Positions 1 through 64,000 of a stretch of 64,000 bases of DNA are shown in pieces. The DNA comes from Candidatus Latescibacterota bacterium (GTDB taxonomy: Bacteria; Latescibacterota; UBA2968; GCA-2709665), in NCBI GenBank assembly GCA_965208835.1, contig OZ242358.1, positions 1,824,001-1,888,000 of the forward strand. Reading direction: 5' to 3'. The translations under genes and the position numbers were made by a program. Within the stretch, counting starts at the first letter, position 1, and the number at the start of each line of letters is the position of its first letter. The notes beneath the pieces were generated by a model that worked only from the letters and a program-made list of their open reading frames with translations, did not search any database and was not told the DNA's origin.

Positions 1-212
1 GGGCGCACGAACAGGCCTTCTCCCCAGGATTCCAGGAATTGTCCGTCCCGGTCGAACACGATGACCGGATGTTCACCCCGGTTGAACACGTAGACCCGGT
101 CGTCCGGGCCCACAGCCACGTCCACCACCTCCTTAAACCGCCAACCGCCGGGCAGACGCGCCCAATCGGTTCGTTCCTCATACCGGTATTCGCCGCTGCC
201 GAGTAGCGCCAT
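1..212 (-). CDS. NHL-repeat beta-propeller protein (peptidyl-alpha-hydroxyglycine alpha-amidating lyase-like); 3' end runs off the window
   Basis: Manual translation from ATG at 212: MALLGSGEYRYEERTDWARLPGGWRFKEVVDVAVGPDDRVYVFNRGEHPVIVFDRDGQFLESWGEGLFVRP, a typical NHL/PAL-family N-terminus. Confidence 0.8.
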   Translation of the reverse strand, partial: MALLGSGEYRYEERTDWARLPGGWRFKEVVDVAVGPDDRVYVFNRGEHPVIVFDRDGQFLESWGEGLFVR

Positions 213-233
213 AGGTCAACCCTTTCGCCGTGG

Positions 234-410
234 TTAATGGAAATACCGAACCGCGGTCGTCCGCCAGGCGTAATCACGGGATCCGCGTTGTTTCTGAGAT
301 TCATACAACCATTCGATCACCGTCCAGTATACGCCTGCCCACTCCGGCGTGTCAACCGTTACCGGCGTCGCCGGCGCGGGGTCGGTCGCCGTCTCCGGGG
401 TACGCGCCAT
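234..410 (-). CDS. small hypothetical protein (58 aa, Trp/Tyr-rich)
   Basis: MARTPETATDPAP...WTVIEWLYESQKQRGSRDYAWRTTAVRYFH; co-oriented and close to the NHL gene; no family recognised. Confidence 0.4.
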   Translation of the reverse strand: MARTPETATDPAPATPVTVDTPEWAGVYWTVIEWLYESQKQRGSRDYAWRTTAVRYFH

Positions 411-526
411 CCCGTTACGGCCCACAATTTCCTTGTCTGCGAAAATGCACGGCGCTATCTTTTGCCGCAGGACGTTTCGACAGACTCCGAATTGTTCAAC
501 ACGGCTCAAGACCGGAAACCGAAAAC

Positions 527-799
527 GTGAATATCTCACCTGTGCAGGTCGCGTACCGCGGATTCCAGTGCGACCTCTCCGACGCGCGCATTCTGAACCG
601 CATCCAGCGGGCGCTGAATGAGGGAAGGGTAAAACGCCCCCCGTTCACGCGCTGGCCGGGGGGAGAACCGATTTCCGTTCACATCGGCGAGTCGCACCTG
701 GCGAACTGGAGACGACAGTTTGAAGGTGGCGAGAAAGTGGACCTGCCTGCGGAACTGAAAGAAGAACTGAACGATATTCTTGGTGTGGTCCCGTCGTGA
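527..799 (+). CDS. hypothetical protein (~90 aa)
   Basis: 3' part of ORF 230..799 is protein-like; GTG at 527 chosen as start. Confidence 0.5.
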   Translation: MNISPVQVAYRGFQCDLSDARILNRIQRALNEGRVKRPPFTRWPGGEPISVHIGESHLANWRRQFEGGEKVDLPAELKEELNDILGVVPS

Positions 800-851
800 A
801 GGGAAACGCGAGCGTAGAATGAATGGCTCCCGGCGTCGCTCATAAAATGGT

Positions 852-978
852 GGTGAGAAGGAAGACGGTAGACGGGAGAGATTGCCTGCCTTGCGAGGAT
901 TCGTTTCGTGCCGAAGGCAAAAAGGAATATTGTACCGGGCGAAGATTTCTTCTCGCGTCTTACGTCTTGCGTCTACCC
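852..978. repeat. Heptamer-ended palindromic element, copy A
   Basis: Arms of GG/GTNAGAC/G 7-mers and complementary GTCTNCC 7-mers around core TGCCTGCCTTGCGAGG...TGCCGAAGGCA...GGGCGAAGATTTC; six copies in window. Confidence 0.85.
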
Positions 979-1013
979 GATTTTCTGCCTTTGATTTGGA
1001 AAAGGAGACCGCG

Positions 1014-1823
1014 ATGGATGACGAAGAGAGATATTTCTTCGACCTGAACGGCTATCTCGTGGTGGAGAACGCCCTCTCCTCCGAGGAAGTTGCCGCGTGC
1101 AACGAAGCGATAGACCGAAACGCCGACCGCATCCGGGAACGGCCGGAAGAACAATCCCTGTCGGGGAAATCCAGCACGCTCAAGGGCCAGCAGGGCCGCG
1201 GCGACCTGGGCGGAATGCTGACCTGGCCGAAGCCGTGGTGTCAGCCCTTCCGGGATCTCTTGACCCATCCGAATATCGTCCCGTACCTCAACGAACTGCT
1301 GCGTGAGGGCTTCCGCCTGGACCACGTCTACGGCATCATCATGCGCAAGGGTACGGAAGGACACGTGCTGCACGGCGGCGGCACCGCGGACGACCTGACC
1401 CATTTCTACCAGTTCCACAATGGAAGGATGCGCTGCGGTCTTACGGTTGTCGCCTGGATGTTCACGGACTGCGGACCTGGAGACGGCGGCTTTTCGTGCA
1501 TACCCGGAAGCCACAAGTCGAACTATCCCACGCCGCGGGGCGTGGCCCTGCTGGACCGGGACATCGGCGTGGTACGTCAGGTGGAAGCGAAGGCCGGCTC
1601 GGCCGTCATTTTCACCGAAGCCCTCACGCACGGCACGATGCCCTGGACGGCAGAACACCAGCGACGTTCCATCCTGTACAAGTACTCGCCAGGGCCGTTG
1701 ACCTATTCGAGAGTCCACGTACCTGTAGGCGTTGCCGAAGTGCTTGACGAGTTCACGCCGCAGCAGCGCGCCGTACTGGAGCCGCCTTACCGCCCGGCGC
1801 GCCCGACCGTATCGACCGGCTGA
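1014..1823 (+). CDS. phytanoyl-CoA dioxygenase family (Fe/2OG) protein
   Basis: YFFDLNGYLVVENAL, LHGG, IPGSHKSN, FTEALTHGT motifs; SD AAGGAG before ATG 1014. Confidence 0.9.
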   Translation: MDDEERYFFDLNGYLVVENALSSEEVAACNEAIDRNADRIRERPEEQSLSGKSSTLKGQQGRGDLGGMLTWPKPWCQPFRDLLTHPNIVPYLNELLREGFRLDHVYGIIMRKGTEGHVLHGGGTADDLTHFYQFHNGRMRCGLTVVAWMFTDCGPGDGGFSCIPGSHKSNYPTPRGVALLDRDIGVVRQVEAKAGSAVIFTEALTHGTMPWTAEHQRRSILYKYSPGPLTYSRVHVPVGVAEVLDEFTPQQRAVLEPPYRPARPTVSTG

Positions 1824-1888
1824 GCCCTGTCACTCCGGGTTCGAACACCCGGGTTGACGTTTCGACCTCCGGCAGCACGCCACGCAAA

Positions 1889-1917
1889 GGGCCCCGGTCC
1901 TCTCAGACAGGGGCCCG
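1889..1917. terminator. hairpin between convergent genes
   Basis: GGGCCCC GGTC...GAC AGGGGCCC inverted repeat. Confidence 0.5.
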
Positions 1918-1961
1918 AATCGTTGACTGACGGCGTCGAAGCCATTCTGTCGCCGATCAAT

Positions 1962-3110
1962 CTATAGATAGTTCACGCCGTACCACAGCGCGGGAATCGG
2001 GAACACCTCCGCCAGAACCTCGCCCGCACGACCTCCCGACTTCAGCAGGGCCTCTTCGGCGCCATCGAGCGTGCCGAATATCAACTGAATCGCCGCCCCC
2101 TGGTCGGGCGCCACCACTTGGTCGCCGCCATAGGAGAAGATCATCTCGTCGCCCTGCTGCCTGAAGACCAGGCTTTGCGCCTCCGTTTCACCTATTGCTT
2201 CAGCGAAATAGGGACGCATCCGCTCCATGAACTGCTCAAAGTTGATCAGCGTGACCGTCCCCGATGAATTTTCCGGCGTGCCGGTGAGTCCCCTGGACTG
2301 AAGGCATTCCTGGAACCATCTGTCGCAGCCCATGACGTGGACGCCGAGCGACTGGATGTCCAGCTCCCGGATGATCTTTCCAAGCGCACCGGTCAGGCAC
2401 CGGCGGTTTCCCGACGCCTCCTGCACGCTTATGCTGTCTCCCACTGCGCCGGGGTGCTGCACCATCACGTATCCGCGCATCATCCCTGCCTCACACACTT
2501 TGAACACCAGCGTGCGCCGGTTCATGACGAACCCGTCGAATGCGTGGGCGTAATCGGACAGCGGCCGCATCCACCGCACATGCTCCTCCCGGTATACGGA
2601 TGCCATCGCGGGCACGTCGTCGACGGTGGCCGCCAGCAGTTCCACGCCGTCGTCGTCAAAATCGCCGGCCCTTTCCGCGGGCACGGAGAATCCCCAGTCG
2701 CGGCCGACGTACCGGCAGCCGTACCGGTGGTACATCTTGCGATATCCGGATACCAGCATGAAATCCACCCCGTCCTCCCGGCAGACTCGCATCGTGTCTT
2801 CGAACAGGGCGGTTGCGTATCCCTTGCCGCGGTACTCTTCGTACGTGGCCACACCGCCCAGGGACGACGTGCGCACGGTGCATCCGAAAATGGACGCATT
2901 CCGCCGAAGCGCGCCGATATGGGACACGACCCGGCCGTCCACCACCACCACCCGCATTTCACCGGCGTGGGCCGGGGTGTAGAAGTGCGGGTATTCCTGG
3001 ACCAGTCCGGGCCGGAACACGGTGTGGACCAGTTCGGCGAGGCTCTCGAATTCATCGGGATGCAGGCTGCGCATGCCATCGCGCCATGAGGGTTCGGGTT
3101 CTCTGGGCAT
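1962..3110 (-). CDS. Eis-like GNAT acetyltransferase
   Basis: LGGVATYEEYRGKGYATALF acetyl-CoA motif, tandem GNAT length, C-terminal SCP2-like region. Confidence 0.8.
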   Translation of the reverse strand: MPREPEPSWRDGMRSLHPDEFESLAELVHTVFRPGLVQEYPHFYTPAHAGEMRVVVVDGRVVSHIGALRRNASIFGCTVRTSSLGGVATYEEYRGKGYATALFEDTMRVCREDGVDFMLVSGYRKMYHRYGCRYVGRDWGFSVPAERAGDFDDDGVELLAATVDDVPAMASVYREEHVRWMRPLSDYAHAFDGFVMNRRTLVFKVCEAGMMRGYVMVQHPGAVGDSISVQEASGNRRCLTGALGKIIRELDIQSLGVHVMGCDRWFQECLQSRGLTGTPENSSGTVTLINFEQFMERMRPYFAEAIGETEAQSLVFRQQGDEMIFSYGGDQVVAPDQGAAIQLIFGTLDGAEEALLKSGGRAGEVLAEVFPIPALWYGVNYL

Positions 3111-3243
3111 TCTGGCCTCCCTATGCCGGGGGACCGGCGGTCCCCGACAAGTCAGATGGTCTGTCAAAAATGGTTTGCAAAAACGAACTCGCCGGGCTCC
3201 GGGATAAACAGATGGGAACTCAACCCGTCTCCCGCGCCGGCGT

Positions 3244-4191
3244 TTACGCGGCCTCGTTATCCATGAACCCCGGCACGCTGAAATATCGTTCCGCCGAATC
3301 GCAGATCACCGTGGCCACGCGCCTGCCCTCGCCCAGCTGCTCCGCCACCCGGAGCGCGGCCCAGACGTTCGCGCCGGCCGAAATGCCACTCAGGATGCCC
3401 TCCTCGGCCGCAAGGCGTCTGGCTGCCTCGAACGCATCGGCTTCCGTGGCGCAGATCACGCGGTCGTAGATCTCCCGGTTCAGCACCTCGGGAACGAACC
3501 CCGCGCCGATGCCCTGTATGTCGTGAAGCCCCGGCGCGCCGCCGGACAGCACGTTGGAGCGCTGCGGTTCCACGGCCACCACCAATAGCCCCGGCAACTC
3601 CGCCTTCAGGACTTCGCCCACGCCGGTGATGGTGCCGCCGGTGCCCACGCCGGCCACGAACGCGTCCAGCCGCCCCTCCACCGCATCCAGGATCTCGCGC
3701 GCGGTTGTGCGCCGGTGTACATCGGGATTGGCGGGATTGGCGAACTGCTGCGGCATGAACGTGTCGCCGGGGGCTTCCCGCACGATGCGCATCGCCTCGT
3801 CCACGGCGCCCTGCATGTCCTCCGCGCCCGGCGTCAGCACCACTTCGGCCCCGAAGCTCTGCAGAAGGTCCCGCCTCTCGCGGCTCATGGAATCCGGCAT
3901 GGTCAGGACCAGGCGAAAACCCTTCGCCGCGGCCACGAGCGCCAGGCCGATACCCGTATTTCCACTGGTGGGTTCGACGATCGTCATGCCCGGTTTCAGG
4001 CTGCCGTCCCGCTCGGCCGCATCGATCATGGCGTACGCGATCCGGTCCTTCACCGAACAGACCGGGTTGCAGGCCTCCATCTTTACGGCCACGTCCGCCA
4101 TGCCCGGTTCCACCATCCGGTTCAGCCGAACCATCGGCGTGTCGCCGATCAGTTCTAGGATATCGTCCACCACCGCGTTGGCCGCTGGCAT
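3244..4191 (-). CDS. cysK: cysteine synthase A
   Basis: NPVCSVKDRIA PLP lysine, EPTSGNTGIG, GVGTGGT, IQGIGAGF. Confidence 0.95.
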   Translation of the reverse strand: MPAANAVVDDILELIGDTPMVRLNRMVEPGMADVAVKMEACNPVCSVKDRIAYAMIDAAERDGSLKPGMTIVEPTSGNTGIGLALVAAAKGFRLVLTMPDSMSRERRDLLQSFGAEVVLTPGAEDMQGAVDEAMRIVREAPGDTFMPQQFANPANPDVHRRTTAREILDAVEGRLDAFVAGVGTGGTITGVGEVLKAELPGLLVVAVEPQRSNVLSGGAPGLHDIQGIGAGFVPEVLNREIYDRVICATEADAFEAARRLAAEEGILSGISAGANVWAALRVAEQLGEGRRVATVICDSAERYFSVPGFMDNEAA

Positions 4192-4346
4192 GTTGGTCCT
4201 TTGTTACAAGATGGGACTGAAACCTTCCCCACGATAGGCCTGATAATCAATACACCAACAGGCACAAAAACACAAAAGGCAAGGGGCTTATATACATGAA
4301 TGGCTGACTCGCTGCTGCTGCTGCCGGCCTGCCCCACGAACGATGT

Positions 4347-4859
4347 CTATTCCAGCGCCTTCCCGTTGTCCCCGGAATCTTCAGTGACGCTTGTGCCTCT
4401 TGTGGCCACTCCCCCGCTCTCATCGCGGCCTGCCACGGCCTCGATCGCCATCTTCCCCAGCCGCTGAATGTCTTCCGCGATCGTTTCGTCCTCCAGGTCC
4501 GCGGGGCCGCACCACCGGTATCCCTCCGCCTCTGAGGCCGCCACCTTGAGGCTGCCGCCCGTCACCCGCGCGAAATAGATCAGGTCGACATGCTGGTGAT
4601 CGTCCGAAATCTGTTCCAGGAGGATGCACTCGGGGCGGCTTAATACGTCCACCGTGCCCATGCGGTAGCGGGGCGACAGCAGGTCCACCTCAAGACCGCA
4701 CTCTTCACGGACCTCGCGGACGGCCGCGTCGCACGGCAGTTCGTCTTCGTCGATATGCCCGCCCGGCGGAAGCCACAGCCGGAGCCGTTTGTGAAACAGC
4801 AACAACGTCCGGCCATCCCGAACGACGAACGTGGTTGCGGTGAAATCCCGGGTCGTCAT
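4347..4859 (-). CDS. NUDIX hydrolase
   Basis: PGGHIDEDELPCDAAVREVREECGL Nudix box. Confidence 0.9.
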   Translation of the reverse strand: MTTRDFTATTFVVRDGRTLLLFHKRLRLWLPPGGHIDEDELPCDAAVREVREECGLEVDLLSPRYRMGTVDVLSRPECILLEQISDDHQHVDLIYFARVTGGSLKVAASEAEGYRWCGPADLEDETIAEDIQRLGKMAIEAVAGRDESGGVATRGTSVTEDSGDNGKALE

Positions 4860-4907
4860 CGTTCCCAATATACTCTGCGGTCAGGTTGGGAGCAAAGTCA
4901 AAAACGA

Positions 4908-5110
4908 CCAGGATTAAGCAGGATTAGATCAGGATTAAGCAGGATTAAGGCAAATGCGGGGACGGGGAAACCCACCGAGATCCTGCTCGTGATGTGAGTC
5001 AACTGGGAAAAGCCTGACAGTATCAGGAATCACTGGATTAAACAGAATTAAGGCAGAGGCGAGGACAGGGAAACCGTCCGAATTCTTCCTGCCGAAGTGA
5101 GTCAACGTGG
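4908..5110. repeat. CAGGATTAAG periodic repeats plus diverged ~80-bp tandem duplication
   Basis: caggattaagcaggattagatcaggattaagcaggattaagg; units 4930-5007 and 5033-5110 share GGATTAA..CAG.ATTAAGGCA...GGAC.GGGAAACC...GTGAGTCAAC. Confidence 0.75.
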
Positions 5111-5202
5111 GCGACGGTTACGCTGACGACGCATCTCATGCCGGCTCCGGACTATGACCGCACTGTCCGTCATCCGCCTCGGCCAGTGAAGCAGCACATC
5201 CG

Positions 5203-5322
5203 CATCACTCCCCCCTTGAGGGGGAGTCGCAGAAGCCGAGCCGAACCCCTGCGGACACGCACTGGGTATGCCTGCGTTTAGCCGATCAAAGGGACCGGCG
5301 ACGGCTGATGCGGTGGAGGGAG
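5203..5322. repeat. REP-like palindrome
   Basis: ACTCCCCCCTTGAGGGGGAGT hairpin followed by a GCGGTGGAGGGG tail; single copy here. Confidence 0.45.
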
Positions 5323-5359
5323 TTCAAGGTCGAATTCTGTGACGCTTCAGGATCGGCTG

Positions 5360-5388
5360 TCATCCTGCCTATCCTGTTCATCCATGTA
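5360..5388. repeat. 9-bp-periodic motif ATCCTG..TATCCTGT..ATCCATGT (forward)
   Basis: Same motif at 6255, 7120, 7710 and 10976; reverse complement at 6735, 8394 and 8500. Confidence 0.85.
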
Positions 5389-5438
5389 AGATTGGGTTTT
5401 GCCTGTGGAGGCGGTAGGGGGGTATCGTCGATCTCGGG

Positions 5439-5819
5439 TTACCAGATGGTCTGCGGATAGAACGTCCGGATTCTTGAATCGGATGTGACGATGGGGCAGG
5501 CGTTGAGGCTGGCGGTTGCGACGATGGTGCGATCGGCAGGATCGCGATGGTCCCAATCGAGTTCGAGGTTTCCGATCCATGTTCGGACGCATACCGGCAG
5601 GATTTCGACGCGGTCGACTTGCTCGAGTCTACTGGTGAATTCGCGAATGGGTGCCGGGATAACCAGTTGTTGTTTCTTCACTTTAATTCCGATTTCCCAT
5701 ATAGAGATTGCGCTCAGGGCAATCCTGTCGGCGTCAGTGATGGCCTGCGTTGCTGCCGTAGACAACCGATCACGATCCAGCGTCCAGATTACAAGGGCCG
5801 AAGTGTCCAGCAGCACCAT
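5439..5819 (-). CDS. vapC: PIN-domain (VapC) toxin
   Basis: LLDTSALVIW, SAISIWEIGIK, HRDPADRTIVATA, IVTSD; TAATG overlap with the antitoxin. Confidence 0.9.
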   Translation of the reverse strand: MVLLDTSALVIWTLDRDRLSTAATQAITDADRIALSAISIWEIGIKVKKQQLVIPAPIREFTSRLEQVDRVEILPVCVRTWIGNLELDWDHRDPADRTIVATASLNACPIVTSDSRIRTFYPQTIW

Positions 5820-6049
5820 TACACGTCCGCCCATTCATCAGTGGTTGGCAGATTGATGTCTTCGTGATAGATCACGCCGCCCTGAATGTCGCCGAAAGCT
5901 TCTTCCACGGTCTTCTTGCGTGCAATAGGCAGAATGCGCAGCACCGGTCGACCGCGATCCGTGACGATCAGTTCTTCGCCGGAATCATCAAGTTCGCGAA
6001 AGATACGGAGCATTTGTGCTTTCAATTTGCTCTTTGAGATGGTTTGCAA
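5819..6049 (-). CDS. Phd/YefM family antitoxin
   Basis: ISKSKLKAQMLRIFRELDDSGEELIVTDRGRPVLRI; coupled upstream of the PIN gene. Confidence 0.88.
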   Translation of the reverse strand: MQTISKSKLKAQMLRIFRELDDSGEELIVTDRGRPVLRILPIARKKTVEEAFGDIQGGVIYHEDINLPTTDEWADV

Positions 6050-6066
6050 GGTTTCTCCTCAATTAA

Positions 6067-6098
6067 AGTTTATGACTATGGTCATGACTATAGTCAAT
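6067..6098 (-). promoter_or_regulatory. TA promoter with tandem palindromic operators
   Basis: TGACTATGGTCA and TGACTATAGTCA back to back, overlapping minus-strand TTGACT (-35) and TAAACT (-10). Confidence 0.65.
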
Positions 6099-6323
6099 AT
6101 ACACAAATGCAAACATCCGGTCAACGAATTTTCTGACATGGATTGACTACAGAATACTTTCCTTGTTTGACTATGATTTACTGTGATTGGGACAATGGAG
6201 GGATAGAGGGGGCAGGATGTACCTGGAGTCCGGGCGGCGTTTCGTTTTCGGCCTTTGTCCTGCCTATCCTGTGCATCCATGTTTCGTACGTCTTTGCACA
6301 GGCCGATAGCCAGAACTTTGCGC

Positions 6324-6545
6324 AGACCCAACCGCCACCGGCGTCAGTGTCATCTGCATTTACTCGCGCAGCCGGATCTTGATTTCGTCAACAGAAGCCG
6401 TGTCCAGGAACAACGCCAATTCCTTCTTGAGGTTTTCCCTGGATTCGGCTGCGGTCTTTCCCTGGCTCGCGATGTCCAACTCTGGGCAGAGCGCGACGTA
6501 CCCATCGCCCACGCGCTCGATAACTGCCGTCAACTGCCTGCTCAT
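6324..6545 (-). pseudogene. hicB: HicB-family antitoxin with a premature stop, followed by a decayed hicA start
   Basis: MSRQLTAVIERVGDGYVALCPELDIASQGKT...RLRE*, then in frame MQMTLTPVAVG resembling the usual VTQVEVAVG tail; the downstream LGLRKVL... is interrupted by a repeat. Confidence 0.65.
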
Positions 6546-6734
6546 CACCAACTCACGCAATCCCGACTCGATGAATTAACATGGATTCAACTGCATGAAG
6601 GAGAAGCATCCCGGCTTGCCAACGATTCGAGCGATTTCTGTATTATATATGATTATACGTGCGGTGGGTTCCCGGTTTTATCCTCTCGATCCTGTGTATT
6701 TTTTCTTGGTGGCCTTTCGCTACTAACAATGGCC

Positions 6735-7150
6735 TACATGGATGGACAGGATAAACAGGATTAGAACCTTGAAAATCGACTGCCCCAATCAAACCTATGC
6801 GACGGGAAAGCCAGTCAAAGCGGACCTTGAGCCCACTTAAACGTGGTCACTGAGCTTGCCTGCATTGCGTGTGCTGAGCCTGTCGAAGCAAGCTTGTCGA
6901 AATGTCGAAGTGTACGTGTTTCGGCACCCGTTCGACTCCCATGCACAGCCCTTCGCCGATCCCTTCGACAAGCTCAGGGAGCGGCTCCGGGCAAGGCTAA
7001 GGGCCTCAGTTTTGGAGACCACGGTATGGTTCACGTGCTACGGTGTCTCGGCCCCCACCATGTCTCGTGTCGTGCCCTGCCTGATTCCCCTGCTTGTCCC
7101 GCATTTGTGGTTTTCCGCCTTTATCCTGCCTATCCTGTGTATCCATGTTT
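6735..7150. mobile_element. ~415-bp non-coding composite element: 9-mer-periodic terminal inverted repeats enclosing a CCCTTCGACAAGCTCAGG REP-type arm
   Basis: TACATGGATGGACAGGATAAACAGGAT ... ATCCTGCCTATCCTGTGTATCCATGT; 6920-7150 is homologous to 10765-11005 and 6838-6990 to revcomp 57770-57877. Confidence 0.65.
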
Positions 7151-7290
7151 ATGGATCTATGAGTTGACATAAATGTGCGCGAACAGCCATAACGCGGCAG
7201 GAATGCGGCTGGCCAGCCGGCGATGTAGGTGGGGCTTTGATTCGGAGCGAAGAAGCGTTAAATTTGGCTAAAGATCCTGAGGAGATGAAT

Positions 7291-7581
7291 ATGCATATGA
7301 AAAATCCGCCGCATCCTGGACATTCGGTGCGTTACGATTGCCTGGAACCGCTTGGCTTGAGTGTCGCGGAAGCCGCACCAAAACTCGGTGTCGCCCGAAA
7401 ACACCTGTCTGATATCGTCAGCGGTCAGGCTGGCATCTCACCCGAGATGGCGATTCGCCTGGACAAGGCGTTCAGCGGCGGCGCGCAAACGTGGTACCGG
7501 ATGCAAGCCGCCTACGACCTCGCACAGGCCATGCAGAGGGCTGACGAGATACGCGTCGAGCGTCTTGTCATGCACGAGTGA
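7291..7581 (+). CDS. higA: HigA family antitoxin (orphan, no higB)
   Basis: MKNPPHPG...LGLSVAEAA...[10 protein letters not shown]...W..MQAAYDL. Confidence 0.9.
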
Positions 7582-7740
7582 ATTCTGACTGTACTGACGA
7601 ATGCTAGTCGTCCACCCTGACATTCCGCCCATCCCACCATTCCGCCTTCCTCAATTTGAGTCAGATCCGCACGTGGTTATACTGGCTCGCCAGTTTATTG
7701 GTTTTCCGCCTTTATCCTGCCTATCCTGTGCATCCATGTT

Positions 7741-8352
7741 TCATGCTTTGTTTTGCGGATTGTCGCCGGATTGTTCCCACGCTTTCGTGAACGTCTCCGG
7801 TTCGACGCCGAGCGCATCGGCCACGCGGTTGATATAGTTGAAAAAGCCGATGATCTGGACCGCGTCGTGGATGGCGCGGTCGTCGAAGCCGTACTCACGC
7901 AGCCCGTCGATGTCCGCGGCCGTTGAAGCACGCGGATCCAGACTGAGCCCCTCCGCGAAGGCGCACAGCGCGCGGTCGGCGGCCGGCAGGTCGGCCCGGC
8001 GCCAGTCCGCGGCCAACTGATGCACCAGCCAGTCGGCTTCCTCGCCGTCCTCGACGTCGAACTCTCCGGCGACCTCGGCACGGAGGTCGTGGGCGTGAGA
8101 GCGTATTCAGTACACGCAGTGGTTCGCGGCCGAGACCACCACGGCGAGCATCTCCCGCCGCGCGCGGCTGAGGGGCGAGGGGCCGTGCATCAACGTGCCG
8201 TAGAAATCCAGCGAAGCCTTCATCGCCGGCGGATTCGGGCTCATTACGGAGACGATGCCCCAGATCCTTCCGGCACGCTTCAGCGCCGCGTCATACAGCT
8301 TCTTCAACAGGCCAGTGGCCCTATCCGGAGGAATAACATCGATATACGGCAT
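7741..8352 (-). CDS. AhpD-like peroxidase-related enzyme, probable selenoprotein (CVYU, in-frame TGA at 8107-8109)
   Basis: ORFs 8107..8352 and 7741..8025 share a frame and are joined by 27 sense codons; REMLAVVVSAANHCVY-U-IRSH, C-terminal FNYINRVADALG. Confidence 0.85.
8070..8089 (-). promoter_or_regulatory. candidate bacterial SECIS hairpin
   Basis: CGACCUC-CGUGCC-GAGGUCG perfect 7-bp stem starting 17 nt after the UGA, with GU in the apical loop. Confidence 0.7.
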
Positions 8353-8587
8353 CGTAAGACCCCCATTCCGCCACAGTCAAATCAAAAGCAACTTACATGG
8401 ATGAACAGGATGAGCAGGATAAAACTGCAAGAAACCACGAAATCAACGGAAGCAGTGAAAGCCATAAGAGACATAAAACCCCAAATCAAATCCGCTAAAC
8501 ATTGATGGAAAGGATGTACAGGAGGAAACCGGCGGTACAGTCTGCCATCCATCTTGCCAGAGAGTGTCGTTCAGGATTGCGCTTCAG

Positions 8588-8615
8588 AAAAAACCCACGC
8601 TTAGCGGACGTGGGT
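8588..8615 (-). terminator. intrinsic terminator downstream of the ATPase-DUF3226 pair
   Basis: Minus strand CCCACG-loop-CGTGGG followed by TTTTTT. Confidence 0.55.
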
Positions 8616-8736
8616 GTCAATAATGCGTGAGCAGTTGCGTAATCTCAGAAACTGTCTACCACCGGATTCTTCGAATAGATGCGCCAATTCTCCTTGTTGT
8701 TCGTTCAATCTGTTCAGCGTCTAGGGGCAGTGATCA

Positions 8737-9345
8737 TTATAGTATTCGTAGAAAATCACGGACATTCCGGAACGTGTCATGATTTAGATCCCAATAGCCG
8801 TTCATCGCTGCGACGCCTACAGAGTAGTGGGGATCTGGTTTGGTTGTGAGATAGGCATGGACACGGGCCTTGTCGGTATTTTTAATTGATACGCTTGCCG
8901 AGTCTTCCACACAAGTAAAGAAGCCATCAATGCATTGATCCACTGAGGTATCTGCGAAGCTTTCACAGATCAATGTTTCAAGCATACCGCGACGATTTTC
9001 GTCGGGAAGTATCAGCACCGTCACTGCCGGGTTGGGGTTAGAAGGCTCTCCGGACTTCTGCGGGATAGGCAATTTGACCTTCTTTAATGACGAACGGACG
9101 CTCTGAAATGCGCTTTTTGCAGACATTTCTGCATCGCGTACGATGCCGATACTTTGAACGGCGTCAAAATCCGGCATTTTAACGAATGCAAGCAGAAATC
9201 CGCTGAGTTCGTTCACGCCTCCGAAATTTTGAATCTGAATATTCTCTATGGATAGGTGCTCTACGAATGCTCTAAAGAAATTCCTTTGGTCATTGCCTTC
9301 AACGAGAAGCTGAATATCTGACTCGATTTCCTCTGCTTTTGGCAT
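8737..9345 (-). CDS. DUF3226-like TOPRIM-fold protein
   Basis: LLVEGNDQ..., FGG, IGIVRDAE, GMLETL, KARVHAYL, GYWDLNH; directly downstream of the ATPase; GC lower than flanks. Confidence 0.75.
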   Translation of the reverse strand: MPKAEEIESDIQLLVEGNDQRNFFRAFVEHLSIENIQIQNFGGVNELSGFLLAFVKMPDFDAVQSIGIVRDAEMSAKSAFQSVRSSLKKVKLPIPQKSGEPSNPNPAVTVLILPDENRRGMLETLICESFADTSVDQCIDGFFTCVEDSASVSIKNTDKARVHAYLTTKPDPHYSVGVAAMNGYWDLNHDTFRNVRDFLRIL

Positions 9346-9347
9346 GC

Positions 9348-10391
9348 CTATCGGACCTCAAGATTGTGCCGGATTGCTCCGTCGATTGCATCAGGTTCAT
9401 AGGTGACACATCGACTCCCTTTGTCAGCGATTTCAAGTCTGTGTAAGCGAAATCTGTCCTTACTCAGAGAATCGTGCGCTGCCATCACGCACTCCATACT
9501 GTGTGTGGTTGCGAATAATTGGGTCCGAAACTGCCGAGCTGCTTCATCGATAACGCGCCAGACATCAGGCAGTACCGTGTGGTGTATGCCGTTTTCGAGT
9601 TCATCTACCATAACGACACCATCTGGTACGGAAGCGATACCTAATACAAGGCGTGCTATTTGGGTCATGCCTTCGCCCATTACGGATAGAGGCACCAGTT
9701 CAGACCACCCGATATCTCCCCAGATCATGGGCGACCCGCTGGAAGAATTATCCTCAATGCTTTGCAATCTGGGTTCGAAGACACGTAGTGCCTTTAGGAG
9801 CATATCTCCCTGCTTCTGTTGCCTCAACCGACCCAGTCTAACTGCATCTTCATGGATATTCCGATTGCGAGATAAGAGAATTATCGCCTGAAACGGAGGA
9901 TTTGTCGTAGGCTGGTTTACCTCAAAACCCTGTCCCTTCATACTTATCTGGCTCTTTACGGATTTACGGGAGGGGCCTGTATACTGAAACGCAAGAGAAC
10001 GTTCGTCAAGGAGGTTTGTAATTGAAGTGCCATTTGTACGGTCGAGAGGAATTTCAGTCGTGGGCTGTCGTTCTGAAGTAATCTTCAGAGTGAATTGTGC
10101 ACGCGATGATCTCTGCGCAATTATCTCAATTGATCGTCCCATGTCCAGATTGGAAAAAAGCTGTTTCCAAAACGGATCGGCGGTAGAAACCCCATGCGGG
10201 ACCAATCCTCGAATGACATTGTCATTCATTGCCAACTGGGTGTTGCCCGCTCCTGATAGCAGAAATACCGCTTCAAGCAAGCTTGTCTTTCCGGAGTTAT
10301 TTTTGCCGGCAATCAGGTTGATGCCACCCAAGTCGTCAATCTTCAGGGCATTAAACCCGCGGAAATTTCGTATCTGTAAGCGTTTCAACAT
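9348..10391 (-). CDS. AAA_15/AAA_21-type ABC ATPase
   Basis: NFRGF, Walker A GKNNSGKT, MGEG signature, Walker B VMVDELENGIH, FATTHS. Confidence 0.9.
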   Translation of the reverse strand: MLKRLQIRNFRGFNALKIDDLGGINLIAGKNNSGKTSLLEAVFLLSGAGNTQLAMNDNVIRGLVPHGVSTADPFWKQLFSNLDMGRSIEIIAQRSSRAQFTLKITSERQPTTEIPLDRTNGTSITNLLDERSLAFQYTGPSRKSVKSQISMKGQGFEVNQPTTNPPFQAIILLSRNRNIHEDAVRLGRLRQQKQGDMLLKALRVFEPRLQSIEDNSSSGSPMIWGDIGWSELVPLSVMGEGMTQIARLVLGIASVPDGVVMVDELENGIHHTVLPDVWRVIDEAARQFRTQLFATTHSMECVMAAHDSLSKDRFRLHRLEIADKGSRCVTYEPDAIDGAIRHNLEVR

Positions 10392-10556
10392 CGCTATCGC
10401 CCCTCAGTAGATCTTCGAATTGTGGCGAATATCATCGAGCGGATTCACCATCTATGTGGATGCGAGACTCAGGAATAATATCCAAAACCGATGCAAAGAT
10501 CAAATAGTTCCACGAAGTCATCGATCCTTCAGTAAACTTGGCGCATTGACCGGGGT

Positions 10557-10752
10557 TCAGTAAGCTTCCTCGCGCAGCCGTTGCTTGATTTCCGAATCCG
10601 AGGCCGTCTCCAGGAACAACTCCAATGCCTCCTTTAGATTCTCCCTTGCATCCGACACGGTTGTTCCCTGGCTGGCGACGTCCAGTTCAGGGCAGAGGGC
10701 GACGTAGCCGTCGTCCTCACGTTCTATAATTGCTGTCAGCTGTCTTGTTATT
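10557..10752 (-). pseudogene. hicB: second HicB-family antitoxin remnant (start codon reads ATA, truncated C-terminus)
   Basis: ITRQLTAIIEREDDGYVALCPELDVASQGTTVSDARENLKEALELFLE...EEAY*; paralog of 6360..6545; no hicA. Confidence 0.65.
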
Positions 10753-10764
10753 GCAGGCTCACTT

Positions 10765-11005
10765 TTTTCGGCACCCGTTCGACTACCTTGCAAAGACCTT
10801 CGCCGACCCTTCGACCCTTCGACAGGCTCAGGGACCGCAGGCTCAGGGAGCGGCTCAGGACCGCAGGTTTAGAGGCCACAGAATGGTTCAAGTACTACAG
10901 TGGCTCGTCAACCGCGACGTCTCGAGTCGAGCTTTGCCTGATTTCCCCGCCTGTCCCGCCTTTTGGTTCTATGCTTTTATCCTGCTTATCCTGTTTATCC
11001 ATGTT
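10765..11005. repeat. right arm of the composite REP/9-mer element
   Basis: Collinear with 6920-7150: TTTCGGCACCCGTTCGACT...CCCTTCGACAGGCTCAGGG...ATGGTTCA.GT.CTAC...TTTATCCTGCTTATCCTGTTTATCCATGTT. Confidence 0.8.
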
Positions 11006-11034
11006 CCCCGGCATCAATCCTCGATGGTCTCTCG

Positions 11035-11532
11035 CTACCACCCGCCAACCTGGGTCCTGTCCACGATATCCCGTGTCAGGATTTCGAACGCCGCGCCGAG
11101 GCCCTCCTGGCGTGCTTCTTCGCGCTGGCCGGCGGCACTGTAGATGCCGTATCCCTTCAGGCGCTTCTCTTCCCACAGCTGCTTCTTGTTCTTCACGTCG
11201 TAGCAACTGACGTCCACGAAGACCGAGATCTGGAACTGGTCCTCCTGTCCGCGGTACGTGAACGGGTCGTCCCGTACTTCCACGATGGTACCTCGCAGCA
11301 CGATGTCCGCGCGGTCTTCGTCCGTGACGCGCAGCGCCGCGTCCTGGAGAAACGCCTGGATCAGGCTGTCGGTGAGCGCCTGCTGGATTTCCGGCTCGAG
11401 GCTCTCGTTTTCCATCAGCGGAATGGCTACCGAGCGGATACCCGAGCCGCCGGTCGCTGACGTTGAATAGTACGCGCATCCGGCCAGCCAGAACAGGAAC
11501 AGCGCCGTGCAGGGGATGAGGGATCGCTTCAA
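11035..11532 (-). CDS. lptE: LptE-family lipoprotein
   Basis: Lipobox LAGC, SVAIPLMENESLEP, ADIVLRGTI, C-terminal GW. Confidence 0.75.
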   Translation of the reverse strand: MKRSLIPCTALFLFWLAGCAYYSTSATGGSGIRSVAIPLMENESLEPEIQQALTDSLIQAFLQDAALRVTDEDRADIVLRGTIVEVRDDPFTYRGQEDQFQISVFVDVSCYDVKNKKQLWEEKRLKGYGIYSAAGQREEARQEGLGAAFEILTRDIVDRTQVGGW

Positions 11533-12026
11533 TCCGATTCCTCCTTCGACTCCGACGCCGCCTCGTCCTTCGGCGCCTCCGCTTCGGCGGCTTCGGCAGC
11601 GTCACCGCCGCTCTGCTCCGCCGACGCCTCCTGCGCCTCGGCTTCGGCGCTCCCGGCGGCATCTTCGCCGCTCTCCTCCGCGGGCGCCTCGGCGTCGGCG
11701 GTTGACGCCTCGGCCTCATCGGAAGGCGCTTCAGCCTCGTCCGGTTCCTTGTTCGCTTCGTCGATGTAGTTCATCCTCAACTCGTACAGCGCGTGTTCCA
11801 GAAACTTCTGTTCGTTGTCGCTGAGATTGCCCTTCGTCTTCGCCTGCAGCATGCCCAGGATGTCAATCGTGTTCTTCGCCTGGGCGAGGTCCCGTTCCAC
11901 CTTGCTGGTGGCCGGGTTCATCACCTTGCCCAGATGCTGCCATGCCGCCCCCTGAAACATCAACACGATCTGCGTAAACAGAAATTCGTTCATCTGTTCC
12001 TGGGTAATCGGTTCGCCTTCGGCCAT
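11529..12026 (-). CDS. DUF1844 domain protein with acidic tail
   Basis: AWQHLGKVMNP...DLAQAKNTIDILGMLQAKTKGNLS..E..FL..ALYELRMNY. Confidence 0.85.
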   Translation of the reverse strand: MAEGEPITQEQMNEFLFTQIVLMFQGAAWQHLGKVMNPATSKVERDLAQAKNTIDILGMLQAKTKGNLSDNEQKFLEHALYELRMNYIDEANKEPDEAEAPSDEAEASTADAEAPAEESGEDAAGSAEAEAQEASAEQSGGDAAEAAEAEAPKDEAASESKEESD

Positions 12027-12099
12027 GAAGATAACCTCCTTGAAATGATTGACTTAAACACTTCGTGGCAATTGTCTGTGTAAGTTAAAACCTGGATGT

Positions 12100-12270
12100 G
12101 GGTAGACGGAAGACGTAAGAGGGGAGAGGAGTTCCTGCCTTGTGAGTTTTCCTTTTATACCGTAGGCAAGTGGAGAGACCAAATCGGGCGAAGACCTCAT
12201 CTCCCGTCTCCCGTCTCACCTCTACCCGCTCTTTGGATTTCATCTCCCGTCTAACGTCTTACGTCTCCCC
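12100..12270. repeat. Heptamer-ended palindromic element, copy B (plus extra heptamers covering the DsbA stop)
   Basis: GGTAGAC GGAAGAC GTAAGAG GGGAGAG ... CTCCCGT CTCCCGT CTCACCT CTACCC. Confidence 0.85.
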
Positions 12271-12891
12271 ACTTAATGCTTTCTCCAGCTTTGCCATCGC
12301 GGTTTCGGCGTTGGCCCAGCCGCGGACGATGTCGGTCTGCGCGTCGCCGTGTCTCACGACCACGCTCGGGAATTCACGGACGCCCATCGAGCGGCGCAGG
12401 TTGAAACCCGCCTGCAAATCGGCCTCGATCTCCGGCGAACTGATATCCCGTTCGAAACGACCCATGTCCAGCGGTGGCGAAAGCGACCCGGCCACCGCGG
12501 TCAGCGTTTCGATGTCCGAGGGGTTCCGCGCCTGCCTGTAATACGCCCGCTGTATGGCGTCGAACATATCGGGAACGGCGTCTTCACGCTGCGCCCTTGC
12601 CGCCAGCACCGCGCGGCATGCGGGGTAGGTAGACCGGCGTGGCTTGCATTTTCGCCAGAAGTCCCAGTTGAATTCCGCCCCGGTCGTCGCCGCCACGTCC
12701 TGCCAGTTCCGCTGCACGTACGCGCGCGTTGCTTCGGGCATCGGCTCGTCCGAATCCTTCGCCAGCCCGCCCATCACATACACCACGGGAACGGCCTCCG
12801 GAAGCTCCGAGACGATCTGCTGCAGCACCGGCCTGAAGCCCCAGCACCACGAACACATCGGGTCTCCCACGTAATAGAGTTGCGGATCCAC
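12259..12891 (-). CDS. DsbA-family (DSBA-like thioredoxin) protein
   Basis: YVGDPMCSWCWGF CxxC, STYPACRAV, GVREFPSVV. Confidence 0.88.
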   Translation of the reverse strand: MDPQLYYVGDPMCSWCWGFRPVLQQIVSELPEAVPVVYVMGGLAKDSDEPMPEATRAYVQRNWQDVAATTGAEFNWDFWRKCKPRRSTYPACRAVLAARAQREDAVPDMFDAIQRAYYRQARNPSDIETLTAVAGSLSPPLDMGRFERDISSPEIEADLQAGFNLRRSMGVREFPSVVVRHGDAQTDIVRGWANAETAMAKLEKALSGET

Positions 12892-12954
12892 TATTCGTAT
12901 CCTCTATGGAGGGGATTTCAGTGACATAAGCCGATCAGGCGACGTGTCCGGATT

Positions 12955-13119
12955 AGTGTCCTGTCCCGAAAATTCCTCACCATTCGACCGGCGATTCATC
13001 CCGTCTCGCTACGTTCCCCTCGCTCGCCGACCTTACGCAGGTCGTCTGCGCTCAGGCGCCTTGCGAGACGGGCGACTCGGCGGTCGAATTCAGGCAACTT
13101 ATTTCCTGGACAGAACACT
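12955..13119. mobile_element. MITE with AGTGTYCTGTCC terminal inverted repeats
   Basis: Ends AGTGTCCTGTCC / GGACAGAACACT; near-identical inverted copy at 63863-64000. Confidence 0.85.
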
Positions 13120-13388
13120 CGGTCGGCCCGGAACGCGAAGCGGGATTCCGCGTCAACGTTTCGGGTACAATATTAAAGACGGGAATCGAAAAAGGCAAGC
13201 ATATCGACCCTGTCCACGCCCGGGCGATTCCCCTGCAATTCGCCGTTCCCGCGGCCCGGTAGAATCCGCTTGCGGAGATGTATTGATTATGCGTACCTTC
13301 ATCCCCCCTAATTCTGCCAACTCCGTCTCGTGCGGAAAATCGTCAACGGGACCGCGATGTCGGGAAACACACAAAAAGGAGGTGGTCC

Positions 13389-13853
13389 GTGAACGTGGAA
13401 GTCACCATTAATGGCGAGTGCCACAGCCACGACGTGGAGCCCAGGCTGCTGCTTGTGCATTATCTGCGCGACGTCGTGGGCCTGACCGGCACCCACGTAG
13501 GCTGCGAAACCAGCCTCTGCGGCGCCTGCACCGTCATGCTCGACGGCCAGGCGGTGAAATCCTGTACGCTGCTCGCGGTACAGGCGAACGGCGCCGAAAT
13601 CACCACCATCGAAGGTCTGGCCGAGAACGGCGAACTTCATCCAGTACAGGAGGGCTTCTGGGAGTGCCATGGCCTGCAGTGCGGCTTCTGCACGCCCGGG
13701 ATGATCATCGCCGCCCACCAGTTGCTGGAGCGCAACTCGCGGCCCACCGAGGCGCAGATCCGGCGCAGTATCGAGGGCAACCTCTGTCGTTGCACCGGAT
13801 ACCAGCACATCGTGGACGCCGTCCAGCACGCAGCCAGGGCAATGAGAACCTGA
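13389..13853 (+). CDS. coxS: 2Fe-2S small subunit of a CO dehydrogenase/xanthine oxidase family enzyme
   Basis: [27 protein letters not shown]. Confidence 0.92.
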
Positions 13854-13866
13854 AAGGAGGTCTTCC

Positions 13867-16197
13867 ATGCCAGTCAGTAAATCAGTTGGCGCCAGAATCA
13901 AGCGCAGGGAAGATCCCCGGCTGATCCAGGGCCTTGCGCAGTACGTAGACGATATTCAACTGCCAGGAACGCTGCATGTGGCCGTCGTCCGAAGTCCTTA
14001 CGGGCACGCGCACATTCAGGGCATCGACACCGCTGCCGCCGCTGACCACCCGGGCGTGGTGGCCGTGGTGACGGGAGACGATCTTCAAGGCAATATTGGC
14101 ACGATTCCGTGCGCCACGACCGATCCCGAGGGCTTTCCGGGCATCCAGGTTCCCGACCATCCGGTCCTGGCCCACGGAAAGGTCCGGTTCGTCGGGGAGC
14201 CCGTTGTCGCGGTCGTCGCCGACAGCCCCTACACCGCCAGCGACGCGGCCGAACTCGTCGAGGTGGACTACGAGCCGCTCGACGCCGTTAACTCCGCGGA
14301 GGCCGCGTTGAAGGACGGCGCGCCCCTTCTGCACGAGGAATTCGGAAGCAATCAGGCCTTTACCTGGGCCATTGCGGGCGGTGACATCGACGACGCCTTC
14401 GCCCAGGCCGACCGCGTGGTCAAACAGCGCTTCAACCACCAGCGCCTGGTGCCGAACCCGATGGAGACACGGGGCGTGGTCGCGCAGTTTCAGCCGGGCG
14501 ACGGTAAACTCACGGTCTGGTCCTCCACACAAATCCCGCATCTGCTCAAAACCCAGCTCTCGGTTATTCTCAACCGGCCGGAACAGCTCGTGCAGGTTAT
14601 CGCGCCCGAGGTGGGCGGCGGTTTCGGCTGCAAGCTGAACGTGTACGCCGAGGAAGCCCTGGTCGGGCATCTCGCGATCCAGCTCAAAAGGCCGGTCAAG
14701 TGGATCGAGAGCAGGCGTGAAAATTTCCTGCACACGATCCACGGGCGCGACCAGATCGGCGACGTGGAGATCCCCGTCAAGAACGACGGGACCATCCTGG
14801 GCCTCAAGTATACCGTTGAGGCCGACGTGGGCGCCTACTACCAGTTGCTCACGCCGGCGATCCCCACGCTCACGGGGCTGATGCTCTGCGGCTGCTACAA
14901 GTTCCAGAACGTCTCGATGGAGCTCGTTGCGGCCTTCACCAACAAGATGGCCACCGATGCCTACCGGGGCGCGGGTAGGCCCGAAGCTACCTACCTCATC
15001 GAGCGTATGCTGGACTGCGTGGCGTTCGATCTGGATATGGACCCCCTGGAGGTGCGGCGCAGGAACTTCATCGGTAAGGACGAGTTTCCATTCGAGACCG
15101 GTACGGCCGTTGCCTACGACAGCGGCGACTATGAGATCGCGCTGAACAAGGCGCTGAAGAAGATCGACTATGAAGGCTTCCGCAATGAGCAGGCGGAAGC
15201 CCGCGAGCAGGGCCGGTACCTCGGCATCGGCTTCTCCACGTACGTGGAGATCTGCGGTATGGGGCCTTCGGCGGCCATGCCGGCCGGCGGCTGGGAGAGC
15301 GGCACCGTTCGTGTGGACCCCACCGGCAAAGTCACCGTTCTCACCGGCGTCTCGCCCCACGGCCAGGGCCAGGAGACCACGTTTGCGCAGCTCATCGCCG
15401 ACGGCCTCGGCGTGGACATCGACGACGTGCGGATCATCCATGGCGATACGGAAGCCGTGCAGTACGGTATCGGAACGTTCGGCTCTCGCGCGACCGCAGT
15501 GGGCGGCACGGCCATGGTGATGGCCATGGAAAAGGTGAAGGAGAAAGCCATCAACATCGCCGCGCACCTGCTGGAGAGCAACCCCCAGGACATCGTGGTC
15601 GAAGACGGAAAATACGGCGTCAAGGGGTCGCCCGACCAGGGCGTTACCCTGACGGACATCTCGATGGCCGCTCACGGGGGCGTGAATCTGCCTCCGGATA
15701 CCGAGCCGGGCATGGCTGCCACGCATTTCTTCGAGCCCTCCAACTTCACCTACCCGTTCGGCACCCATATCGCCATCGTGGAGGTGGACGCGGACACCGG
15801 CGAGGTGGACATTCTCCGGTACATCGCGGTCGACGACTGCGGACAGATCATCAACCCGATGATCGTCGAGGGTCAGATCCACGGGGGTATCGCCCAGGGT
15901 CTGGGCCAGGCGCTTTACGAAGAAGCCATCTACGACGAGAGCGGACAGATGATCACGGGCACGTTCATGGACTATGCCCTGCCCAAGGCACATAACTTCC
16001 CGCGCTTCGAACTTGACAACACGGTCACGCCGTCACCGGTGAACCCCATGGGCGTCAAGGGTGTGGGTGAGGCGGGGACCATCGGCTCCACGCCGTCCAT
16101 CGTCAACGCGGTGGTGGACGCGCTCAAGCCGTTCGGCGTGAGGCACATCGACATGCCGCTGCGTCCCGAAAAGCTCTGGAAGCTCATGCAGGGTTAG
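13867..16197 (+). CDS. coxL: molybdopterin large subunit, form II CoxL-like
   Basis: GGGFG, AYRGAGRPE (form II signature), GVKGVGEAG. Confidence 0.9.
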   Translation: MPVSKSVGARIKRREDPRLIQGLAQYVDDIQLPGTLHVAVVRSPYGHAHIQGIDTAAAADHPGVVAVVTGDDLQGNIGTIPCATTDPEGFPGIQVPDHPVLAHGKVRFVGEPVVAVVADSPYTASDAAELVEVDYEPLDAVNSAEAALKDGAPLLHEEFGSNQAFTWAIAGGDIDDAFAQADRVVKQRFNHQRLVPNPMETRGVVAQFQPGDGKLTVWSSTQIPHLLKTQLSVILNRPEQLVQVIAPEVGGGFGCKLNVYAEEALVGHLAIQLKRPVKWIESRRENFLHTIHGRDQIGDVEIPVKNDGTILGLKYTVEADVGAYYQLLTPAIPTLTGLMLCGCYKFQNVSMELVAAFTNKMATDAYRGAGRPEATYLIERMLDCVAFDLDMDPLEVRRRNFIGKDEFPFETGTAVAYDSGDYEIALNKALKKIDYEGFRNEQAEAREQGRYLGIGFSTYVEICGMGPSAAMPAGGWESGTVRVDPTGKVTVLTGVSPHGQGQETTFAQLIADGLGVDIDDVRIIHGDTEAVQYGIGTFGSRATAVGGTAMVMAMEKVKEKAINIAAHLLESNPQDIVVEDGKYGVKGSPDQGVTLTDISMAAHGGVNLPPDTEPGMAATHFFEPSNFTYPFGTHIAIVEVDADTGEVDILRYIAVDDCGQIINPMIVEGQIHGGIAQGLGQALYEEAIYDESGQMITGTFMDYALPKAHNFPRFELDNTVTPSPVNPMGVKGVGEAGTIGSTPSIVNAVVDALKPFGVRHIDMPLRPEKLWKLMQG

Positions 16198-16292
16198 CCT
16201 GCCCGGACCGTCAGGGGGCGCGAAAACCGGCCGAAGAACGGTAGAATGCGCTCGCGCGGAAGTTCCAATATCCGATACGTGGAGAGACCAAA

Positions 16293-17159
16293 ATGATACC
16301 AAGCCCGTTCGACTATCATGCGCCGAAGACCGTGCGAAAGGCGCTCAGCCTGCTTCAGGAACACGGCGATGACGCGAAGATCCTGGCAGGCGGCCACAGC
16401 CTCATCCCGCTGATGAAACTGCGGTTCGCCGCGCCTGCAACCCTCATCGATCTGGGCGGCATTTCGGGTCTGAGGAAGGTCGTCGCCGGAAACGAAACCA
16501 TTTCAATCGGCGCTCTGGCGACGCACTACGCGGTGGAGAGCCACCGGCTGCTGAAATCCAAATGCGGCCTGCTTCCGGAGACCGCGTCCGCCATCGGAGA
16601 TGTGCAGGTGCGTAATCGGGGCACGGTGGGCGGCAGCCTGGTCCACGCGGACCCGGCCGCGGACTGGCCCGCGACGATGCTGGCGCTGGACGCCGAGCTC
16701 GATATCTCCGGCCCCGGGGGCGAGCGGAGCGTTGCCGTCGGCGATTTCTTCGAAGACCTGCTCACCGTCGCCATCGGCGAGGACGAGATTCTCACTCGAA
16801 TCAGGATCGCCACGCCGCCGGACAACTCGGGCGGCGCGTACGTCAAGATGCACCAGTCCGCCTCGGGTTTCGCAATCTGCGGCGTTGCGGCGCAGGTCAC
16901 GCTCGACAACGGCAACTGCTCGTCCGTCGGCATAGGCGTCACGGGCGTATCGCCGGTGGCCTACAGGGCTTCGGCCGCTGAAGCCGCGCTGCACGGAGGC
17001 CCGCTGAACGCGGAGACGATCGCCGCGGCGGCCGACAAGGCGGCCGACGGCGTGGAGGATTTCCAAGAAGACCACCACGCCTCGGGCGACTACCGTGCGC
17101 ATCTTGCCAGGGTCTTCACGCGGCAGGCGCTCACGGTGGCCGCCGAACGGGCAGCCTGA
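16293..17159 (+). CDS. coxM: FAD-binding medium subunit
   Basis: ILAGGHSLIPLMKLR, QVRNRGTVGGS, ADPAAD. Confidence 0.92.
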   Translation: MIPSPFDYHAPKTVRKALSLLQEHGDDAKILAGGHSLIPLMKLRFAAPATLIDLGGISGLRKVVAGNETISIGALATHYAVESHRLLKSKCGLLPETASAIGDVQVRNRGTVGGSLVHADPAADWPATMLALDAELDISGPGGERSVAVGDFFEDLLTVAIGEDEILTRIRIATPPDNSGGAYVKMHQSASGFAICGVAAQVTLDNGNCSSVGIGVTGVSPVAYRASAAEAALHGGPLNAETIAAAADKAADGVEDFQEDHHASGDYRAHLARVFTRQALTVAAERAA

Positions 17160-17263
17160 CCAGCGCTTCACATCGAATTGACCGTTAAACGCGTGCGCTC
17201 GGTTCATGCCGCCGGGCGCACGCCCTCGCGTACCAACCCCGGGACATCGCGAAGGAGACGCTT

Positions 17264-17773
17264 TTGAAGATCAAGGGTACGCACACCATTGACGCGCCGC
17301 GTCAGCGAGTCTTCGAAATGCTCACCGACCCCGACACCCTCGCCAGGTGCATACCCGGCGCCCGGAAGCTGTTGCTTATTGGCGAGAACACGTACGAACT
17401 GGAGATCAATGCCGGCGTGGGACCCATCAGAGGCAGTTACAGCGGCACCGTCTGTCTGGAAGACCTGAACCCGCCCGAATGCTATCGCATGATCGTCGAC
17501 GCGAAGGGCAAGACCGGATTCGTCAGGGGCGAGGGCAGTATCGACCTCGCGGCCGAGGGCGACGGCACTCAGGTCACCTACAGCGGCGACGTGCAGCTCG
17601 GCGGGCCCGTTGCCGCGGTGGGCCAGCGGCTGCACCTGAGCGTCTCGAAAATGATGACGCGTCAGCTCTTCGGCGCCATCGAGGCCGAGGCCAAAGCCGC
17701 GCCGGGTGAAACCGTAAAGCACGGCATCCTGAGGGACTATCTCCGCGGCAAGAAGCCCGGGGCAGGGGAGTAG
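17264..17773 (+). CDS. coxG: CoxG (SRPBCC) accessory protein
   Basis: L.DPDTLARCIPG, VGPIRGSY, GGPVAAVGQRL; position after coxM. Confidence 0.85.
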   Translation: MKIKGTHTIDAPRQRVFEMLTDPDTLARCIPGARKLLLIGENTYELEINAGVGPIRGSYSGTVCLEDLNPPECYRMIVDAKGKTGFVRGEGSIDLAAEGDGTQVTYSGDVQLGGPVAAVGQRLHLSVSKMMTRQLFGAIEAEAKAAPGETVKHGILRDYLRGKKPGAGE

Positions 17774-17837
17774 CGATTCCCGTCCGGACCGGCGGAGATA
17801 GCCAGAAAGAACTCAGTTCTATAACCCGGAATCCTGT

Positions 17838-18203
17838 ATGCCCCATATCGACTGGAACGACGTCCCCGTCAACGAACTGGCGCCCGGCGTACGCATCCGC
17901 GCACCCTACGGCGAAAATCTCATGATTTCCCTGCTGGAAATGGATGAGGGCGCGGTCGTGCCGCTGCATCATCATCCGCACGAGCAGGGCGGCATCATGC
18001 TCGAGGGACGGGTCGAACTGACCATCGGGGACGTCACCCGGACGGTTGAGAAGGACGCCGCCTATCTCATCCCTCCCAACGTGCCCCATCGCGCGGTCGC
18101 GGTGGACGGCCCCGCCGTTGTGCTGGACATCTTCAGCCCCGTCAGGGAAGACTACGTGGAACTGGGCAACCGCTACATCCCGCCCGAAGACAGAGCGGGG
18201 TAG
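17838..18203 (+). CDS. cupin domain protein
   Basis: VPLHHHPHEQ, IPPNVPH, DIFSPVREDY. Confidence 0.88.
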   Translation: MPHIDWNDVPVNELAPGVRIRAPYGENLMISLLEMDEGAVVPLHHHPHEQGGIMLEGRVELTIGDVTRTVEKDAAYLIPPNVPHRAVAVDGPAVVLDIFSPVREDYVELGNRYIPPEDRAG

Positions 18204-18238
18204 AAAATCGTGCCACTATGTCGTGGCACGAGTCGAAA

Positions 18239-18276
18239 AAACAGCGGGTCGGGATTTATTCCCGACCCGCTGTTTC
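18239..18276. terminator. intrinsic terminator after the cox operon
   Basis: AAACAGCGGGTCGGGA-TTTAT-TCCCGACCCGCTGTTT. Confidence 0.75.
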
Positions 18277-18324
18277 ATGCTATTGTATAGACACTATAAA
18301 AACCAAATCCACATCTCCCCAAAT

Positions 18325-18481
18325 TCCCTGCCTACGGCGTGTTCCCAAAAAGCGGGGAGACGGAAGACGGGAGAGGGGAGAGATTGCCTGCCATGTAAGG
18401 TTTCTTCTCGTGCCGGAGGCAAGAAGGCATAAAGTAGCGGGCAAGGATTTCTTCTACCGGCTTCCCTCTACCTTCTTACCG
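18325..18481. repeat. Heptamer-ended palindromic element, copy C
   Basis: Same core as copy A; leader TGCCTACGGCGTGTT shared with copy D. Confidence 0.85.
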
Positions 18482-18994
18482 CCTCTAGAAAAGTCGCCGC
18501 TGTGCCTGCCTTATGCATGGCGCGAATACCCTTACAGGACTCACCTGATACGTTGGCCTGCCAACGCCGGGAGATTTCGTAAGTTCGAGCGGGACGGAAC
18601 AACGCGCCCTGCTCCGAAAGTGCTCCTGAGCGGCATTGCGTTACGACAAACGAATGCCTGACCGAGGGCGAGCGATGTCGCGTTGCGAATTCTATCGGCG
18701 ATTTGCGCGCCATATCGCAGGCGACTCATGGGTCGCCTTTACAAATCCAAATACGGCGTGACCGGTAAAGGCTGCGGATCCTAGGTGCTCGATAATACAG
18801 CATCACTATCGGTTTGAATCTCGTGAGATCCGTTCACGCACCCGGTTGTGGTGCGGGGGGTTTTTCCACGCCATTCCGTCCAGCATCGAAGCCTGATTTG
18901 CGCATATGAGTACGCAGGGCACAATCGTTCGTCTACACCACGAAGGAGATTCGTGGAAAAACCGGCCCCCTGCCGAAGGGCGCGCTTCTTTTTG

Positions 18995-19148
18995 GTCCTT
19001 TTTCTTACGCGCGAGCCTGTGTAAAAAGGCAAAACCGAGCGAGATGACATACCATATATTGACCTAAAGAAAATAAAACCCCCATATATGGTATCCGATA
19101 GAGTGACAAACGGAGTTTTTACACACTCTGGCGCATAAGAAAAAGGAC
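18995..19148. other. 154-bp symmetric site with co-centred inverted repeats
   Basis: Outer 33-bp arms match 29/33; inner ATACCATATA/TATATGGTAT; both centred at 19071.5. Confidence 0.8.
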
Positions 19149-19231
19149 GTAAATAAAATAAAAATAATGATTTGTTTCTAAAAATAGTCACCAGTATTTA
19201 GCAAACCCATCTCTTGTCTTTCTTTTCAAAA

Positions 19232-19387
19232 TCATGCCTACGGCGTGTTTCTTGAAAACCAGGTAGACGTAAGACGGAAGAGGGTAGAGATCGCCTGCCT
19301 TGCGAGGTTTCTTCTCGTGCCAGAGGCAAGGAGGAATCAGATATAGGGCAATGATTTCGTCTACCGTCTGCCGTCTCCCCTCTACCC
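19232..19387. repeat. Heptamer-ended palindromic element, copy D (supplies the RND stop codon)
   Basis: GGTAGAC GTAAGAC GGAAGAG GGTAGAG ... GTCTACC GTCTGCC GTCTCCC CTCTACC. Confidence 0.85.
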
Positions 19388-22300
19388 GGTTTTTTGCGGT
19401 TGAAGGATTTTTTTCGCAAAGCCCCTCAGAAAAACCCTCAGGTCGTCCAGATAGGTATAGAACAGCGGCACGACGAAGAGCGTCAATATCGTTGACGATA
19501 AGAGGCCGCCGATCATCGTGATGCCGAGCGGGGCATAGGGCGTTCCGAGCATGGTCGCGGAGCCGGCGGCCATCGGGAACAACCCGAAGATGGTCGTGAA
19601 GGTGGTCATCAGAATGGGGCGGAACCGGTTGAATCCCGCCTCCTCGATCGCCTCCATTCGGCTCATGCCGCCCACCCTCAGCCGGTTGATCATATCCACC
19701 AGCACGATTGCATTGTTCACCACCACGCCGATCAGCAGAATGATTCCCATCTGGGCCATTTTACCCATCACGGTATTCGTGAGGAAGAGGCCCCAGTACA
19801 CGCCCAGAAACGCGAAGGGGATTGACAGCAGCACCGCAAACGGCAGCACGAAGGACTCGAACAGCACGCCCATCAACAGGAATACGCAGGTGATCGCCAT
19901 CGTGATCGCGAACGACATCGTGTCGTCGGCCTCCCGGAACCTGGAATAGGTCTCTCCCTTGTTCCAGGAGTAACCGCGCGGCATGGCGAATCCCTCCATT
20001 GCGCGGTCGATCTGTTCCCACAACCCCTTCAGGTCCTCCCGGGTTGTGAACGCCCGCACCCGCATCCGCATCTTTCCGCCCTCACGTCGAATGTTCCCGC
20101 TGCCTTCCGTGACATTGAACGTGGCGAATGCCGACAGCGGAACCTGCGCGCCGGTTTTCGAGCGAAACGGAAAACTCTTGAGTTGGGCTAGGGTCTGGCG
20201 GTCGTCTTCGTCCATAAACAGGCGGACGGAAACCCTCCGGTCTTCCTCGTAATGCGGCGCCAGGTTGACGCCGCGAAGCTGATAGGAGATACTGCGCCCA
20301 ACGGTCCGGGCGGAAATCCCATAGGAATGCGCCTGTTCCTTGTTGATGAGTACCTGCACTTCCTTCTCCGCATATTCCAGGTCGCTGTCCACGCTGACGA
20401 CGTCCGGAATCGCCTCCATACGTTGCCGCACGGCCTCCGACAGCCGCCCCAGCAGATCGATGTCCTCTCCGTAGAGATAAACCGAGACTCCCGGCTCACT
20501 GCGCCAACGGGTCTGAACCATCACCCGCACACCGACGAATTGCGGAATGTGATTCTTGACGTCCTCGATTACCTCCGCCCGGGTCATCTGTCCCTTGACG
20601 GGAATACCGGCTTTCTTTCGAACGCTCTTGTAAAACTGGTACCACCAGTCCCTGTTTGGCTCTTCTTTCAGATACACCCGGATAAAACCCCGGATAAGAC
20701 TGCTCTGTCGCCAGTAACCCAGCCGCACCGTTTCTATACGGTAGGTCTCCCGTTTGCTGTCCAGGAATTCCTCGATCTGGGTTGCGACGCGTTCCATCTC
20801 CGCACGCTTGAAAAAGGGAGGGGCATTGAATCGAATGAAAAATTCGTTGTTTACCCGGGCGCGACCGGTGGTCTTCTTGACGTTCGAAACCGGATAGAAA
20901 ACCGAAACAAACAGGATGATGAAGATCAGGGAAGCATCACGCCGGTGACTCAGAATCCATCGAAGGCCACCCTGGTATTTCCGCCGCATCCACCGGACCG
21001 ACCCCGGATCCTTCCTGGCGGCGTGCCTGCCGAGAAGCTTCGCCGCAAGGGGGATGAAGATCAGCGCCACGAAGAGAGACCCCAGCAGCGACACGACCAC
21101 CGGAATACCGACCCTGGTGAGTTCGAACGTCAGCCCCATGTCTCCCGTCATAAACATCAACGGCATGAAGACCACCACCGTGGTCAGCGTCGCCATCGAT
21201 ATGGCCATGCCCACCTGGCTGGCGCCGGTAATGGACGCCTCGTGCGCGTCCATTCCCTTTGCCCGCATTCGATAGATGTTTTCCACGATCACGATCGCGT
21301 TATCCACCACCATTCCCATCCCCACCATCAGGCCCATCATGGTCAGCAGATTCAACGACCAGTCCAGAAAATAGAGCACGGAAATCGTCATCATGATGCA
21401 CAGTGGAATCGACAGGGTGATCAGGGCCGTCATCCGGACCGCACGGAGGAAATACAGCAGGATCAGCGAAGCGAACAGGGCGCCCCAGATCGCGGTCGTT
21501 CGAATATTGTCAATCGAATCGCGCACCGCCCGGCCCTGGTCCCACAAGACGTTGAATTGTGCTCCGGTTTCTTCGCCGATCCGTTCCAATTCTTCCTTGA
21601 CCCGGACCGATACGTCCACGACGTTGGCGCTCGATTCCTTGTATACGTCAAGCCCCACCGCTTCCTTACCGTTGATTCGCCACGACCCGAGCCGAGGCGG
21701 CATTCCGAAAAGCACTCCCCCGACGTCGGACACGCTGACCGGTCCCAGACCGTTCGACCGCTTGACCGGTATCCGGCGGATCTCGTCCATGTCCTTGAAC
21801 CGCGCCAGGGAGCGGATGAAGTATTTCTTACCGCCCTCGTGTAAATAACCGCCCGCCAGCGCGAAATTCTCTTCCTGCAACGCCTGTACCACGTCGGCAG
21901 GCCGGACGCCGAGCGAACGCATGCGCTCCTGCAGCACAACGACCGTGATCTCCTTCCTGAATCTCCCCCAGAAAGAGATCTTCGCCACCCCGTCGATTCG
22001 TTCCAGCCGTCGCTGAACCCTGTCTTCAATGAACGACTGGATATCGTCCAGTCCCTCCGGCGGGGCCACCCCCATCCAGATGATCTCCTGGTCGGTCTCC
22101 TCGTTATACTTCCAAACACCCGTCCTTTCGCGCTTTTCCTGTGGCAGTTCCAGTTTCAGCCGGTCCAGCCGGTCCATGACCTGGTTGTAGGCCAGAGACA
22201 TGTCGGTCTCGGGGCGAAACCTCAGACTGGCATTCGCCCAGTTCCTGCCGGCCCACGTGCGCATTTCACGGAGGTTTTTCACCGTGCCCAGATGCGACTC

Positions 22301-22519
22301 GAACAGCTGGCAGATTTCCTGATCGTTCTCCTTGGGAGAGGTATCCCGGCTGTCCACCCATACCCACAACCGTTTCCATTCCCATCCGGAAGGAAAGGCC
22401 TGCAGGCGTATCTTCATATAGGATACGCAACCAATGACCAGTAGCGCCACCAGGCACATGGCCACCGTCACGGGTCTGGTTATGGAAAGACGTGGGAGAA
22501 GCGCTTGTCGGTCCGCCAC
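19382..22519 (-). CDS. RND (AcrB/MdtC family) efflux permease
   Basis: 1045 aa, RPVTVAM, GMVVDNAIVIVENI, GVVVNNAIVLVD, RFRPILMTT. Confidence 0.92.
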   Translation of the reverse strand: MADRQALLPRLSITRPVTVAMCLVALLVIGCVSYMKIRLQAFPSGWEWKRLWVWVDSRDTSPKENDQEICQLFESHLGTVKNLREMRTWAGRNWANASLRFRPETDMSLAYNQVMDRLDRLKLELPQEKRERTGVWKYNEETDQEIIWMGVAPPEGLDDIQSFIEDRVQRRLERIDGVAKISFWGRFRKEITVVVLQERMRSLGVRPADVVQALQEENFALAGGYLHEGGKKYFIRSLARFKDMDEIRRIPVKRSNGLGPVSVSDVGGVLFGMPPRLGSWRINGKEAVGLDVYKESSANVVDVSVRVKEELERIGEETGAQFNVLWDQGRAVRDSIDNIRTTAIWGALFASLILLYFLRAVRMTALITLSIPLCIMMTISVLYFLDWSLNLLTMMGLMVGMGMVVDNAIVIVENIYRMRAKGMDAHEASITGASQVGMAISMATLTTVVVFMPLMFMTGDMGLTFELTRVGIPVVVSLLGSLFVALIFIPLAAKLLGRHAARKDPGSVRWMRRKYQGGLRWILSHRRDASLIFIILFVSVFYPVSNVKKTTGRARVNNEFFIRFNAPPFFKRAEMERVATQIEEFLDSKRETYRIETVRLGYWRQSSLIRGFIRVYLKEEPNRDWWYQFYKSVRKKAGIPVKGQMTRAEVIEDVKNHIPQFVGVRVMVQTRWRSEPGVSVYLYGEDIDLLGRLSEAVRQRMEAIPDVVSVDSDLEYAEKEVQVLINKEQAHSYGISARTVGRSISYQLRGVNLAPHYEEDRRVSVRLFMDEDDRQTLAQLKSFPFRSKTGAQVPLSAFATFNVTEGSGNIRREGGKMRMRVRAFTTREDLKGLWEQIDRAMEGFAMPRGYSWNKGETYSRFREADDTMSFAITMAITCVFLLMGVLFESFVLPFAVLLSIPFAFLGVYWGLFLTNTVMGKMAQMGIILLIGVVVNNAIVLVDMINRLRVGGMSRMEAIEEAGFNRFRPILMTTFTTIFGLFPMAAGSATMLGTPYAPLGITMIGGLLSSTILTLFVVPLFYTYLDDLRVFLRGFAKKILQPQKTG

Positions 22520-22658
22520 CTGAAGCTCCCGCAGGAATCGGATTCGAACAGCCGGTCAACCAAAAGCGTTAGTAACAAAAGATACACATCCGGCGGCTCG
22601 GAATGCAAACGATCAATTCGTGTTGGGTGGGGACCCATCCCAACAACCCCCAAGAATC

Positions 22659-22808
22659 GGTGAGACGTAAGACGTAAGAGGTTAGAGATGACCCGCCTCG
22701 GTAGGTCTCAATTTTCGCCGGAGGCGTAGAGGAGGAACAGATCGGCAAAGAACCCTCCTCCCGTCTACCCGCTATTAAGCTTTTTCTTCTACCCTCTTAC
22801 GTCTACCC
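22659..22808. repeat. Heptamer-ended palindromic element, copy E
   Basis: GGTGAGAC GTAAGAC GTAAGAG GTTAGAG ... CGCCGGAGGCG core ... CTCTTAC GTCTACCC. Confidence 0.8.
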
Positions 22809-22902
22809 AATTCCGGATGCAGAACGATGCCACGAAGTGAGTAAGTCAATTATTATAAAAGGTTAGACGCAAGTCGCGAGACGTTAGATGAAATCCTAGG
22901 AG

Positions 22903-23030
22903 CGGTGAGAGGTGAGACGGGAGCCGGTAGATGAAGTCCTTGCCCGATAGATTCCACCTGCGTGCCTTCGGCCTGAGTTGAAACATCTCAAGGCATGAGA
23001 TCTCTACCCTCTTACCTCTTCCGTCTACCC
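22903..23030. repeat. Heptamer-ended palindromic element, copy F (inverted)
   Basis: Core reads as the reverse complement of A (TTGCCCG...TGCCTTCGGC...CAAGGCA.GAGATCTC). Confidence 0.8.
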
Positions 23031-23070
23031 ACATGATGATAGCCATTCCGCTAAATCCCTCGCTTTCTCC

Positions 23071-23099
23071 TTGACTTAAACCGTACAACAACCTATTTT
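23071..23099 (+). promoter_or_regulatory. sigma70 promoter for the T-box/pheST transcript
   Basis: TTGACT-N17-TATTTT just before T-box stem I. Confidence 0.6.
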
Positions 23100-23107
23100 T
23101 TCAACCA

Positions 23108-23417
23108 AAGCGATGACGGAGGAAAGTAAGCCGTCCCCAACCGGAAAGGGAGGGGGCGCCCCGGACTGAAAGCGCCCTCGCGGCATGAACGGCTGAAGTT
23201 CCCTCTTGAGCTGCAACGCTGAATGCGATTGCCGGATTCAGCCCCTGGCTTCAGGGACGTTCTCGGCAATGGCTACTAGGCGAAGCCGGTGACTCTCGCC
23301 GACAATGAAGAGGGGCGGTTGTGGCCGCCTGCAAAGCGGCGCCTGCAAGGCGCAAATAGGGTGGTACCGCGGAAGACACCACGTCCTTTCGTCCCTATGG
23401 GGATGAAAGGTTTTTTT
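23108..23417 (+). ncRNA. T-box riboswitch, Phe (UUC) specifier
   Basis: GCGATGA/AGTA stem I start, GGACTGAAAG apex, GAAG-TTC specifier (23199-23201), AGGGTGGTACCGCG T-box (23358-23371), terminator CCTTTCGTCCC/GGGATGAAAGG-T7. Confidence 0.92.
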
Positions 23418-23489
23418 GTTTCGGCGGCCCGGACGTGCGACCGCATCGTCTTTCGCCTGTCTCCAGCCCCGATTCCAGGGAGCAATACC

Positions 23490-25076
23490 GTGAGTCAACC
23501 CATCGACCTGTCGTCCCTTCACGCGCTCGAGATCAAGACGCTGCGCGCCTTCGAGCCCCGTGAGGACCACGAAGTGACAGACGCCGACCTTCCGCAGGCC
23601 GCGCGCATCGGTCCCGGCCAGATCCGGCGCGCGCTGGAATGGCTGCGTTCCAAGGGGCTCATCGTCGTGGTTTCGGAAGCCACGGTCTCGACGGTCAGCC
23701 TGACCGAGTCCGGTGCCGCGCAGGCCCGCATCGGCGCTACGCCGGAAGCCGCGCTTCTGGTTAGGGCCGGAAAAGAGCCCGCACCGACGCTCAGGAAACT
23801 GCAGGATGACACGCGCTTCGACAAGGGCGAATGGGGCAGCGCCTTCGGCGGGCTGAAGGCGGAAGGTACGATTCGGCAGGAGGGCGCGGCCATTCGCATC
23901 GCCAATGCGGACAGGGCCGCGTTCTACGCGGAGAGACTGGTACCCGGGCTCTTCGGACGCTTTCTGGAGGCCGGAGACGGGGCCGTGTTGAATCTTGGCG
24001 ACTTTACGGAAGAAGTCCAGTCATATATCCGGGAGCGATCGAGCAAACGCGGCAAGGGCAGGGCAGCCGTCCGCGTGGACGAACGCCTTGAGCGCACGTA
24101 CAGACTCGCCCCGTCGGGCGTCCGGACGCTGGCAGGCATTCTGGAAATCGATCTGACGGGTGAAGAGGTCTCGCGCCTGACGCCGGAGATGATCCAGTCC
24201 GGAGACTGGAAGAACGTGTCGTTCCGCCGTTACGACATCAGCATTAAGCCCCCGCGTATTCTCATCGGACGTCTGCACCCGTACCGCGCCTATCTTGACG
24301 GCGTCAGGCGCAAACTGCTTTCCCTTGGATTCGAAGAAATGAAGGGGCCGCTGGTAGAAACCGAATTCTGGAATATGGATGCCCTGTTCATGCCCCAGTT
24401 CCACGCAGCCCGCAATATCCATGACGCCTATTACGTCAAGGAACCCGTCCGTTCGAAAGCGGCCGAAGAACCCTTCTTTACGAAGGTGGCCGAAGCCCAC
24501 GCGAGTGGCGGCGACACGGGCTCCCGCGGCTGGCGGTACGAATTCAGCCCCGAGCGAGCACGCCGTCTCATCCTGCGCAGCCAGGGTACCGCTCTATCTG
24601 CCCGCACGCTTGCCTCGGGACCGGATATCCCGGGGAAATACTTCGCCGCCGCGCGCTGTTTCCGGTACGACGACGTCGACGCCACGCACGCGGCGGACTT
24701 TTTCCAGGTGGAGGGCATCGTACTGGGTGAGAGCATCAACTTCCGGAGTCTGCTCGGACTGCTCAAGCTCTTCGCGCTGGAAATCGCGCAGTCGGAGGAA
24801 TGCCGCTTTGTACCGGATTATTTCCCGTTCACCGAACCGTCGGTCGAGCTACAGGCCAGGCACCCCTCGCTGGGCTGGATCGAGTTCGGCGGCGCCGGCC
24901 TCTTCCGGCCCGAGCTTACGCGACCCCTGGGCGTCGACGTTCCAGTCATCGCCTGGGGTCTGGGCATCGACCGCATGGCGATGGTGGCCCTGGGGATCGA
25001 CGATATCCGCGACCTCTTCAGCACCGACCTGGATCTGATCCGGAACGAGAGAGAGAACGGGCCGGCGGGCAGGTGA
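23490..25076 (+). CDS. pheS: phenylalanine--tRNA ligase alpha subunit, archaeal/eukaryotic type
   Basis: 528 aa with N-terminal HTH extension; LTPEMIQSGDWK, FWNMDALFMPQFHAAR, FPFTEPS, WGLGIDR. Confidence 0.92.
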   Translation: MSQPIDLSSLHALEIKTLRAFEPREDHEVTDADLPQAARIGPGQIRRALEWLRSKGLIVVVSEATVSTVSLTESGAAQARIGATPEAALLVRAGKEPAPTLRKLQDDTRFDKGEWGSAFGGLKAEGTIRQEGAAIRIANADRAAFYAERLVPGLFGRFLEAGDGAVLNLGDFTEEVQSYIRERSSKRGKGRAAVRVDERLERTYRLAPSGVRTLAGILEIDLTGEEVSRLTPEMIQSGDWKNVSFRRYDISIKPPRILIGRLHPYRAYLDGVRRKLLSLGFEEMKGPLVETEFWNMDALFMPQFHAARNIHDAYYVKEPVRSKAAEEPFFTKVAEAHASGGDTGSRGWRYEFSPERARRLILRSQGTALSARTLASGPDIPGKYFAAARCFRYDDVDATHAADFFQVEGIVLGESINFRSLLGLLKLFALEIAQSEECRFVPDYFPFTEPSVELQARHPSLGWIEFGGAGLFRPELTRPLGVDVPVIAWGLGIDRMAMVALGIDDIRDLFSTDLDLIRNERENGPAGR

Positions 25077-25122
25077 CCGCTCACGCGGCCCGACACAAGC
25101 GCGTTCGGATAAAGGAGCATGC

Positions 25123-26808
25123 ATGCCCACCATAACCGTTATCAGACACGACCTCGACCGACTCGCGGGCCGGGAGTACGACCTGCGCGAGCTCGAACGC
25201 GCCCTGGAGGCCGTCAAGGCCGAGGTCAAGGTCGAGGACGACTCCCTGTTGAGGATCCAGCTGAAGGATACCAACCGTCCGGACCTCTGGTCGTCCGAGG
25301 GAGTCGCCAGGCTGCTCAGGGGCCATCGAAACGGCAGCCACGAATCCTATCCCTTTTTCGAGGAATCCGCAACGGAGCTCGAACTGCGCGTCGAGGCGTC
25401 GCTGAAGGGCATCCGTCCCTACATCGCCGCCTTTGCATGCAGAGGAATTCCGGTGGACGCCGCGGCCCTCGAGCAGCTCATCGAGGCCCAGGAAAAACTG
25501 GCAGAGGGATACGGTCGCGGTCGAAGCGCCGTGGCCATTGGCATTTACGACGCTTCCGACGTTGTGTTTCCCGTCAACTTCACCGCCGCCGACCCGGATG
25601 CCGCCCGCTTTGTCCCGCTGGGCATGGAGAACGAGCTGACTCTTCGGGATATCCTGAGCGAACACCCGACCGGCCAGACTTACGCGCACCTGCTCGAAGG
25701 CTTCGACAGATTTCCCCTCATCACCGACAGCCGGGGCGAAGTCCTCTCCATGCCTCCGGTGATCAACAGCCGGAACCCGGGCGCCGTGGAGGTCGGTGAC
25801 ACGTTTCTCTTCTGCGAGGCCACCGGCACCGAACTCGACGCCGTGCTACTCTCCGTTTCCATTATGGCCGCGAATATGGCGGACCGCGGCGGGCGTATCC
25901 TGCCGGTGAACACCGTCTACCCGTACGATACGCCGCGCGGGCGAGAGATCCAGTGTCCTCTGGATATGACAGAACCCGTGGAAGTCGACCTGGACGAACT
26001 CCGGCGCGTCATCGGCGGCGGAATCGACAATGGAGAGGTCGAAGCCGCCCTCGCCGCCATGGGGTACCGTGACGTCTTGCTCTGTCAATCCCGTGTCCGG
26101 GCGCGGCCGGCACCATACCGGGACGATATCCTGCATCCCGTGGACCTCATCGAGGACGTTATCGTGGCGGTGGGCTTCGACAACTTCGAACCCGAACTGC
26201 CGCGCGACTTCACCGTGGGCAAGTCCGCGCCCGATGAAGATCTGGCCGACCGCATCCGCGGCCTGATGGTTGGCTGCGGGTTCCAGGAACTCTTCCTGCC
26301 CATTCTCTCGTCGCGCGCCGACCTGACAGGGCGCATGCGCGATGCCGACGCTCCGGTAGTAGAAATTTCCAACCCGATGTCCGAGAACTACAGCGCATTA
26401 CGGAACGCGCTGCTGCCCGGGATGCTGCGGGTGGAGGGGACAAGCCGAAAGGCCCTGTATCCACATCACGTCTTCGAGGTGGGCGAGGTCTCCGTTATCG
26501 CGCCGGACGACCTGTACGGCACCCGCACCGAAATCCGCCTCGCGGCGCTGGAGGCGCACGCCGAGGCCAATCTCTCGGGAATTCAAAGCCGGCTCGAAGC
26601 CATTGCCTACTACCTCGGTTTTGATTACCACCTCACGCCTTCGGAGCATCCCACTTTCCTTCCGGGGCGGGCCGGGGAAATCCGGGTGGGCGGCGAAAGC
26701 TACGGCATCATCGGCGAAGTCCATCCCGAAGTCCTGGAGCACTGGAGCGTATCGGTGCCCGTGAGCGCGTTCGAAGTCAACATCGACATCGCGGGGGATC
26801 AACGCTGA
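25123..26808 (+). CDS. pheT: phenylalanine--tRNA ligase beta subunit, short archaeal type
   Basis: 561 aa; MPTITV, NRPDLWSSEGVAR, SMPPVINS, YRDDILHPVDLIED; lacks the bacterial B2 and B8 domains. Confidence 0.92.
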   Translation: MPTITVIRHDLDRLAGREYDLRELERALEAVKAEVKVEDDSLLRIQLKDTNRPDLWSSEGVARLLRGHRNGSHESYPFFEESATELELRVEASLKGIRPYIAAFACRGIPVDAAALEQLIEAQEKLAEGYGRGRSAVAIGIYDASDVVFPVNFTAADPDAARFVPLGMENELTLRDILSEHPTGQTYAHLLEGFDRFPLITDSRGEVLSMPPVINSRNPGAVEVGDTFLFCEATGTELDAVLLSVSIMAANMADRGGRILPVNTVYPYDTPRGREIQCPLDMTEPVEVDLDELRRVIGGGIDNGEVEAALAAMGYRDVLLCQSRVRARPAPYRDDILHPVDLIEDVIVAVGFDNFEPELPRDFTVGKSAPDEDLADRIRGLMVGCGFQELFLPILSSRADLTGRMRDADAPVVEISNPMSENYSALRNALLPGMLRVEGTSRKALYPHHVFEVGEVSVIAPDDLYGTRTEIRLAALEAHAEANLSGIQSRLEAIAYYLGFDYHLTPSEHPTFLPGRAGEIRVGGESYGIIGEVHPEVLEHWSVSVPVSAFEVNIDIAGDQR

Positions 26809-26844
26809 ACGATGCCGGGCGAGAGACGGGGATCGAAACACAGA

Positions 26845-26881
26845 AACGGGTTACGCCAGATTGGCGTAACCCGTTGTTTTT
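26845..26881. terminator. bidirectional terminator between pheT and the tRNA
   Basis: AACGGGTTACGCCA-GAT-TGGCGTAACCCGTT plus T-tract. Confidence 0.8.
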
Positions 26882-26970
26882 TGGTGCCGAAGGGGGGATT
26901 CGAACCCCCACGAGCACGAAGGCTCACTGCGCCCTGAACGCAGCGCGTCTACCAGTTCCACCACTTCGGC
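26882..26970 (-). tRNA. tRNA-Leu (anticodon CAG)
   Basis: GCCGAAGTGGTGGAACTGGTAGAC...CTGCG-TTCAGGG-CGCAG, long variable arm, GGTTCGAATCC, encoded CCA. Confidence 0.97.
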
Positions 26971-27040
26971 ACGTGAGCCCGGGGCCTGGGGCCGGAACCC
27001 GCAGACCGGACATGAAATATATAGAATCGCCCCGGGGTTG

Positions 27041-27475
27041 TCAAGATTCCTCGGCCGCGAACAGGCTCCTGAACCCTTCGGGCATCCGTTTCGGTTTCCG
27101 GGTGTCGTAGTCGAGAAAGGCGATCCCGGTCTTGGCACGGGCGACTTCGAGGCCCGAGTCCCTGTCGGTAATGCGGTAGAAGATGTCGCATCCGATGCGG
27201 CTCATTCCGTCAACCGCGATTTCGAAAGTCAGTGTCTGACCGTAGAAGGCTTCGGACTTGTACTGGATGACGGCGTCAACCATGATGACACCCACCCCGT
27301 CCACGTCCAGTTCGCTGTAGCCGTGACTTTCGAGAAATCGCACCCGCGCCTCGTGGACGAGCGAGAGGACGGCGTTGTTGTCCATGTGCCCACCGTAGTT
27401 GATATCGGCAACGCGAAGGCGGATATCGGTAGCGTAGTTGAAGGTCTCGGGCAGCCCGAGTTTGACGCGGGACAT
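27041..27475 (-). CDS. acyl-CoA thioesterase (4HBT-like)
   Basis: RVADINYGGHMDNNAVL..VHEARV hotdog-fold motif. Confidence 0.88.
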   Translation of the reverse strand: MSRVKLGLPETFNYATDIRLRVADINYGGHMDNNAVLSLVHEARVRFLESHGYSELDVDGVGVIMVDAVIQYKSEAFYGQTLTFEIAVDGMSRIGCDIFYRITDRDSGLEVARAKTGIAFLDYDTRKPKRMPEGFRSLFAAEES

Positions 27476-27548
27476 AGCGGGTGTGTCGTATCCTCTCGCT
27501 TGTGCCTGACGGAAGACGGTCCGTTCGCCGGACCGGCGGCATCGCGGC

Positions 27549-30500
27549 TCAGGGCAGGGTCAACCGCCAGACGTCGTTCACCACAGGCCAGGTATTGCCG
27601 GCGACAACCCAGAGGCTGCCCCGGAACACGTAGCACGTGGACTCGTGACGCGGCGAAAAGCGGGTTTCGGGTTTGAACTCGCGCCAGTCCCGGCCGTCTT
27701 CGGTGTACCAGACGTCCCCGAGGTTGACGTAGTTGGCATTGTCGTACCCGCCGATGATCCAGAGTCTGCCCGCATAGACTTTCGGAATGAACCACATCCG
27801 GGGCGACCATGGAGCGTGTTCGAGTATGCGGGTCCAGTGGACGCCGTCCTCCGAGCACCAGACGTCGTTGACCGTTGTATAGTGGGGGTAGCCCTTTTCG
27901 GGCGGGTCGTTAGGCTGCTCGAAGCGGCCGCCCAGGACCCACAGCCGGTCGCCGTACGCAGCTACGGCGGCCGCAGACCTGTCGCCGTACGGCGCGTTGG
28001 ACGTCGCGCGTGTCCACGCGATGCCGTCGCCTGAGTGCCAGACGTCGCCGCCGCTGCCGAGTTGCCACATGCGGTCCCGGAAAACCACCAGTTCGCCGTG
28101 ACCTCGCGGACCAAAGGGGGTTTCTTCCAGCACCCGGGTCCACTCAACGCCGTCGGTGGAGTTCCAGACGCTTCCCTTCACCGCCCACACGCGGTCCTTG
28201 TAGGCCACCAATTCGCTGTAGCCGTCGTACGGCGTGGCTTCGCTGACCAGATGCCAGCTGATGCCGTCGGGTGAGTTCCAGAGGTCCCGCGTAAGGATGT
28301 TGTCGTGGTAATAGGCATTGCTGATCCAGAGTTTGTCCTGAAACACCACGTCCTCGGACGTGTCGCGCGGCGTGAACGGCGCGTGGCGGACCAGGTTGAT
28401 CCAGTCCCCGGTTCTCGTGGCGTTGACGCCGGACATGTTGACGCGCAGGCTGGCCACGGTGGGGATTTCGACCCGCGCGGATCCCGTCCACGACCGCCCG
28501 GGGAAGAACAGGTGCCGGCCCCCGTCCGCCGTGATTTCATACCCCGGGTCATCCTTCAGTTCCAGCAGCGTGCCGCCGTCGTCAGGGTGGTGCAGTCTCG
28601 TGATCTTATGGCCGTACGTGAATCCGTCGCCGTCGGTGACAACGGCGGTGAGGCCGGCGAGGTCCACGCCGGTCGGAAGACCGGTATCGATGAGGAGCCC
28701 GTCCACGTTGTCTCCCGCGGCCTTTCGCGTGGTCCTCAGGACAGCGCCGCTGCGCGTGCCCCTGCCGCCGAGCTTGCGCTTGCCCTTTTCGAGCAGCGTG
28801 CCCCCGATCAGGATCATCTCTTCCACCTCGCCGTTTCGCTCCCGGATGAAGCCGACGCGTCCGCTGAAGCTGAGGTTTCCGGTTGTGAGCAACCGGTTTT
28901 CGTCCGTTGAGGACAGGATGTAGTCGGTAACCTCGCCGGATACGATCCTGAGCGCGATATCCGTTTCCGCGGCGGCGTCCACGTCGAGGCGTTCCGCGCC
29001 GGTAATGGCAGGACGTTCGCCGAAGGGTTCCAGGATGGTGCTGAAGAGGGTGGAAAGGTCCTTGCCTTCGCGGCGATGGACCAGCATCGGCATGGTAATC
29101 TCGTCCAGCCGGACGTCATCCTCATCGGCATTTCGGATGGAGGGCGCCTGTGCGGTGAAGAGTTCGCCGTCGGGGCGGGTCAGGCTGTGGACGCGGACCG
29201 ATCCGGCGGGCTCGGCCATGCTGGAGAACGTCGCGGCCCACGGACGGGTCACGTCGGCGCGGCGCACGTCGCGGATAAACGCGTATCCCAGGTTGTGGCC
29301 CCCGGCGTCGCCCCTGACGCTCTCGCCGGTGGGCAGGGTGGCTGTCACGCCCGCCGGAAGAAGCGTGTTCCCGTGGGGGGCTGCGGGCAGGTCGATTTCG
29401 ACCGCGCCGTCGTGGTCGGCGTCGCCGGCGAGGATGTATTCGTGGCGATGACCGCCGGCGACCCTGAACAGATCGACCACGTAGGTCTGATCGGACGAGA
29501 GGCCGACCTGGATCAGCAGCCGGCGGTAGTTCGACGTCACACCCGGATAGGCGCGGTCGCCCGAGGCTTCGATGGCCTGAAACGTGTCGCTGTGCGGCGC
29601 GAACAGAAGGAGGTTGCCGTCCGACGGCGCCTTTTCGGAACCGTATGACTGGTCTTTGCCGTCCACGGCAACCGTGTTGTGCGACAGCGTGGAGATGGTC
29701 CAGCACCGGTGGCGCGTGTGGGTATAGCCGATATCGCTCAGACGCTCCTGACCGCGCGCGTAGAGGGTGAGGCTCAGCAGATCCGCGTGCTGGTGGCCGT
29801 ATCCGCCCGAGAAGTGGAGGTACGTCTGGGTCTGGTCGTCGCCCTTTCCCATATCGAGGCGGGCATGACCCATGCCGGGCAGGAGCAGGGGGCCGGATGT
29901 TTCAGGGGGGTCTTGCCGTCCTTTTGCCCACGTGTCGTGGGTGGGTACCACGCGGCCGTTCGGATAGCTGAGAAGCTCGGGGATGCCCGCGGCTTTCAAG
30001 AGGATGGGAAAACGGGCGTTCAGGTCCAGATTATCGTAGCGTTCGCCGTCGGTGGGGTGGACGTATCCGTCGGGATCGCTGTAACCGTTCAGTCTTTCCA
30101 TCACCTGACGCAGGCCGCCGATGGTCTGGTTGTGATACGAGATCGCGCCTTCGCGCCACACGCCGTCCACGAAAAAGTTGGCGGTGATGAGTTTTTCGAT
30201 CCGGTCGACCGCGTCGTGAATATAATCCGGTTCCTCCAGGACCCTTCCGGCCGCGACCATGCCGCGCAGCAGCGTGGGGTCCATATTGCCCAGCGCGGGC
30301 GGGTAGCCCCGGATGAAGGCCACGCTGGCGTGGAAGAACCCGTCTTCAATGCGCCGGACCATCGTACTGTCGAGTTCTCCGCTGTCCCGGATGAGGTCGT
30401 ACGTGTAGATGAGATTCTCGGGAATGTCCATGTATGCCCACCAGTCCCACTTGGAGGCGCGGTAGTCCTGGACCGGATACGGAAACCCCTGGCTTCCGGG

Positions 30501-31094
30501 AAAGATGATCTTCTGCCGGAAGGGCAGGTCGTGGTGGACGCAGTACCCGGGATAGACTTCTGCGAACCGGTTCAGAATGAGAGCCGCGCGGCGGGCGAAG
30601 GACGTGTCTCCCGTTGCAAAGTAGACCGCCGCCAGGTCGTGGGCGGCGCCGGCGAAGTAGGCCCGCGCCCGGTACCACCCCTTGGCCTGAAAGAAATGCC
30701 TGTACCCGATTTCGTCCTCCCAGTACGGATATTCCTGGGTCTCATCCGCGGGATTGACCACGCTCAGGGTATCCGTATCCGGGAATTTTGCATTGGGGAA
30801 CTTGAGGCCGCAGTATTTGCAGAAGACACGGTCCGGGTCCTCGATGGTCCAGTCAATCTGACCCTCCTGAGCGCCTCCGTCGCAGTTGGGGCAGTCCACG
30901 AAGAAGATGCCCGCCCGATCTGGAATGATGCGCAGTATTTCGCTTTCAGAGAGTGTGAGAACCGGTTCGAGGTTCCGACGCAGGCGCGCCACGTCGGATT
31001 CGTCCAGGTCCGGCGGAAAGACGGGTTTTGCCTCCGCGGGTTCCGGCAGGAGTACGAGAATGATCAGGACGAGTGCCACGGCGAGAATCAGCAT
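27549..31094 (-). CDS. secreted heparinase II/III-like protein with CxxC...CxxC insert and C-terminal Kelch-like propeller
   Basis: Signal peptide; DGVWREGAISYH, GHQHADLLSL, DIGYT, TLSHNTVAVDG; C-terminal repeats DVW.S.DG..W and APW/YSPR. Confidence 0.8.
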   Translation of the reverse strand: MLILAVALVLIILVLLPEPAEAKPVFPPDLDESDVARLRRNLEPVLTLSESEILRIIPDRAGIFFVDCPNCDGGAQEGQIDWTIEDPDRVFCKYCGLKFPNAKFPDTDTLSVVNPADETQEYPYWEDEIGYRHFFQAKGWYRARAYFAGAAHDLAAVYFATGDTSFARRAALILNRFAEVYPGYCVHHDLPFRQKIIFPGSQGFPYPVQDYRASKWDWWAYMDIPENLIYTYDLIRDSGELDSTMVRRIEDGFFHASVAFIRGYPPALGNMDPTLLRGMVAAGRVLEEPDYIHDAVDRIEKLITANFFVDGVWREGAISYHNQTIGGLRQVMERLNGYSDPDGYVHPTDGERYDNLDLNARFPILLKAAGIPELLSYPNGRVVPTHDTWAKGRQDPPETSGPLLLPGMGHARLDMGKGDDQTQTYLHFSGGYGHQHADLLSLTLYARGQERLSDIGYTHTRHRCWTISTLSHNTVAVDGKDQSYGSEKAPSDGNLLLFAPHSDTFQAIEASGDRAYPGVTSNYRRLLIQVGLSSDQTYVVDLFRVAGGHRHEYILAGDADHDGAVEIDLPAAPHGNTLLPAGVTATLPTGESVRGDAGGHNLGYAFIRDVRRADVTRPWAATFSSMAEPAGSVRVHSLTRPDGELFTAQAPSIRNADEDDVRLDEITMPMLVHRREGKDLSTLFSTILEPFGERPAITGAERLDVDAAAETDIALRIVSGEVTDYILSSTDENRLLTTGNLSFSGRVGFIRERNGEVEEMILIGGTLLEKGKRKLGGRGTRSGAVLRTTRKAAGDNVDGLLIDTGLPTGVDLAGLTAVVTDGDGFTYGHKITRLHHPDDGGTLLELKDDPGYEITADGGRHLFFPGRSWTGSARVEIPTVASLRVNMSGVNATRTGDWINLVRHAPFTPRDTSEDVVFQDKLWISNAYYHDNILTRDLWNSPDGISWHLVSEATPYDGYSELVAYKDRVWAVKGSVWNSTDGVEWTRVLEETPFGPRGHGELVVFRDRMWQLGSGGDVWHSGDGIAWTRATSNAPYGDRSAAAVAAYGDRLWVLGGRFEQPNDPPEKGYPHYTTVNDVWCSEDGVHWTRILEHAPWSPRMWFIPKVYAGRLWIIGGYDNANYVNLGDVWYTEDGRDWREFKPETRFSPRHESTCYVFRGSLWVVAGNTWPVVNDVWRLTLP

Positions 31095-31164
31095 AACGGG
31101 ACGTCCTTTCGAATGGAGTCCTTCCGGACGCGCGCGAAACGCGCCTTCGGCGTACGGGTGCCGG

Positions 31165-32724
31165 TCAGCCCCCCGGCGAGGTGTTGCGGCGCAGCACCCG
31201 GCCCGGGAACGCGCCGGTGGGGACGCCGCCTTCCACCGCCGGCTCTCCATTGACCAGCACCCACGGGATTCCCACGGGACCCCCGGTGGGGTTCTCGAAC
31301 GTGGCGGTCGCGTTAACGGTCCGGGGATCGAAGATCACGATGTCGGCGGCCTTCCCGGCGGCGATCTCTCCGCGGTCGGCGAGGCCGAATCGACGGGCGG
31401 GGAATCCGCTCATCTTGTGGATGGCTTCCGCGAGAGAAATCACGCCCTTCTCGCGAACGAATACGCCCGGCACTTGCGCAAAGCAACCGAAACCCCGGGG
31501 GTGGGGATGGCGCACGTTGTAAACGCCGTCGCTCGCGATCATCATTCGCGGATGGTTGACGGTGTTCCTGATCGTGTTTTCGATGGTCTCCGGCGCATCC
31601 TGCCAGGGGAAGATGTAGGTGGACTGGCCGTCCTCCTCCAGGACGAGATCGTATGCGAAGTCCTCCGGAGCGACGCCGGCGCCTGCGGCCAGGTCCGACA
31701 GGGTGGCGCCGATGTAGCGCCCTGAGCGGGTGTGGCCGACCACCTGGTTGCACGCGCCCAGCCAGCCACGGAGATCGGGCAGGATCCGTTTCTTCACCGC
31801 GGGGTCCGCCAGGTGATCCAGAACGTCCGCCGGGGCGCCGATCTGGTCCTCGACGGGGAGCATGATCGTCATGTGAGACATCCCGGCGGGATAGAGGTAG
31901 GACTCGATGCTGAGGTCGATGCCCTCGCGGTCGGCGAGATCGAGAAGCTCGGCGCCCTCCCGGTCGACCCGTTCGTGGGAGTGGTGGACCGGGATGCCGG
32001 ACTGCCGGAAGATCTCGAAGGTTTCCTTCCATGCCTCCGCCCTGCCGAGAAGATGGTTGCGGATGTGGGCCGCGTAGATGCCCCCGTAGGACGCCGCCAC
32101 TTTGCAGAGTGCGACCAGCTCGCGCAGGTCCGAATTCGCGCTCGGCTGGTAGTCCAGCCCCAGGCAGAGGCAGCCCGCGCCGGCTTCCATCCACTGCCGC
32201 ACCAGGTCCGCCATCGCGTCGATCTGCGAATCGGAAGCCGGTCCGGGCGCCCAGCCGCAAACGTTGAGGCGCACCGCACAGTGGGGCACCTGCGGGTAGA
32301 CGTTGCACGGGCTGTTGCCTGGAAAGAGGTTCAGGTAGTCTTCGATGGTTTCCCAGGTCAGGTCGATATCGGCCGTGCCGGCGATGAAGCGGGTGTATTC
32401 CCACATCTGGCCGCGCAGGACCGGAGGCAGCGGGGCCCATCCGAATCCGTCCGGCGCGAGAAGCTGGGTGGTAATGCCCTGTACGACGCCCGCAAACCGG
32501 TGCCTTCCGGCCAGCAGGGCGGGTTCGCAATGCACGTGGACGTCGATGAAGCCGGGGCAGACCGCGTGGCCCCGGGCATCGATCTCCCGGTCGGCTCGGG
32601 CGTCCGCCAGGTCGCCCACGGCGGCGATACGGTCGCCCTGCACGGCGACGTCGGCGGAGAATGGTTCCCGGAGGCCGGTCCCGTCAACCACGAGGCCGTT
32701 GCGGATGAGGACGTCGAAAGTCAT
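31165..32724 (-). CDS. N-acyl-D-amino-acid deacylase (D-aminoacylase family)
   Basis: DVLIRNGLVVDGTG, PGFIDVHVH, HPRGFGCF, GKAADIVIFDP. Confidence 0.88.
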   Translation of the reverse strand: MTFDVLIRNGLVVDGTGLREPFSADVAVQGDRIAAVGDLADARADREIDARGHAVCPGFIDVHVHCEPALLAGRHRFAGVVQGITTQLLAPDGFGWAPLPPVLRGQMWEYTRFIAGTADIDLTWETIEDYLNLFPGNSPCNVYPQVPHCAVRLNVCGWAPGPASDSQIDAMADLVRQWMEAGAGCLCLGLDYQPSANSDLRELVALCKVAASYGGIYAAHIRNHLLGRAEAWKETFEIFRQSGIPVHHSHERVDREGAELLDLADREGIDLSIESYLYPAGMSHMTIMLPVEDQIGAPADVLDHLADPAVKKRILPDLRGWLGACNQVVGHTRSGRYIGATLSDLAAGAGVAPEDFAYDLVLEEDGQSTYIFPWQDAPETIENTIRNTVNHPRMMIASDGVYNVRHPHPRGFGCFAQVPGVFVREKGVISLAEAIHKMSGFPARRFGLADRGEIAAGKAADIVIFDPRTVNATATFENPTGGPVGIPWVLVNGEPAVEGGVPTGAFPGRVLRRNTSPGG

Positions 32725-32778
32725 GGGCTTCGCCTTCCGGGATTCACAATACCGGTTGCATTGCATCGCCGCTTCTGA

Positions 32779-32966
32779 GAAGCTGTTTTAAAATTACCGG
32801 TGCGTTCCCGAGCGCGAGCGAAAAAGTGGCGGTCAAGGCGGGAAAATCCGCCCATATTCAATGTATCGTGGCTGCGCGCCCCTCGCCACTCTTGGGTGGA
32901 TTTGACCAACGCCGACCGGCGCCTTTGCAGCCGCGCGAAGACCGCTGGGAATTTTAAGACAGCTTC
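32779..32966. mobile_element. MITE, GAAGCTGTYTTAAAA TIR, TGA target duplication
   Basis: TGA|GAAGCTGTTTTAAAATT...AATTTTAAGACAGCTTC|TGA; 188 bp. Confidence 0.88.
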
Positions 32967-33021
32967 TGAGGCCAGAAGATAAATACGATTTGCTGGCGGC
33001 GCACCGGAATTGTGGCGACGC

Positions 33022-34989
33022 CTACCAGTCGTTCAGTTTGTGTCCGTCTCCGTTGAACCAGACGACATCCGCGATAACCCCCAGCCCGACGCCGGCAAGG
33101 TATCCCATGAACATCCCCAGAAACAGGGGCGCCATGCGTCTATAGCTGTTGAGGCCGCCGAATTTCATAATCAGGGCCTTGGTGAGCCATGTGATGAATA
33201 TGGAGGTGACGCTGCTTCTGAGCACGTTGGAGGCGGAAATGGTGAATCCGATGGGGTGGACCGGGAATCCCGGAAAGCGGTATCTCAGGAAGACGAGGAG
33301 GCCGGTGAACGCTGCGCCGATGGCGAAGAACCCGACGCGGTCCCAGCTCGTGCCGGCGGTCCCTTCCTGGATGCGGGCGGCCGTATATCGCCAGATGCCC
33401 ACGGCGCCGTCGCCGGAGCCGTTGAAGCTGACCACGCCGAAGTTGTAGCTGCCCACACCGTAATAGCCGTGGTAGAGGATGAAAGCGATGACGGAAAGGG
33501 CGCCACCCAGGGCGCCCAGGAGGACCCCGGGCGCCAGCAGGCGCCGCCGTTCCGGCCGCATGGCCATGCCGAGCCTCGGGATGTGGGCAAGGGCGGTGAT
33601 CGCCCAGGTCTTCGCGTCGCAGAAAAAGGTGTAGGTCAGGCCCAGAGCAACCGCGCTGTGCGCGCCCATTCCTGTAATGCCGAACAGGTGCCACGTGAAC
33701 GCCTGCGCCGTAATGGGCCCCCTCAGGTACACGAGGCCGCTTTCCACGATGATGCGAGCCAGGCCCAGGTAGAGTACGAGGGTGGCGAACCAGAAGGCGA
33801 GCAGGGGGCCGGCGGCCATCCCCGCACGGAAGAGCCACACGAGCAGGTAGGCGCAACCTGCCAGCAGAAGGTATACCGCCGCGCGGTAGGAGATGAGTTC
33901 GTTTGAGTCGTCGATATGGCCGACCCTTTCAACGCGGTTCGCATCCGCTGTACTCGAGAACGCTTTCCTGAATACGGCGGCCAGGTGGCTCCGCGCGACC
34001 CAGACCCCCCATCCGGCGAAGACGGTGAGGCCGCCGAAGCTCTGCCAGCCGATGGCGGGGTCGAAGGAACACCACATATCCGAACTGCCGATGCTGAAAC
34101 CCAGGCGATTGAAGACACCGACCTGCAGGATGGCCAGCAGGTGAAAGAGCCAGATGCTGAGCAGGACGCTGGATTCGGTGAAATACGCGAACGCGATCGT
34201 CATGGGATGAATGGAGAATGCAAAGTAGGGAAAACCCTGACCGATCCGGATGATCTTTCGGCTGAGGACGGTCATGGGCACGTCCAGGACGGGAATGGCT
34301 CTGACGAACCAGGTCGCGATGTTCCAGCAGAAGATGGCGACGATCAGCCAGAAACCGAATCGGAACAGACGCGACCGGACCAGGGTGGACAGGCTGCGCT
34401 CGGAACCGGAAACCCCCGTAAGTTCCAGCACGGCGGTGGCGATCGGAAACGTGAGGCGTTCGTTGTCCATCCACTGTTTCCGCAGAATCACGACCAGGCA
34501 GAAGCTGACTGTGAGCACCGATCCGAGGAATCCGGCCCACCAGAAAACCGGCGCCGCCCAGGCGCTCCAGGGAAATTCCTGGCCCTTGAACAGACTCTCG
34601 TAGAAGCCGGTGGTGGCCGCCGGTTCCGCGACAATGGTCCACGACGGGATTCTGGCAATCAGGTGGTCTGCCCATTGGTTTTCCGGCGTGGCGAAGTAGG
34701 TGGGCGCCGTGACCACGCCGAGCAGATATCCCGAGAGCCACTCTCCCTGCATCGTCGCGGCAACCATTCCGATACAGCAGATGGCCAGCAATTCCGAGGC
34801 CGAAAGCCCGCGGCCGCGTCGATACAGGGGGAGGTTGAGTCCGAGCAGGCAGATGAAGGGAATCAGGAGGCCTACCGACAAATGCGCGTAGTCGGCGCGC
34901 GAGGAATGCGCGATGAGGCTGGAGTAGGTGGGCCAGAGGTTGACCCAGACGGCCATGGCCAGGCCAAGGAAGAGCGCGCGCAGCGTCAT
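33022..34989 (-). CDS. polytopic membrane protein, DUF6785/DUF6784 (OPT-like) family
   Basis: YFATPENQW, RKQWMDNERLTFP, FPVHPIGF, KFGG...PLFLG; many transmembrane segments. Confidence 0.75.
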   Translation of the reverse strand: MTLRALFLGLAMAVWVNLWPTYSSLIAHSSRADYAHLSVGLLIPFICLLGLNLPLYRRGRGLSASELLAICCIGMVAATMQGEWLSGYLLGVVTAPTYFATPENQWADHLIARIPSWTIVAEPAATTGFYESLFKGQEFPWSAWAAPVFWWAGFLGSVLTVSFCLVVILRKQWMDNERLTFPIATAVLELTGVSGSERSLSTLVRSRLFRFGFWLIVAIFCWNIATWFVRAIPVLDVPMTVLSRKIIRIGQGFPYFAFSIHPMTIAFAYFTESSVLLSIWLFHLLAILQVGVFNRLGFSIGSSDMWCSFDPAIGWQSFGGLTVFAGWGVWVARSHLAAVFRKAFSSTADANRVERVGHIDDSNELISYRAAVYLLLAGCAYLLVWLFRAGMAAGPLLAFWFATLVLYLGLARIIVESGLVYLRGPITAQAFTWHLFGITGMGAHSAVALGLTYTFFCDAKTWAITALAHIPRLGMAMRPERRRLLAPGVLLGALGGALSVIAFILYHGYYGVGSYNFGVVSFNGSGDGAVGIWRYTAARIQEGTAGTSWDRVGFFAIGAAFTGLLVFLRYRFPGFPVHPIGFTISASNVLRSSVTSIFITWLTKALIMKFGGLNSYRRMAPLFLGMFMGYLAGVGLGVIADVVWFNGDGHKLNDW

Positions 34990-35038
34990 GGTGTCCGCCG
35001 TCGGATGTGCCGGAACGGGATGAGGCGCTGTATCCAGC

Positions 35039-36091
35039 CTACAAACTTCCGGATACCGCGATTTTTATGGCGTCCCTACCGTCCAGACGGTAGCTGCCCG
35101 CCAGGGAGTTGAAGCCTTCGGGCACGCGATCCAGCGCGATGGTGTGGCTGACCATATCGGCAAAGGGGAATTCGTTTTTTTCAAGGATGGGAAGGCCACG
35201 CACGAAGTGATCGGGGGAACTCGCCCAGACGGCTTCGAAGCGCAGGTTCTTTCGCATGAACATCCGGTTCGGGTTGCATTCGAAAGAACCGACGTCGACG
35301 AAATGGCCCATTTCAACGTAGGTGCCGTCCTGGCGAAGGTAGTCCAGACCTTCGGGCAGGGCCTGCAGAAAGCCGGCGCACTCGAACACAACGTCGGCCC
35401 CGGACCCTCGAGGCGTGCTGTCTCTAACCACTCGTTTTCGTTCTTCCGGGTCCGGGACTTCGGCGATGTCGACGGTGACGTCCGCGCCGATCTCGCGGGC
35501 GAGGTCCAGTCGTCCGGGTGGTCCCCCGACCATGATCAACCGGCCCGCGCCGCTGACTTTCGCGCAGATGAGGGTGACGAGGCCGATGGCGCCCGAACCC
35601 TGAACGACGACGGTGTCGCCAAATTGAATACCCGCCCGCATCACGCCGTGTACGCCGATTGTGAAGGGCTCCAGCAGGACGGCGACCTCGGCCGGCAGAT
35701 CGGTCTTGAAGAAAACGGTCTCCGGATTCCAGAGGTAGATGTATTCCCCAAATCCGCCCCGAAGATAGGGCTGTTCTCCGGCGGGGATGAATCCGTATGC
35801 GCCCTGAGACGTTCCGGGCACCAGGGCGATCCGGTCACCGGTTCTGACGGGGCGTCCCAGGTGGTCATGGGTCACGCCGTCGCCGAGTGTGTCGACGATT
35901 CCCACGTTTTCATGTCCCAGAATGACCTCGTCTTCCAGCCTCTGGTGTTCCCAGTTGTGCAGGTCGGTGCCGCAGATACCGGCCAGCTCCTGTCTCAACA
36001 GGACCGTACCGGGCGCCGGTTCGGGGACGGGGTACTCACGTATTTCAAAGCGTTCACCGACGATAACCGAGGCGCGACCGGTCCTGGGCAT
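35039..36091 (-). CDS. zinc-binding (MDR) alcohol dehydrogenase
   Basis: GICGTDLH, ILGHENVG, QGSGAIG; structural-Zn Cys loop absent. Confidence 0.88.
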   Translation of the reverse strand: MPRTGRASVIVGERFEIREYPVPEPAPGTVLLRQELAGICGTDLHNWEHQRLEDEVILGHENVGIVDTLGDGVTHDHLGRPVRTGDRIALVPGTSQGAYGFIPAGEQPYLRGGFGEYIYLWNPETVFFKTDLPAEVAVLLEPFTIGVHGVMRAGIQFGDTVVVQGSGAIGLVTLICAKVSGAGRLIMVGGPPGRLDLAREIGADVTVDIAEVPDPEERKRVVRDSTPRGSGADVVFECAGFLQALPEGLDYLRQDGTYVEMGHFVDVGSFECNPNRMFMRKNLRFEAVWASSPDHFVRGLPILEKNEFPFADMVSHTIALDRVPEGFNSLAGSYRLDGRDAIKIAVSGSL

Positions 36092-36116
36092 GGGTAAGTC
36101 CCTCCCTCCGACTTTA

Positions 36117-36278
36117 GAAGCTGTCTTAAAACCCCCCTGCGGTCTTCGCGCGGCTGCAAAAGCGTCGGTCTGCGTTGGTCAAATCCACCCGTATACCCAA
36201 ATATGGGCGAATTCACCCGCCTTGACCGACACATTTTCGCGCGCGCTCGGGACTCACCAGGAATTTTAAAACAGCTTC
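36117..36278. mobile_element. MITE of the same family as 32779, inverted and internally shorter, TTA duplication
   Basis: TTA|GAAGCTGTCTTAAAA...TTTTAAAACAGCTTC|TTA. Confidence 0.88.
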
Positions 36279-36292
36279 TTAGGTCGGATGTG

Positions 36293-37093
36293 TCAGGATT
36301 GCGCGTAGAAACGTATATTCGGGATGTTTCCGATGCTGCCCGTTTCGTGTGCGTATCTGAAAAAAAGGTTCAGACCCTCCAGTTCGACCTCGCCAAAGTC
36401 GTAGCGGATCTTGTTGCCCATGAAGTCGGCATAGAATTCGGCCGAACCCGAATGGGACGTCGCGCATTTCGCCGCAATTGCGGGGATCTCACGGACACCC
36501 AGCGCCTTTGCCCGGATCAGCTGCCGGGTCTGCTCGGGATCCAGCGCGTCGGACCGACCCGCCCAGCAGGCGTAGACGAACGGAAGCCCCGTAAGCTCGG
36601 TCCAGGCTTCACCCAGGTCGATCACGCAACAGGACGTCGTATCCACGGCGAGCGCCGCGTCTCCGATGATGACGGCGGCATCTGCGCGATTCAGCATGCG
36701 TCCGGCGTCGGGAGGCATGTGGAGGACATTGGGCCTGCACCGGTATCTTTTCTGCAATAGAATTCGGCTGAGGACGGCGGAGGTCCGGGAGTTGACGTCC
36801 AGGGCGAGCGTCCGGATATCGGCAGGGTCTCTGCGGTGCAGGAGCAGTACGCTTCGGACCGGGCCCCGGGAGGAGATACTGACTTCGGGCACGATGCTGT
36901 ATGGAACGTCCCCGCGGGCGATTTCGATGGAGGGGATGAGGGCAGCGTCGGTTTCACCGCTGTGAAGCCGTTCCGCGCAGCGGGACGGCACGTCGTAGGC
37001 GAGATCGAAGTGGTGTTCGATTTGGCCGGTCTCCAGTGCATGCACCAGAGGACGGGTGTTCAGGAACGAGACCACGGCGAGGCGGGTTGCCAT
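36293..37093 (-). CDS. mqnA: chorismate dehydratase (futalosine pathway)
   Basis: VSFLNTRPL, VRSV, SRTS, IIGDAAL, DLGEAW...TGLPFVYACW. Confidence 0.92.
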   Translation of the reverse strand: MATRLAVVSFLNTRPLVHALETGQIEHHFDLAYDVPSRCAERLHSGETDAALIPSIEIARGDVPYSIVPEVSISSRGPVRSVLLLHRRDPADIRTLALDVNSRTSAVLSRILLQKRYRCRPNVLHMPPDAGRMLNRADAAVIIGDAALAVDTTSCCVIDLGEAWTELTGLPFVYACWAGRSDALDPEQTRQLIRAKALGVREIPAIAAKCATSHSGSAEFYADFMGNKIRYDFGEVELEGLNLFFRYAHETGSIGNIPNIRFYAQS

Positions 37094-37104
37094 TCGCACG
37101 GCTT

Positions 37105-38205
37105 TCAGTTCACCATTTCGTACCGGGTGTTGCGTCTCGCCGGCCGGTAGCCGGCGCCCCGGATGAGGCGTAACATCGTGGGAAGGGTCATTTCGTTTGT
37201 GTGGCTGGTGCCTGCGGCGGAGACGACGTTTTCCTCCATCATGGTGCTGCCGAAGTCGTTGACACCGTATTTGAGGCCGACCTGGGCGATCTTGGGACCT
37301 TGGGTCACCCACGAGGCTTGAAAACTTGGAATGTTGTCCAGAAACAGGCGGGAGACCGCAATGGTGCGCAGGTAATCGTATCCTGTGGCTATCCTGCCGT
37401 TCCAGCGGGCGTTGTCGGCGGCCAGATCGGTATCGTCCGGCTGGAAATTCCACGCGATGAACGCCGTCAGACCGCCGGTATCGTCCTGGAGGTCCCGGAT
37501 GTGTTTCAGGTGTTCGAGCCGCTGGTCGACGGATTCGACGTGGCCGTACATCATGGTGGCGGTGGTGTGCATGCCCAGTTCATGCGCGGCGCGATGCACG
37601 GCCAGCCATTCGTGCACGCGGTCCTTCCGAAAGCCGATGATATCCCGGACGTCGTCCGACAGGATCTCGGCCCCGGCCCCGGGAATGGAGTCCAGGCCGG
37701 CGTCCCGGAGTCGTCGAATGCAGTCCGGGATCGTCAGCCGCGAAATGTGCGCGACGTAGATGATTTCGGTGGCCGACAGGCAGTGCTGGTGGACCGACGG
37801 ATAGCGTTCCCGAATGCTGGAGAAGAGTTCTTCGTAGTAGTCGATGCGCAGCTTGGGATTCAGGCCGCCCTGCATGAGTATTTCATTGGACTTGGGAGTC
37901 TGCCCCCCCGCGGCCACCAGTTCGTCGATCTTCCGGAAGATCTGTTCCCGTGGCAGGACGTATCCCTCGCCGGATCCGGGCGGGCGGTAGAACGCGCAGA
38001 AATCGCATCGCACCCAGCAGACGTTGGTGTAGTTGATGTTGCGGCCGATGTTGTACGTGACCACGTCTTCGGGCCATCTGCGCCTTCGTACGGCGTCCGC
38101 AAGCATGCCCAGTTCCGTAACGTTGGGATGCGCCATCAGCCGCCGGGCGTCTTCTACCGTGATACGTTCTTCCGCGTCGACCTTTTCGGCGATATCGTCG
38201 ATCAT
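37105..38205 (-). CDS. mqnC: cyclic dehypoxanthine futalosine synthase (radical SAM)
   Basis: RNINYTNVCWVRCDFCAFYR, ILMQGG, QASWVTQG, DFGSTMMEENVVSAAG. Confidence 0.92.
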   Translation of the reverse strand: MIDDIAEKVDAEERITVEDARRLMAHPNVTELGMLADAVRRRRWPEDVVTYNIGRNINYTNVCWVRCDFCAFYRPPGSGEGYVLPREQIFRKIDELVAAGGQTPKSNEILMQGGLNPKLRIDYYEELFSSIRERYPSVHQHCLSATEIIYVAHISRLTIPDCIRRLRDAGLDSIPGAGAEILSDDVRDIIGFRKDRVHEWLAVHRAAHELGMHTTATMMYGHVESVDQRLEHLKHIRDLQDDTGGLTAFIAWNFQPDDTDLAADNARWNGRIATGYDYLRTIAVSRLFLDNIPSFQASWVTQGPKIAQVGLKYGVNDFGSTMMEENVVSAAGTSHTNEMTLPTMLRLIRGAGYRPARRNTRYEMVN

Positions 38206-38354
38206 CGATCCGTTCTCCGGGGCAGAATGAGCTTTTCCTCGAGTCGATAAATTACAACCGTTTTATTGGCCACAAAAGGCGCAAGACGCACAAAAGGATT
38301 CGGTGCGAAACGACATGTGTCGTTACGCCGTGATCCTGCGGCCCCCGATAGGCT

Positions 38355-39506
38355 TCACGGAAGCACGGGCAGCTCGCCGGGAACGGCGACGGGTTCACCG
38401 TCTTCCGTGACGTCCGGCCCCGCGTGGAGTTCTTTGTAGAGATTGTCGCGTTCCGCCGGCTCCCGACCGGCTTCGATAATGCGTTCCACCAGTTGCTTCC
38501 GGGTGAGTACCTGACGGGTCTCCTCGTACGTGCGCCTGGTGATTTCGTATTCCTGGATGGTGCCGTCGATGTCGTCCGCGCCGTACCACAGGGCGACCTG
38601 TGAGATTTCGATGGTGTTCATGATCCAGAACGACTTGATATGCGGGAAGTTGTCCAGCATGAGGCGGGCGACGGCGATTTCGCGCAGGTCGGCTTCGCCG
38701 GTGGGTGCCGGAAGGTCTTCCAGTTCGGTGCGTTCGGGGTGAAAGGAAAGCGGGATGTAGGCCAGAAAACCGCGGGTCACGTCCTGGAGCTCACGCAGGC
38801 TGACCAGATGCCGGACCCGTTCGTCCGGATTTTCGATATGGCCGTAGAGCATCGTGGCGTTGGTGGGCAGGCCGACTTCGTGCGCGGTGCGGGCAACCCG
38901 CATCCATTCGTCGGAGTCGGCCTTGGTCCAGAACATCTCCGCCTGAACACGATCACTGAAGACTTCGGCGCCTCCGCCCGGGATCGACGAAACGCCCGCC
39001 GCCTTGAGTTCGAGCATGACCTCCCGGAGCGGTTTTTTGGCGGCTCTGGCAATCTGCACCCACTCGATCGCCGTAAAGGCCTTCACTGCGACGTCAGGAC
39101 GGATTTCCTTGACGGCCTGGACGATGTCGATATAGTAGGAATAGGGCAGCTTGGGGTTGATTCCCGCGACCATGTGGATTTCGGTGATGGGGATGTGCAG
39201 ATATTGTCTCACGCGTTCCTGAATGTCTTCGGGAGAGAGCACATATCCCCGACTGTCTTTCGGCGGCACGTAGAAGGAGCAGAATCTGCAGAGCTTGTTG
39301 CAGATGTTGGTGTAGTTGATGTGCTGGTTGCGCACGTACCAGGCCACGTTCCCGCATAGCCGCTCGCGGACGATATTGGCCATGTACCCCACCGCGTTCA
39401 GATTCGCCGTATCGTAAAGGCGCATGCCGTCACCGGCGGAAAGGCGTTCGCCTGCGATGACTTTCTCGTAGATGTCGTAGAGTTCGCCTGGAATCTTCGG
39501 TTCCAC
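38355..39506 (-). CDS. mqnE: aminofutalosine synthase (radical SAM)
   Basis: HINYTNICNKLCRFCSF, KAFTAIE, NATMLYGHIE, HIKSFWIM, GADDIDGT. Confidence 0.92.
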   Translation of the reverse strand: MEPKIPGELYDIYEKVIAGERLSAGDGMRLYDTANLNAVGYMANIVRERLCGNVAWYVRNQHINYTNICNKLCRFCSFYVPPKDSRGYVLSPEDIQERVRQYLHIPITEIHMVAGINPKLPYSYYIDIVQAVKEIRPDVAVKAFTAIEWVQIARAAKKPLREVMLELKAAGVSSIPGGGAEVFSDRVQAEMFWTKADSDEWMRVARTAHEVGLPTNATMLYGHIENPDERVRHLVSLRELQDVTRGFLAYIPLSFHPERTELEDLPAPTGEADLREIAVARLMLDNFPHIKSFWIMNTIEISQVALWYGADDIDGTIQEYEITRRTYEETRQVLTRKQLVERIIEAGREPAERDNLYKELHAGPDVTEDGEPVAVPGELPVLP

Positions 39507-39564
39507 CGGGCACTCCTTCCGGTTGCGGCAGCGACCCGACCTGGACGGGCCCGCCGGCGGGCCT

Positions 39565-41265
39565 TCAATTCTGACTGAGCAGTTCGCGGGCGTGTTCCAT
39601 GGTAACGGCCGAGATTTTTTCTCCCCCCAGCAGCTTTGCAAGTTCACGGGCACGGTCTTCGTCGCCCAGGTGGATCACCCGCGTGACGGTTCGCCCGTTC
39701 GATACGTCCTTGTATACGGCCAGATGGGTGTCCGCCATCCTGGCGATCTGGGGGAGGTGGGTAATGCAGATGGTCTGGCGCGCGAGCGACAGGCTCTTGA
39801 GATTCCGTCCCACCACGTCCGCGATACGGCCGGATATGCCAATATCAATCTCGTCGAAGATGAGAACCTGGACCGGATCGGATTGGGAGAGCACGGATTT
39901 CAGGGCAAGCATGATCCGGGACACTTCGCCGCCGGAAGCCACCTTGACAAGCGGCCTGAGGGCCTCGCCGGGGTTCGTGGAGATGTGGAATTCCACGCGC
40001 TCGATGCCCTTCGGACCCGCACGATACTGTCGCCTGTCAATGTTTACCCAACCCTCGGGCGACTCTTCACGGATAAGCTCAACGTGGAACTTGGCCCCCG
40101 GAATCCCCAGATCGCCGAGCGCGTCCGTGGTTTCGCGGGAGAGGTCGCGGGCGGCGGCTTCACGGCCTCTTGAGAGCTCCGCGCACAGTTCCGCCAGGCT
40201 CGCGCGGGCGGCGTCGATTTCGCCCTGGATTTCCGCGATCGAACGGTCCAGAAGCTCCGATTGCGCGAGTTCCTCTTCCGCGTTCTCCCGGTATTCAAGC
40301 ACCGTCTGAATGCTGCCCCCGTATTTCGTCTTCAGATGTGTCAGGAGATCCAGGCGACCGGCGACCTCCGCCAGACGCTCCGGATTATGCTCGACGCCGC
40401 GCGCGTAGTCCGCGAAAAAACGGGCGAGTTCTTCGATCGCGTAACGCTGGCCGGCCAGTTCATCGGCTTGAGTGCCGAGCGATTCGTCCATCTGGACTGC
40501 GTCTTTCAGGAGTTGCTCTGCCGCACCCAGACGATCCACGATGGAGTCGTCCCCCTGGTAGAGCAGGGCTTCGAGATGCATGGCGGATTCGATCAGGCGT
40601 TCGGCATGGGTAAGCAGCGATCGTTCCTGAACGAGACGCTCGTCCTCGTCCGGCTCAGGGTCTGCCGCGGCGATTTCTTCAACCTGGAATTTCAGTAGTT
40701 CCCTCCGGTCCCGCGAGCGTCCGGCTTTGGCGTCGGCGCTCGCCTGCCTTTCCAGGAGGTCAGACAGACGACGGTGGGCCGCGCCGACCGACTCCCGGAT
40801 TTCTCCCAAACCGGCGAAACCGTCCAGGAAGTCGATATGCCGTTCGGTGTAGAGAAGAGACTGGTGATCGTGTTGTCCATGGAGGTCAACCAGGGCCCTT
40901 GCCAGGGTGAGCAGGCTGCGGAGGGGAACGGCGAAACCGTTGACGAAACAGCGGCTGCGGCCGCTCGCAACGACCTCCCTGCGCACGATAAGTTCACCCT
41001 GGTCGGCCTCAATGCCCATGGCGTCCAGGAGGGACAGACACCGGTGATCGGATTGCAGCTGAAAAACGGCCTCGACGAGACAACGCCTTTCGCTGGTTCG
41101 AATCACGTCCGGGCTCGCCCGCGTTCCGAGAACCAGGCCAAGGGCGCCAATGAGGATGGACTTGCCCGCGCCGGTCTCACCCGTGATAATGTTCAACCCG
41201 GGACGAAAATCGATTTCAACCCTGTCGATCAACGCGTAGTTGACCACCAGCAGACGGCAAAGCAC
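39565..41265 (-). CDS. recN: DNA repair protein RecN
   Basis: TGETGAGKS, LHGQHDHQ, ASGGEVSR, IFDEIDIGISG, ITHLPQIA. Confidence 0.96.
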   Translation of the reverse strand: MLCRLLVVNYALIDRVEIDFRPGLNIITGETGAGKSILIGALGLVLGTRASPDVIRTSERRCLVEAVFQLQSDHRCLSLLDAMGIEADQGELIVRREVVASGRSRCFVNGFAVPLRSLLTLARALVDLHGQHDHQSLLYTERHIDFLDGFAGLGEIRESVGAAHRRLSDLLERQASADAKAGRSRDRRELLKFQVEEIAAADPEPDEDERLVQERSLLTHAERLIESAMHLEALLYQGDDSIVDRLGAAEQLLKDAVQMDESLGTQADELAGQRYAIEELARFFADYARGVEHNPERLAEVAGRLDLLTHLKTKYGGSIQTVLEYRENAEEELAQSELLDRSIAEIQGEIDAARASLAELCAELSRGREAAARDLSRETTDALGDLGIPGAKFHVELIREESPEGWVNIDRRQYRAGPKGIERVEFHISTNPGEALRPLVKVASGGEVSRIMLALKSVLSQSDPVQVLIFDEIDIGISGRIADVVGRNLKSLSLARQTICITHLPQIARMADTHLAVYKDVSNGRTVTRVIHLGDEDRARELAKLLGGEKISAVTMEHARELLSQN

Positions 41266-41267
41266 GG

Positions 41268-42134
41268 TCAGGACTCCTGCAGCTCCCGCCGGTCGAGGCT
41301 CCAGTCCAGCTTGCGCCTGAGCAACTGATAGAAGGAAAGCCCCTGGAGGTTGATCAGGCGGGTGGTGTGGTCGGCCTGTCGGATGTGTACAGGTTCTTCG
41401 GGCTGGATGGGTGAGACGATCTGGCCATCGGCGGTTACCATGATATCGCTGTGTTCGGCGATTACCTGCACGGTGATCGACTGGTTGCCCGGGATGACTG
41501 CCGGGCGCAGGGAAAGAGAATGTGCGCAGATGGGCGTGACAATGAATGCCCGCATATCGGGGTGGAGGATCGGACCTCCCGCGGACAGGCTGTAGCTCGT
41601 GGACCCGGTCGGTGTGGATACGATGATGCCGTTCCCGAAAAAGGAACTGAACGGCGTATCGGAAATCCAGGTCTTCACCTGCACCAGCCTGGCGAGCACA
41701 GCCTTTTCGATGACGAATTCATTGAGCGCGAAAACCGAATTGTTACCGATTCTCGCCTCGAGGGCCATGCGTTCCTCCAGCTGGTATTCCCCCCGTTTCA
41801 GTCGGCCCAGACTCTCCCGCAACTCTTCGGGCGCGGCTCCGGCCAGAAAGCCCAGCCGGCCCAGATTGACACCCAGAATGGGCTTATGCGAAGATGCGAC
41901 CAGTTTGGCCGCCCGCAGTATGGTGCCGTCTCCGCCCATTGCAACGAGAATATCCGAGTGCCCGGCGAGCTCGGCGGCAGGACGGAAAGTGACCCCGCTG
42001 CAGACGCAGACATTCCTTAACGGTTCCTCCAGAATGAGCTCAATGTCCTGATCGTGAGCGAGTTGCACGAAATTCTGGATGATGGGACCGATGCCCTTCC
42101 GTTCGACATATGCAAGTATGCCAATGCGTCTCAT
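41268..42134 (-). CDS. nadK: NAD kinase
   Basis: GGDGTIL, GVNLGRLGFL, ALNE, STPTGSTSYSLSAGGP. Confidence 0.95.
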   Translation of the reverse strand: MRRIGILAYVERKGIGPIIQNFVQLAHDQDIELILEEPLRNVCVCSGVTFRPAAELAGHSDILVAMGGDGTILRAAKLVASSHKPILGVNLGRLGFLAGAAPEELRESLGRLKRGEYQLEERMALEARIGNNSVFALNEFVIEKAVLARLVQVKTWISDTPFSSFFGNGIIVSTPTGSTSYSLSAGGPILHPDMRAFIVTPICAHSLSLRPAVIPGNQSITVQVIAEHSDIMVTADGQIVSPIQPEEPVHIRQADHTTRLINLQGLSFYQLLRRKLDWSLDRRELQES

Positions 42135-42135
42135 A

Positions 42136-42290
42136 GACAGGATTAAGCAGGATTAAAAGGCAAAAACAGGCTCAGCACCGACGGAAGGATCAGTGCCAAG
42201 ACCCAACAGGATTAACGGCATTAGAACGAAAGAGCAAGATCAGAACCGACCAGGATTGACAGGATTAACAGGATCGTGCAGGATAACAAC
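42136..42290. repeat. CAGGATTAA 9/10-mer periodic patch
   Basis: caggattaagcaggattaa...caggattgacaggattaacaggatcgtgcaggataa; same motif as 4908-4950. Confidence 0.75.
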
Positions 42291-42373
42291 CCGACAATCA
42301 CCGTTCTTCGTGGATATTTCACCCTGGCTGTATAAGCTAATGTAGCCTGAATACCTGGATCTCGCAATGGGTG

Positions 42374-42622
42374 TTACTCTGCCCGCTGTTCCTCGCCGGC
42401 GTCCAGATCGGTGAGCCTGAAGTCGCTTTCGCTCTCGGCTGCGAGGACTTCGACGCGCTGCTTCGCCTCTTCGAGGCGGGTGCGGCAAAGGTTCGACGCT
42501 CTCAGTCCCTCTTCAAAGAGACGGAGCGCGTCAGCGAGGGGCAGGTTTCCGGATTCCAGGGTTTCAACCGCGGCTTCCAGCTGTTTGAGCGCATCTTCGA
42601 ACGTGGGTTCACCTTCGGCCAT
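42374..42622 (-). CDS. xseB: exodeoxyribonuclease VII small subunit
   Basis: FEDALKQLEAAVETLESGNLPLADALRLFEEG. Confidence 0.93.
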   Translation of the reverse strand: MAEGEPTFEDALKQLEAAVETLESGNLPLADALRLFEEGLRASNLCRTRLEEAKQRVEVLAAESESDFRLTDLDAGEEQRAE

Positions 42623-42659
42623 ATGACTCCTCATGGGGTAACTCTAAACGTCCCCCGCT

Positions 42660-43871
42660 TCAACGATCCGCCGGGTTCCCGGCGAGAATTCCGTCGACCG
42701 TGCAGGTTATTTCGCCTTCCGACAGGCGGACGCGGACCCGATCGTCTTCGGTAAGGGATCCGGCGCTGGTGACCAGTTCATCGTTGTCCGCCCGGTGGGT
42801 CAGGCTGTACCCGCGGCTCAGGACAGAGAGCGGGCTCAGCGCCCCCAGTTCGCCGGTGTGCCGGCGGTATGACGCCAGACGCCTGTCGAATACGCGCCGC
42901 ACGCCGTTCTGAAGACCCTTCTGAAGTTCGTCTACAGCCTGAATGCTCTGGAAGATGTTGTCTTCAACTTTCCGCAATCCGTATCGGCCCAGATAGCTGT
43001 CGAGCAAGTCCTGGTTCTCTTTCAGGTAGCGATTGACTGCGCCGTAGGACCTCATTGCAAGGTTCTGAACCCGGGCGCGCAGTTCGCCGGCGTCGCGAAC
43101 GGCCAGTTCGGCAGCCGCGGATGGCGTCGGCGCCCTGCAATCCGCCGCGAGGTCTGCAAGCGTGACGTCGATTTCATGGCCTACGGCGGAAATCACCGGG
43201 ATTGCGGAGCCGCGGATGGCCCGGACGACGGTTTCGGTATTGAACGCGGCCAGGTCTTCCGCGGAACCCCCGCCGCGCCCCACGATCAGCACGTCGACCT
43301 TGCCGTATGCGTTCAGTTCGTCGATGGCCAGCGCGATGTCTTCAGGGGCGCCGACGCCCTGAACGAGGGTGGGCCTGAGTACGATGTTGACCCCGCGAAA
43401 CCGCCTTTCCAGTACGTGCAGAATATCCCGGATCGCCGCACCGGTGCGCGATGTGGCCACACCGATTGAAAGCGGGAACGCCGGCAGCGGGCGCTTCCGC
43501 GCCTCATCGAACAGACCTTCCTCCCGAAGTTTGAGTTTCAGCGCTTCCAGGGCGAGTTGCTGCTGCCCGCTGCCCGCCGGGAAGAGCTGGCTGACGTTCA
43601 ACTGGTACTCGCCGCTGCGTTCGTAGACCGTAATGCGTCCGCGGGCGAGCACCTTCGCGCCGGTCTCGGGCCTGAAGGCGGGTGTGGCGGACCGCCACAT
43701 CACGCAGCGTAGCTGACAGTTCTGATCTATAAGGGTGAAATAACGATGGCCTGAAGCCGCCTGGTTGTATTGCGAGATTTCACCGACGATCCAGAGGACG
43801 GGAAATTCCGTTTCCAGGTTCTGTCGAATTGCCTGCGTAATCTCTGTAACTGTGTATGGGCGCTCCGCCAC
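42660..43871 (-). CDS. xseA: exodeoxyribonuclease VII large subunit
   Basis: GEIS...SGHRYFTL, RGGGSAEDL, SAVGHEID, RAPTPSAAAE. Confidence 0.95.
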   Translation of the reverse strand: MAERPYTVTEITQAIRQNLETEFPVLWIVGEISQYNQAASGHRYFTLIDQNCQLRCVMWRSATPAFRPETGAKVLARGRITVYERSGEYQLNVSQLFPAGSGQQQLALEALKLKLREEGLFDEARKRPLPAFPLSIGVATSRTGAAIRDILHVLERRFRGVNIVLRPTLVQGVGAPEDIALAIDELNAYGKVDVLIVGRGGGSAEDLAAFNTETVVRAIRGSAIPVISAVGHEIDVTLADLAADCRAPTPSAAAELAVRDAGELRARVQNLAMRSYGAVNRYLKENQDLLDSYLGRYGLRKVEDNIFQSIQAVDELQKGLQNGVRRVFDRRLASYRRHTGELGALSPLSVLSRGYSLTHRADNDELVTSAGSLTEDDRVRVRLSEGEITCTVDGILAGNPADR

Positions 43872-43873
43872 GT

Positions 43874-44662
43874 TCAGGGCTCCTGCCAATCGACGCGCAG
43901 TCGTTCGATGCGTGTCGCCTTTCCGGATTCGTCTTCGATTTCCACGACGACGCCGCAAAGCTTGATATCGTCTTCCGCCGGTTCAAACCGTACAGGCGTC
44001 CGGTCCAGAAAACGCTGGATCACGGCATCCTTGCGGGCCCCGATCACTGAGTCGTGGGGGCCGGTCATTCCAGCGTCGGATACATAGGCTGTACCGCCCG
44101 GGAGGATGCGTTCATCCGCGGTCTGCACGTGGGTATGCGTGCCAAGTACGGCGCTGGCACGGCCGTCCATAAACCATCCGTACGCGATTTTCTCGGAACT
44201 CGCTTCCGCGTGAAAATCGACGACGATCACCGGGGTCCGTTGTCTAAGGCGGTCCACGATATCCCTTCCAACGCGGAAGGGGCAGTCCAGGTCGAGCATG
44301 TTTACACGACCCTGCATGCAGACGACGCCTATCGCGGTGCCGTTTGAGGCGTTGAAGATGCCGTAACCGGCGCCGCCGACACTCTCCGGGAAATTGGCGG
44401 GACGCAGAACACGGTCGGCGCCGAATATGTACGGGATGGCGTCTTTTCGATCCCAGACGTGGTTTCCCGTGGTGATCACATCCGCTCCGTAGGCGAAGAG
44501 TTTCTTCGCGATGTTTTCGGTGATACCGAAACCGCCGGCGGCGTTTTCTCCGTTGGCTATGCAAAAATCGATACGGTGACTCTCCCTGAGCCGGGGAATC
44601 AGGTCCGCGGCCGCCTTTCTGCCGGGCCTGCCGTAGATATCGCCCACAAACAGGATATTCAA
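43874..44662 (-). CDS. ymdB: TIGR00282/YmdB metallophosphoesterase
   Basis: GDIYGRPG, NGENAAGG, TGNHVWD, DFHAEASSEK, GTHTHVQTAD. Confidence 0.93.
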   Translation of the reverse strand: MNILFVGDIYGRPGRKAAADLIPRLRESHRIDFCIANGENAAGGFGITENIAKKLFAYGADVITTGNHVWDRKDAIPYIFGADRVLRPANFPESVGGAGYGIFNASNGTAIGVVCMQGRVNMLDLDCPFRVGRDIVDRLRQRTPVIVVDFHAEASSEKIAYGWFMDGRASAVLGTHTHVQTADERILPGGTAYVSDAGMTGPHDSVIGARKDAVIQRFLDRTPVRFEPAEDDIKLCGVVVEIEDESGKATRIERLRVDWQEP

Positions 44663-44797
44663 ATCGACACCCGCGAAAAGCAGTCAACGATTGGAGGCGC
44701 GCAAACCACGGGGCGGCGGACAGTTTGGCGCCGCGAGAAGGACGGTAAGTGCCGAGCGGACGTTCGCCAGGGAGGGGCAGGAATCGCGCCGGCCGGA

Positions 44798-46384
44798 TCA
44801 GCGCGCGAAGTCCACCGAACGCGTTTCTCTGATGACGGTGACCTTGACCGGGCCCGGGCAGGTGGCGTCCTCTGTGAGCCGGGAAACGATCTGCGTAGCC
44901 AGGCGTTCCGTGTCCGCGTCGCTCATCATGTCGGAGTCCGCGACCACACGGACTTCCTGTCCTGCCTTGATGGCGAAGACCGATTCCACGCCCTGTACCA
45001 TCTTGGCGATGGACTCCAGACGTTCCAACCGCCGGACGTAATTCTCGATCTGCTCACGCTGCGCGCCCGGCCGGGACCGGGAAATGGAATCGGCGGCGTC
45101 AACAAGTACGGCAACCGGAGAAATGGGGTCCGAATCTCCGTGATGGGCCTCGATCGCGTTTATCACCATTGCGTCTTCGCCGTATTTGCGCGCCAGGTCG
45201 GCGCCATTCTCCCCGTACGTGCCCTCGGCTTCGTGCGCCAACCCTTTTCCGATGTCGTGAAGCAATCCCGCGCGTTTGGCCAACTGGGCGTCGAGGCCGA
45301 GCGACGTGGCCATCATGCCGGTAAGGAAGGCCACTTCTTTACTGTGATTCAGCACGTTCTGGCCGTAGCTCGTCCGGTATTTCAGGCGGCCGAGGCAGGC
45401 GACGAGGCGATCGTGCAGGCCCGGTACGCCAGCGTCGAACGCCGCTTGAACGCCGGCGTCGTGCATGACTTCCTGAATGGACTCCCGCGATTTCTGAACG
45501 ATTTCCTCGATCCGGCCCGGGTGGATGCGTCCGTCGAGAATCAGTTGCTCCATGGCGATCTGGGCGATGGCGCGGCGTATGGGATCGAACCCTGACAGGA
45601 TGACCGCTTCCGGTGTATCGTCGATCGTGACATCCACGCCCGTTGCCATTTCAAAGGCGCGGATGTTTCGCCCCTCTCGGCCGATAATTCGCCCTTTCAT
45701 TTCATCGGAAGGAAGCCGTACGACCGCGACGGTGGATTCTATGGTGTGGTCAGCGGCCAATCGCTGGATCGCTCCGGCGATGATCTCCCGAGCCTCGTCG
45801 TTGGCGCGGACGAGCGCGTCGTCGCGGATTTCCTTGAGACGCCATTCCGCATCCCGTTCCGCCTCGTCTTCCATATTGGCCATCAGAACGCGTTTTGCCT
45901 CATCCTTCGTGAGTCCGGCAATCTGTTCCAGGCGCCTGTTCTGCATCAGCCTGCTCTGTTCGAGTTGCCGTTCCCGACCGGAGAGTTGCTCTTCCAGCAT
46001 CCGGAGTTGCTCGTTTTTCTCAGTTGCCACCTTCTCCTTGTCGTTCAACAGATCCGCACGCTTGTCAAGCTGCCTCCTTAGACTGCTCAGCTTCAGTTCG
46101 TCCCTTGCGGACCGATCGCGTTTTTCTTCGAGTTCCTGTTCAAACCGGAGCTGCTCCTGCTGTATCCTGTCCTTGGCTTCCAGGACCGCCGTGCGCTTCA
46201 TTGCGTCCGCTTCGGTCTGGGCGTCTTCAAGAATCCTTTCCGCGGAGAGCTCGGCACGATGGATCTTGCTCTGCGCAATCTTGCCGCTGATCAGCCATCC
46301 AAGGATAAATCCCAGTATAAGCAGCCCGGCCGACAGCATGATAACGGTCACGACTTCCACGGTCGTGTCTATCGGCAGGTTCAT
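44798..46384 (-). CDS. rny: ribonuclease Y
   Basis: N-terminal TM, coiled coil, KH (KGRIIGREGRNIR), HD (RTSYGQN, LLHDIGK). Confidence 0.96.
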   Translation of the reverse strand: MNLPIDTTVEVVTVIMLSAGLLILGFILGWLISGKIAQSKIHRAELSAERILEDAQTEADAMKRTAVLEAKDRIQQEQLRFEQELEEKRDRSARDELKLSSLRRQLDKRADLLNDKEKVATEKNEQLRMLEEQLSGRERQLEQSRLMQNRRLEQIAGLTKDEAKRVLMANMEDEAERDAEWRLKEIRDDALVRANDEAREIIAGAIQRLAADHTIESTVAVVRLPSDEMKGRIIGREGRNIRAFEMATGVDVTIDDTPEAVILSGFDPIRRAIAQIAMEQLILDGRIHPGRIEEIVQKSRESIQEVMHDAGVQAAFDAGVPGLHDRLVACLGRLKYRTSYGQNVLNHSKEVAFLTGMMATSLGLDAQLAKRAGLLHDIGKGLAHEAEGTYGENGADLARKYGEDAMVINAIEAHHGDSDPISPVAVLVDAADSISRSRPGAQREQIENYVRRLERLESIAKMVQGVESVFAIKAGQEVRVVADSDMMSDADTERLATQIVSRLTEDATCPGPVKVTVIRETRSVDFAR

Positions 46385-46400
46385 TCTGGTCTCTCCGTAT

Positions 46401-46552
46401 TAACTGCCCGTTGGAAAAGTCCATCCAGTCTAAGGCCGGCCCTTGCGGTCGAAATACTGCGTTGCGCTCCCTCGCCGAATCGCCGGATGGGACTCGGTCG
46501 CGCGCCTTGTCTTCGGCCTCGCCTGCGGAGCGACTCTATCAACGGTCTGTTA
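46401..46552. mobile_element. MITE-like palindromic element in the rny leader
   Basis: TAACTGCCCGTTGGAAAAGTC ... GACTCTATCAACGGTCTGTTA imperfect TIR; internal CAAGGCG...AACGCAG on the minus strand. Confidence 0.6.
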
Positions 46553-46566
46553 TGGGAACCACACAT

Positions 46567-46655
46567 AAAAAAACCCGCTTGCATTCATCCGGTTCCGTAC
46601 ATCCCGTCCGGGTTGGAGTGTCCGCTCCGGATGGTTACAGATGAACGCAGCAGGC
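46567..46655 (-). ncRNA. structured RNA/terminator at the usual 6S RNA position (zapA-rny), short
   Basis: CCTGCTGCGTTCATCTG pairs with CGGATGAATGCAAGCGGG then T7; synteny fits ssrS but length is only ~90 nt. Confidence 0.4.
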
Positions 46656-46725
46656 AACACCGGAATCGTTGATCCGGCAGGGGTGCCCGCGATTGCAGGC
46701 ACGCCCTTTCTGTTCGAGGTTGTCT

Positions 46726-47010
46726 CTACGCGATCCGATTTGTGAAAGACGCCAGATTGTGGGTCTGTTCGGTCAGGGTCTCTCCCATCTTCCGACTGGC
46801 TTCTTCCTCATTGAGCAGTTCGTGCGCGAGATTCACGGCCGCTACGACTGCGATTTTGGCAACCGAACGAAGTGAAATGTAGTTCGCGACATCACGCATT
46901 TTCCGGTCCACGTATTGTGCGACGGCCCGGGCATGGTCCGGGTCGCCTTCCGCGTGGATGCTGTATTCGGTGCCGAAGATCTGGACGCGTATTGCCGGTT
47001 GTTCAGACAT
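46726..47010 (-). CDS. zapA: cell division protein ZapA
   Basis: VQIFGTEYSI...VAQYVDRKM...IAVVAAVNLAHEL. Confidence 0.92.
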   Translation of the reverse strand: MSEQPAIRVQIFGTEYSIHAEGDPDHARAVAQYVDRKMRDVANYISLRSVAKIAVVAAVNLAHELLNEEEASRKMGETLTEQTHNLASFTNRIA

Positions 47011-47077
47011 GAGTCCTCTAGACATCCGGAGACGCTGTGAAACGATGTGGTTCCGAGTGGATGTCGGCGGTGCTGTT

Positions 47078-47641
47078 TTACGCTGTATTCACTGAATCCA
47101 GACGCGAGATCATGGTTTCGATTTTGCGTTGGATCTCCTCCTTGTTCTCAATGAGGGAAGCATTGTTGTCGTAAATGGACCGGAGACGTTCCCGATCGGC
47201 CTGCAATCCGTTGATAACCTGATCCTTGTCTTCCAGCTGCTGCCGGAGTTCCCCGTTTCGCTGCTCGAGTCCGGCGATTTCCTCTCGTAACTGCCGGATA
47301 ATGTCGACAGCGCGATCGATCTCGCCAATAAGCAGATCCAGCTGATCGGAAACGAAGTTTTCCGACGCCAGCCGGTCGTCTTCCCCTTCGTCGGCCTCCG
47401 GCTCTTCGTCTGCCCGATCCTCCAGTTCAAACCGCGGGTCTTCCGGAACATCAGATTCCTGAGATTCGTCCGTCTCCTCGGGGGATTGGAAGGAACTGTC
47501 ATGCTGATCCTGCAGATCGAGTTGCCCGTCTTCCGGACCTTCCGATTCCGCCTGTTCTTCCGGTTCATTGACGTATTCGAAGTGTGCGTCGTCGCTGGCT
47601 TTCGACTCAAGTTGTTCGTTTACCGGTTCTTGCGTTTCCAT
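47078..47641 (-). CDS. ZapB-like coiled-coil protein with a long acidic N-terminus
   Basis: Upstream of zapA; C-terminal heptad coil ending EIQRKIETMISRLD. Confidence 0.6.
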   Translation of the reverse strand: METQEPVNEQLESKASDDAHFEYVNEPEEQAESEGPEDGQLDLQDQHDSSFQSPEETDESQESDVPEDPRFELEDRADEEPEADEGEDDRLASENFVSDQLDLLIGEIDRAVDIIRQLREEIAGLEQRNGELRQQLEDKDQVINGLQADRERLRSIYDNNASLIENKEEIQRKIETMISRLDSVNTA

Positions 47642-47849
47642 TTTCTCACCCTTTCCTTGCTGACACAATTCCCAGAAAATTTGTGCAGTGAGGCGCCAAT
47701 ACAACGTCCGTGTAGCCCTACTACGCAATGTAACACGTCCCTGGTGTAAAGTCAAGGACGGGATACCGGACGCAAGGGCGGCTGGAATGGAATCGGAGTT
47801 GATTCGAGGGGACGCTATTGCGATGGATTCCGTTGACCTGGCGGGCGAA

Positions 47850-48203
47850 TTAGAGGTGTTGGCGGGCCTGCTGGGCCAACGCGGAGAACGCCGTTGGATC
47901 CGTGACGGCGAGGTTGGCCAGAACCTTCCTGTCTACGGAAATGTCGGCCTTTTTCAGGCCGTTTATCAGACTGCTGTAAGAGAGTCCGTTAAGCCGGGCA
48001 GCTGCGTTGATTCGGACGATCCACAAAGAGCGAAAATTTCTCTTTTTCTGACGACGGTCCCTGTACGCATAGGAAAGCGCGCGATTGACGGCGTCGTCCG
48101 CGGTGCGATAAAGCTTGCTTCGTCCTCCACGATACCCGCGTGCGGCCTTCAGGACTTTCTTTCGTCTGCGTCTCGAAGCGACGCTGTTCGTCGTTCTTGG
48201 CAT
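47850..48203 (-). CDS. rplT: 50S ribosomal protein L20
   Basis: [24 protein letters not shown]...[12 protein letters not shown]. Confidence 0.97.
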
Positions 48204-48324
48204 GTCGATGGTCTCCTGGTAGCGCCCGGCAGTGTGCGGGCCGTGTCTGCCTCCGGTCCGGCGCGGCCTGAATGTGAAAGCCACGGCAGGATGGCGGGCC
48301 CCACCGGAAATCGGTTTCGGACCG

Positions 48325-48519
48325 TCAGTTGGGAAGCAGGCGCTGAACCCGGTCCTGGTCGGATTTATGCACCACGGCGGGTTTTCGAAGGTGCATCTTG
48401 CGTTTGCTGCTCTTTCTTGCCAGATTATGCGTGACCGTTGACTTCTTACGTCCAATCACACCGGATTTCCGGCGTTTGAACCGTTTCGCGGCTCCTCGGT
48501 GGGTCTTCATTTTTGGCAC
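48325..48519 (-). CDS. rpmI: 50S ribosomal protein L35
   Basis: [14 protein letters not shown]. Confidence 0.95.
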
Positions 48520-48659
48520 GTTCAACTCCTTGGCAAAGCTCGTTTTCAGCGTACACGGGGTATTGAAACCGGAACCCTGACAGGCACAACGGGCGGCATC
48601 CGGTATTTCCTGCGAGTGCCGCGTGCCGATGGCGTGTGCGCCGCTGCCGTCGGCGGACG

Positions 48660-49196
48660 TTACTTCGGCGCAATGATCACGACGATGTTGCGGCCCTCGT
48701 CCTTGATGGGCATTTCGGCCGCACCGACCTCCCGAAGGTCTTCCTCGGCCCGTTCCAGCAGTTCTCTGCCCTGCATTCGATACATATTCTGTCGGCCGCG
48801 AAATTCCACGGAGATTCTGACCTTGTGCCGGTGCTTCAGGAAGTTCTCGGCGTGGCGAATCTTGAATTCGTAGTCGTGATCGCTGATTCTGGGTCCGAGG
48901 CGGATTTCCTTCAGTTGCGATGCGGTCTTCTTGCCTTTCTTCTGCTTCTTGCTCTGCTCGTACCGGTACTTGCCATAGTTCATGATACGGCAGACCGGCG
49001 GTCGGGCATTGGGAGCGACTTCGACCAGGTCGAGGTCGGCTTCCATCGCCATTTCCATCGCCTTTCTGGTTTCTACGATCCCGACCTGCTCGCCGTCTTT
49101 GTCGACCAGTCGGATCTGGGGAATGCGGATCTGTTCGTTGACGCGGGGCGCTCTTTCCTGTTTTCGATCTCTGAAAACTCTTGGACCTCTGTTGAT
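48660..49196 (-). CDS. infC: translation initiation factor IF-3, probable ATC start
   Basis: RVNEQIR, DLVEVAPNARPPVCRIMNYGK, FRGR; SD GGAGGTG 6 nt before ATC at 49196. Confidence 0.93.
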   Translation of the reverse strand: MNRGPRVFRDRKQERAPRVNEQIRIPQIRLVDKDGEQVGIVETRKAMEMAMEADLDLVEVAPNARPPVCRIMNYGKYRYEQSKKQKKGKKTASQLKEIRLGPRISDHDYEFKIRHAENFLKHRHKVRISVEFRGRQNMYRMQGRELLERAEEDLREVGAAEMPIKDEGRNIVVIIAPK

Positions 49197-49245
49197 ACCG
49201 ATCACCTCCGAAGTTGATCCGGGCCGCTTGCGGGCCTGATTGGAT

Positions 49246-51183
49246 TTACGCGACGCTTTTCGTCTCGACTTCCTTCTGCATACGGGCGATAAGGTCCATT
49301 GTGGACATGCCACCGAGGTCGCCGGCGCCATGCCTGCGTACTGAAATGGACTGTGCGGCCACTTCCTGCTTGCCCACAATCACCATATAGGGAATCTTCC
49401 GGACTTCAGCCTCGCGAATTTTGAAACCGAGCTTGGCGTCCTGTGGGTCCACTTCGGCGCGGAGACCCGCGCTGTTGAGCTGGCTGGCAACCTCGCCGGC
49501 ATAGCCTGCAAACGGATCTGATACCGGAAGTACGACAGCCTGTACCGGAGCCAGCCAGAGCGGGAAATTTCCCGCGTAATGTTCGATAAGCAGGCCGAAG
49601 AACCGTTCCATTGCACCCAGAAGGGCGCGATGGACCATATACGGACGATGGAATTTTCCGTCTGACCCCACAAAGCTGAGGTCGAACCGTTCCGGAAGGT
49701 TAAAGTCGAACTGGATCGTGGTGCACTGCCACTCCCTGTTCAGGGCATCGTTGATGGTCACGTCGATCTTCGGGCCGTAGAAGGCGCCCGACCCTTCGTC
49801 GATACGATACGGCAGCTTTTGTGCGTCAACGGCCCGCTTGAGTGCGTCCGTGGCTCGTTGCCAGTCGGCCGGATCTCCAACCGCCTTCTCGGGCCGGGTT
49901 GAGATGTAGACGTTGAAGTCTTCAAAGCCGAACGACTTCAGGATGAACAGCGTGAAGTCGATCACCCGGGACACTTCGTCCTCCACCTGATCCGGTCGAC
50001 AGAAGATATGGGCGTCGTCCTGGGTGAATCCGCGCACCCGTAAGAGTCCGTGCAGCGTGCCGACCATTTCGTAGCGGTAGACGGTGCCCATTTCGGCCCA
50101 GCGCAAGGGAAGCTCTCTATAGCTGCGCCTGCGGGACTTGTAGATGAGGCTGTGGAACGGACAATTCATCGGTTTGGCGAAATAGGCCTGCCCGTCGATA
50201 TCCATTGGGGGGTACATGTTCTCAAGGAAGAAATCCAGATGTCCGCTGGTTTCCCAGAGACGGGAGCGACCGATGTGGGGCGAACCCACCAGGTCATAGC
50301 CGCCGTCGTAATGCGCTTCGCGCCAGAAATCTTCAATCTGGTTCCTGATTCGCGCGCCATTGGGATGCCAGAGAACCAGACCGGGTCCCGCGGTATCGTT
50401 GATTGAGAAGAGATCGAGCTGTACGCCGAGGGTACGGTGGTCCCGGTTCCTGGCTTCTTCCAGGTACTCGAGATAGGCGTTGAGGTCTTTCTTTCCCGGA
50501 AAGGAGATGCCGTAGATGCGCTGGAGCATCACGTTGTTTTCGTCGCCCCGCCAGTATGCGCCCGAAGAACTCAGCAATTTGACGGCCTTGATGCAGCCGG
50601 TGTCGGGAACGTGCGGCCCCCGGCAGAGGTCCAGCCACTTGCCGGCATTCTCGTAGATGCTGATGGTTTCGCCGGGTTCGATTTCCTCCAGGATTTCCAG
50701 CTTATATGTCTCGCCGCGTTCCCTGAACAGATCGATCGCGGCCTCCCGGGTGATTTCCCTGCGCTCGAAGGTCTGGGCTTCCGCGATGAGTTCCCGCATC
50801 CTGACTTCGATTCTGCGCAATTCGTCCGGCGTGAATGGTTTTTCCCGATCGAAGTCGTAATAAAAGCCATTTTCGATGGGTGGGCCCAGCGTGACTTTGA
50901 CGTCCGGAAACAGGTCCTGCACGGCCTGCGCCATGATATGGGCGGTGCTGTGCCAGTACACTTCCTTGCCGGCGTCGCTGGAAAAGGTGAGGATTTCCAG
51001 GTCGACGTCGCCGTCCAGCGCACAGCTTAGATCCACGGCCCGGCCGTTGACCTTTCCGGCCAGCGCGGCGCGCGCGAGGCCCGAACCGATGGACTCGGCC
51101 ACCTGCAGGATGGTGACGCCCGCACGGAAGTCCTTTCGGGAGCCGTCCGGCAGGGTGACGGTTATGTTGCCGTTTCGGGGCAT
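49246..51183 (-). CDS. thrS: threonine--tRNA ligase
   Basis: TGS domain, HSTAH, DLCRGPH, KPMNCPFH, RVRGFTQDDAH, FYGPKID. Confidence 0.97.
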   Translation of the reverse strand: MPRNGNITVTLPDGSRKDFRAGVTILQVAESIGSGLARAALAGKVNGRAVDLSCALDGDVDLEILTFSSDAGKEVYWHSTAHIMAQAVQDLFPDVKVTLGPPIENGFYYDFDREKPFTPDELRRIEVRMRELIAEAQTFERREITREAAIDLFRERGETYKLEILEEIEPGETISIYENAGKWLDLCRGPHVPDTGCIKAVKLLSSSGAYWRGDENNVMLQRIYGISFPGKKDLNAYLEYLEEARNRDHRTLGVQLDLFSINDTAGPGLVLWHPNGARIRNQIEDFWREAHYDGGYDLVGSPHIGRSRLWETSGHLDFFLENMYPPMDIDGQAYFAKPMNCPFHSLIYKSRRRSYRELPLRWAEMGTVYRYEMVGTLHGLLRVRGFTQDDAHIFCRPDQVEDEVSRVIDFTLFILKSFGFEDFNVYISTRPEKAVGDPADWQRATDALKRAVDAQKLPYRIDEGSGAFYGPKIDVTINDALNREWQCTTIQFDFNLPERFDLSFVGSDGKFHRPYMVHRALLGAMERFFGLLIEHYAGNFPLWLAPVQAVVLPVSDPFAGYAGEVASQLNSAGLRAEVDPQDAKLGFKIREAEVRKIPYMVIVGKQEVAAQSISVRRHGAGDLGGMSTMDLIARMQKEVETKSVA

Positions 51184-51326
51184 CGGATCTGGTGTTTCAG
51201 AATTGACGAGAAGAATCGGCGGAGACGTCTATCACAATAAACAGGCGTTTTACATGGCCGGGAGCGTTATCGGCGCATCCCAGGCACAGGTGCGATCGAG
51301 AGTGTCGGACTTCGCTTTCGAGTAAT

Positions 51327-51478
51327 AAAAAAACGCGCGACCTTTCTACTTGCGCGTCGAATTCAGAAAAACTCCCGGTGACAAACGATCCGTTCCGTTG
51401 ACACTCCTCCGCAAGTAGGTTGATGGGCATATACTTACATCATCAGATCAATTTATATTATCCTGAAAGGGTTGTCAA
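51327..51478 (-). promoter_or_regulatory. thrS promoter and structured leader with terminator
   Basis: TTGACA-N17-TAAATT; CTACTTGCG/CGCAAGTAG pairing competes with the ACGCGC...GCGCGT-T7 terminator. Confidence 0.55.
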
Positions 51479-51595
51479 GCGAAAACTCCTGTTTCTGCGG
51501 TGCGATTCAGCGCGATTCTGCCTCGCGGAAAAAGGCTGCCGGTACCTTCGGCCCGTGAACCTCCAAGCCGGTATTTTCCGGCGCCTGCGCTGCCG

Positions 51596-52249
51596 TTACG
51601 GGAGGTCGAGGATTTTGTGGATCCTGCAGGACAGCCGCCACGCGGGGTGCCGTTTGAGGATGTCGAGGGTCTTCGCGATATATTCAGGTTTGCTCGACTC
51701 GGGTTGGAGGTAGACATAACGGGCGCGGTCCTCTCTTACCATGCCTTCCTCAAAGTGTTTCCCTACCACGTATTTGAGCTCAGTAATGTCCCTGAGGCCA
51801 CTCGCGATGGATTTTCTCTTGGGAGAGACGGTCCAGTGTTCGATGAGGTCGTAAAGGTCCGGGTCCGGATCGATCGCGCCGTTGGTCTCGATATGGATGC
51901 GGTAGTCGAAGGACCGGAGTTCGCGGCAAAGCGGTCCGATGTTCTGGCCGAGGGGTTCTCCGCCGGTCAGGCAGACCCAGGAGGCGGTGTGGCGGCCGAC
52001 TTCGGCCACAATTTCGGCGATATCGAGTTCGGTGTACGTATCGAATTCGGTGTCGCAGAAGAAGCAGCGCAGATTGCATCTCGCGAGCCGCACGAAAGTG
52101 GTGGGCTGGCCGACGCGCAGGCCTTCGCCTTCTATGGAGTAGAAGATCTCGTTAATCTGCAGCGTCCGGCCGTCTTCGCGCCAGAGCGGCATCCGATCGA
52201 CGGGCGCGCGAGGGATGCCTTCCAGCATGTCGGGGTCTCTGGGGGACAA
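51596..52249 (-). CDS. queE: 7-carboxy-7-deazaguanine synthase (radical SAM)
   Basis: INEIFYSIEGEG, FVRLARCNLRCFFCDT, TGGEP, IETNG, TVSPK; start codon uncertain. Confidence 0.9.
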   Translation of the reverse strand: MSPRDPDMLEGIPRAPVDRMPLWREDGRTLQINEIFYSIEGEGLRVGQPTTFVRLARCNLRCFFCDTEFDTYTELDIAEIVAEVGRHTASWVCLTGGEPLGQNIGPLCRELRSFDYRIHIETNGAIDPDPDLYDLIEHWTVSPKRKSIASGLRDITELKYVVGKHFEEGMVREDRARYVYLQPESSKPEYIAKTLDILKRHPAWRLSCRIHKILDLP

Positions 52250-52578
52250 TACGTGCTCCGGGCAGTCGGCGCGGCGGGACAGGACACCAGATCGAATACA
52301 TTTGAAATAATGGTAAACCGGGACCTGAGACAAGGAAAATCCTTGACATCCTCAACCGACCCTTCAATATTGTCGACCGTTCGGGGCATGCACAATGGTT
52401 ACGCTCCGTTTTTTTTTGGTTTAATCGCGCGGCTTACCTGTGCCCCGCGGGCGCGCCGGCGGACGATTCGCGTCAGCGGCAGAGTCTCGGCGTTACGACA
52501 CGCGTCGTTTCACGCCGATACCTTCTGTGCCTTTTGTGGCCGATTTAACGGTTGACTATTCCGGGTTGAGGTTAACGG

Positions 52579-53259
52579 GTGACAGATCGAACCTTTGATG
52601 CCGTGATATTCGACGTGGACGGCGTGATCGTGGATTCAGAAGCAGTCTACTGCGAGACGTTCAACGCGACGCTGGGAGATTACGGCGAAGGGATGAGCCG
52701 GGCGGACTATGCGGTATGCGTGGGCCATCCCGTCGAGGAAAACAGTGCGTACGCCGTGGACCGATACCGGTTGGACGTGACGCCTGCCGCATTCCGCGAG
52801 ATCTGGATGGATCGTTTCGAGAAAGCGGTCTCGAATCCCGACCGGGTGTCTCTGATGCCGGAGATTCTGGAACTGATGGCACACGTCCGGGCACGCGGAT
52901 GTCCGCTGGCGGTGGCGTCGTCCACGCAGCGGGACCGGATGATGAAGACGCTGAACAGCGGCCTGCTGTCCAGATTGGACGGCGTGCGTGACCTGGCCGA
53001 GGTGTTCGATGTGATGCTGTCCGGCAGCGACGTGAAACGGCTGAAACCGGCGCCGGACATCTATCTGATGGCCGCCGCGAGATTGAACGTCGAACCGGAT
53101 CGGTGTGCGGTTATCGAGGATAGCGAGGCGGGTGTCAAGGCCGGCAAGGCCGCGGGGATGACGGTGTTCGCGGTGCCGAATTTCTTCACCCGACGCCAGC
53201 GACACGGCGAGGCCGATTTCATTCTGGGCGGGCTGTCGGAAGCGAAACGGCATCTTTGA
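52579..53259 (+). CDS. HAD superfamily phosphatase (beta-PGM-like)
   Basis: FDVDGVIVDSE, VASS, KPAPDIY, VIEDS. Confidence 0.9.
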   Translation: MTDRTFDAVIFDVDGVIVDSEAVYCETFNATLGDYGEGMSRADYAVCVGHPVEENSAYAVDRYRLDVTPAAFREIWMDRFEKAVSNPDRVSLMPEILELMAHVRARGCPLAVASSTQRDRMMKTLNSGLLSRLDGVRDLAEVFDVMLSGSDVKRLKPAPDIYLMAAARLNVEPDRCAVIEDSEAGVKAGKAAGMTVFAVPNFFTRRQRHGEADFILGGLSEAKRHL

Positions 53260-53264
53260 AACCG

Positions 53265-53304
53265 GCAGCCGCGTGAAAACCGCCGGGAGTTTTGCGACAG
53301 CTTC
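53265..53304. mobile_element. truncated right end of the GAAGCTG MITE family
   Basis: GCAGCCGCGTGAAAACCGCCGGGAGTTTTGCGACAGCTTC|TCA; the TCA is the neighbouring stop codon. Confidence 0.65.
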
Positions 53305-54027
53305 TCAGGCGTAGCTCTCCGAGTTGTCTTCGGGAGCGTATCCAAGTTCCTCGCGTGCGTTTCGGAGGTCCCAGTACGCGCGGGTATTGTTCGAAATGCC
53401 GTAATAGATGCCGAAATGGACGTCGGTTTCGATGCTGCACCGCACGAGTTGGACGGTATCGCGGTGGCTGAGCCAGGACGCGAGGATCCGGTCGCTCGTG
53501 CGGTTGATGACCGAGTCGGCCGGCTGAAAGGAGCCGATCCGCAGACAGATCACCGAGAGCCCGAATGCGTCCGCGTAGTACCGCCCCAGGTCTTCTCCGT
53601 AGGCCTTGCTGGCGCCGTAGAAACTGTCCGGCCGCGCGTTCACCTCGGTCGTGGTACCGATGCCGTTTTTTTCGTAATATCCGGTAACATGGTTGCTGCT
53701 GGCGAATACGACGCGGTGGACGTCTGACCGCCGGGCCGCCTCGTAGACGGTGTATGTTCCGCGGATGTTCGCCTCCAGGATATCTTCGAAGGAAGCGTTC
53801 CCGTTTGGATTCCCGGCCATGTGGACCACGGCGTCCACACCCTTCGCCGCCGCAATAACCCTGTTCATGTCGGTAATGCTTGAAACATGCACGTCTTCGC
53901 CGGGACGGGCCGGCAGGATGGTGTTGTGATACAGCAGGCTGAGGCGGTAGTCGTCCTTCAATCCCTCTCGCAGTACGCGCCCTATTCTGCCCGCGGCGCC
54001 TGTGATGAGGATTTTCTTTTGCTGCAC
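53305..54027 (-). CDS. NAD-dependent epimerase/dehydratase, uronate dehydrogenase-like
   Basis: ITGAAGRIG, FASSNH, RPDSFYGASK, CLRIGSF, WLSHRD. Confidence 0.85.
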   Translation of the reverse strand: MQQKKILITGAAGRIGRVLREGLKDDYRLSLLYHNTILPARPGEDVHVSSITDMNRVIAAAKGVDAVVHMAGNPNGNASFEDILEANIRGTYTVYEAARRSDVHRVVFASSNHVTGYYEKNGIGTTTEVNARPDSFYGASKAYGEDLGRYYADAFGLSVICLRIGSFQPADSVINRTSDRILASWLSHRDTVQLVRCSIETDVHFGIYYGISNNTRAYWDLRNAREELGYAPEDNSESYA

Positions 54028-54176
54028 GTTAAGCCTTTCGTCTAACGGTCCGTTGATCGAGTCGCTCTGCATGCATCGGCCGATGGCAGCCCGGATGGGC
54101 GTTTTCAGCGGGCTGCCAGGTTTTGAGTCGTGATCGGTTGTCAGCCCGACGGGAGGTGCGCCCGCCGGGCTGACAC

Positions 54177-55013
54177 TCACAGGGGCTTGACACCGGCCCA
54201 TTCGGGAAGGAGCCGGGCGGCATTATTCCAGAGTATGTCTTTTCTGGTTGCTTCGGAAAGATCGGCGCCCAGTGTTTTTCCGAGACATTGGCCGAAGAGG
54301 CGGACCGGCAGGTCCGAACCGAAGACGACGCGACGGCCTCCCAGCGCGTCCACGGCGGTTTCGACGATTCCGGCCTCGGGGTCGCCGCCGCCGGTGTCCG
54401 CCACCAGGTTCGGGCAGTCCGCGACATGCTCGATGCCCCGGAGCCCGCACCCGTTGAGGTGGGCCATGATGATTTTGGCGCCGGGGTGCCTGCGCGCGAG
54501 TTGGGCCACGTCCTGTGGAAAGGACTCGCCCGGCAGGTTGCCGGTGGTCTTGTCCCACGCGTGCTGCAGAACGGGCACGTCGAGTTCAGCGGCACGCTGC
54601 ATGATCGGGTCCAGCCCGGCATCGGTGGCCCGGCGCGCCACCCACAGCTTGATTCCGCACATGCGCTCTTCAACGATGCACCGGTTAATCTCGTCGACGG
54701 ACGCTTCGGGACAGGCGGGATTGACGTAGCAGAACGGAAGAAAGGCCTCAGGCGCCCGATCGCGCATCCGCAGATTGTAGTCGTTCCCGTCCCGGCAGTG
54801 TCGCATCGCGGGGTCATGGAGAGGGCTGCCGGCGCCCGATTCGGGATGCAGCAGAAAGATGCACATCTTCGTGATTCCCGCGCGTCCGGCGGCCTCCAGG
54901 ATCCTCCTGGCGTCGGTCTCTACGGATGCTGCGCCGGTACCGAGCGGGTGGACATGCACGTCCAGCACGTCGCAGGGTGGCTTGAGTCTCTCTCTCAACG
55001 TGTTCAGGTTCAC
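54177..55013 (-). CDS. amidohydrolase_2 family protein
   Basis: DVHVH, GIKLW, VLQHAW, IMAH, FGSD; paralog of 55853..56689. Confidence 0.88.
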   Translation of the reverse strand: MNLNTLRERLKPPCDVLDVHVHPLGTGAASVETDARRILEAAGRAGITKMCIFLLHPESGAGSPLHDPAMRHCRDGNDYNLRMRDRAPEAFLPFCYVNPACPEASVDEINRCIVEERMCGIKLWVARRATDAGLDPIMQRAAELDVPVLQHAWDKTTGNLPGESFPQDVAQLARRHPGAKIIMAHLNGCGLRGIEHVADCPNLVADTGGGDPEAGIVETAVDALGGRRVVFGSDLPVRLFGQCLGKTLGADLSEATRKDILWNNAARLLPEWAGVKPL

Positions 55014-55025
55014 CGCAACCCTCCG

Positions 55026-55778
55026 CTACCAGTTGACGATTCGCTCGGCGTTTCCTCCCAGGATTGCGGCGGCATCGTCGTCGGAGAGATCGGTGGCGAC
55101 CCGCGAAAGGGCTGAGTAGGGGATGAAGAGCGGCGCGTGAGAGCCGAACAGCAGTTTGTCCCTCAGGCCGTCTTCGACCAGCACCTTTACCGCATCCATC
55201 CCGTCCGACTGGGAGACGTCCGCGTAGAGGTTGGGGAGACCCAGAATCCTGTCTCGAAGTCCCCTGACTTCAGCCGTGCGCGGCCCGCCGATGATAGTGA
55301 GAAGACCCGGGTGGCGTTCTGCGGCATCCGCGATTTCGGCTGCGGGTACGTCGGGTACCTGGGCGAGGGGATGCTGCCTGCGGGGGTCTTCGAGCCGTGT
55401 CTGCACGATGACGCCGAGCCCGGCGCACGCAAGGGCCGCGAACAGGTCGGACGCGGAACTCAGATCGTAGCCGCAATAGGCGGGCAGGAGTTTGACCAGG
55501 CGGACCCGGGGCTGCGCTTCCGCCCGCTGGAGTTCGTCGCGCCAGGTGGCGATGGTCGGATCCAGAACGGGTACGGGCCAGACGTCGTCCGTCACGACCG
55601 ATGCGGCGTAGAGACTGTCGTTGAACCGGTGCGGGTTGCGGCACCACGCGGCGTCCAGGGGCGAAACGCACATGCGTTCCACGCCGTATTCCCTGAGGGA
55701 GGCGCGAACGGAGTCAAGGGCCCCTTCGACGGGATGGGAGGGCCAGTGTCCGGTGTAGGCGTTGATGTCGATAATCAT
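55026..55778 (-). CDS. amidohydrolase_2-like protein with degenerate metal ligands
   Basis: IIDINAYTGHWP (HxH replaced), KLLPAY, LLFGSHAP. Confidence 0.78.
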   Translation of the reverse strand: MIIDINAYTGHWPSHPVEGALDSVRASLREYGVERMCVSPLDAAWCRNPHRFNDSLYAASVVTDDVWPVPVLDPTIATWRDELQRAEAQPRVRLVKLLPAYCGYDLSSASDLFAALACAGLGVIVQTRLEDPRRQHPLAQVPDVPAAEIADAAERHPGLLTIIGGPRTAEVRGLRDRILGLPNLYADVSQSDGMDAVKVLVEDGLRDKLLFGSHAPLFIPYSALSRVATDLSDDDAAAILGGNAERIVNW

Positions 55779-55852
55779 GCAGTTCTCCCTGGCGCATGTC
55801 GATTTCGATTCGCGCGATTCAGGCACGCCGTTTTGGACCCTGGCGCGATCGG

Positions 55853-56689
55853 TCAGAGGGTCCGCACGCCGGACCACGCCGGCAGGAGGCGGGCGGTGTT
55901 GTTCCAGAGGATCTCTCTCTTGACGGCCTCCGGAAGCTCGGTTCCGAGCGTCTTGCCGAGTTGCACGCCGAAATGGCGGATCGGAGCGTCGGAACCGTAG
56001 ACGATGCGATCGGGTCCGATGGTCGATACGGCCGCTTCGACGATGCCGCTGTCCGGGTCTCCTCCGGAGGTATCGACGTAGATGTTCGGACAGTCCGCCA
56101 CGTCTTCCATACCGGCAAGCCCGCAGCCATTCATGTGAGCCATGATGATGTTCGCGTCAGGGTGGCGCCGCGCCAGGTGAGCCACGTCGGCCGGAAAGGA
56201 CTCGCCCACAAGATTGCCGTCCGTCTTGATCCACGCGTGCTGCAGCACCGGAACACCGAAATGTACCGCGCGTTCCAGGATGGGGTCCAGGCCCGGATCG
56301 GTGGCGCGGCGGGCGACCCACAGCTTGATCCCGCCCATACGCTCGCATTCGATGCAGCGGTCGATTTCCGAAACGGACTCAGCGGGGTACATTGGATTGA
56401 CGTAACAGAAGGGGATGAAGACGTCCGGCGCGACGTCCCGCATGGAGAGGGCGTAGTCGTTTGCCTGCCTGAACGCTTCAACCGACGGCTCTCTCGGGCA
56501 GGTGGTGTATAACGAGAAGAGGCACATCTTTTCCACGCCCGCGCGTGCGGCGGACTCGATAATGAGGCGCGCGTCCTCCCTGGCATCGGCGATCCTGTAA
56601 AGACCGAAGCAGTCCAGCGGATGCACGTGGACGTCGAGGGCGGGGCAAGCCGGCTTCAGGCGGTCCGTCACTTCGGATGGCGTCATCAC
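55853..56689 (-). CDS. amidohydrolase_2 family protein
   Basis: DVHVH, GIKLWVARRATDPGLDPI, YGSDAP. Confidence 0.88.
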   Translation of the reverse strand: MMTPSEVTDRLKPACPALDVHVHPLDCFGLYRIADAREDARLIIESAARAGVEKMCLFSLYTTCPREPSVEAFRQANDYALSMRDVAPDVFIPFCYVNPMYPAESVSEIDRCIECERMGGIKLWVARRATDPGLDPILERAVHFGVPVLQHAWIKTDGNLVGESFPADVAHLARRHPDANIIMAHMNGCGLAGMEDVADCPNIYVDTSGGDPDSGIVEAAVSTIGPDRIVYGSDAPIRHFGVQLGKTLGTELPEAVKREILWNNTARLLPAWSGVRTL

Positions 56690-56968
56690 ACGTCTCCAGT
56701 ATAAAGCACATCACACATGCACGATACCGTCGGCACGGGGTTTTTCCGGATAATTCCTTGCCCCTGCAATCCATCATATATATAATTAACCAGGGCCTGA
56801 ATGTCAGCAGATTTCCGCCCGGCCGGTGACGAAACGGTTTGGGATGCCCAACCGCACGCCCGGGAAACGCAGCGCCTTTCGCAGTGCGGTTACACATTGA
56901 TCCTGTCGCCGTCGCAATCGTAATGCCGGAAAGTTTTCCTTGCTTATTCGAATTCCTGAATGGGGAGG

Positions 56969-57727
56969 ATGATGAAAGCGATCGTCATCGCGGCGGGTTA
57001 CGCCACCCGGCTATACCCCCTGACCCTGAACTTCCCGAAGGGGCTCCTCGAGGTGGGCGGGCGCGCGATCGTGGACTATCTGATGGACCAGATCGAGTCC
57101 GTTCCGGATGTAGATGAGGTCTATCTTGTAACCAACAGCCGGTTCGCCGGTCATTTCGAGCGCTGGGCGGCCGGGTGGAACGGTCGGCTGGACATCGACG
57201 TGATCGACGACGGGACGACGACCAATGACAACCGGCTGGGCGCGGTCGGGGACATCCGGTTCGCTATCGGTTCGCGGGCGATTACCGACGACATCCTGGT
57301 ATGCGGGTCGGACAATCTGCTCGAATTTCGTCTGAAGGATCTGGTGGCGGACTACCGCGCCAATCCTGTGGCCCACATTTGCGTATGTTACGTGGACGAC
57401 CCGGCTGACCGCCGGCGCCGCGGCATCGCAGTGCTGAACGCGGACAACCGTGTGGTAAAGTTTGAAGAAAAGCCCGACCAGCCGGAATCGTACTGGGGCT
57501 CCGCTGCCATTTACGTATACCCCGCGACCACGCTGAAGCGGTTCGACGAATATGTAGAGAGCGGTCGGACGCCGGATGCGCCGGGGCACTTCGTCGAGTG
57601 GCTCTGCCAGGTCGAGCCCGTATACGCGCACAGAATTCAGGGCTCGGCGATCGATATCGGAAATCCCGAGACCCTGGAGCAGGCGAGGCGTGAATACGGG
57701 GATGAGGCTCGCAACGCACATAAGTAA
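56969..57727 (+). CDS. nucleotidyltransferase (NTP_transferase family)
   Basis: AAGYATRLYPLT..PK.LL, DN, FEEKP, DIG. Confidence 0.88.
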   Translation: MMKAIVIAAGYATRLYPLTLNFPKGLLEVGGRAIVDYLMDQIESVPDVDEVYLVTNSRFAGHFERWAAGWNGRLDIDVIDDGTTTNDNRLGAVGDIRFAIGSRAITDDILVCGSDNLLEFRLKDLVADYRANPVAHICVCYVDDPADRRRRGIAVLNADNRVVKFEEKPDQPESYWGSAAIYVYPATTLKRFDEYVESGRTPDAPGHFVEWLCQVEPVYAHRIQGSAIDIGNPETLEQARREYGDEARNAHK

Positions 57728-57769
57728 CCGCACTTGGCCTGCATCGCGAGCATTTCCATGAGTTTGTAA

Positions 57770-57877
57770 TTCCTGAGCCGCTCCCTGAGCCTGTCGAAGG
57801 GTCGGCGAAGGGATCGCAAACACGGGCATTTCGACATTTCGACAAGCTCAATGCAGGCATGCTCAATGACCACGTTT
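57770..57877. repeat. CCCTTCGACAGGCTCAGG REP-type element (inverted copy of 6838-6990)
   Basis: Revcomp AAACGTGGTCATTGAGCATGCCTGCATTG...GCTTGTCGAAATGTCGAA...CCCTTCGACAGGCTCAGGGAGCGGCTC. Confidence 0.8.
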
Positions 57878-57912
57878 CGACAGGTCCTGGAAATTGAACT
57901 CATAGTTTGGGG

Positions 57913-59367
57913 ATGAGAATGCCCCGTAACTTCCCCCGCACCGCGACGTTTCTCCTGTTGATTCCCATTGCCGTGTCCGCGCACAGTCTTGGGGCGGATT
58001 TCGACGGGGACGGCGTCGTGGGGTTCCCGGATTTCCTGCTTTTCGCCGAAGCGTACGGGTCCAATAACGTCCGGTTCGACCTGAACGACGACGGCCAGGT
58101 GGACTTCAACGACTTTCTGCTGTTTGCCGGGGACTTCGGCAAGGTGACCCACGAGGAAGGAGAGACAGACGTCGCAGGCGTCCGCTCCACGTTCGAGGCA
58201 ATACAGGACCATATCTTCAACGAAAGCTGCATCAGCAGTTCCTGCCACAGTTCAGCTTGGGCGGCAGCCGGACTTTCACTTGAACCGGACGTGGCGTACG
58301 CGCAACTCGTGGGCCGGGTGCCGCAGAACGCGAAGGCGCGGGAAGAAGGGATGCTGCTGGTCAAGGCAGGGGATCCCGGAGAGAGTTTTCTGATGACGAA
58401 GCTGACCGGGTCCGGTGTGGGGTACGGCGACCGGATGCCGAGGTCGTACTCCAGTCTGAGCGGCGTCGCAATCGACGCGATCCGGGCATGGATTGCGGCC
58501 GGGGCGCCCCGCGACAGCGTGGTGCCGGATGCGCCCGACCTGGACCGGGTCCTGCACAACACGGAGTTCTATTTCCAGCCGCCCGCGAAGCCCCAACGGG
58601 GCATACAGCTCCACCTGAGTCCCTTCGCGGTCCCGCCGCGTTCGGAGCGGGAAATCTTCTCGACGACCCGGCTGGGGGTCGCGGAAGACCTGATGGTGAA
58701 CAAGATCGAAGTGGTGCAGCCGGAGGGTAGCCACCACTTCATTCTCTATCAGTCGACGGACGAAAACCCGCCCCCGCCGGGAATTCGCGATCTGGATCCG
58801 ATCGAGGCGCTCGGTATTTTCCGGAAACGGTTCATCGTGGGCAGCCAGTCGCCGGTGGCGGTGTTCGATTTCCCTGAAGGCATCGCGATTCCGATGCCTG
58901 CCGATGCGGTCTACGAACTGAACTCTCATTTCGTGAACACCTCGGGTGAGAATACGCTCATAGGCGAGGTGTACGTCAATCTGCACTCAATGCCCGCCGA
59001 CAGCGTCAGGGAGGCTGTAAAGCCCATCTTTGAGAGCTTTTTCGCCATCAAGGTTCCGCCGGGTCAGACTGTGACCGCCGGCCGCGACTGGACGCTGCGG
59101 CGCGACGTCAACCTTGTCATGCTGTCATCGCACATGCATCGCCACGGTCGGCGGTTCGATATCTTCCTGGACGATGAAAGGATCTACCGCAGCGAAGAGT
59201 GGGACGAACCTGTGACAAATCTGTACAATCCTGCGCTCGAAGTCAGGGCTGGACAAACCCTGCGATTCGAATGCACCCACGAAAACGACGACAAAGACTT
59301 CACCATCCGGTTCGGATTTACGGCCGAGAACGACGAGATGTGCATCATGCTGGGGTATTATTATTGA
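57913..59367 (+). CDS. secreted protein: dockerin/EF-hand + cytochrome c-like + copper type II (PHM/DBH-like) monooxygenase domains
   Basis: Signal peptide; DFDGDGVVGFPDFLLF repeat; CISSSCH...DRMP...WIAAGA; GSHH, NSH, SHMH, EMC. Confidence 0.75.
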   Translation: MRMPRNFPRTATFLLLIPIAVSAHSLGADFDGDGVVGFPDFLLFAEAYGSNNVRFDLNDDGQVDFNDFLLFAGDFGKVTHEEGETDVAGVRSTFEAIQDHIFNESCISSSCHSSAWAAAGLSLEPDVAYAQLVGRVPQNAKAREEGMLLVKAGDPGESFLMTKLTGSGVGYGDRMPRSYSSLSGVAIDAIRAWIAAGAPRDSVVPDAPDLDRVLHNTEFYFQPPAKPQRGIQLHLSPFAVPPRSEREIFSTTRLGVAEDLMVNKIEVVQPEGSHHFILYQSTDENPPPPGIRDLDPIEALGIFRKRFIVGSQSPVAVFDFPEGIAIPMPADAVYELNSHFVNTSGENTLIGEVYVNLHSMPADSVREAVKPIFESFFAIKVPPGQTVTAGRDWTLRRDVNLVMLSSHMHRHGRRFDIFLDDERIYRSEEWDEPVTNLYNPALEVRAGQTLRFECTHENDDKDFTIRFGFTAENDEMCIMLGYYY

Positions 59368-59437
59368 GAAAGCCGGAATCGCGTTTTTCCGGGAGGCATG
59401 CGTTCCAGACGTAGACGTCGATGAATTGCACGTGAAA

Positions 59438-60208
59438 CTATGCGATGCTCCGCATTACCTCATCGAACAGAACCCCGTTCGTGGAAATGGCGTTGCCGCC
59501 CCGAATGGTCGGGTTTCCGCTCCAGTCGGTAAACGTGCCGCCCGCTTCTTCCAGAATGGGCTGCAGCGCGGCGCAGTCCCACACGGCCATCACGGGGTCC
59601 AGCATGATTTCCGCACGGCCCGTGGCAACAAGGATGTGCCCGTAACAGTCGCCCCATCCCCGGCAGTATGCGACCCTTCCCGCGAGGTTGCGGTACGCGC
59701 CGTCCCGGCCGAACTCGGCGAACGATTCGAAGTCGGTGGCACAGAGGAGCGCGTCTTCCAGGCGCGAGACCGTGGAGACGCTCGCCGGTCGGCCGTTCCA
59801 CGTACATCCCGATCCCCTGGCGGCGCATACCATCTCGTTCATGGCGGGGAGGTGAACCACGCCAACGGACGGAACGCCGTCTATTTCCACGCAGATCATC
59901 ACCCCGTAGAGCGGTACGCCGTGAACGAAGGACTTCGTACCGTCGATCGGGTCGATAATCCAGCGGCGGGGGGTCCGGCCGGTCCGGTCGCCGAACTCTT
60001 CTCCGACGATGGCATCCTCCGGAAAGCGGTCCTGTATCAGCCCGGCGATCCTTCGCTCAGCTGAGCGGTCGGCTTCGGTAACGGGGCTGTCGTCGGATTT
60101 CGTTTCGACCTGGACGCCGGTCTGAAAGTACCGCAGGGTAATGCGTCCGGCCTGCCAGGCCGCGTTGGTGCTGAAAGACAGAAGATCCTGGAGAGAAGGC
60201 TCTGCCAT
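59438..60208 (-). CDS. hisN: histidinol-phosphatase (inositol monophosphatase family)
   Basis: KSDDSPVTEAD, GEEFG, WIIDPIDGTKSF, GWGDCYG, WDCAAL. Confidence 0.85.
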   Translation of the reverse strand: MAEPSLQDLLSFSTNAAWQAGRITLRYFQTGVQVETKSDDSPVTEADRSAERRIAGLIQDRFPEDAIVGEEFGDRTGRTPRRWIIDPIDGTKSFVHGVPLYGVMICVEIDGVPSVGVVHLPAMNEMVCAARGSGCTWNGRPASVSTVSRLEDALLCATDFESFAEFGRDGAYRNLAGRVAYCRGWGDCYGHILVATGRAEIMLDPVMAVWDCAALQPILEEAGGTFTDWSGNPTIRGGNAISTNGVLFDEVMRSIA

Positions 60209-60224
60209 GGGCGTCCCTTTCTCA

Positions 60225-60412
60225 GAAGTTGATACAAAATTACCGGTAAGTTCCCGAGCGCGAGCGAAAAAGTGGCGGTCCAGGCGGGAAAAGCCGCCCA
60301 TATCCAATGTATCGTGGCTGTGCGCCCCTCGCCATTCTTGGGTGGACTTAACCAACGCCGACCGGCGCTTTTGCAGCCGTGCGAAGTCCACTGGGAATAT
60401 TAAGACAGCTTC
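60225..60412. mobile_element. MITE of the same family as 32779
   Basis: 188 bp, collinear with 32779-32966; flanks TCA/TTA. Confidence 0.88.
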
Positions 60413-60665
60413 TTAATTCCGCAAATGTGCAATGCCTCAATGTCTTCGTCTGTCACCGCACGGCGCAGATTCAGCGGCCACAGTCCTGTGGAGGCCCGAA
60501 TGTATGCAGGAGATCGAAGGTTGTCAAGTTCACGCCGGCAATGCTCCGAGTTCCGCTTGCGTTTTCATTCTGGAATGCTTATATTTACTCACGGAGGCTG
60601 GATCCCCAGGGTTCAACCTCTAAAAGTGCCTTGAATCTACGTAAGGGTGACCCAACCGGAAGTTA

Positions 60666-60685
60666 TTCCACAGGTTACTGTGGAA
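60666..60685. promoter_or_regulatory. palindromic operator candidate between divergent hisN and PhyH genes
   Basis: TTCCACAG-GTTA-CTGTGGAA. Confidence 0.45.
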
Positions 60686-60816
60686 CTTCGTCAATAATTT
60701 TCGGCACCTGGTAGGTTAGGCGCTTTTTTTTTCAGACTTCGTTTGTGAGACTTGCGGCGGCACAGGGTCCGTGGATCCTCGCCGGATCCGCCCATAACAG
60801 TCGAAGGGGCATACAG

Positions 60817-61590
60817 ATGCTGGACGTCGAGATTGTGAAACCGTCGGAAGTGGAGAAGGCGGTGCGAATCTTTCATCGGGACGGACTTGTCGTGATGCGA
60901 GATGCACTGACGGCACAGCAACTGGCTTACGCACGGTCCGGGGCGGACCGGGTGATCATGCAGCAGACGGAGGCGATTCCATTGGAGGATGCGAACCGCG
61001 GTTACGCGCGCTATTCCTTCGGCCAGCAGATTCGCCACCCGGAGTGGGCCCAGCTGATTGATCTGCAGACGGTTTTACCAGTCCTGGAAGCGATCTGGAA
61101 AAGCAGTGATTTCCACTGCTGGGGCGCCGGAGGAGATTACTCGCTGCCCGGCGCAAGGATCCAGAAGCTGCACGCGGATATCACGGATATGCTCCTCGAC
61201 CCCCAGGGGCGGGTGAACGTATTCGACCTGCCAACGCCGGTAATCGTGGTGAATTTTCCTATGGTGGATTTTAAGGAGATTAACGGTGCGACACGGTTTG
61301 TGCCCGGCACCCACCGCAATCGGGATCCGGCGCCCGGGCTGGAGGAGGAGCCGGACTGGATGAAGCGGTCGATCGTATGCGGGCCTGCAGGAGGAGCGGT
61401 TATCCGTGACATACGTTGCTGGCACGGGGGCACGGCCAACCGGTCGGATGAGATTCGTGCAATGACGAGCGTGGGTTATTCGGCTCCGTGGTTCGTATGG
61501 CTCAGAAAGGAACACCCCTTGCCCCGTTCCTTGTTCGATTCCCTTTCGGATCGGGCGAAAGACCTGACCCGATTTATCGTAGACGTCTGA
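60817..61590 (+). CDS. phytanoyl-CoA dioxygenase family protein
   Basis: FHRDGLVV, QKLHAD (HxD), NGATRFVPGTH, CWHGGTAN. Confidence 0.9.
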   Translation: MLDVEIVKPSEVEKAVRIFHRDGLVVMRDALTAQQLAYARSGADRVIMQQTEAIPLEDANRGYARYSFGQQIRHPEWAQLIDLQTVLPVLEAIWKSSDFHCWGAGGDYSLPGARIQKLHADITDMLLDPQGRVNVFDLPTPVIVVNFPMVDFKEINGATRFVPGTHRNRDPAPGLEEEPDWMKRSIVCGPAGGAVIRDIRCWHGGTANRSDEIRAMTSVGYSAPWFVWLRKEHPLPRSLFDSLSDRAKDLTRFIVDV

Positions 61591-61740
61591 GTGGCAGGCA
61601 ACCGGGACGCGGTCCGGCGATGAAAGGGTAGCAGCGCATGGCGATACGATTGGACCCTCAATGGGGAGACTGATTCAGGCCACATTGATGTGAGCCGCAA
61701 TCGAGGGGCGCAACGAGAGTTGCGTCCCTCGTGTTTTTTG

Positions 61741-62760
61741 TCAGGGCACGTATCCGACGTCCTGCAGCGGGATCTGCCTTCCTGCATTGTGTGCTTTGAC
61801 CGCCGCGGTGGAAACCGCGACGCTTTCCAGGATTTCAGGGTACGGGACCGGCGGCTGACGGGTATCAACCATCTTCCTGATCAGCTTGATGTTTTCGTAC
61901 GCGCCGTACGGAAAGACGTAGTCGCCGAGAGGCGGGGAATGTATATCGCCCATGTTCCCGTAAGCACTGGCGTAGAAGGCGCAGTGGTAGGTGTCGCCCG
62001 TGTCGCAGCTGAGCAGGGCGCCGCATCGTGGAAAGCGGGGTTCGTCCGGGTAGACCAGTCGCATGAAGCCGCCCGTGTTTTCGCCCATGGATTCCACGGC
62101 GCGCACGCCGGATCCGAAGAAGTTCTGCGCCAGGCAGATGGCGTGTATCTGACCCGCCAGGGAGGGGCCTCCCCCCCGGATGGAGACGAATTCCAGGTTG
62201 CCAACTTCCGGAAAGCGGGCGGCGAATTGCCTCGCCTGAGGGAGCGTGTTCAGGATGGAACGTGAAAGCAGGGGGGCATTATGTTTCCGCGCCAGGCCGA
62301 CGATGGCATTCGCGTTGTCCAGATTGTTCGCGAGCGGTTTGTCGATAAAGGTAGGTACTCCCTTTTCCAGTCCGGGCCTGGCCAGTTCCATGTGGTCGGC
62401 GCCGTCGTAATTGCAGTCGGCCACCAGAACGAGGTCTACGTCGTCCGAGACTTCGTGAACATGCTCGCACACCTGCGGTCTGGAGGTGAAGACCCGCGCA
62501 AAGACATCGCCGACGCCGGGATGTTCGTCCCATACGCGAGCGATTTCGAATTCGTGCAGGAACGGAACCGTCATGCGGGTGGGGTCGCTGTAGAATGTGT
62601 AGAAATAAAAGTGCGCCCCGCCGCTCATCCAGGAGTATGGCGCGCCGGCGCCGTTATCCATGGGTTTCTGAAGTCGCAGGGGCGCATGGTCGGCCATCAG
62701 CGCGCCATAATACATACCGTGCATATCGCAGCGGACCAGTCCGACACGTATTTTTTCCAT
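61741..62760 (-). CDS. Gfo/Idh/MocA-like oxidoreductase
   Basis: IRVGLV, DVDLVLVA, H.ELARPGLEKGVPTFIDKP. Confidence 0.8.
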   Translation of the reverse strand: MEKIRVGLVRCDMHGMYYGALMADHAPLRLQKPMDNGAGAPYSWMSGGAHFYFYTFYSDPTRMTVPFLHEFEIARVWDEHPGVGDVFARVFTSRPQVCEHVHEVSDDVDLVLVADCNYDGADHMELARPGLEKGVPTFIDKPLANNLDNANAIVGLARKHNAPLLSRSILNTLPQARQFAARFPEVGNLEFVSIRGGGPSLAGQIHAICLAQNFFGSGVRAVESMGENTGGFMRLVYPDEPRFPRCGALLSCDTGDTYHCAFYASAYGNMGDIHSPPLGDYVFPYGAYENIKLIRKMVDTRQPPVPYPEILESVAVSTAAVKAHNAGRQIPLQDVGYVP

Positions 62761-62877
62761 CGCAATTCTCCCGGAAGACACCATCACAGAAACATCCGAC
62801 GCAGAATACTGGAACCTCCCTGCGGTACCGAGGGCGAAAAGTATGAAAAAAAACTCACCGGAACAAGAAGTTTCTAC

Positions 62878-62906
62878 TTGAATACTGAACATATGTTCAG
62901 TATATT
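62878..62906 (+). promoter_or_regulatory. sigma-factor promoter with a 22-bp perfect palindrome (LexA-box-like)
   Basis: TTGAAT-N17-TATATT with ATACTGAACATATGTTCAGTAT (62882-62903) spanning the spacer. Confidence 0.7.
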
Positions 62907-62993
62907 TTAGTGTACTGGAGAACAATACATTCCAGCAGGGTGCGTAATCAATTCTCAATCGGTCGGGTTACTTCAGTTCTCGGAGGATTGTCG

Positions 62994-63848
62994 ATGTTTG
63001 CCGGAACGTACGAAGGTCGTGTTGCGTGTGAAGACAGATCGTTGAAACACTACTTCAGAGAGGTCGATCGACATCCGCGGATCGATTCGGACGAAGAGCG
63101 GGCACTCGCCGCCAGGGTCGAGGCGGGGGATGAAGCCGCAATAGCGGCGCTTGTCAATGCGAATCTTCGCTTTGTCATACATATCGCCAGAGGATATCAG
63201 AATCAGGGTCTGCCGCTGGGAGACCTCATCAACGAGGGCAATTGCGGGTTGTTTACCGCTGCCCGAAAATTTGACCGGAGCAAGGGTTGCAGGTTTATTA
63301 CGTACGCGGTCTGGTGGATCCGGCAGCACATTCTGAAAGCATTGGACGTTCAGACACGGACCGTCCGTGTGCCTGCAAGCGTATTAAACGATATCGGCCG
63401 ATTGAAAAAGACGGAAGATCGTCTCATGCAGCGCCTTGAACGCAGTCCCGCGCTGGAGGAAGTCGCCGCGCAATCCGGTTTGCCGCTGAAGAGGCTCAAC
63501 CGCTGTCTGGATGGAGGCGCAAACGCCGTCTCGCTCGACTCCGCTGGTGCTGAAGGCCGCCTGAGTCTTTCGGAGACGCTTTCAGACCGGCGCCTCGCGT
63601 CGGCGGAAGAGACGCTCGTCGAAGCGTGCCGAATCCGAGCCGTAGAGGAAACTCTGGATCTGCTTTCAGATCGTCACAGGAAAATACTCAGTCTCTATTT
63701 TGGTATGCACGGCCAGGAACCGACGACGTACCAGGAGATCGGACGCCGTCTTGGGATCAGTCGTGAACGGGTGAGGCAATTGAAGGAAGACGCATTCGTA
63801 AAGTTGAGGCAGCCGTCGGTACGGAAGCGTCTTGAGGCGTTTCTGTAA
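62994..63848 (+). CDS. RNA polymerase sigma factor, RpoD/SigA family lacking region 1.1 (alternative sigma)
   Basis: ANLRFVIHIA, DLINEGN, FITYAVWWIRQ, ISRERVRQ. Confidence 0.93.
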   Translation: MFAGTYEGRVACEDRSLKHYFREVDRHPRIDSDEERALAARVEAGDEAAIAALVNANLRFVIHIARGYQNQGLPLGDLINEGNCGLFTAARKFDRSKGCRFITYAVWWIRQHILKALDVQTRTVRVPASVLNDIGRLKKTEDRLMQRLERSPALEEVAAQSGLPLKRLNRCLDGGANAVSLDSAGAEGRLSLSETLSDRRLASAEETLVEACRIRAVEETLDLLSDRHRKILSLYFGMHGQEPTTYQEIGRRLGISRERVRQLKEDAFVKLRQPSVRKRLEAFL

Positions 63849-63862
63849 CGCGGCTTCGAGCT

Positions 63863-64000
63863 AGTGTTCTGTCCCGGAAATAAGTTGCCTGAATTCGACC
63901 GCCGAGTCGCCCGTCTCGCAAGGCGCCTGAGCGCAGGCGACCTGGGTAAGGTCGGCGAGCGAGGGGAACGTAGCGAGAAGGGATGAATCGGCGGTCGAAT
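63863..64000. mobile_element. MITE, inverted copy of 12955-13119, cut by the window end
   Basis: CT|AGTGTTCTGTCCCGGAAATAAGTTGCCTGAATTCGACCGCC... is the reverse complement of 12980-13119 with few mismatches. Confidence 0.85.

Follow-up and report, generated by a model that had tools for sequence, protein, structure and literature searches.

The analysed window, a stretch of 64,000 nucleotides from a Candidatus Latescibacterota genome, carries on its minus strand a gene that starts with an ATG at 8352–8350 and ends with a TGA stop codon at 7743–7741. The frame (8352..7741, minus strand) comprises 203 sense codons, and the only TGA inside it lies at 8109..8107, where it forms codon 82. When translated with genetic code table 11, the same stretch is reported as two separate open reading frames, 8107..8352 (81 aa) and 7741..8025, the latter beginning at an internal GTG and encoding 94 aa. 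The original prediction had joined these two frames into a single frame of 203 codons interrupted by nothing but the TGA, and this was confirmed by translation. Every detail of that description held, and only the strand had been left unstated; the whole feature lies on the minus strand.

The peptide surrounding the in-frame TGA reads N-H-C-V-Y-U-I-R-S-H, which places the UGA (8107..8109, minus strand) at the second position of a C79-x-x-U82 motif. Its assignment as a selenocysteine (Sec) codon is based on the conservation of the TGA and on its alignment with the second Cys of CxxC proteins. The complete coding sequence, including the stop codon (7741..8352, minus strand), was assigned to an AhpD-like (TIGR01926) selenoprotein on the basis of the frame together with a TIGR01926 match that spans the TGA, while the choice of start codon is supported by an M-P-Y-I-D N-terminus kept among the orthologs. 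A sequencing error as the source of the TGA was ruled out by independent assemblies. Among the 40 differences listed for contigs of four public sequencing runs, none changed the TGA at 8107–8109, and the bin containing it was covered in all four; the TGC or TGT that had been named in advance as evidence against the gene did not appear there. None of the 23 public runs listed was of RNA.

The family and fold of the read-through protein were assessed by profile and structure searches in which Cys was used in place of Sec. The NCBIfam model TIGR01926, "peroxidase-related enzyme", was matched with a score of 135.2 bits, above its cut-off of 81.8, with residues 2–185 aligned to positions 1–175 of the 178 in the profile, and the Pfam CMD domain (PF02627) at 50.8 bits. 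The cut-off of TIGR00777, which represents canonical AhpD, was not reached (21.2 vs 191.95 bits), and the gene product is therefore not filed as AhpD proper. Similarly, NF041238, the model for the AhpD-related CFYUT (seleno)protein, stayed below its cut-off (60.1 vs 175 bits) and aligned only through the C-terminal part of its 357-position profile. Among proteins of solved structure, sequence matches were obtained to 6k40 (E 4e-28, 37% identity), 2oyo, 3c1l, 2pfx and 2prr, in which a CxxC motif aligned to the CxxU motif of the gene.

An AlphaFold2 model built from 38 sequences was all-helical, with a pLDDT of 95.3 and a pTM of 0.91, and in this model helices 63–76 and 80–97 form the catalytic two-helix hairpin. 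When compared by Foldseek, the model superposed on 6k40, an AhpD-like protein of D. radiodurans, with TM scores of 0.80/0.87, and the other structures retrieved were the same set as in the sequence search. The scores were lower for PA0269 of P. aeruginosa (2o4d; 0.60/0.82 over 152 columns) and for M. tuberculosis AhpD (1gu9; 0.42/0.49). The closest solved relatives are thus DR_1765 (the D. radiodurans protein in 6k40) and the JCSG structures 2oyo, 2pfx, 3c1l and 2prr, which share the length class and the order of helices with the protein described here. They differ from it in having Cys at the position of Sec and in lacking an inserted acidic segment at about residues 96–107, where the alignment shows a gap. 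The functions of proteins of the DR_1765 type and of the JCSG structures are themselves described as largely inferred (PMC6300522).

The region encoding the active-site helix hairpin (8095..8154, minus strand) was delimited by the spacing of the AhpD proton-relay residues and by the AlphaFold2 helices, and it encodes E67, C79, Y81, U82 and H86. The proton relay has been described as Glu36, Cys48, Tyr50, Cys51 and His55 in PA0269 and as Glu118, Cys130, His132, Cys133 and His137 in M. tuberculosis AhpD, in which the motif is located at the C-terminus of the chain (PMC3141380). The five residues encoded here have the same spacing as both of these sets, Glu-x11-Cys-x-(His/Tyr)-Cys-x3-His, as compared along the chain, and the catalytic helix hairpin is common to all three proteins. 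Tyr81 corresponds to Tyr50 of PA0269, whereas M. tuberculosis AhpD has His132 at this position. Despite the shared motif, M. tuberculosis AhpD is not orthologous, as judged from the TIGR00777 score and from the TM score of 0.42 to 1gu9.

The conservation of the in-frame TGA was assessed at increasing evolutionary distance. Forty related genomes were searched, among them 14 other genomes of the genus, and an ortholog with an in-frame TGA was present in all 14 of the latter at 80–93% identity; with the present gene included, the codon occupies the same column in every one of the 15 genus sequences. Three orthologs from two other genera of the family (64–66% identity) likewise contain an in-frame TGA. 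In the DNA of each of these orthologs the TGA lies at the C-V-Y-U column, as it does in two distant relatives that read C-V-F-U. When one genome per species was scanned, 287 loci encoding a relative were obtained, and the 80 that were kept all had TGA at the column (80/80); they were labelled as Candidatus Latescibacterota (near-identical loci), Chloroflexota, Gemmatimonadota, Calditrichia, Planctomycetota and other groups. Across 168 genomes of the phylum, 56 contained a match at E <= 1e-10, and all 47 matches at E <= 1e-40 held an in-frame TGA, as did the three metagenome loci compared, at the same column (3/3).

The residues found at this column in public protein collections were more varied. 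Among the best 120 database proteins, 19 had the Cys of a CxxC motif, three had the second Cys alone, 20 had W, two had G, and R and L occurred once each. A further 57 were pieces of 112–129 aa that started at the TGA column or at most two codons after it, which means that gene callers do split CxxU genes of the TIGR01926 type, as had been anticipated for standard pipelines. The pairing of Cys and TGA proposed in the original prediction, in which the TGA stands exactly where AhpD proteins have the second Cys of CxxC, was borne out by 6k40, 2oyo and the 19 CxxC homologs on one side and by the TGA-bearing loci on the other.

Downstream of the UGA lies a hairpin (8070..8089, minus strand) that was identified as the SECIS element from RNAalifold predictions, covariation and invariance within the genus. 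Its 5' arm occupies 8089–8083, the loop CGUGCC 8082–8077 and the 3' arm 8076–8070. The perfect 7-bp stem CGACCUC/GAGGUCG, the 6-nt loop and the distance of 24 nt from the UGA to the first loop base all agreed with what had been proposed for this site, and the hairpin as a whole is located 21–40 nt downstream of the UGA. In the bSECIS model (bSECISearch, Zhang and Gladyshev), as given in a recent review, the loop measures 3–9 nt, the stem 4–16 bp and the spacing 16–37 nt, at least one of the first two loop nucleotides is a G, in most cases with a G or U after it, and the minimum free energy is at or below -7.5 kcal/mol (PMC13188914). When compared with these published values, the hairpin fell within all of them, with its G at loop position 2 followed by U and a minimum free energy of -10.5 kcal/mol for the 20 nt. 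No Rfam family was matched in a scan of 7500–8600 at E <= 10, and the element thus conforms structurally to the bacterial SECIS consensus without having a matching Rfam model. The local 76-nt fold was unexceptional for G+C-rich DNA (z = -0.36; 70 of 200 shuffles folded as well).

The evidence for the hairpin comes from its conservation. The 15 genus orthologs differ at 241 of the 582 nucleotide columns of their alignment, and the longest invariant run in the gene, 30 nt across codons 86–95, coincides with the hairpin, the next longest measuring 16 nt. The amino acid is invariant at 110 degenerate codons, of which only 37 are also invariant as codons, and a run of 10 such codons arose in 44 of 100,000 shuffles. 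When 76 distinct sequences from several phyla were folded together, RNAalifold returned exactly the same seven pairs. Of the 532 cells concerned, 98.9% were paired, compared with 20–43% in controls with slid partners. Four of the seven pairs never vary among the 76 sequences, while the third (24–37) is CG in 60, UA in 13, UG in two and CC in one, giving a covariation score that was reached by none of 500 shuffles. Within the loop, positions 1, 2 and 4 do not vary, and either U or G occurs at position 3. With the pattern GAYCUC-CGKGNN-GAGRUC in all 76 distinct sequences, the element is unusually uniform relative to the bacterial SECIS consensus. The three orthologs from outside the genus have a weaker form, in which an A.C mismatch in the stem leaves -6.4 to -7.8 kcal/mol, borderline relative to the -7.5 kcal/mol threshold. 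A possible lower stem, UCUC.CG/CG.GAGA, would extend the hairpin to 8063..8100 (minus strand) and was predicted for this genome only (-15.8 kcal/mol for 45 nt). Its 3' side, formed by codons 96–97, varies freely among orthologs, and the lower stem is probably not a conserved part of the SECIS.

An alternative to be weighed here is that the hairpin is conserved merely for the peptide it encodes, with Sec insertion depending on another signal or being so inefficient that the main product is the 81-residue N-terminal fragment. The peptide H-A-H-D-L-R-A-E-V is indeed conserved as protein, part of the conservation of the hairpin could be at the protein level, and Sec insertion in bacteria competes with termination. 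However, synonymous positions in the stem are frozen, with the Leu codon CUC and the Glu codon GAG invariant in 76 of 76 distinct sequences, and the variable pair changes on both sides, with the two U-G forms as intermediates to the 13 U-A forms and with a single mismatch. The double change converts an Asp codon from GAC to GAU together with the replacement of Val GUC by Ile AUC, so that an amino-acid change was accepted to keep the pair. The frozen positions and this covariation argue, at the level of sequence comparison, that the RNA structure is the constraint. Moreover, the peptide H-D-L-R-x-E-V/I is absent from the CxxC homologs, in keeping with an RNA element that dictates the peptide and not the reverse. 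An 81-residue fragment would also lack five helices of the fold in the AlphaFold2 model. We consider this alternative very improbable.

Decoding of the UGA as Sec was assessed further by searching the genome, a single contig of 5.18 Mb that is 97.8% complete, for the genes involved. The genes selA (563.6 bits) and selB (361.2 bits) and the tRNA-Sec (73.4 bits) lie side by side at 3.536–3.540 Mb, and the anticodon of the tRNA was identified as UCA by ARAGORN. The selD gene (358.6 bits) is located at 4.40 Mb and itself contains an in-frame TGA, in the context T-C-G-U-A-A-K. All four scores are above the curated cut-offs. The prediction that the gene implies Sec machinery in the lineage, together with its proposal to look for selA, selB, selC and selD, was thus answered by a complete set that includes a Sec-containing selD, and this confirms that the Latescibacterota lineage represented here decodes Sec.

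The same data bear on the idea that the UGA is read as Trp, Gly or Cys, either through a lineage-wide change of the code or through near-cognate suppression. The W in 20 and the G in two of the best 120 database homologs are what would be expected from genetic codes 4 and 25. Against this, the gene's own stop codon is TGA, as is that of most orthologs, so this organism uses TGA for termination. Moreover, this column, occupied by Cys in CxxC homologs, is the redox-active position, at which Trp or Gly would be inactive, and a tRNA-Sec (UCA) is present alongside selA, selB and selD. The simplest account of the database entries with W or G is that gene callers applying code 4 or 25 probably mistranslated TGA codons. 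No W- or G-bearing database protein matched exactly any of the locus DNA compared, which included the three metagenome loci. Taken together, a residue other than Sec at this codon appears highly unlikely.

Purifying selection was compared on the two sides of the TGA over 105 pairs of genus sequences, giving a dN/dS of 0.124 for codons 1–81 and 0.190 for codons 83–194; the low downstream value implies that the part after the TGA is translated and under purifying selection. A pseudogene, in which a nonsense mutation had left the downstream part of an AhpD-like gene untranslated, might be suspected from the table 11 frame ending at codon 82, from a location among repeats and shuffled small cassettes, a setting in which decayed genes are frequent, and from partial or degenerate extra copies in two related genomes, but it is least probable of all and, judged from these alignments, refuted in effect by the TGA kept at one column in several phyla and in all searched genus genomes and by the downstream dN/dS of 0.19, with the Cys of distant homologs at that column, the conserved hairpin and the complete Sec machinery pointing the same way.

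We therefore conclude, with a probability of about 95%, that 8352..7741 on the minus strand is a genuine Sec-encoding gene for one 203-residue AhpD-like redox protein, in which UGA 82 is read as Sec. In bacterial Sec decoding, the hairpin loop is recognised by SelB in complex with GTP and Sec-tRNA(Sec), and Sec is thereby brought to the UGA. By the same scheme, SelB loaded with Sec-tRNA(Sec) would bind the present hairpin through its C-G-U-G-C-C loop during translation and would deliver the Sec-tRNA(Sec) to UGA 82 in place of a release factor. The Sec would replace the second Cys of the CxxC motif, and the expected product would have a C79-x-x-U82 selenenylsulfide redox centre at a helix N-terminus, flanked by E67, Y81 and H86.

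The gene is bordered by repeats. A copy of a 45-nt dispersed repeat (7698..7742, plus strand), found by repeat comparison, abuts the stop codon, and an inverted copy (8378..8425, minus strand), which pairs with it, lies 26 nt upstream of the ATG. The inverted pair, 7711–7749 with 8385–8423, extends over 39 nt and is 82% complementary. The core of the repeat consists of three ATCC(T/A)TG units at a spacing of 9 nt. Eight copies are located within 5362–11003 of the window and 20 in the whole genome at no more than three mismatches, compared with none for a reversed control pattern. In most orthologs of the genus the 45-nt repeat likewise follows the stop codon, and its translation there reads N-M-D-A-Q-D-R-Q. 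The gene was accompanied by both repeat arms at each of 13 loci compared within the genus, while the neighbouring modules between repeats are reordered or absent, and in some contigs of the public runs the two repeat arms are joined with 14 nt between them.

The neighbours comprise an HTH_3 antitoxin-like gene, a DUF3226 and AAA_21 pair and a PIN gene, and a DsbA-like gene lies 4 kb away. The cluster around the gene consists of small toxin-antitoxin and defence genes, and its modules are shuffled between genomes of the genus. The region has the appearance of a group of small cassettes that are bounded by repeats and undergo shuffling. A classical integron was considered for these cassettes and rejected: no integron integrase IntI was found in the genome, where the best TIGR02249 match, at a distance of over 2 Mb, scored 90.5 bits (cut-off 265), and copies of the repeat are found in either orientation and show no regular attC-like arrangement. 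It is conceivable, though doubtful, that the selenoprotein gene travels with its built-in SECIS as a small mobile cassette, so that the near-identical hairpins in Chloroflexota, Gemmatimonadota, Latescibacterota and other phyla would reflect horizontal spread. If so, a ready-to-use Sec gene would be spreading among Sec-competent hosts.

With regard to function, analogy with characterised relatives suggests that the protein is most likely a thiol/selenol oxidoreductase in peroxide defence, which would reduce oxidised peroxiredoxin in the manner of M. tuberculosis AhpD or weakly reduce peroxide itself. We think it probable, with moderate confidence, that such activity would proceed by cycling of C79 and U82 between the selenol/thiol and selenenylsulfide states, with E67, Y81 and H86 acting as the proton relay. 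No peroxiredoxin is encoded next to the gene; the genome contains 13 AhpC-TSA matches, all of them elsewhere. A relative in fold is Bmp8, a debrominase of the CMD family, which a review describes as a CMD homolog and dehalogenating enzyme. By analogy, the protein might instead act in the dehalogenation of brominated metabolites in a sponge-associated habitat, a role we regard as less likely even than mobility as a cassette.

The family to which the gene belongs has been recognised for some time, as the original prediction had stated. AhpD-like CxxU proteins of COG2128 were reported as a new selenoprotein family, with 27 sequences, from the Sargasso Sea metagenome in 2005 (PMC1088965), and in the GOS survey "AhpD-like 1" takes fourth place among the tabulated selenoprotein families, with 299 members containing Sec and 902 containing Cys (PMC2398784). 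AhpD-like selenoproteins have been reported from complete genomes as well (PMC1794560), a 2026 review lists the family as TIGR01926 with a CxxU motif (PMC13188914), and a database paper of the same year uses the AhpD-like family as its browsing example (PMC13326102). The gene described here shares with this family (COG2128/TIGR01926) the HMM family, the CxxU motif with Sec second and a SECIS-like hairpin after the UGA with a G in its small apical loop, and it carries every testable feature of an AhpD-like selenoprotein, namely the TIGR01926 match, CxxU, the fold and the spacing of the relay residues. There is no substantial difference from the family, the present instance being one from a Candidatus Latescibacterota genome. 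A limited literature search found no paper on selenoproteins in Latescibacterota, and the occurrence of an AhpD-like selenoprotein in this phylum is unsurprising.

The gene is thus real and ordinary, a new member of an already known selenoprotein family, and it leaves the general knowledge of selenoproteins unchanged. Its practical value lies in correct annotation, as split or mistranslated versions of such genes abound in public protein collections. The alignment of 76 distinct covarying SECIS sequences could seed an RNA model with which genes of this kind may be found and called.

The neighbourhood of the AhpD-like selenoprotein gene is marked by a dispersed repeat some 45 nt in length, the core of which consists of three ATCC(T/A)TG units at 9-nt spacing. 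The repeat occurs in both orientations and flanks single small genes, with eight copies clustered in window 5362-11003 (at 5362, 6257, 6737, 7123, 7714, 8396, 8500 and 10979) and a further copy at 42250. These eight are part of a total of 20 found in the genome when up to three mismatches were allowed. Across 13 loci from the same genus, the modules between repeat copies had changed order or were absent, and in some public contigs two repeat arms were joined with 14 nt between them. No integron integrase was found in the genome. The genes surrounding the selenoprotein gene are of toxin-antitoxin and defence-like types, comprising a PIN domain gene (5439-5834, minus strand), a small ORF judged HicB-like by eye and without a Pfam match (6360-6560, minus), an HTH_3 antitoxin-like protein (7237-7581, plus), and a DUF3226 gene (8737-9345, minus) paired with an AAA_21 ATPase gene (9348-10391, minus). 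Further away lies a DsbA-like thioredoxin-fold gene (12259-12891, minus), and no peroxiredoxin gene adjoins the selenoprotein gene. Two members of the genus have, no more than about 3-4 kb from the full gene, an additional copy of the selenoprotein gene that is incomplete or degenerate, one with two TGA codons and a shifted 5' part (G014:C1:3041783-3042371) and one covering residues 1-92 only (G008:C1:585123-585398), which fits local duplication or cassette turnover.

A distant relative with 33-36% identity and the motif C-V-F-U was found in another genus of the family, at loci L043 (G018:C739) and L045 (G021:C72), with its TGA at the same column. Its hairpin differs from that of the main gene (ACGGGC-GGGYG-GUCCGU; -8.9 and -9.3 kcal/mol), with 19 nt from the UGA to the start of its loop, and L045 carries a second in-frame TGA further upstream. 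Among the 120 best matches in public protein collections, 20 have W recorded at the selenocysteine column (P0003-P0015, P0017, P0023, P0029-P0031, P0033 and P0058) and two have G (P0019 and P0040). These entries probably represent TGA translated under code 4 or 25. Two further entries, P0024 and P0069, are near-identical but frameshifted versions.

Matches in the fold search with the AlphaFold2 model of the read-through protein include the marine debrominase Bmp8 (PDB 6ohj/6ohi; TM 0.71/0.77, 18% identity), which a review excerpt describes as a dehalogenating CMD-family enzyme. Relatives of the selenoprotein gene were present in runs labelled sponge metagenome, one of which, X6, was compared at contig level.

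Elsewhere in the source genome, in-frame TGA codons were found, one each, in two of the 13 AhpC-TSA (PF00578) matches (G000:C1:433241-433627, plus strand, and 2175427-2175765, minus), which may be peroxiredoxin-like selenoproteins. Since selD (locus L013, G000:C1:4401300-4402223, plus strand), likewise outside the window, contains a single in-frame TGA within the N-terminal loop, in the context T-C-G-U-A-A-K, the selenophosphate synthetase of this organism is also a selenoprotein.
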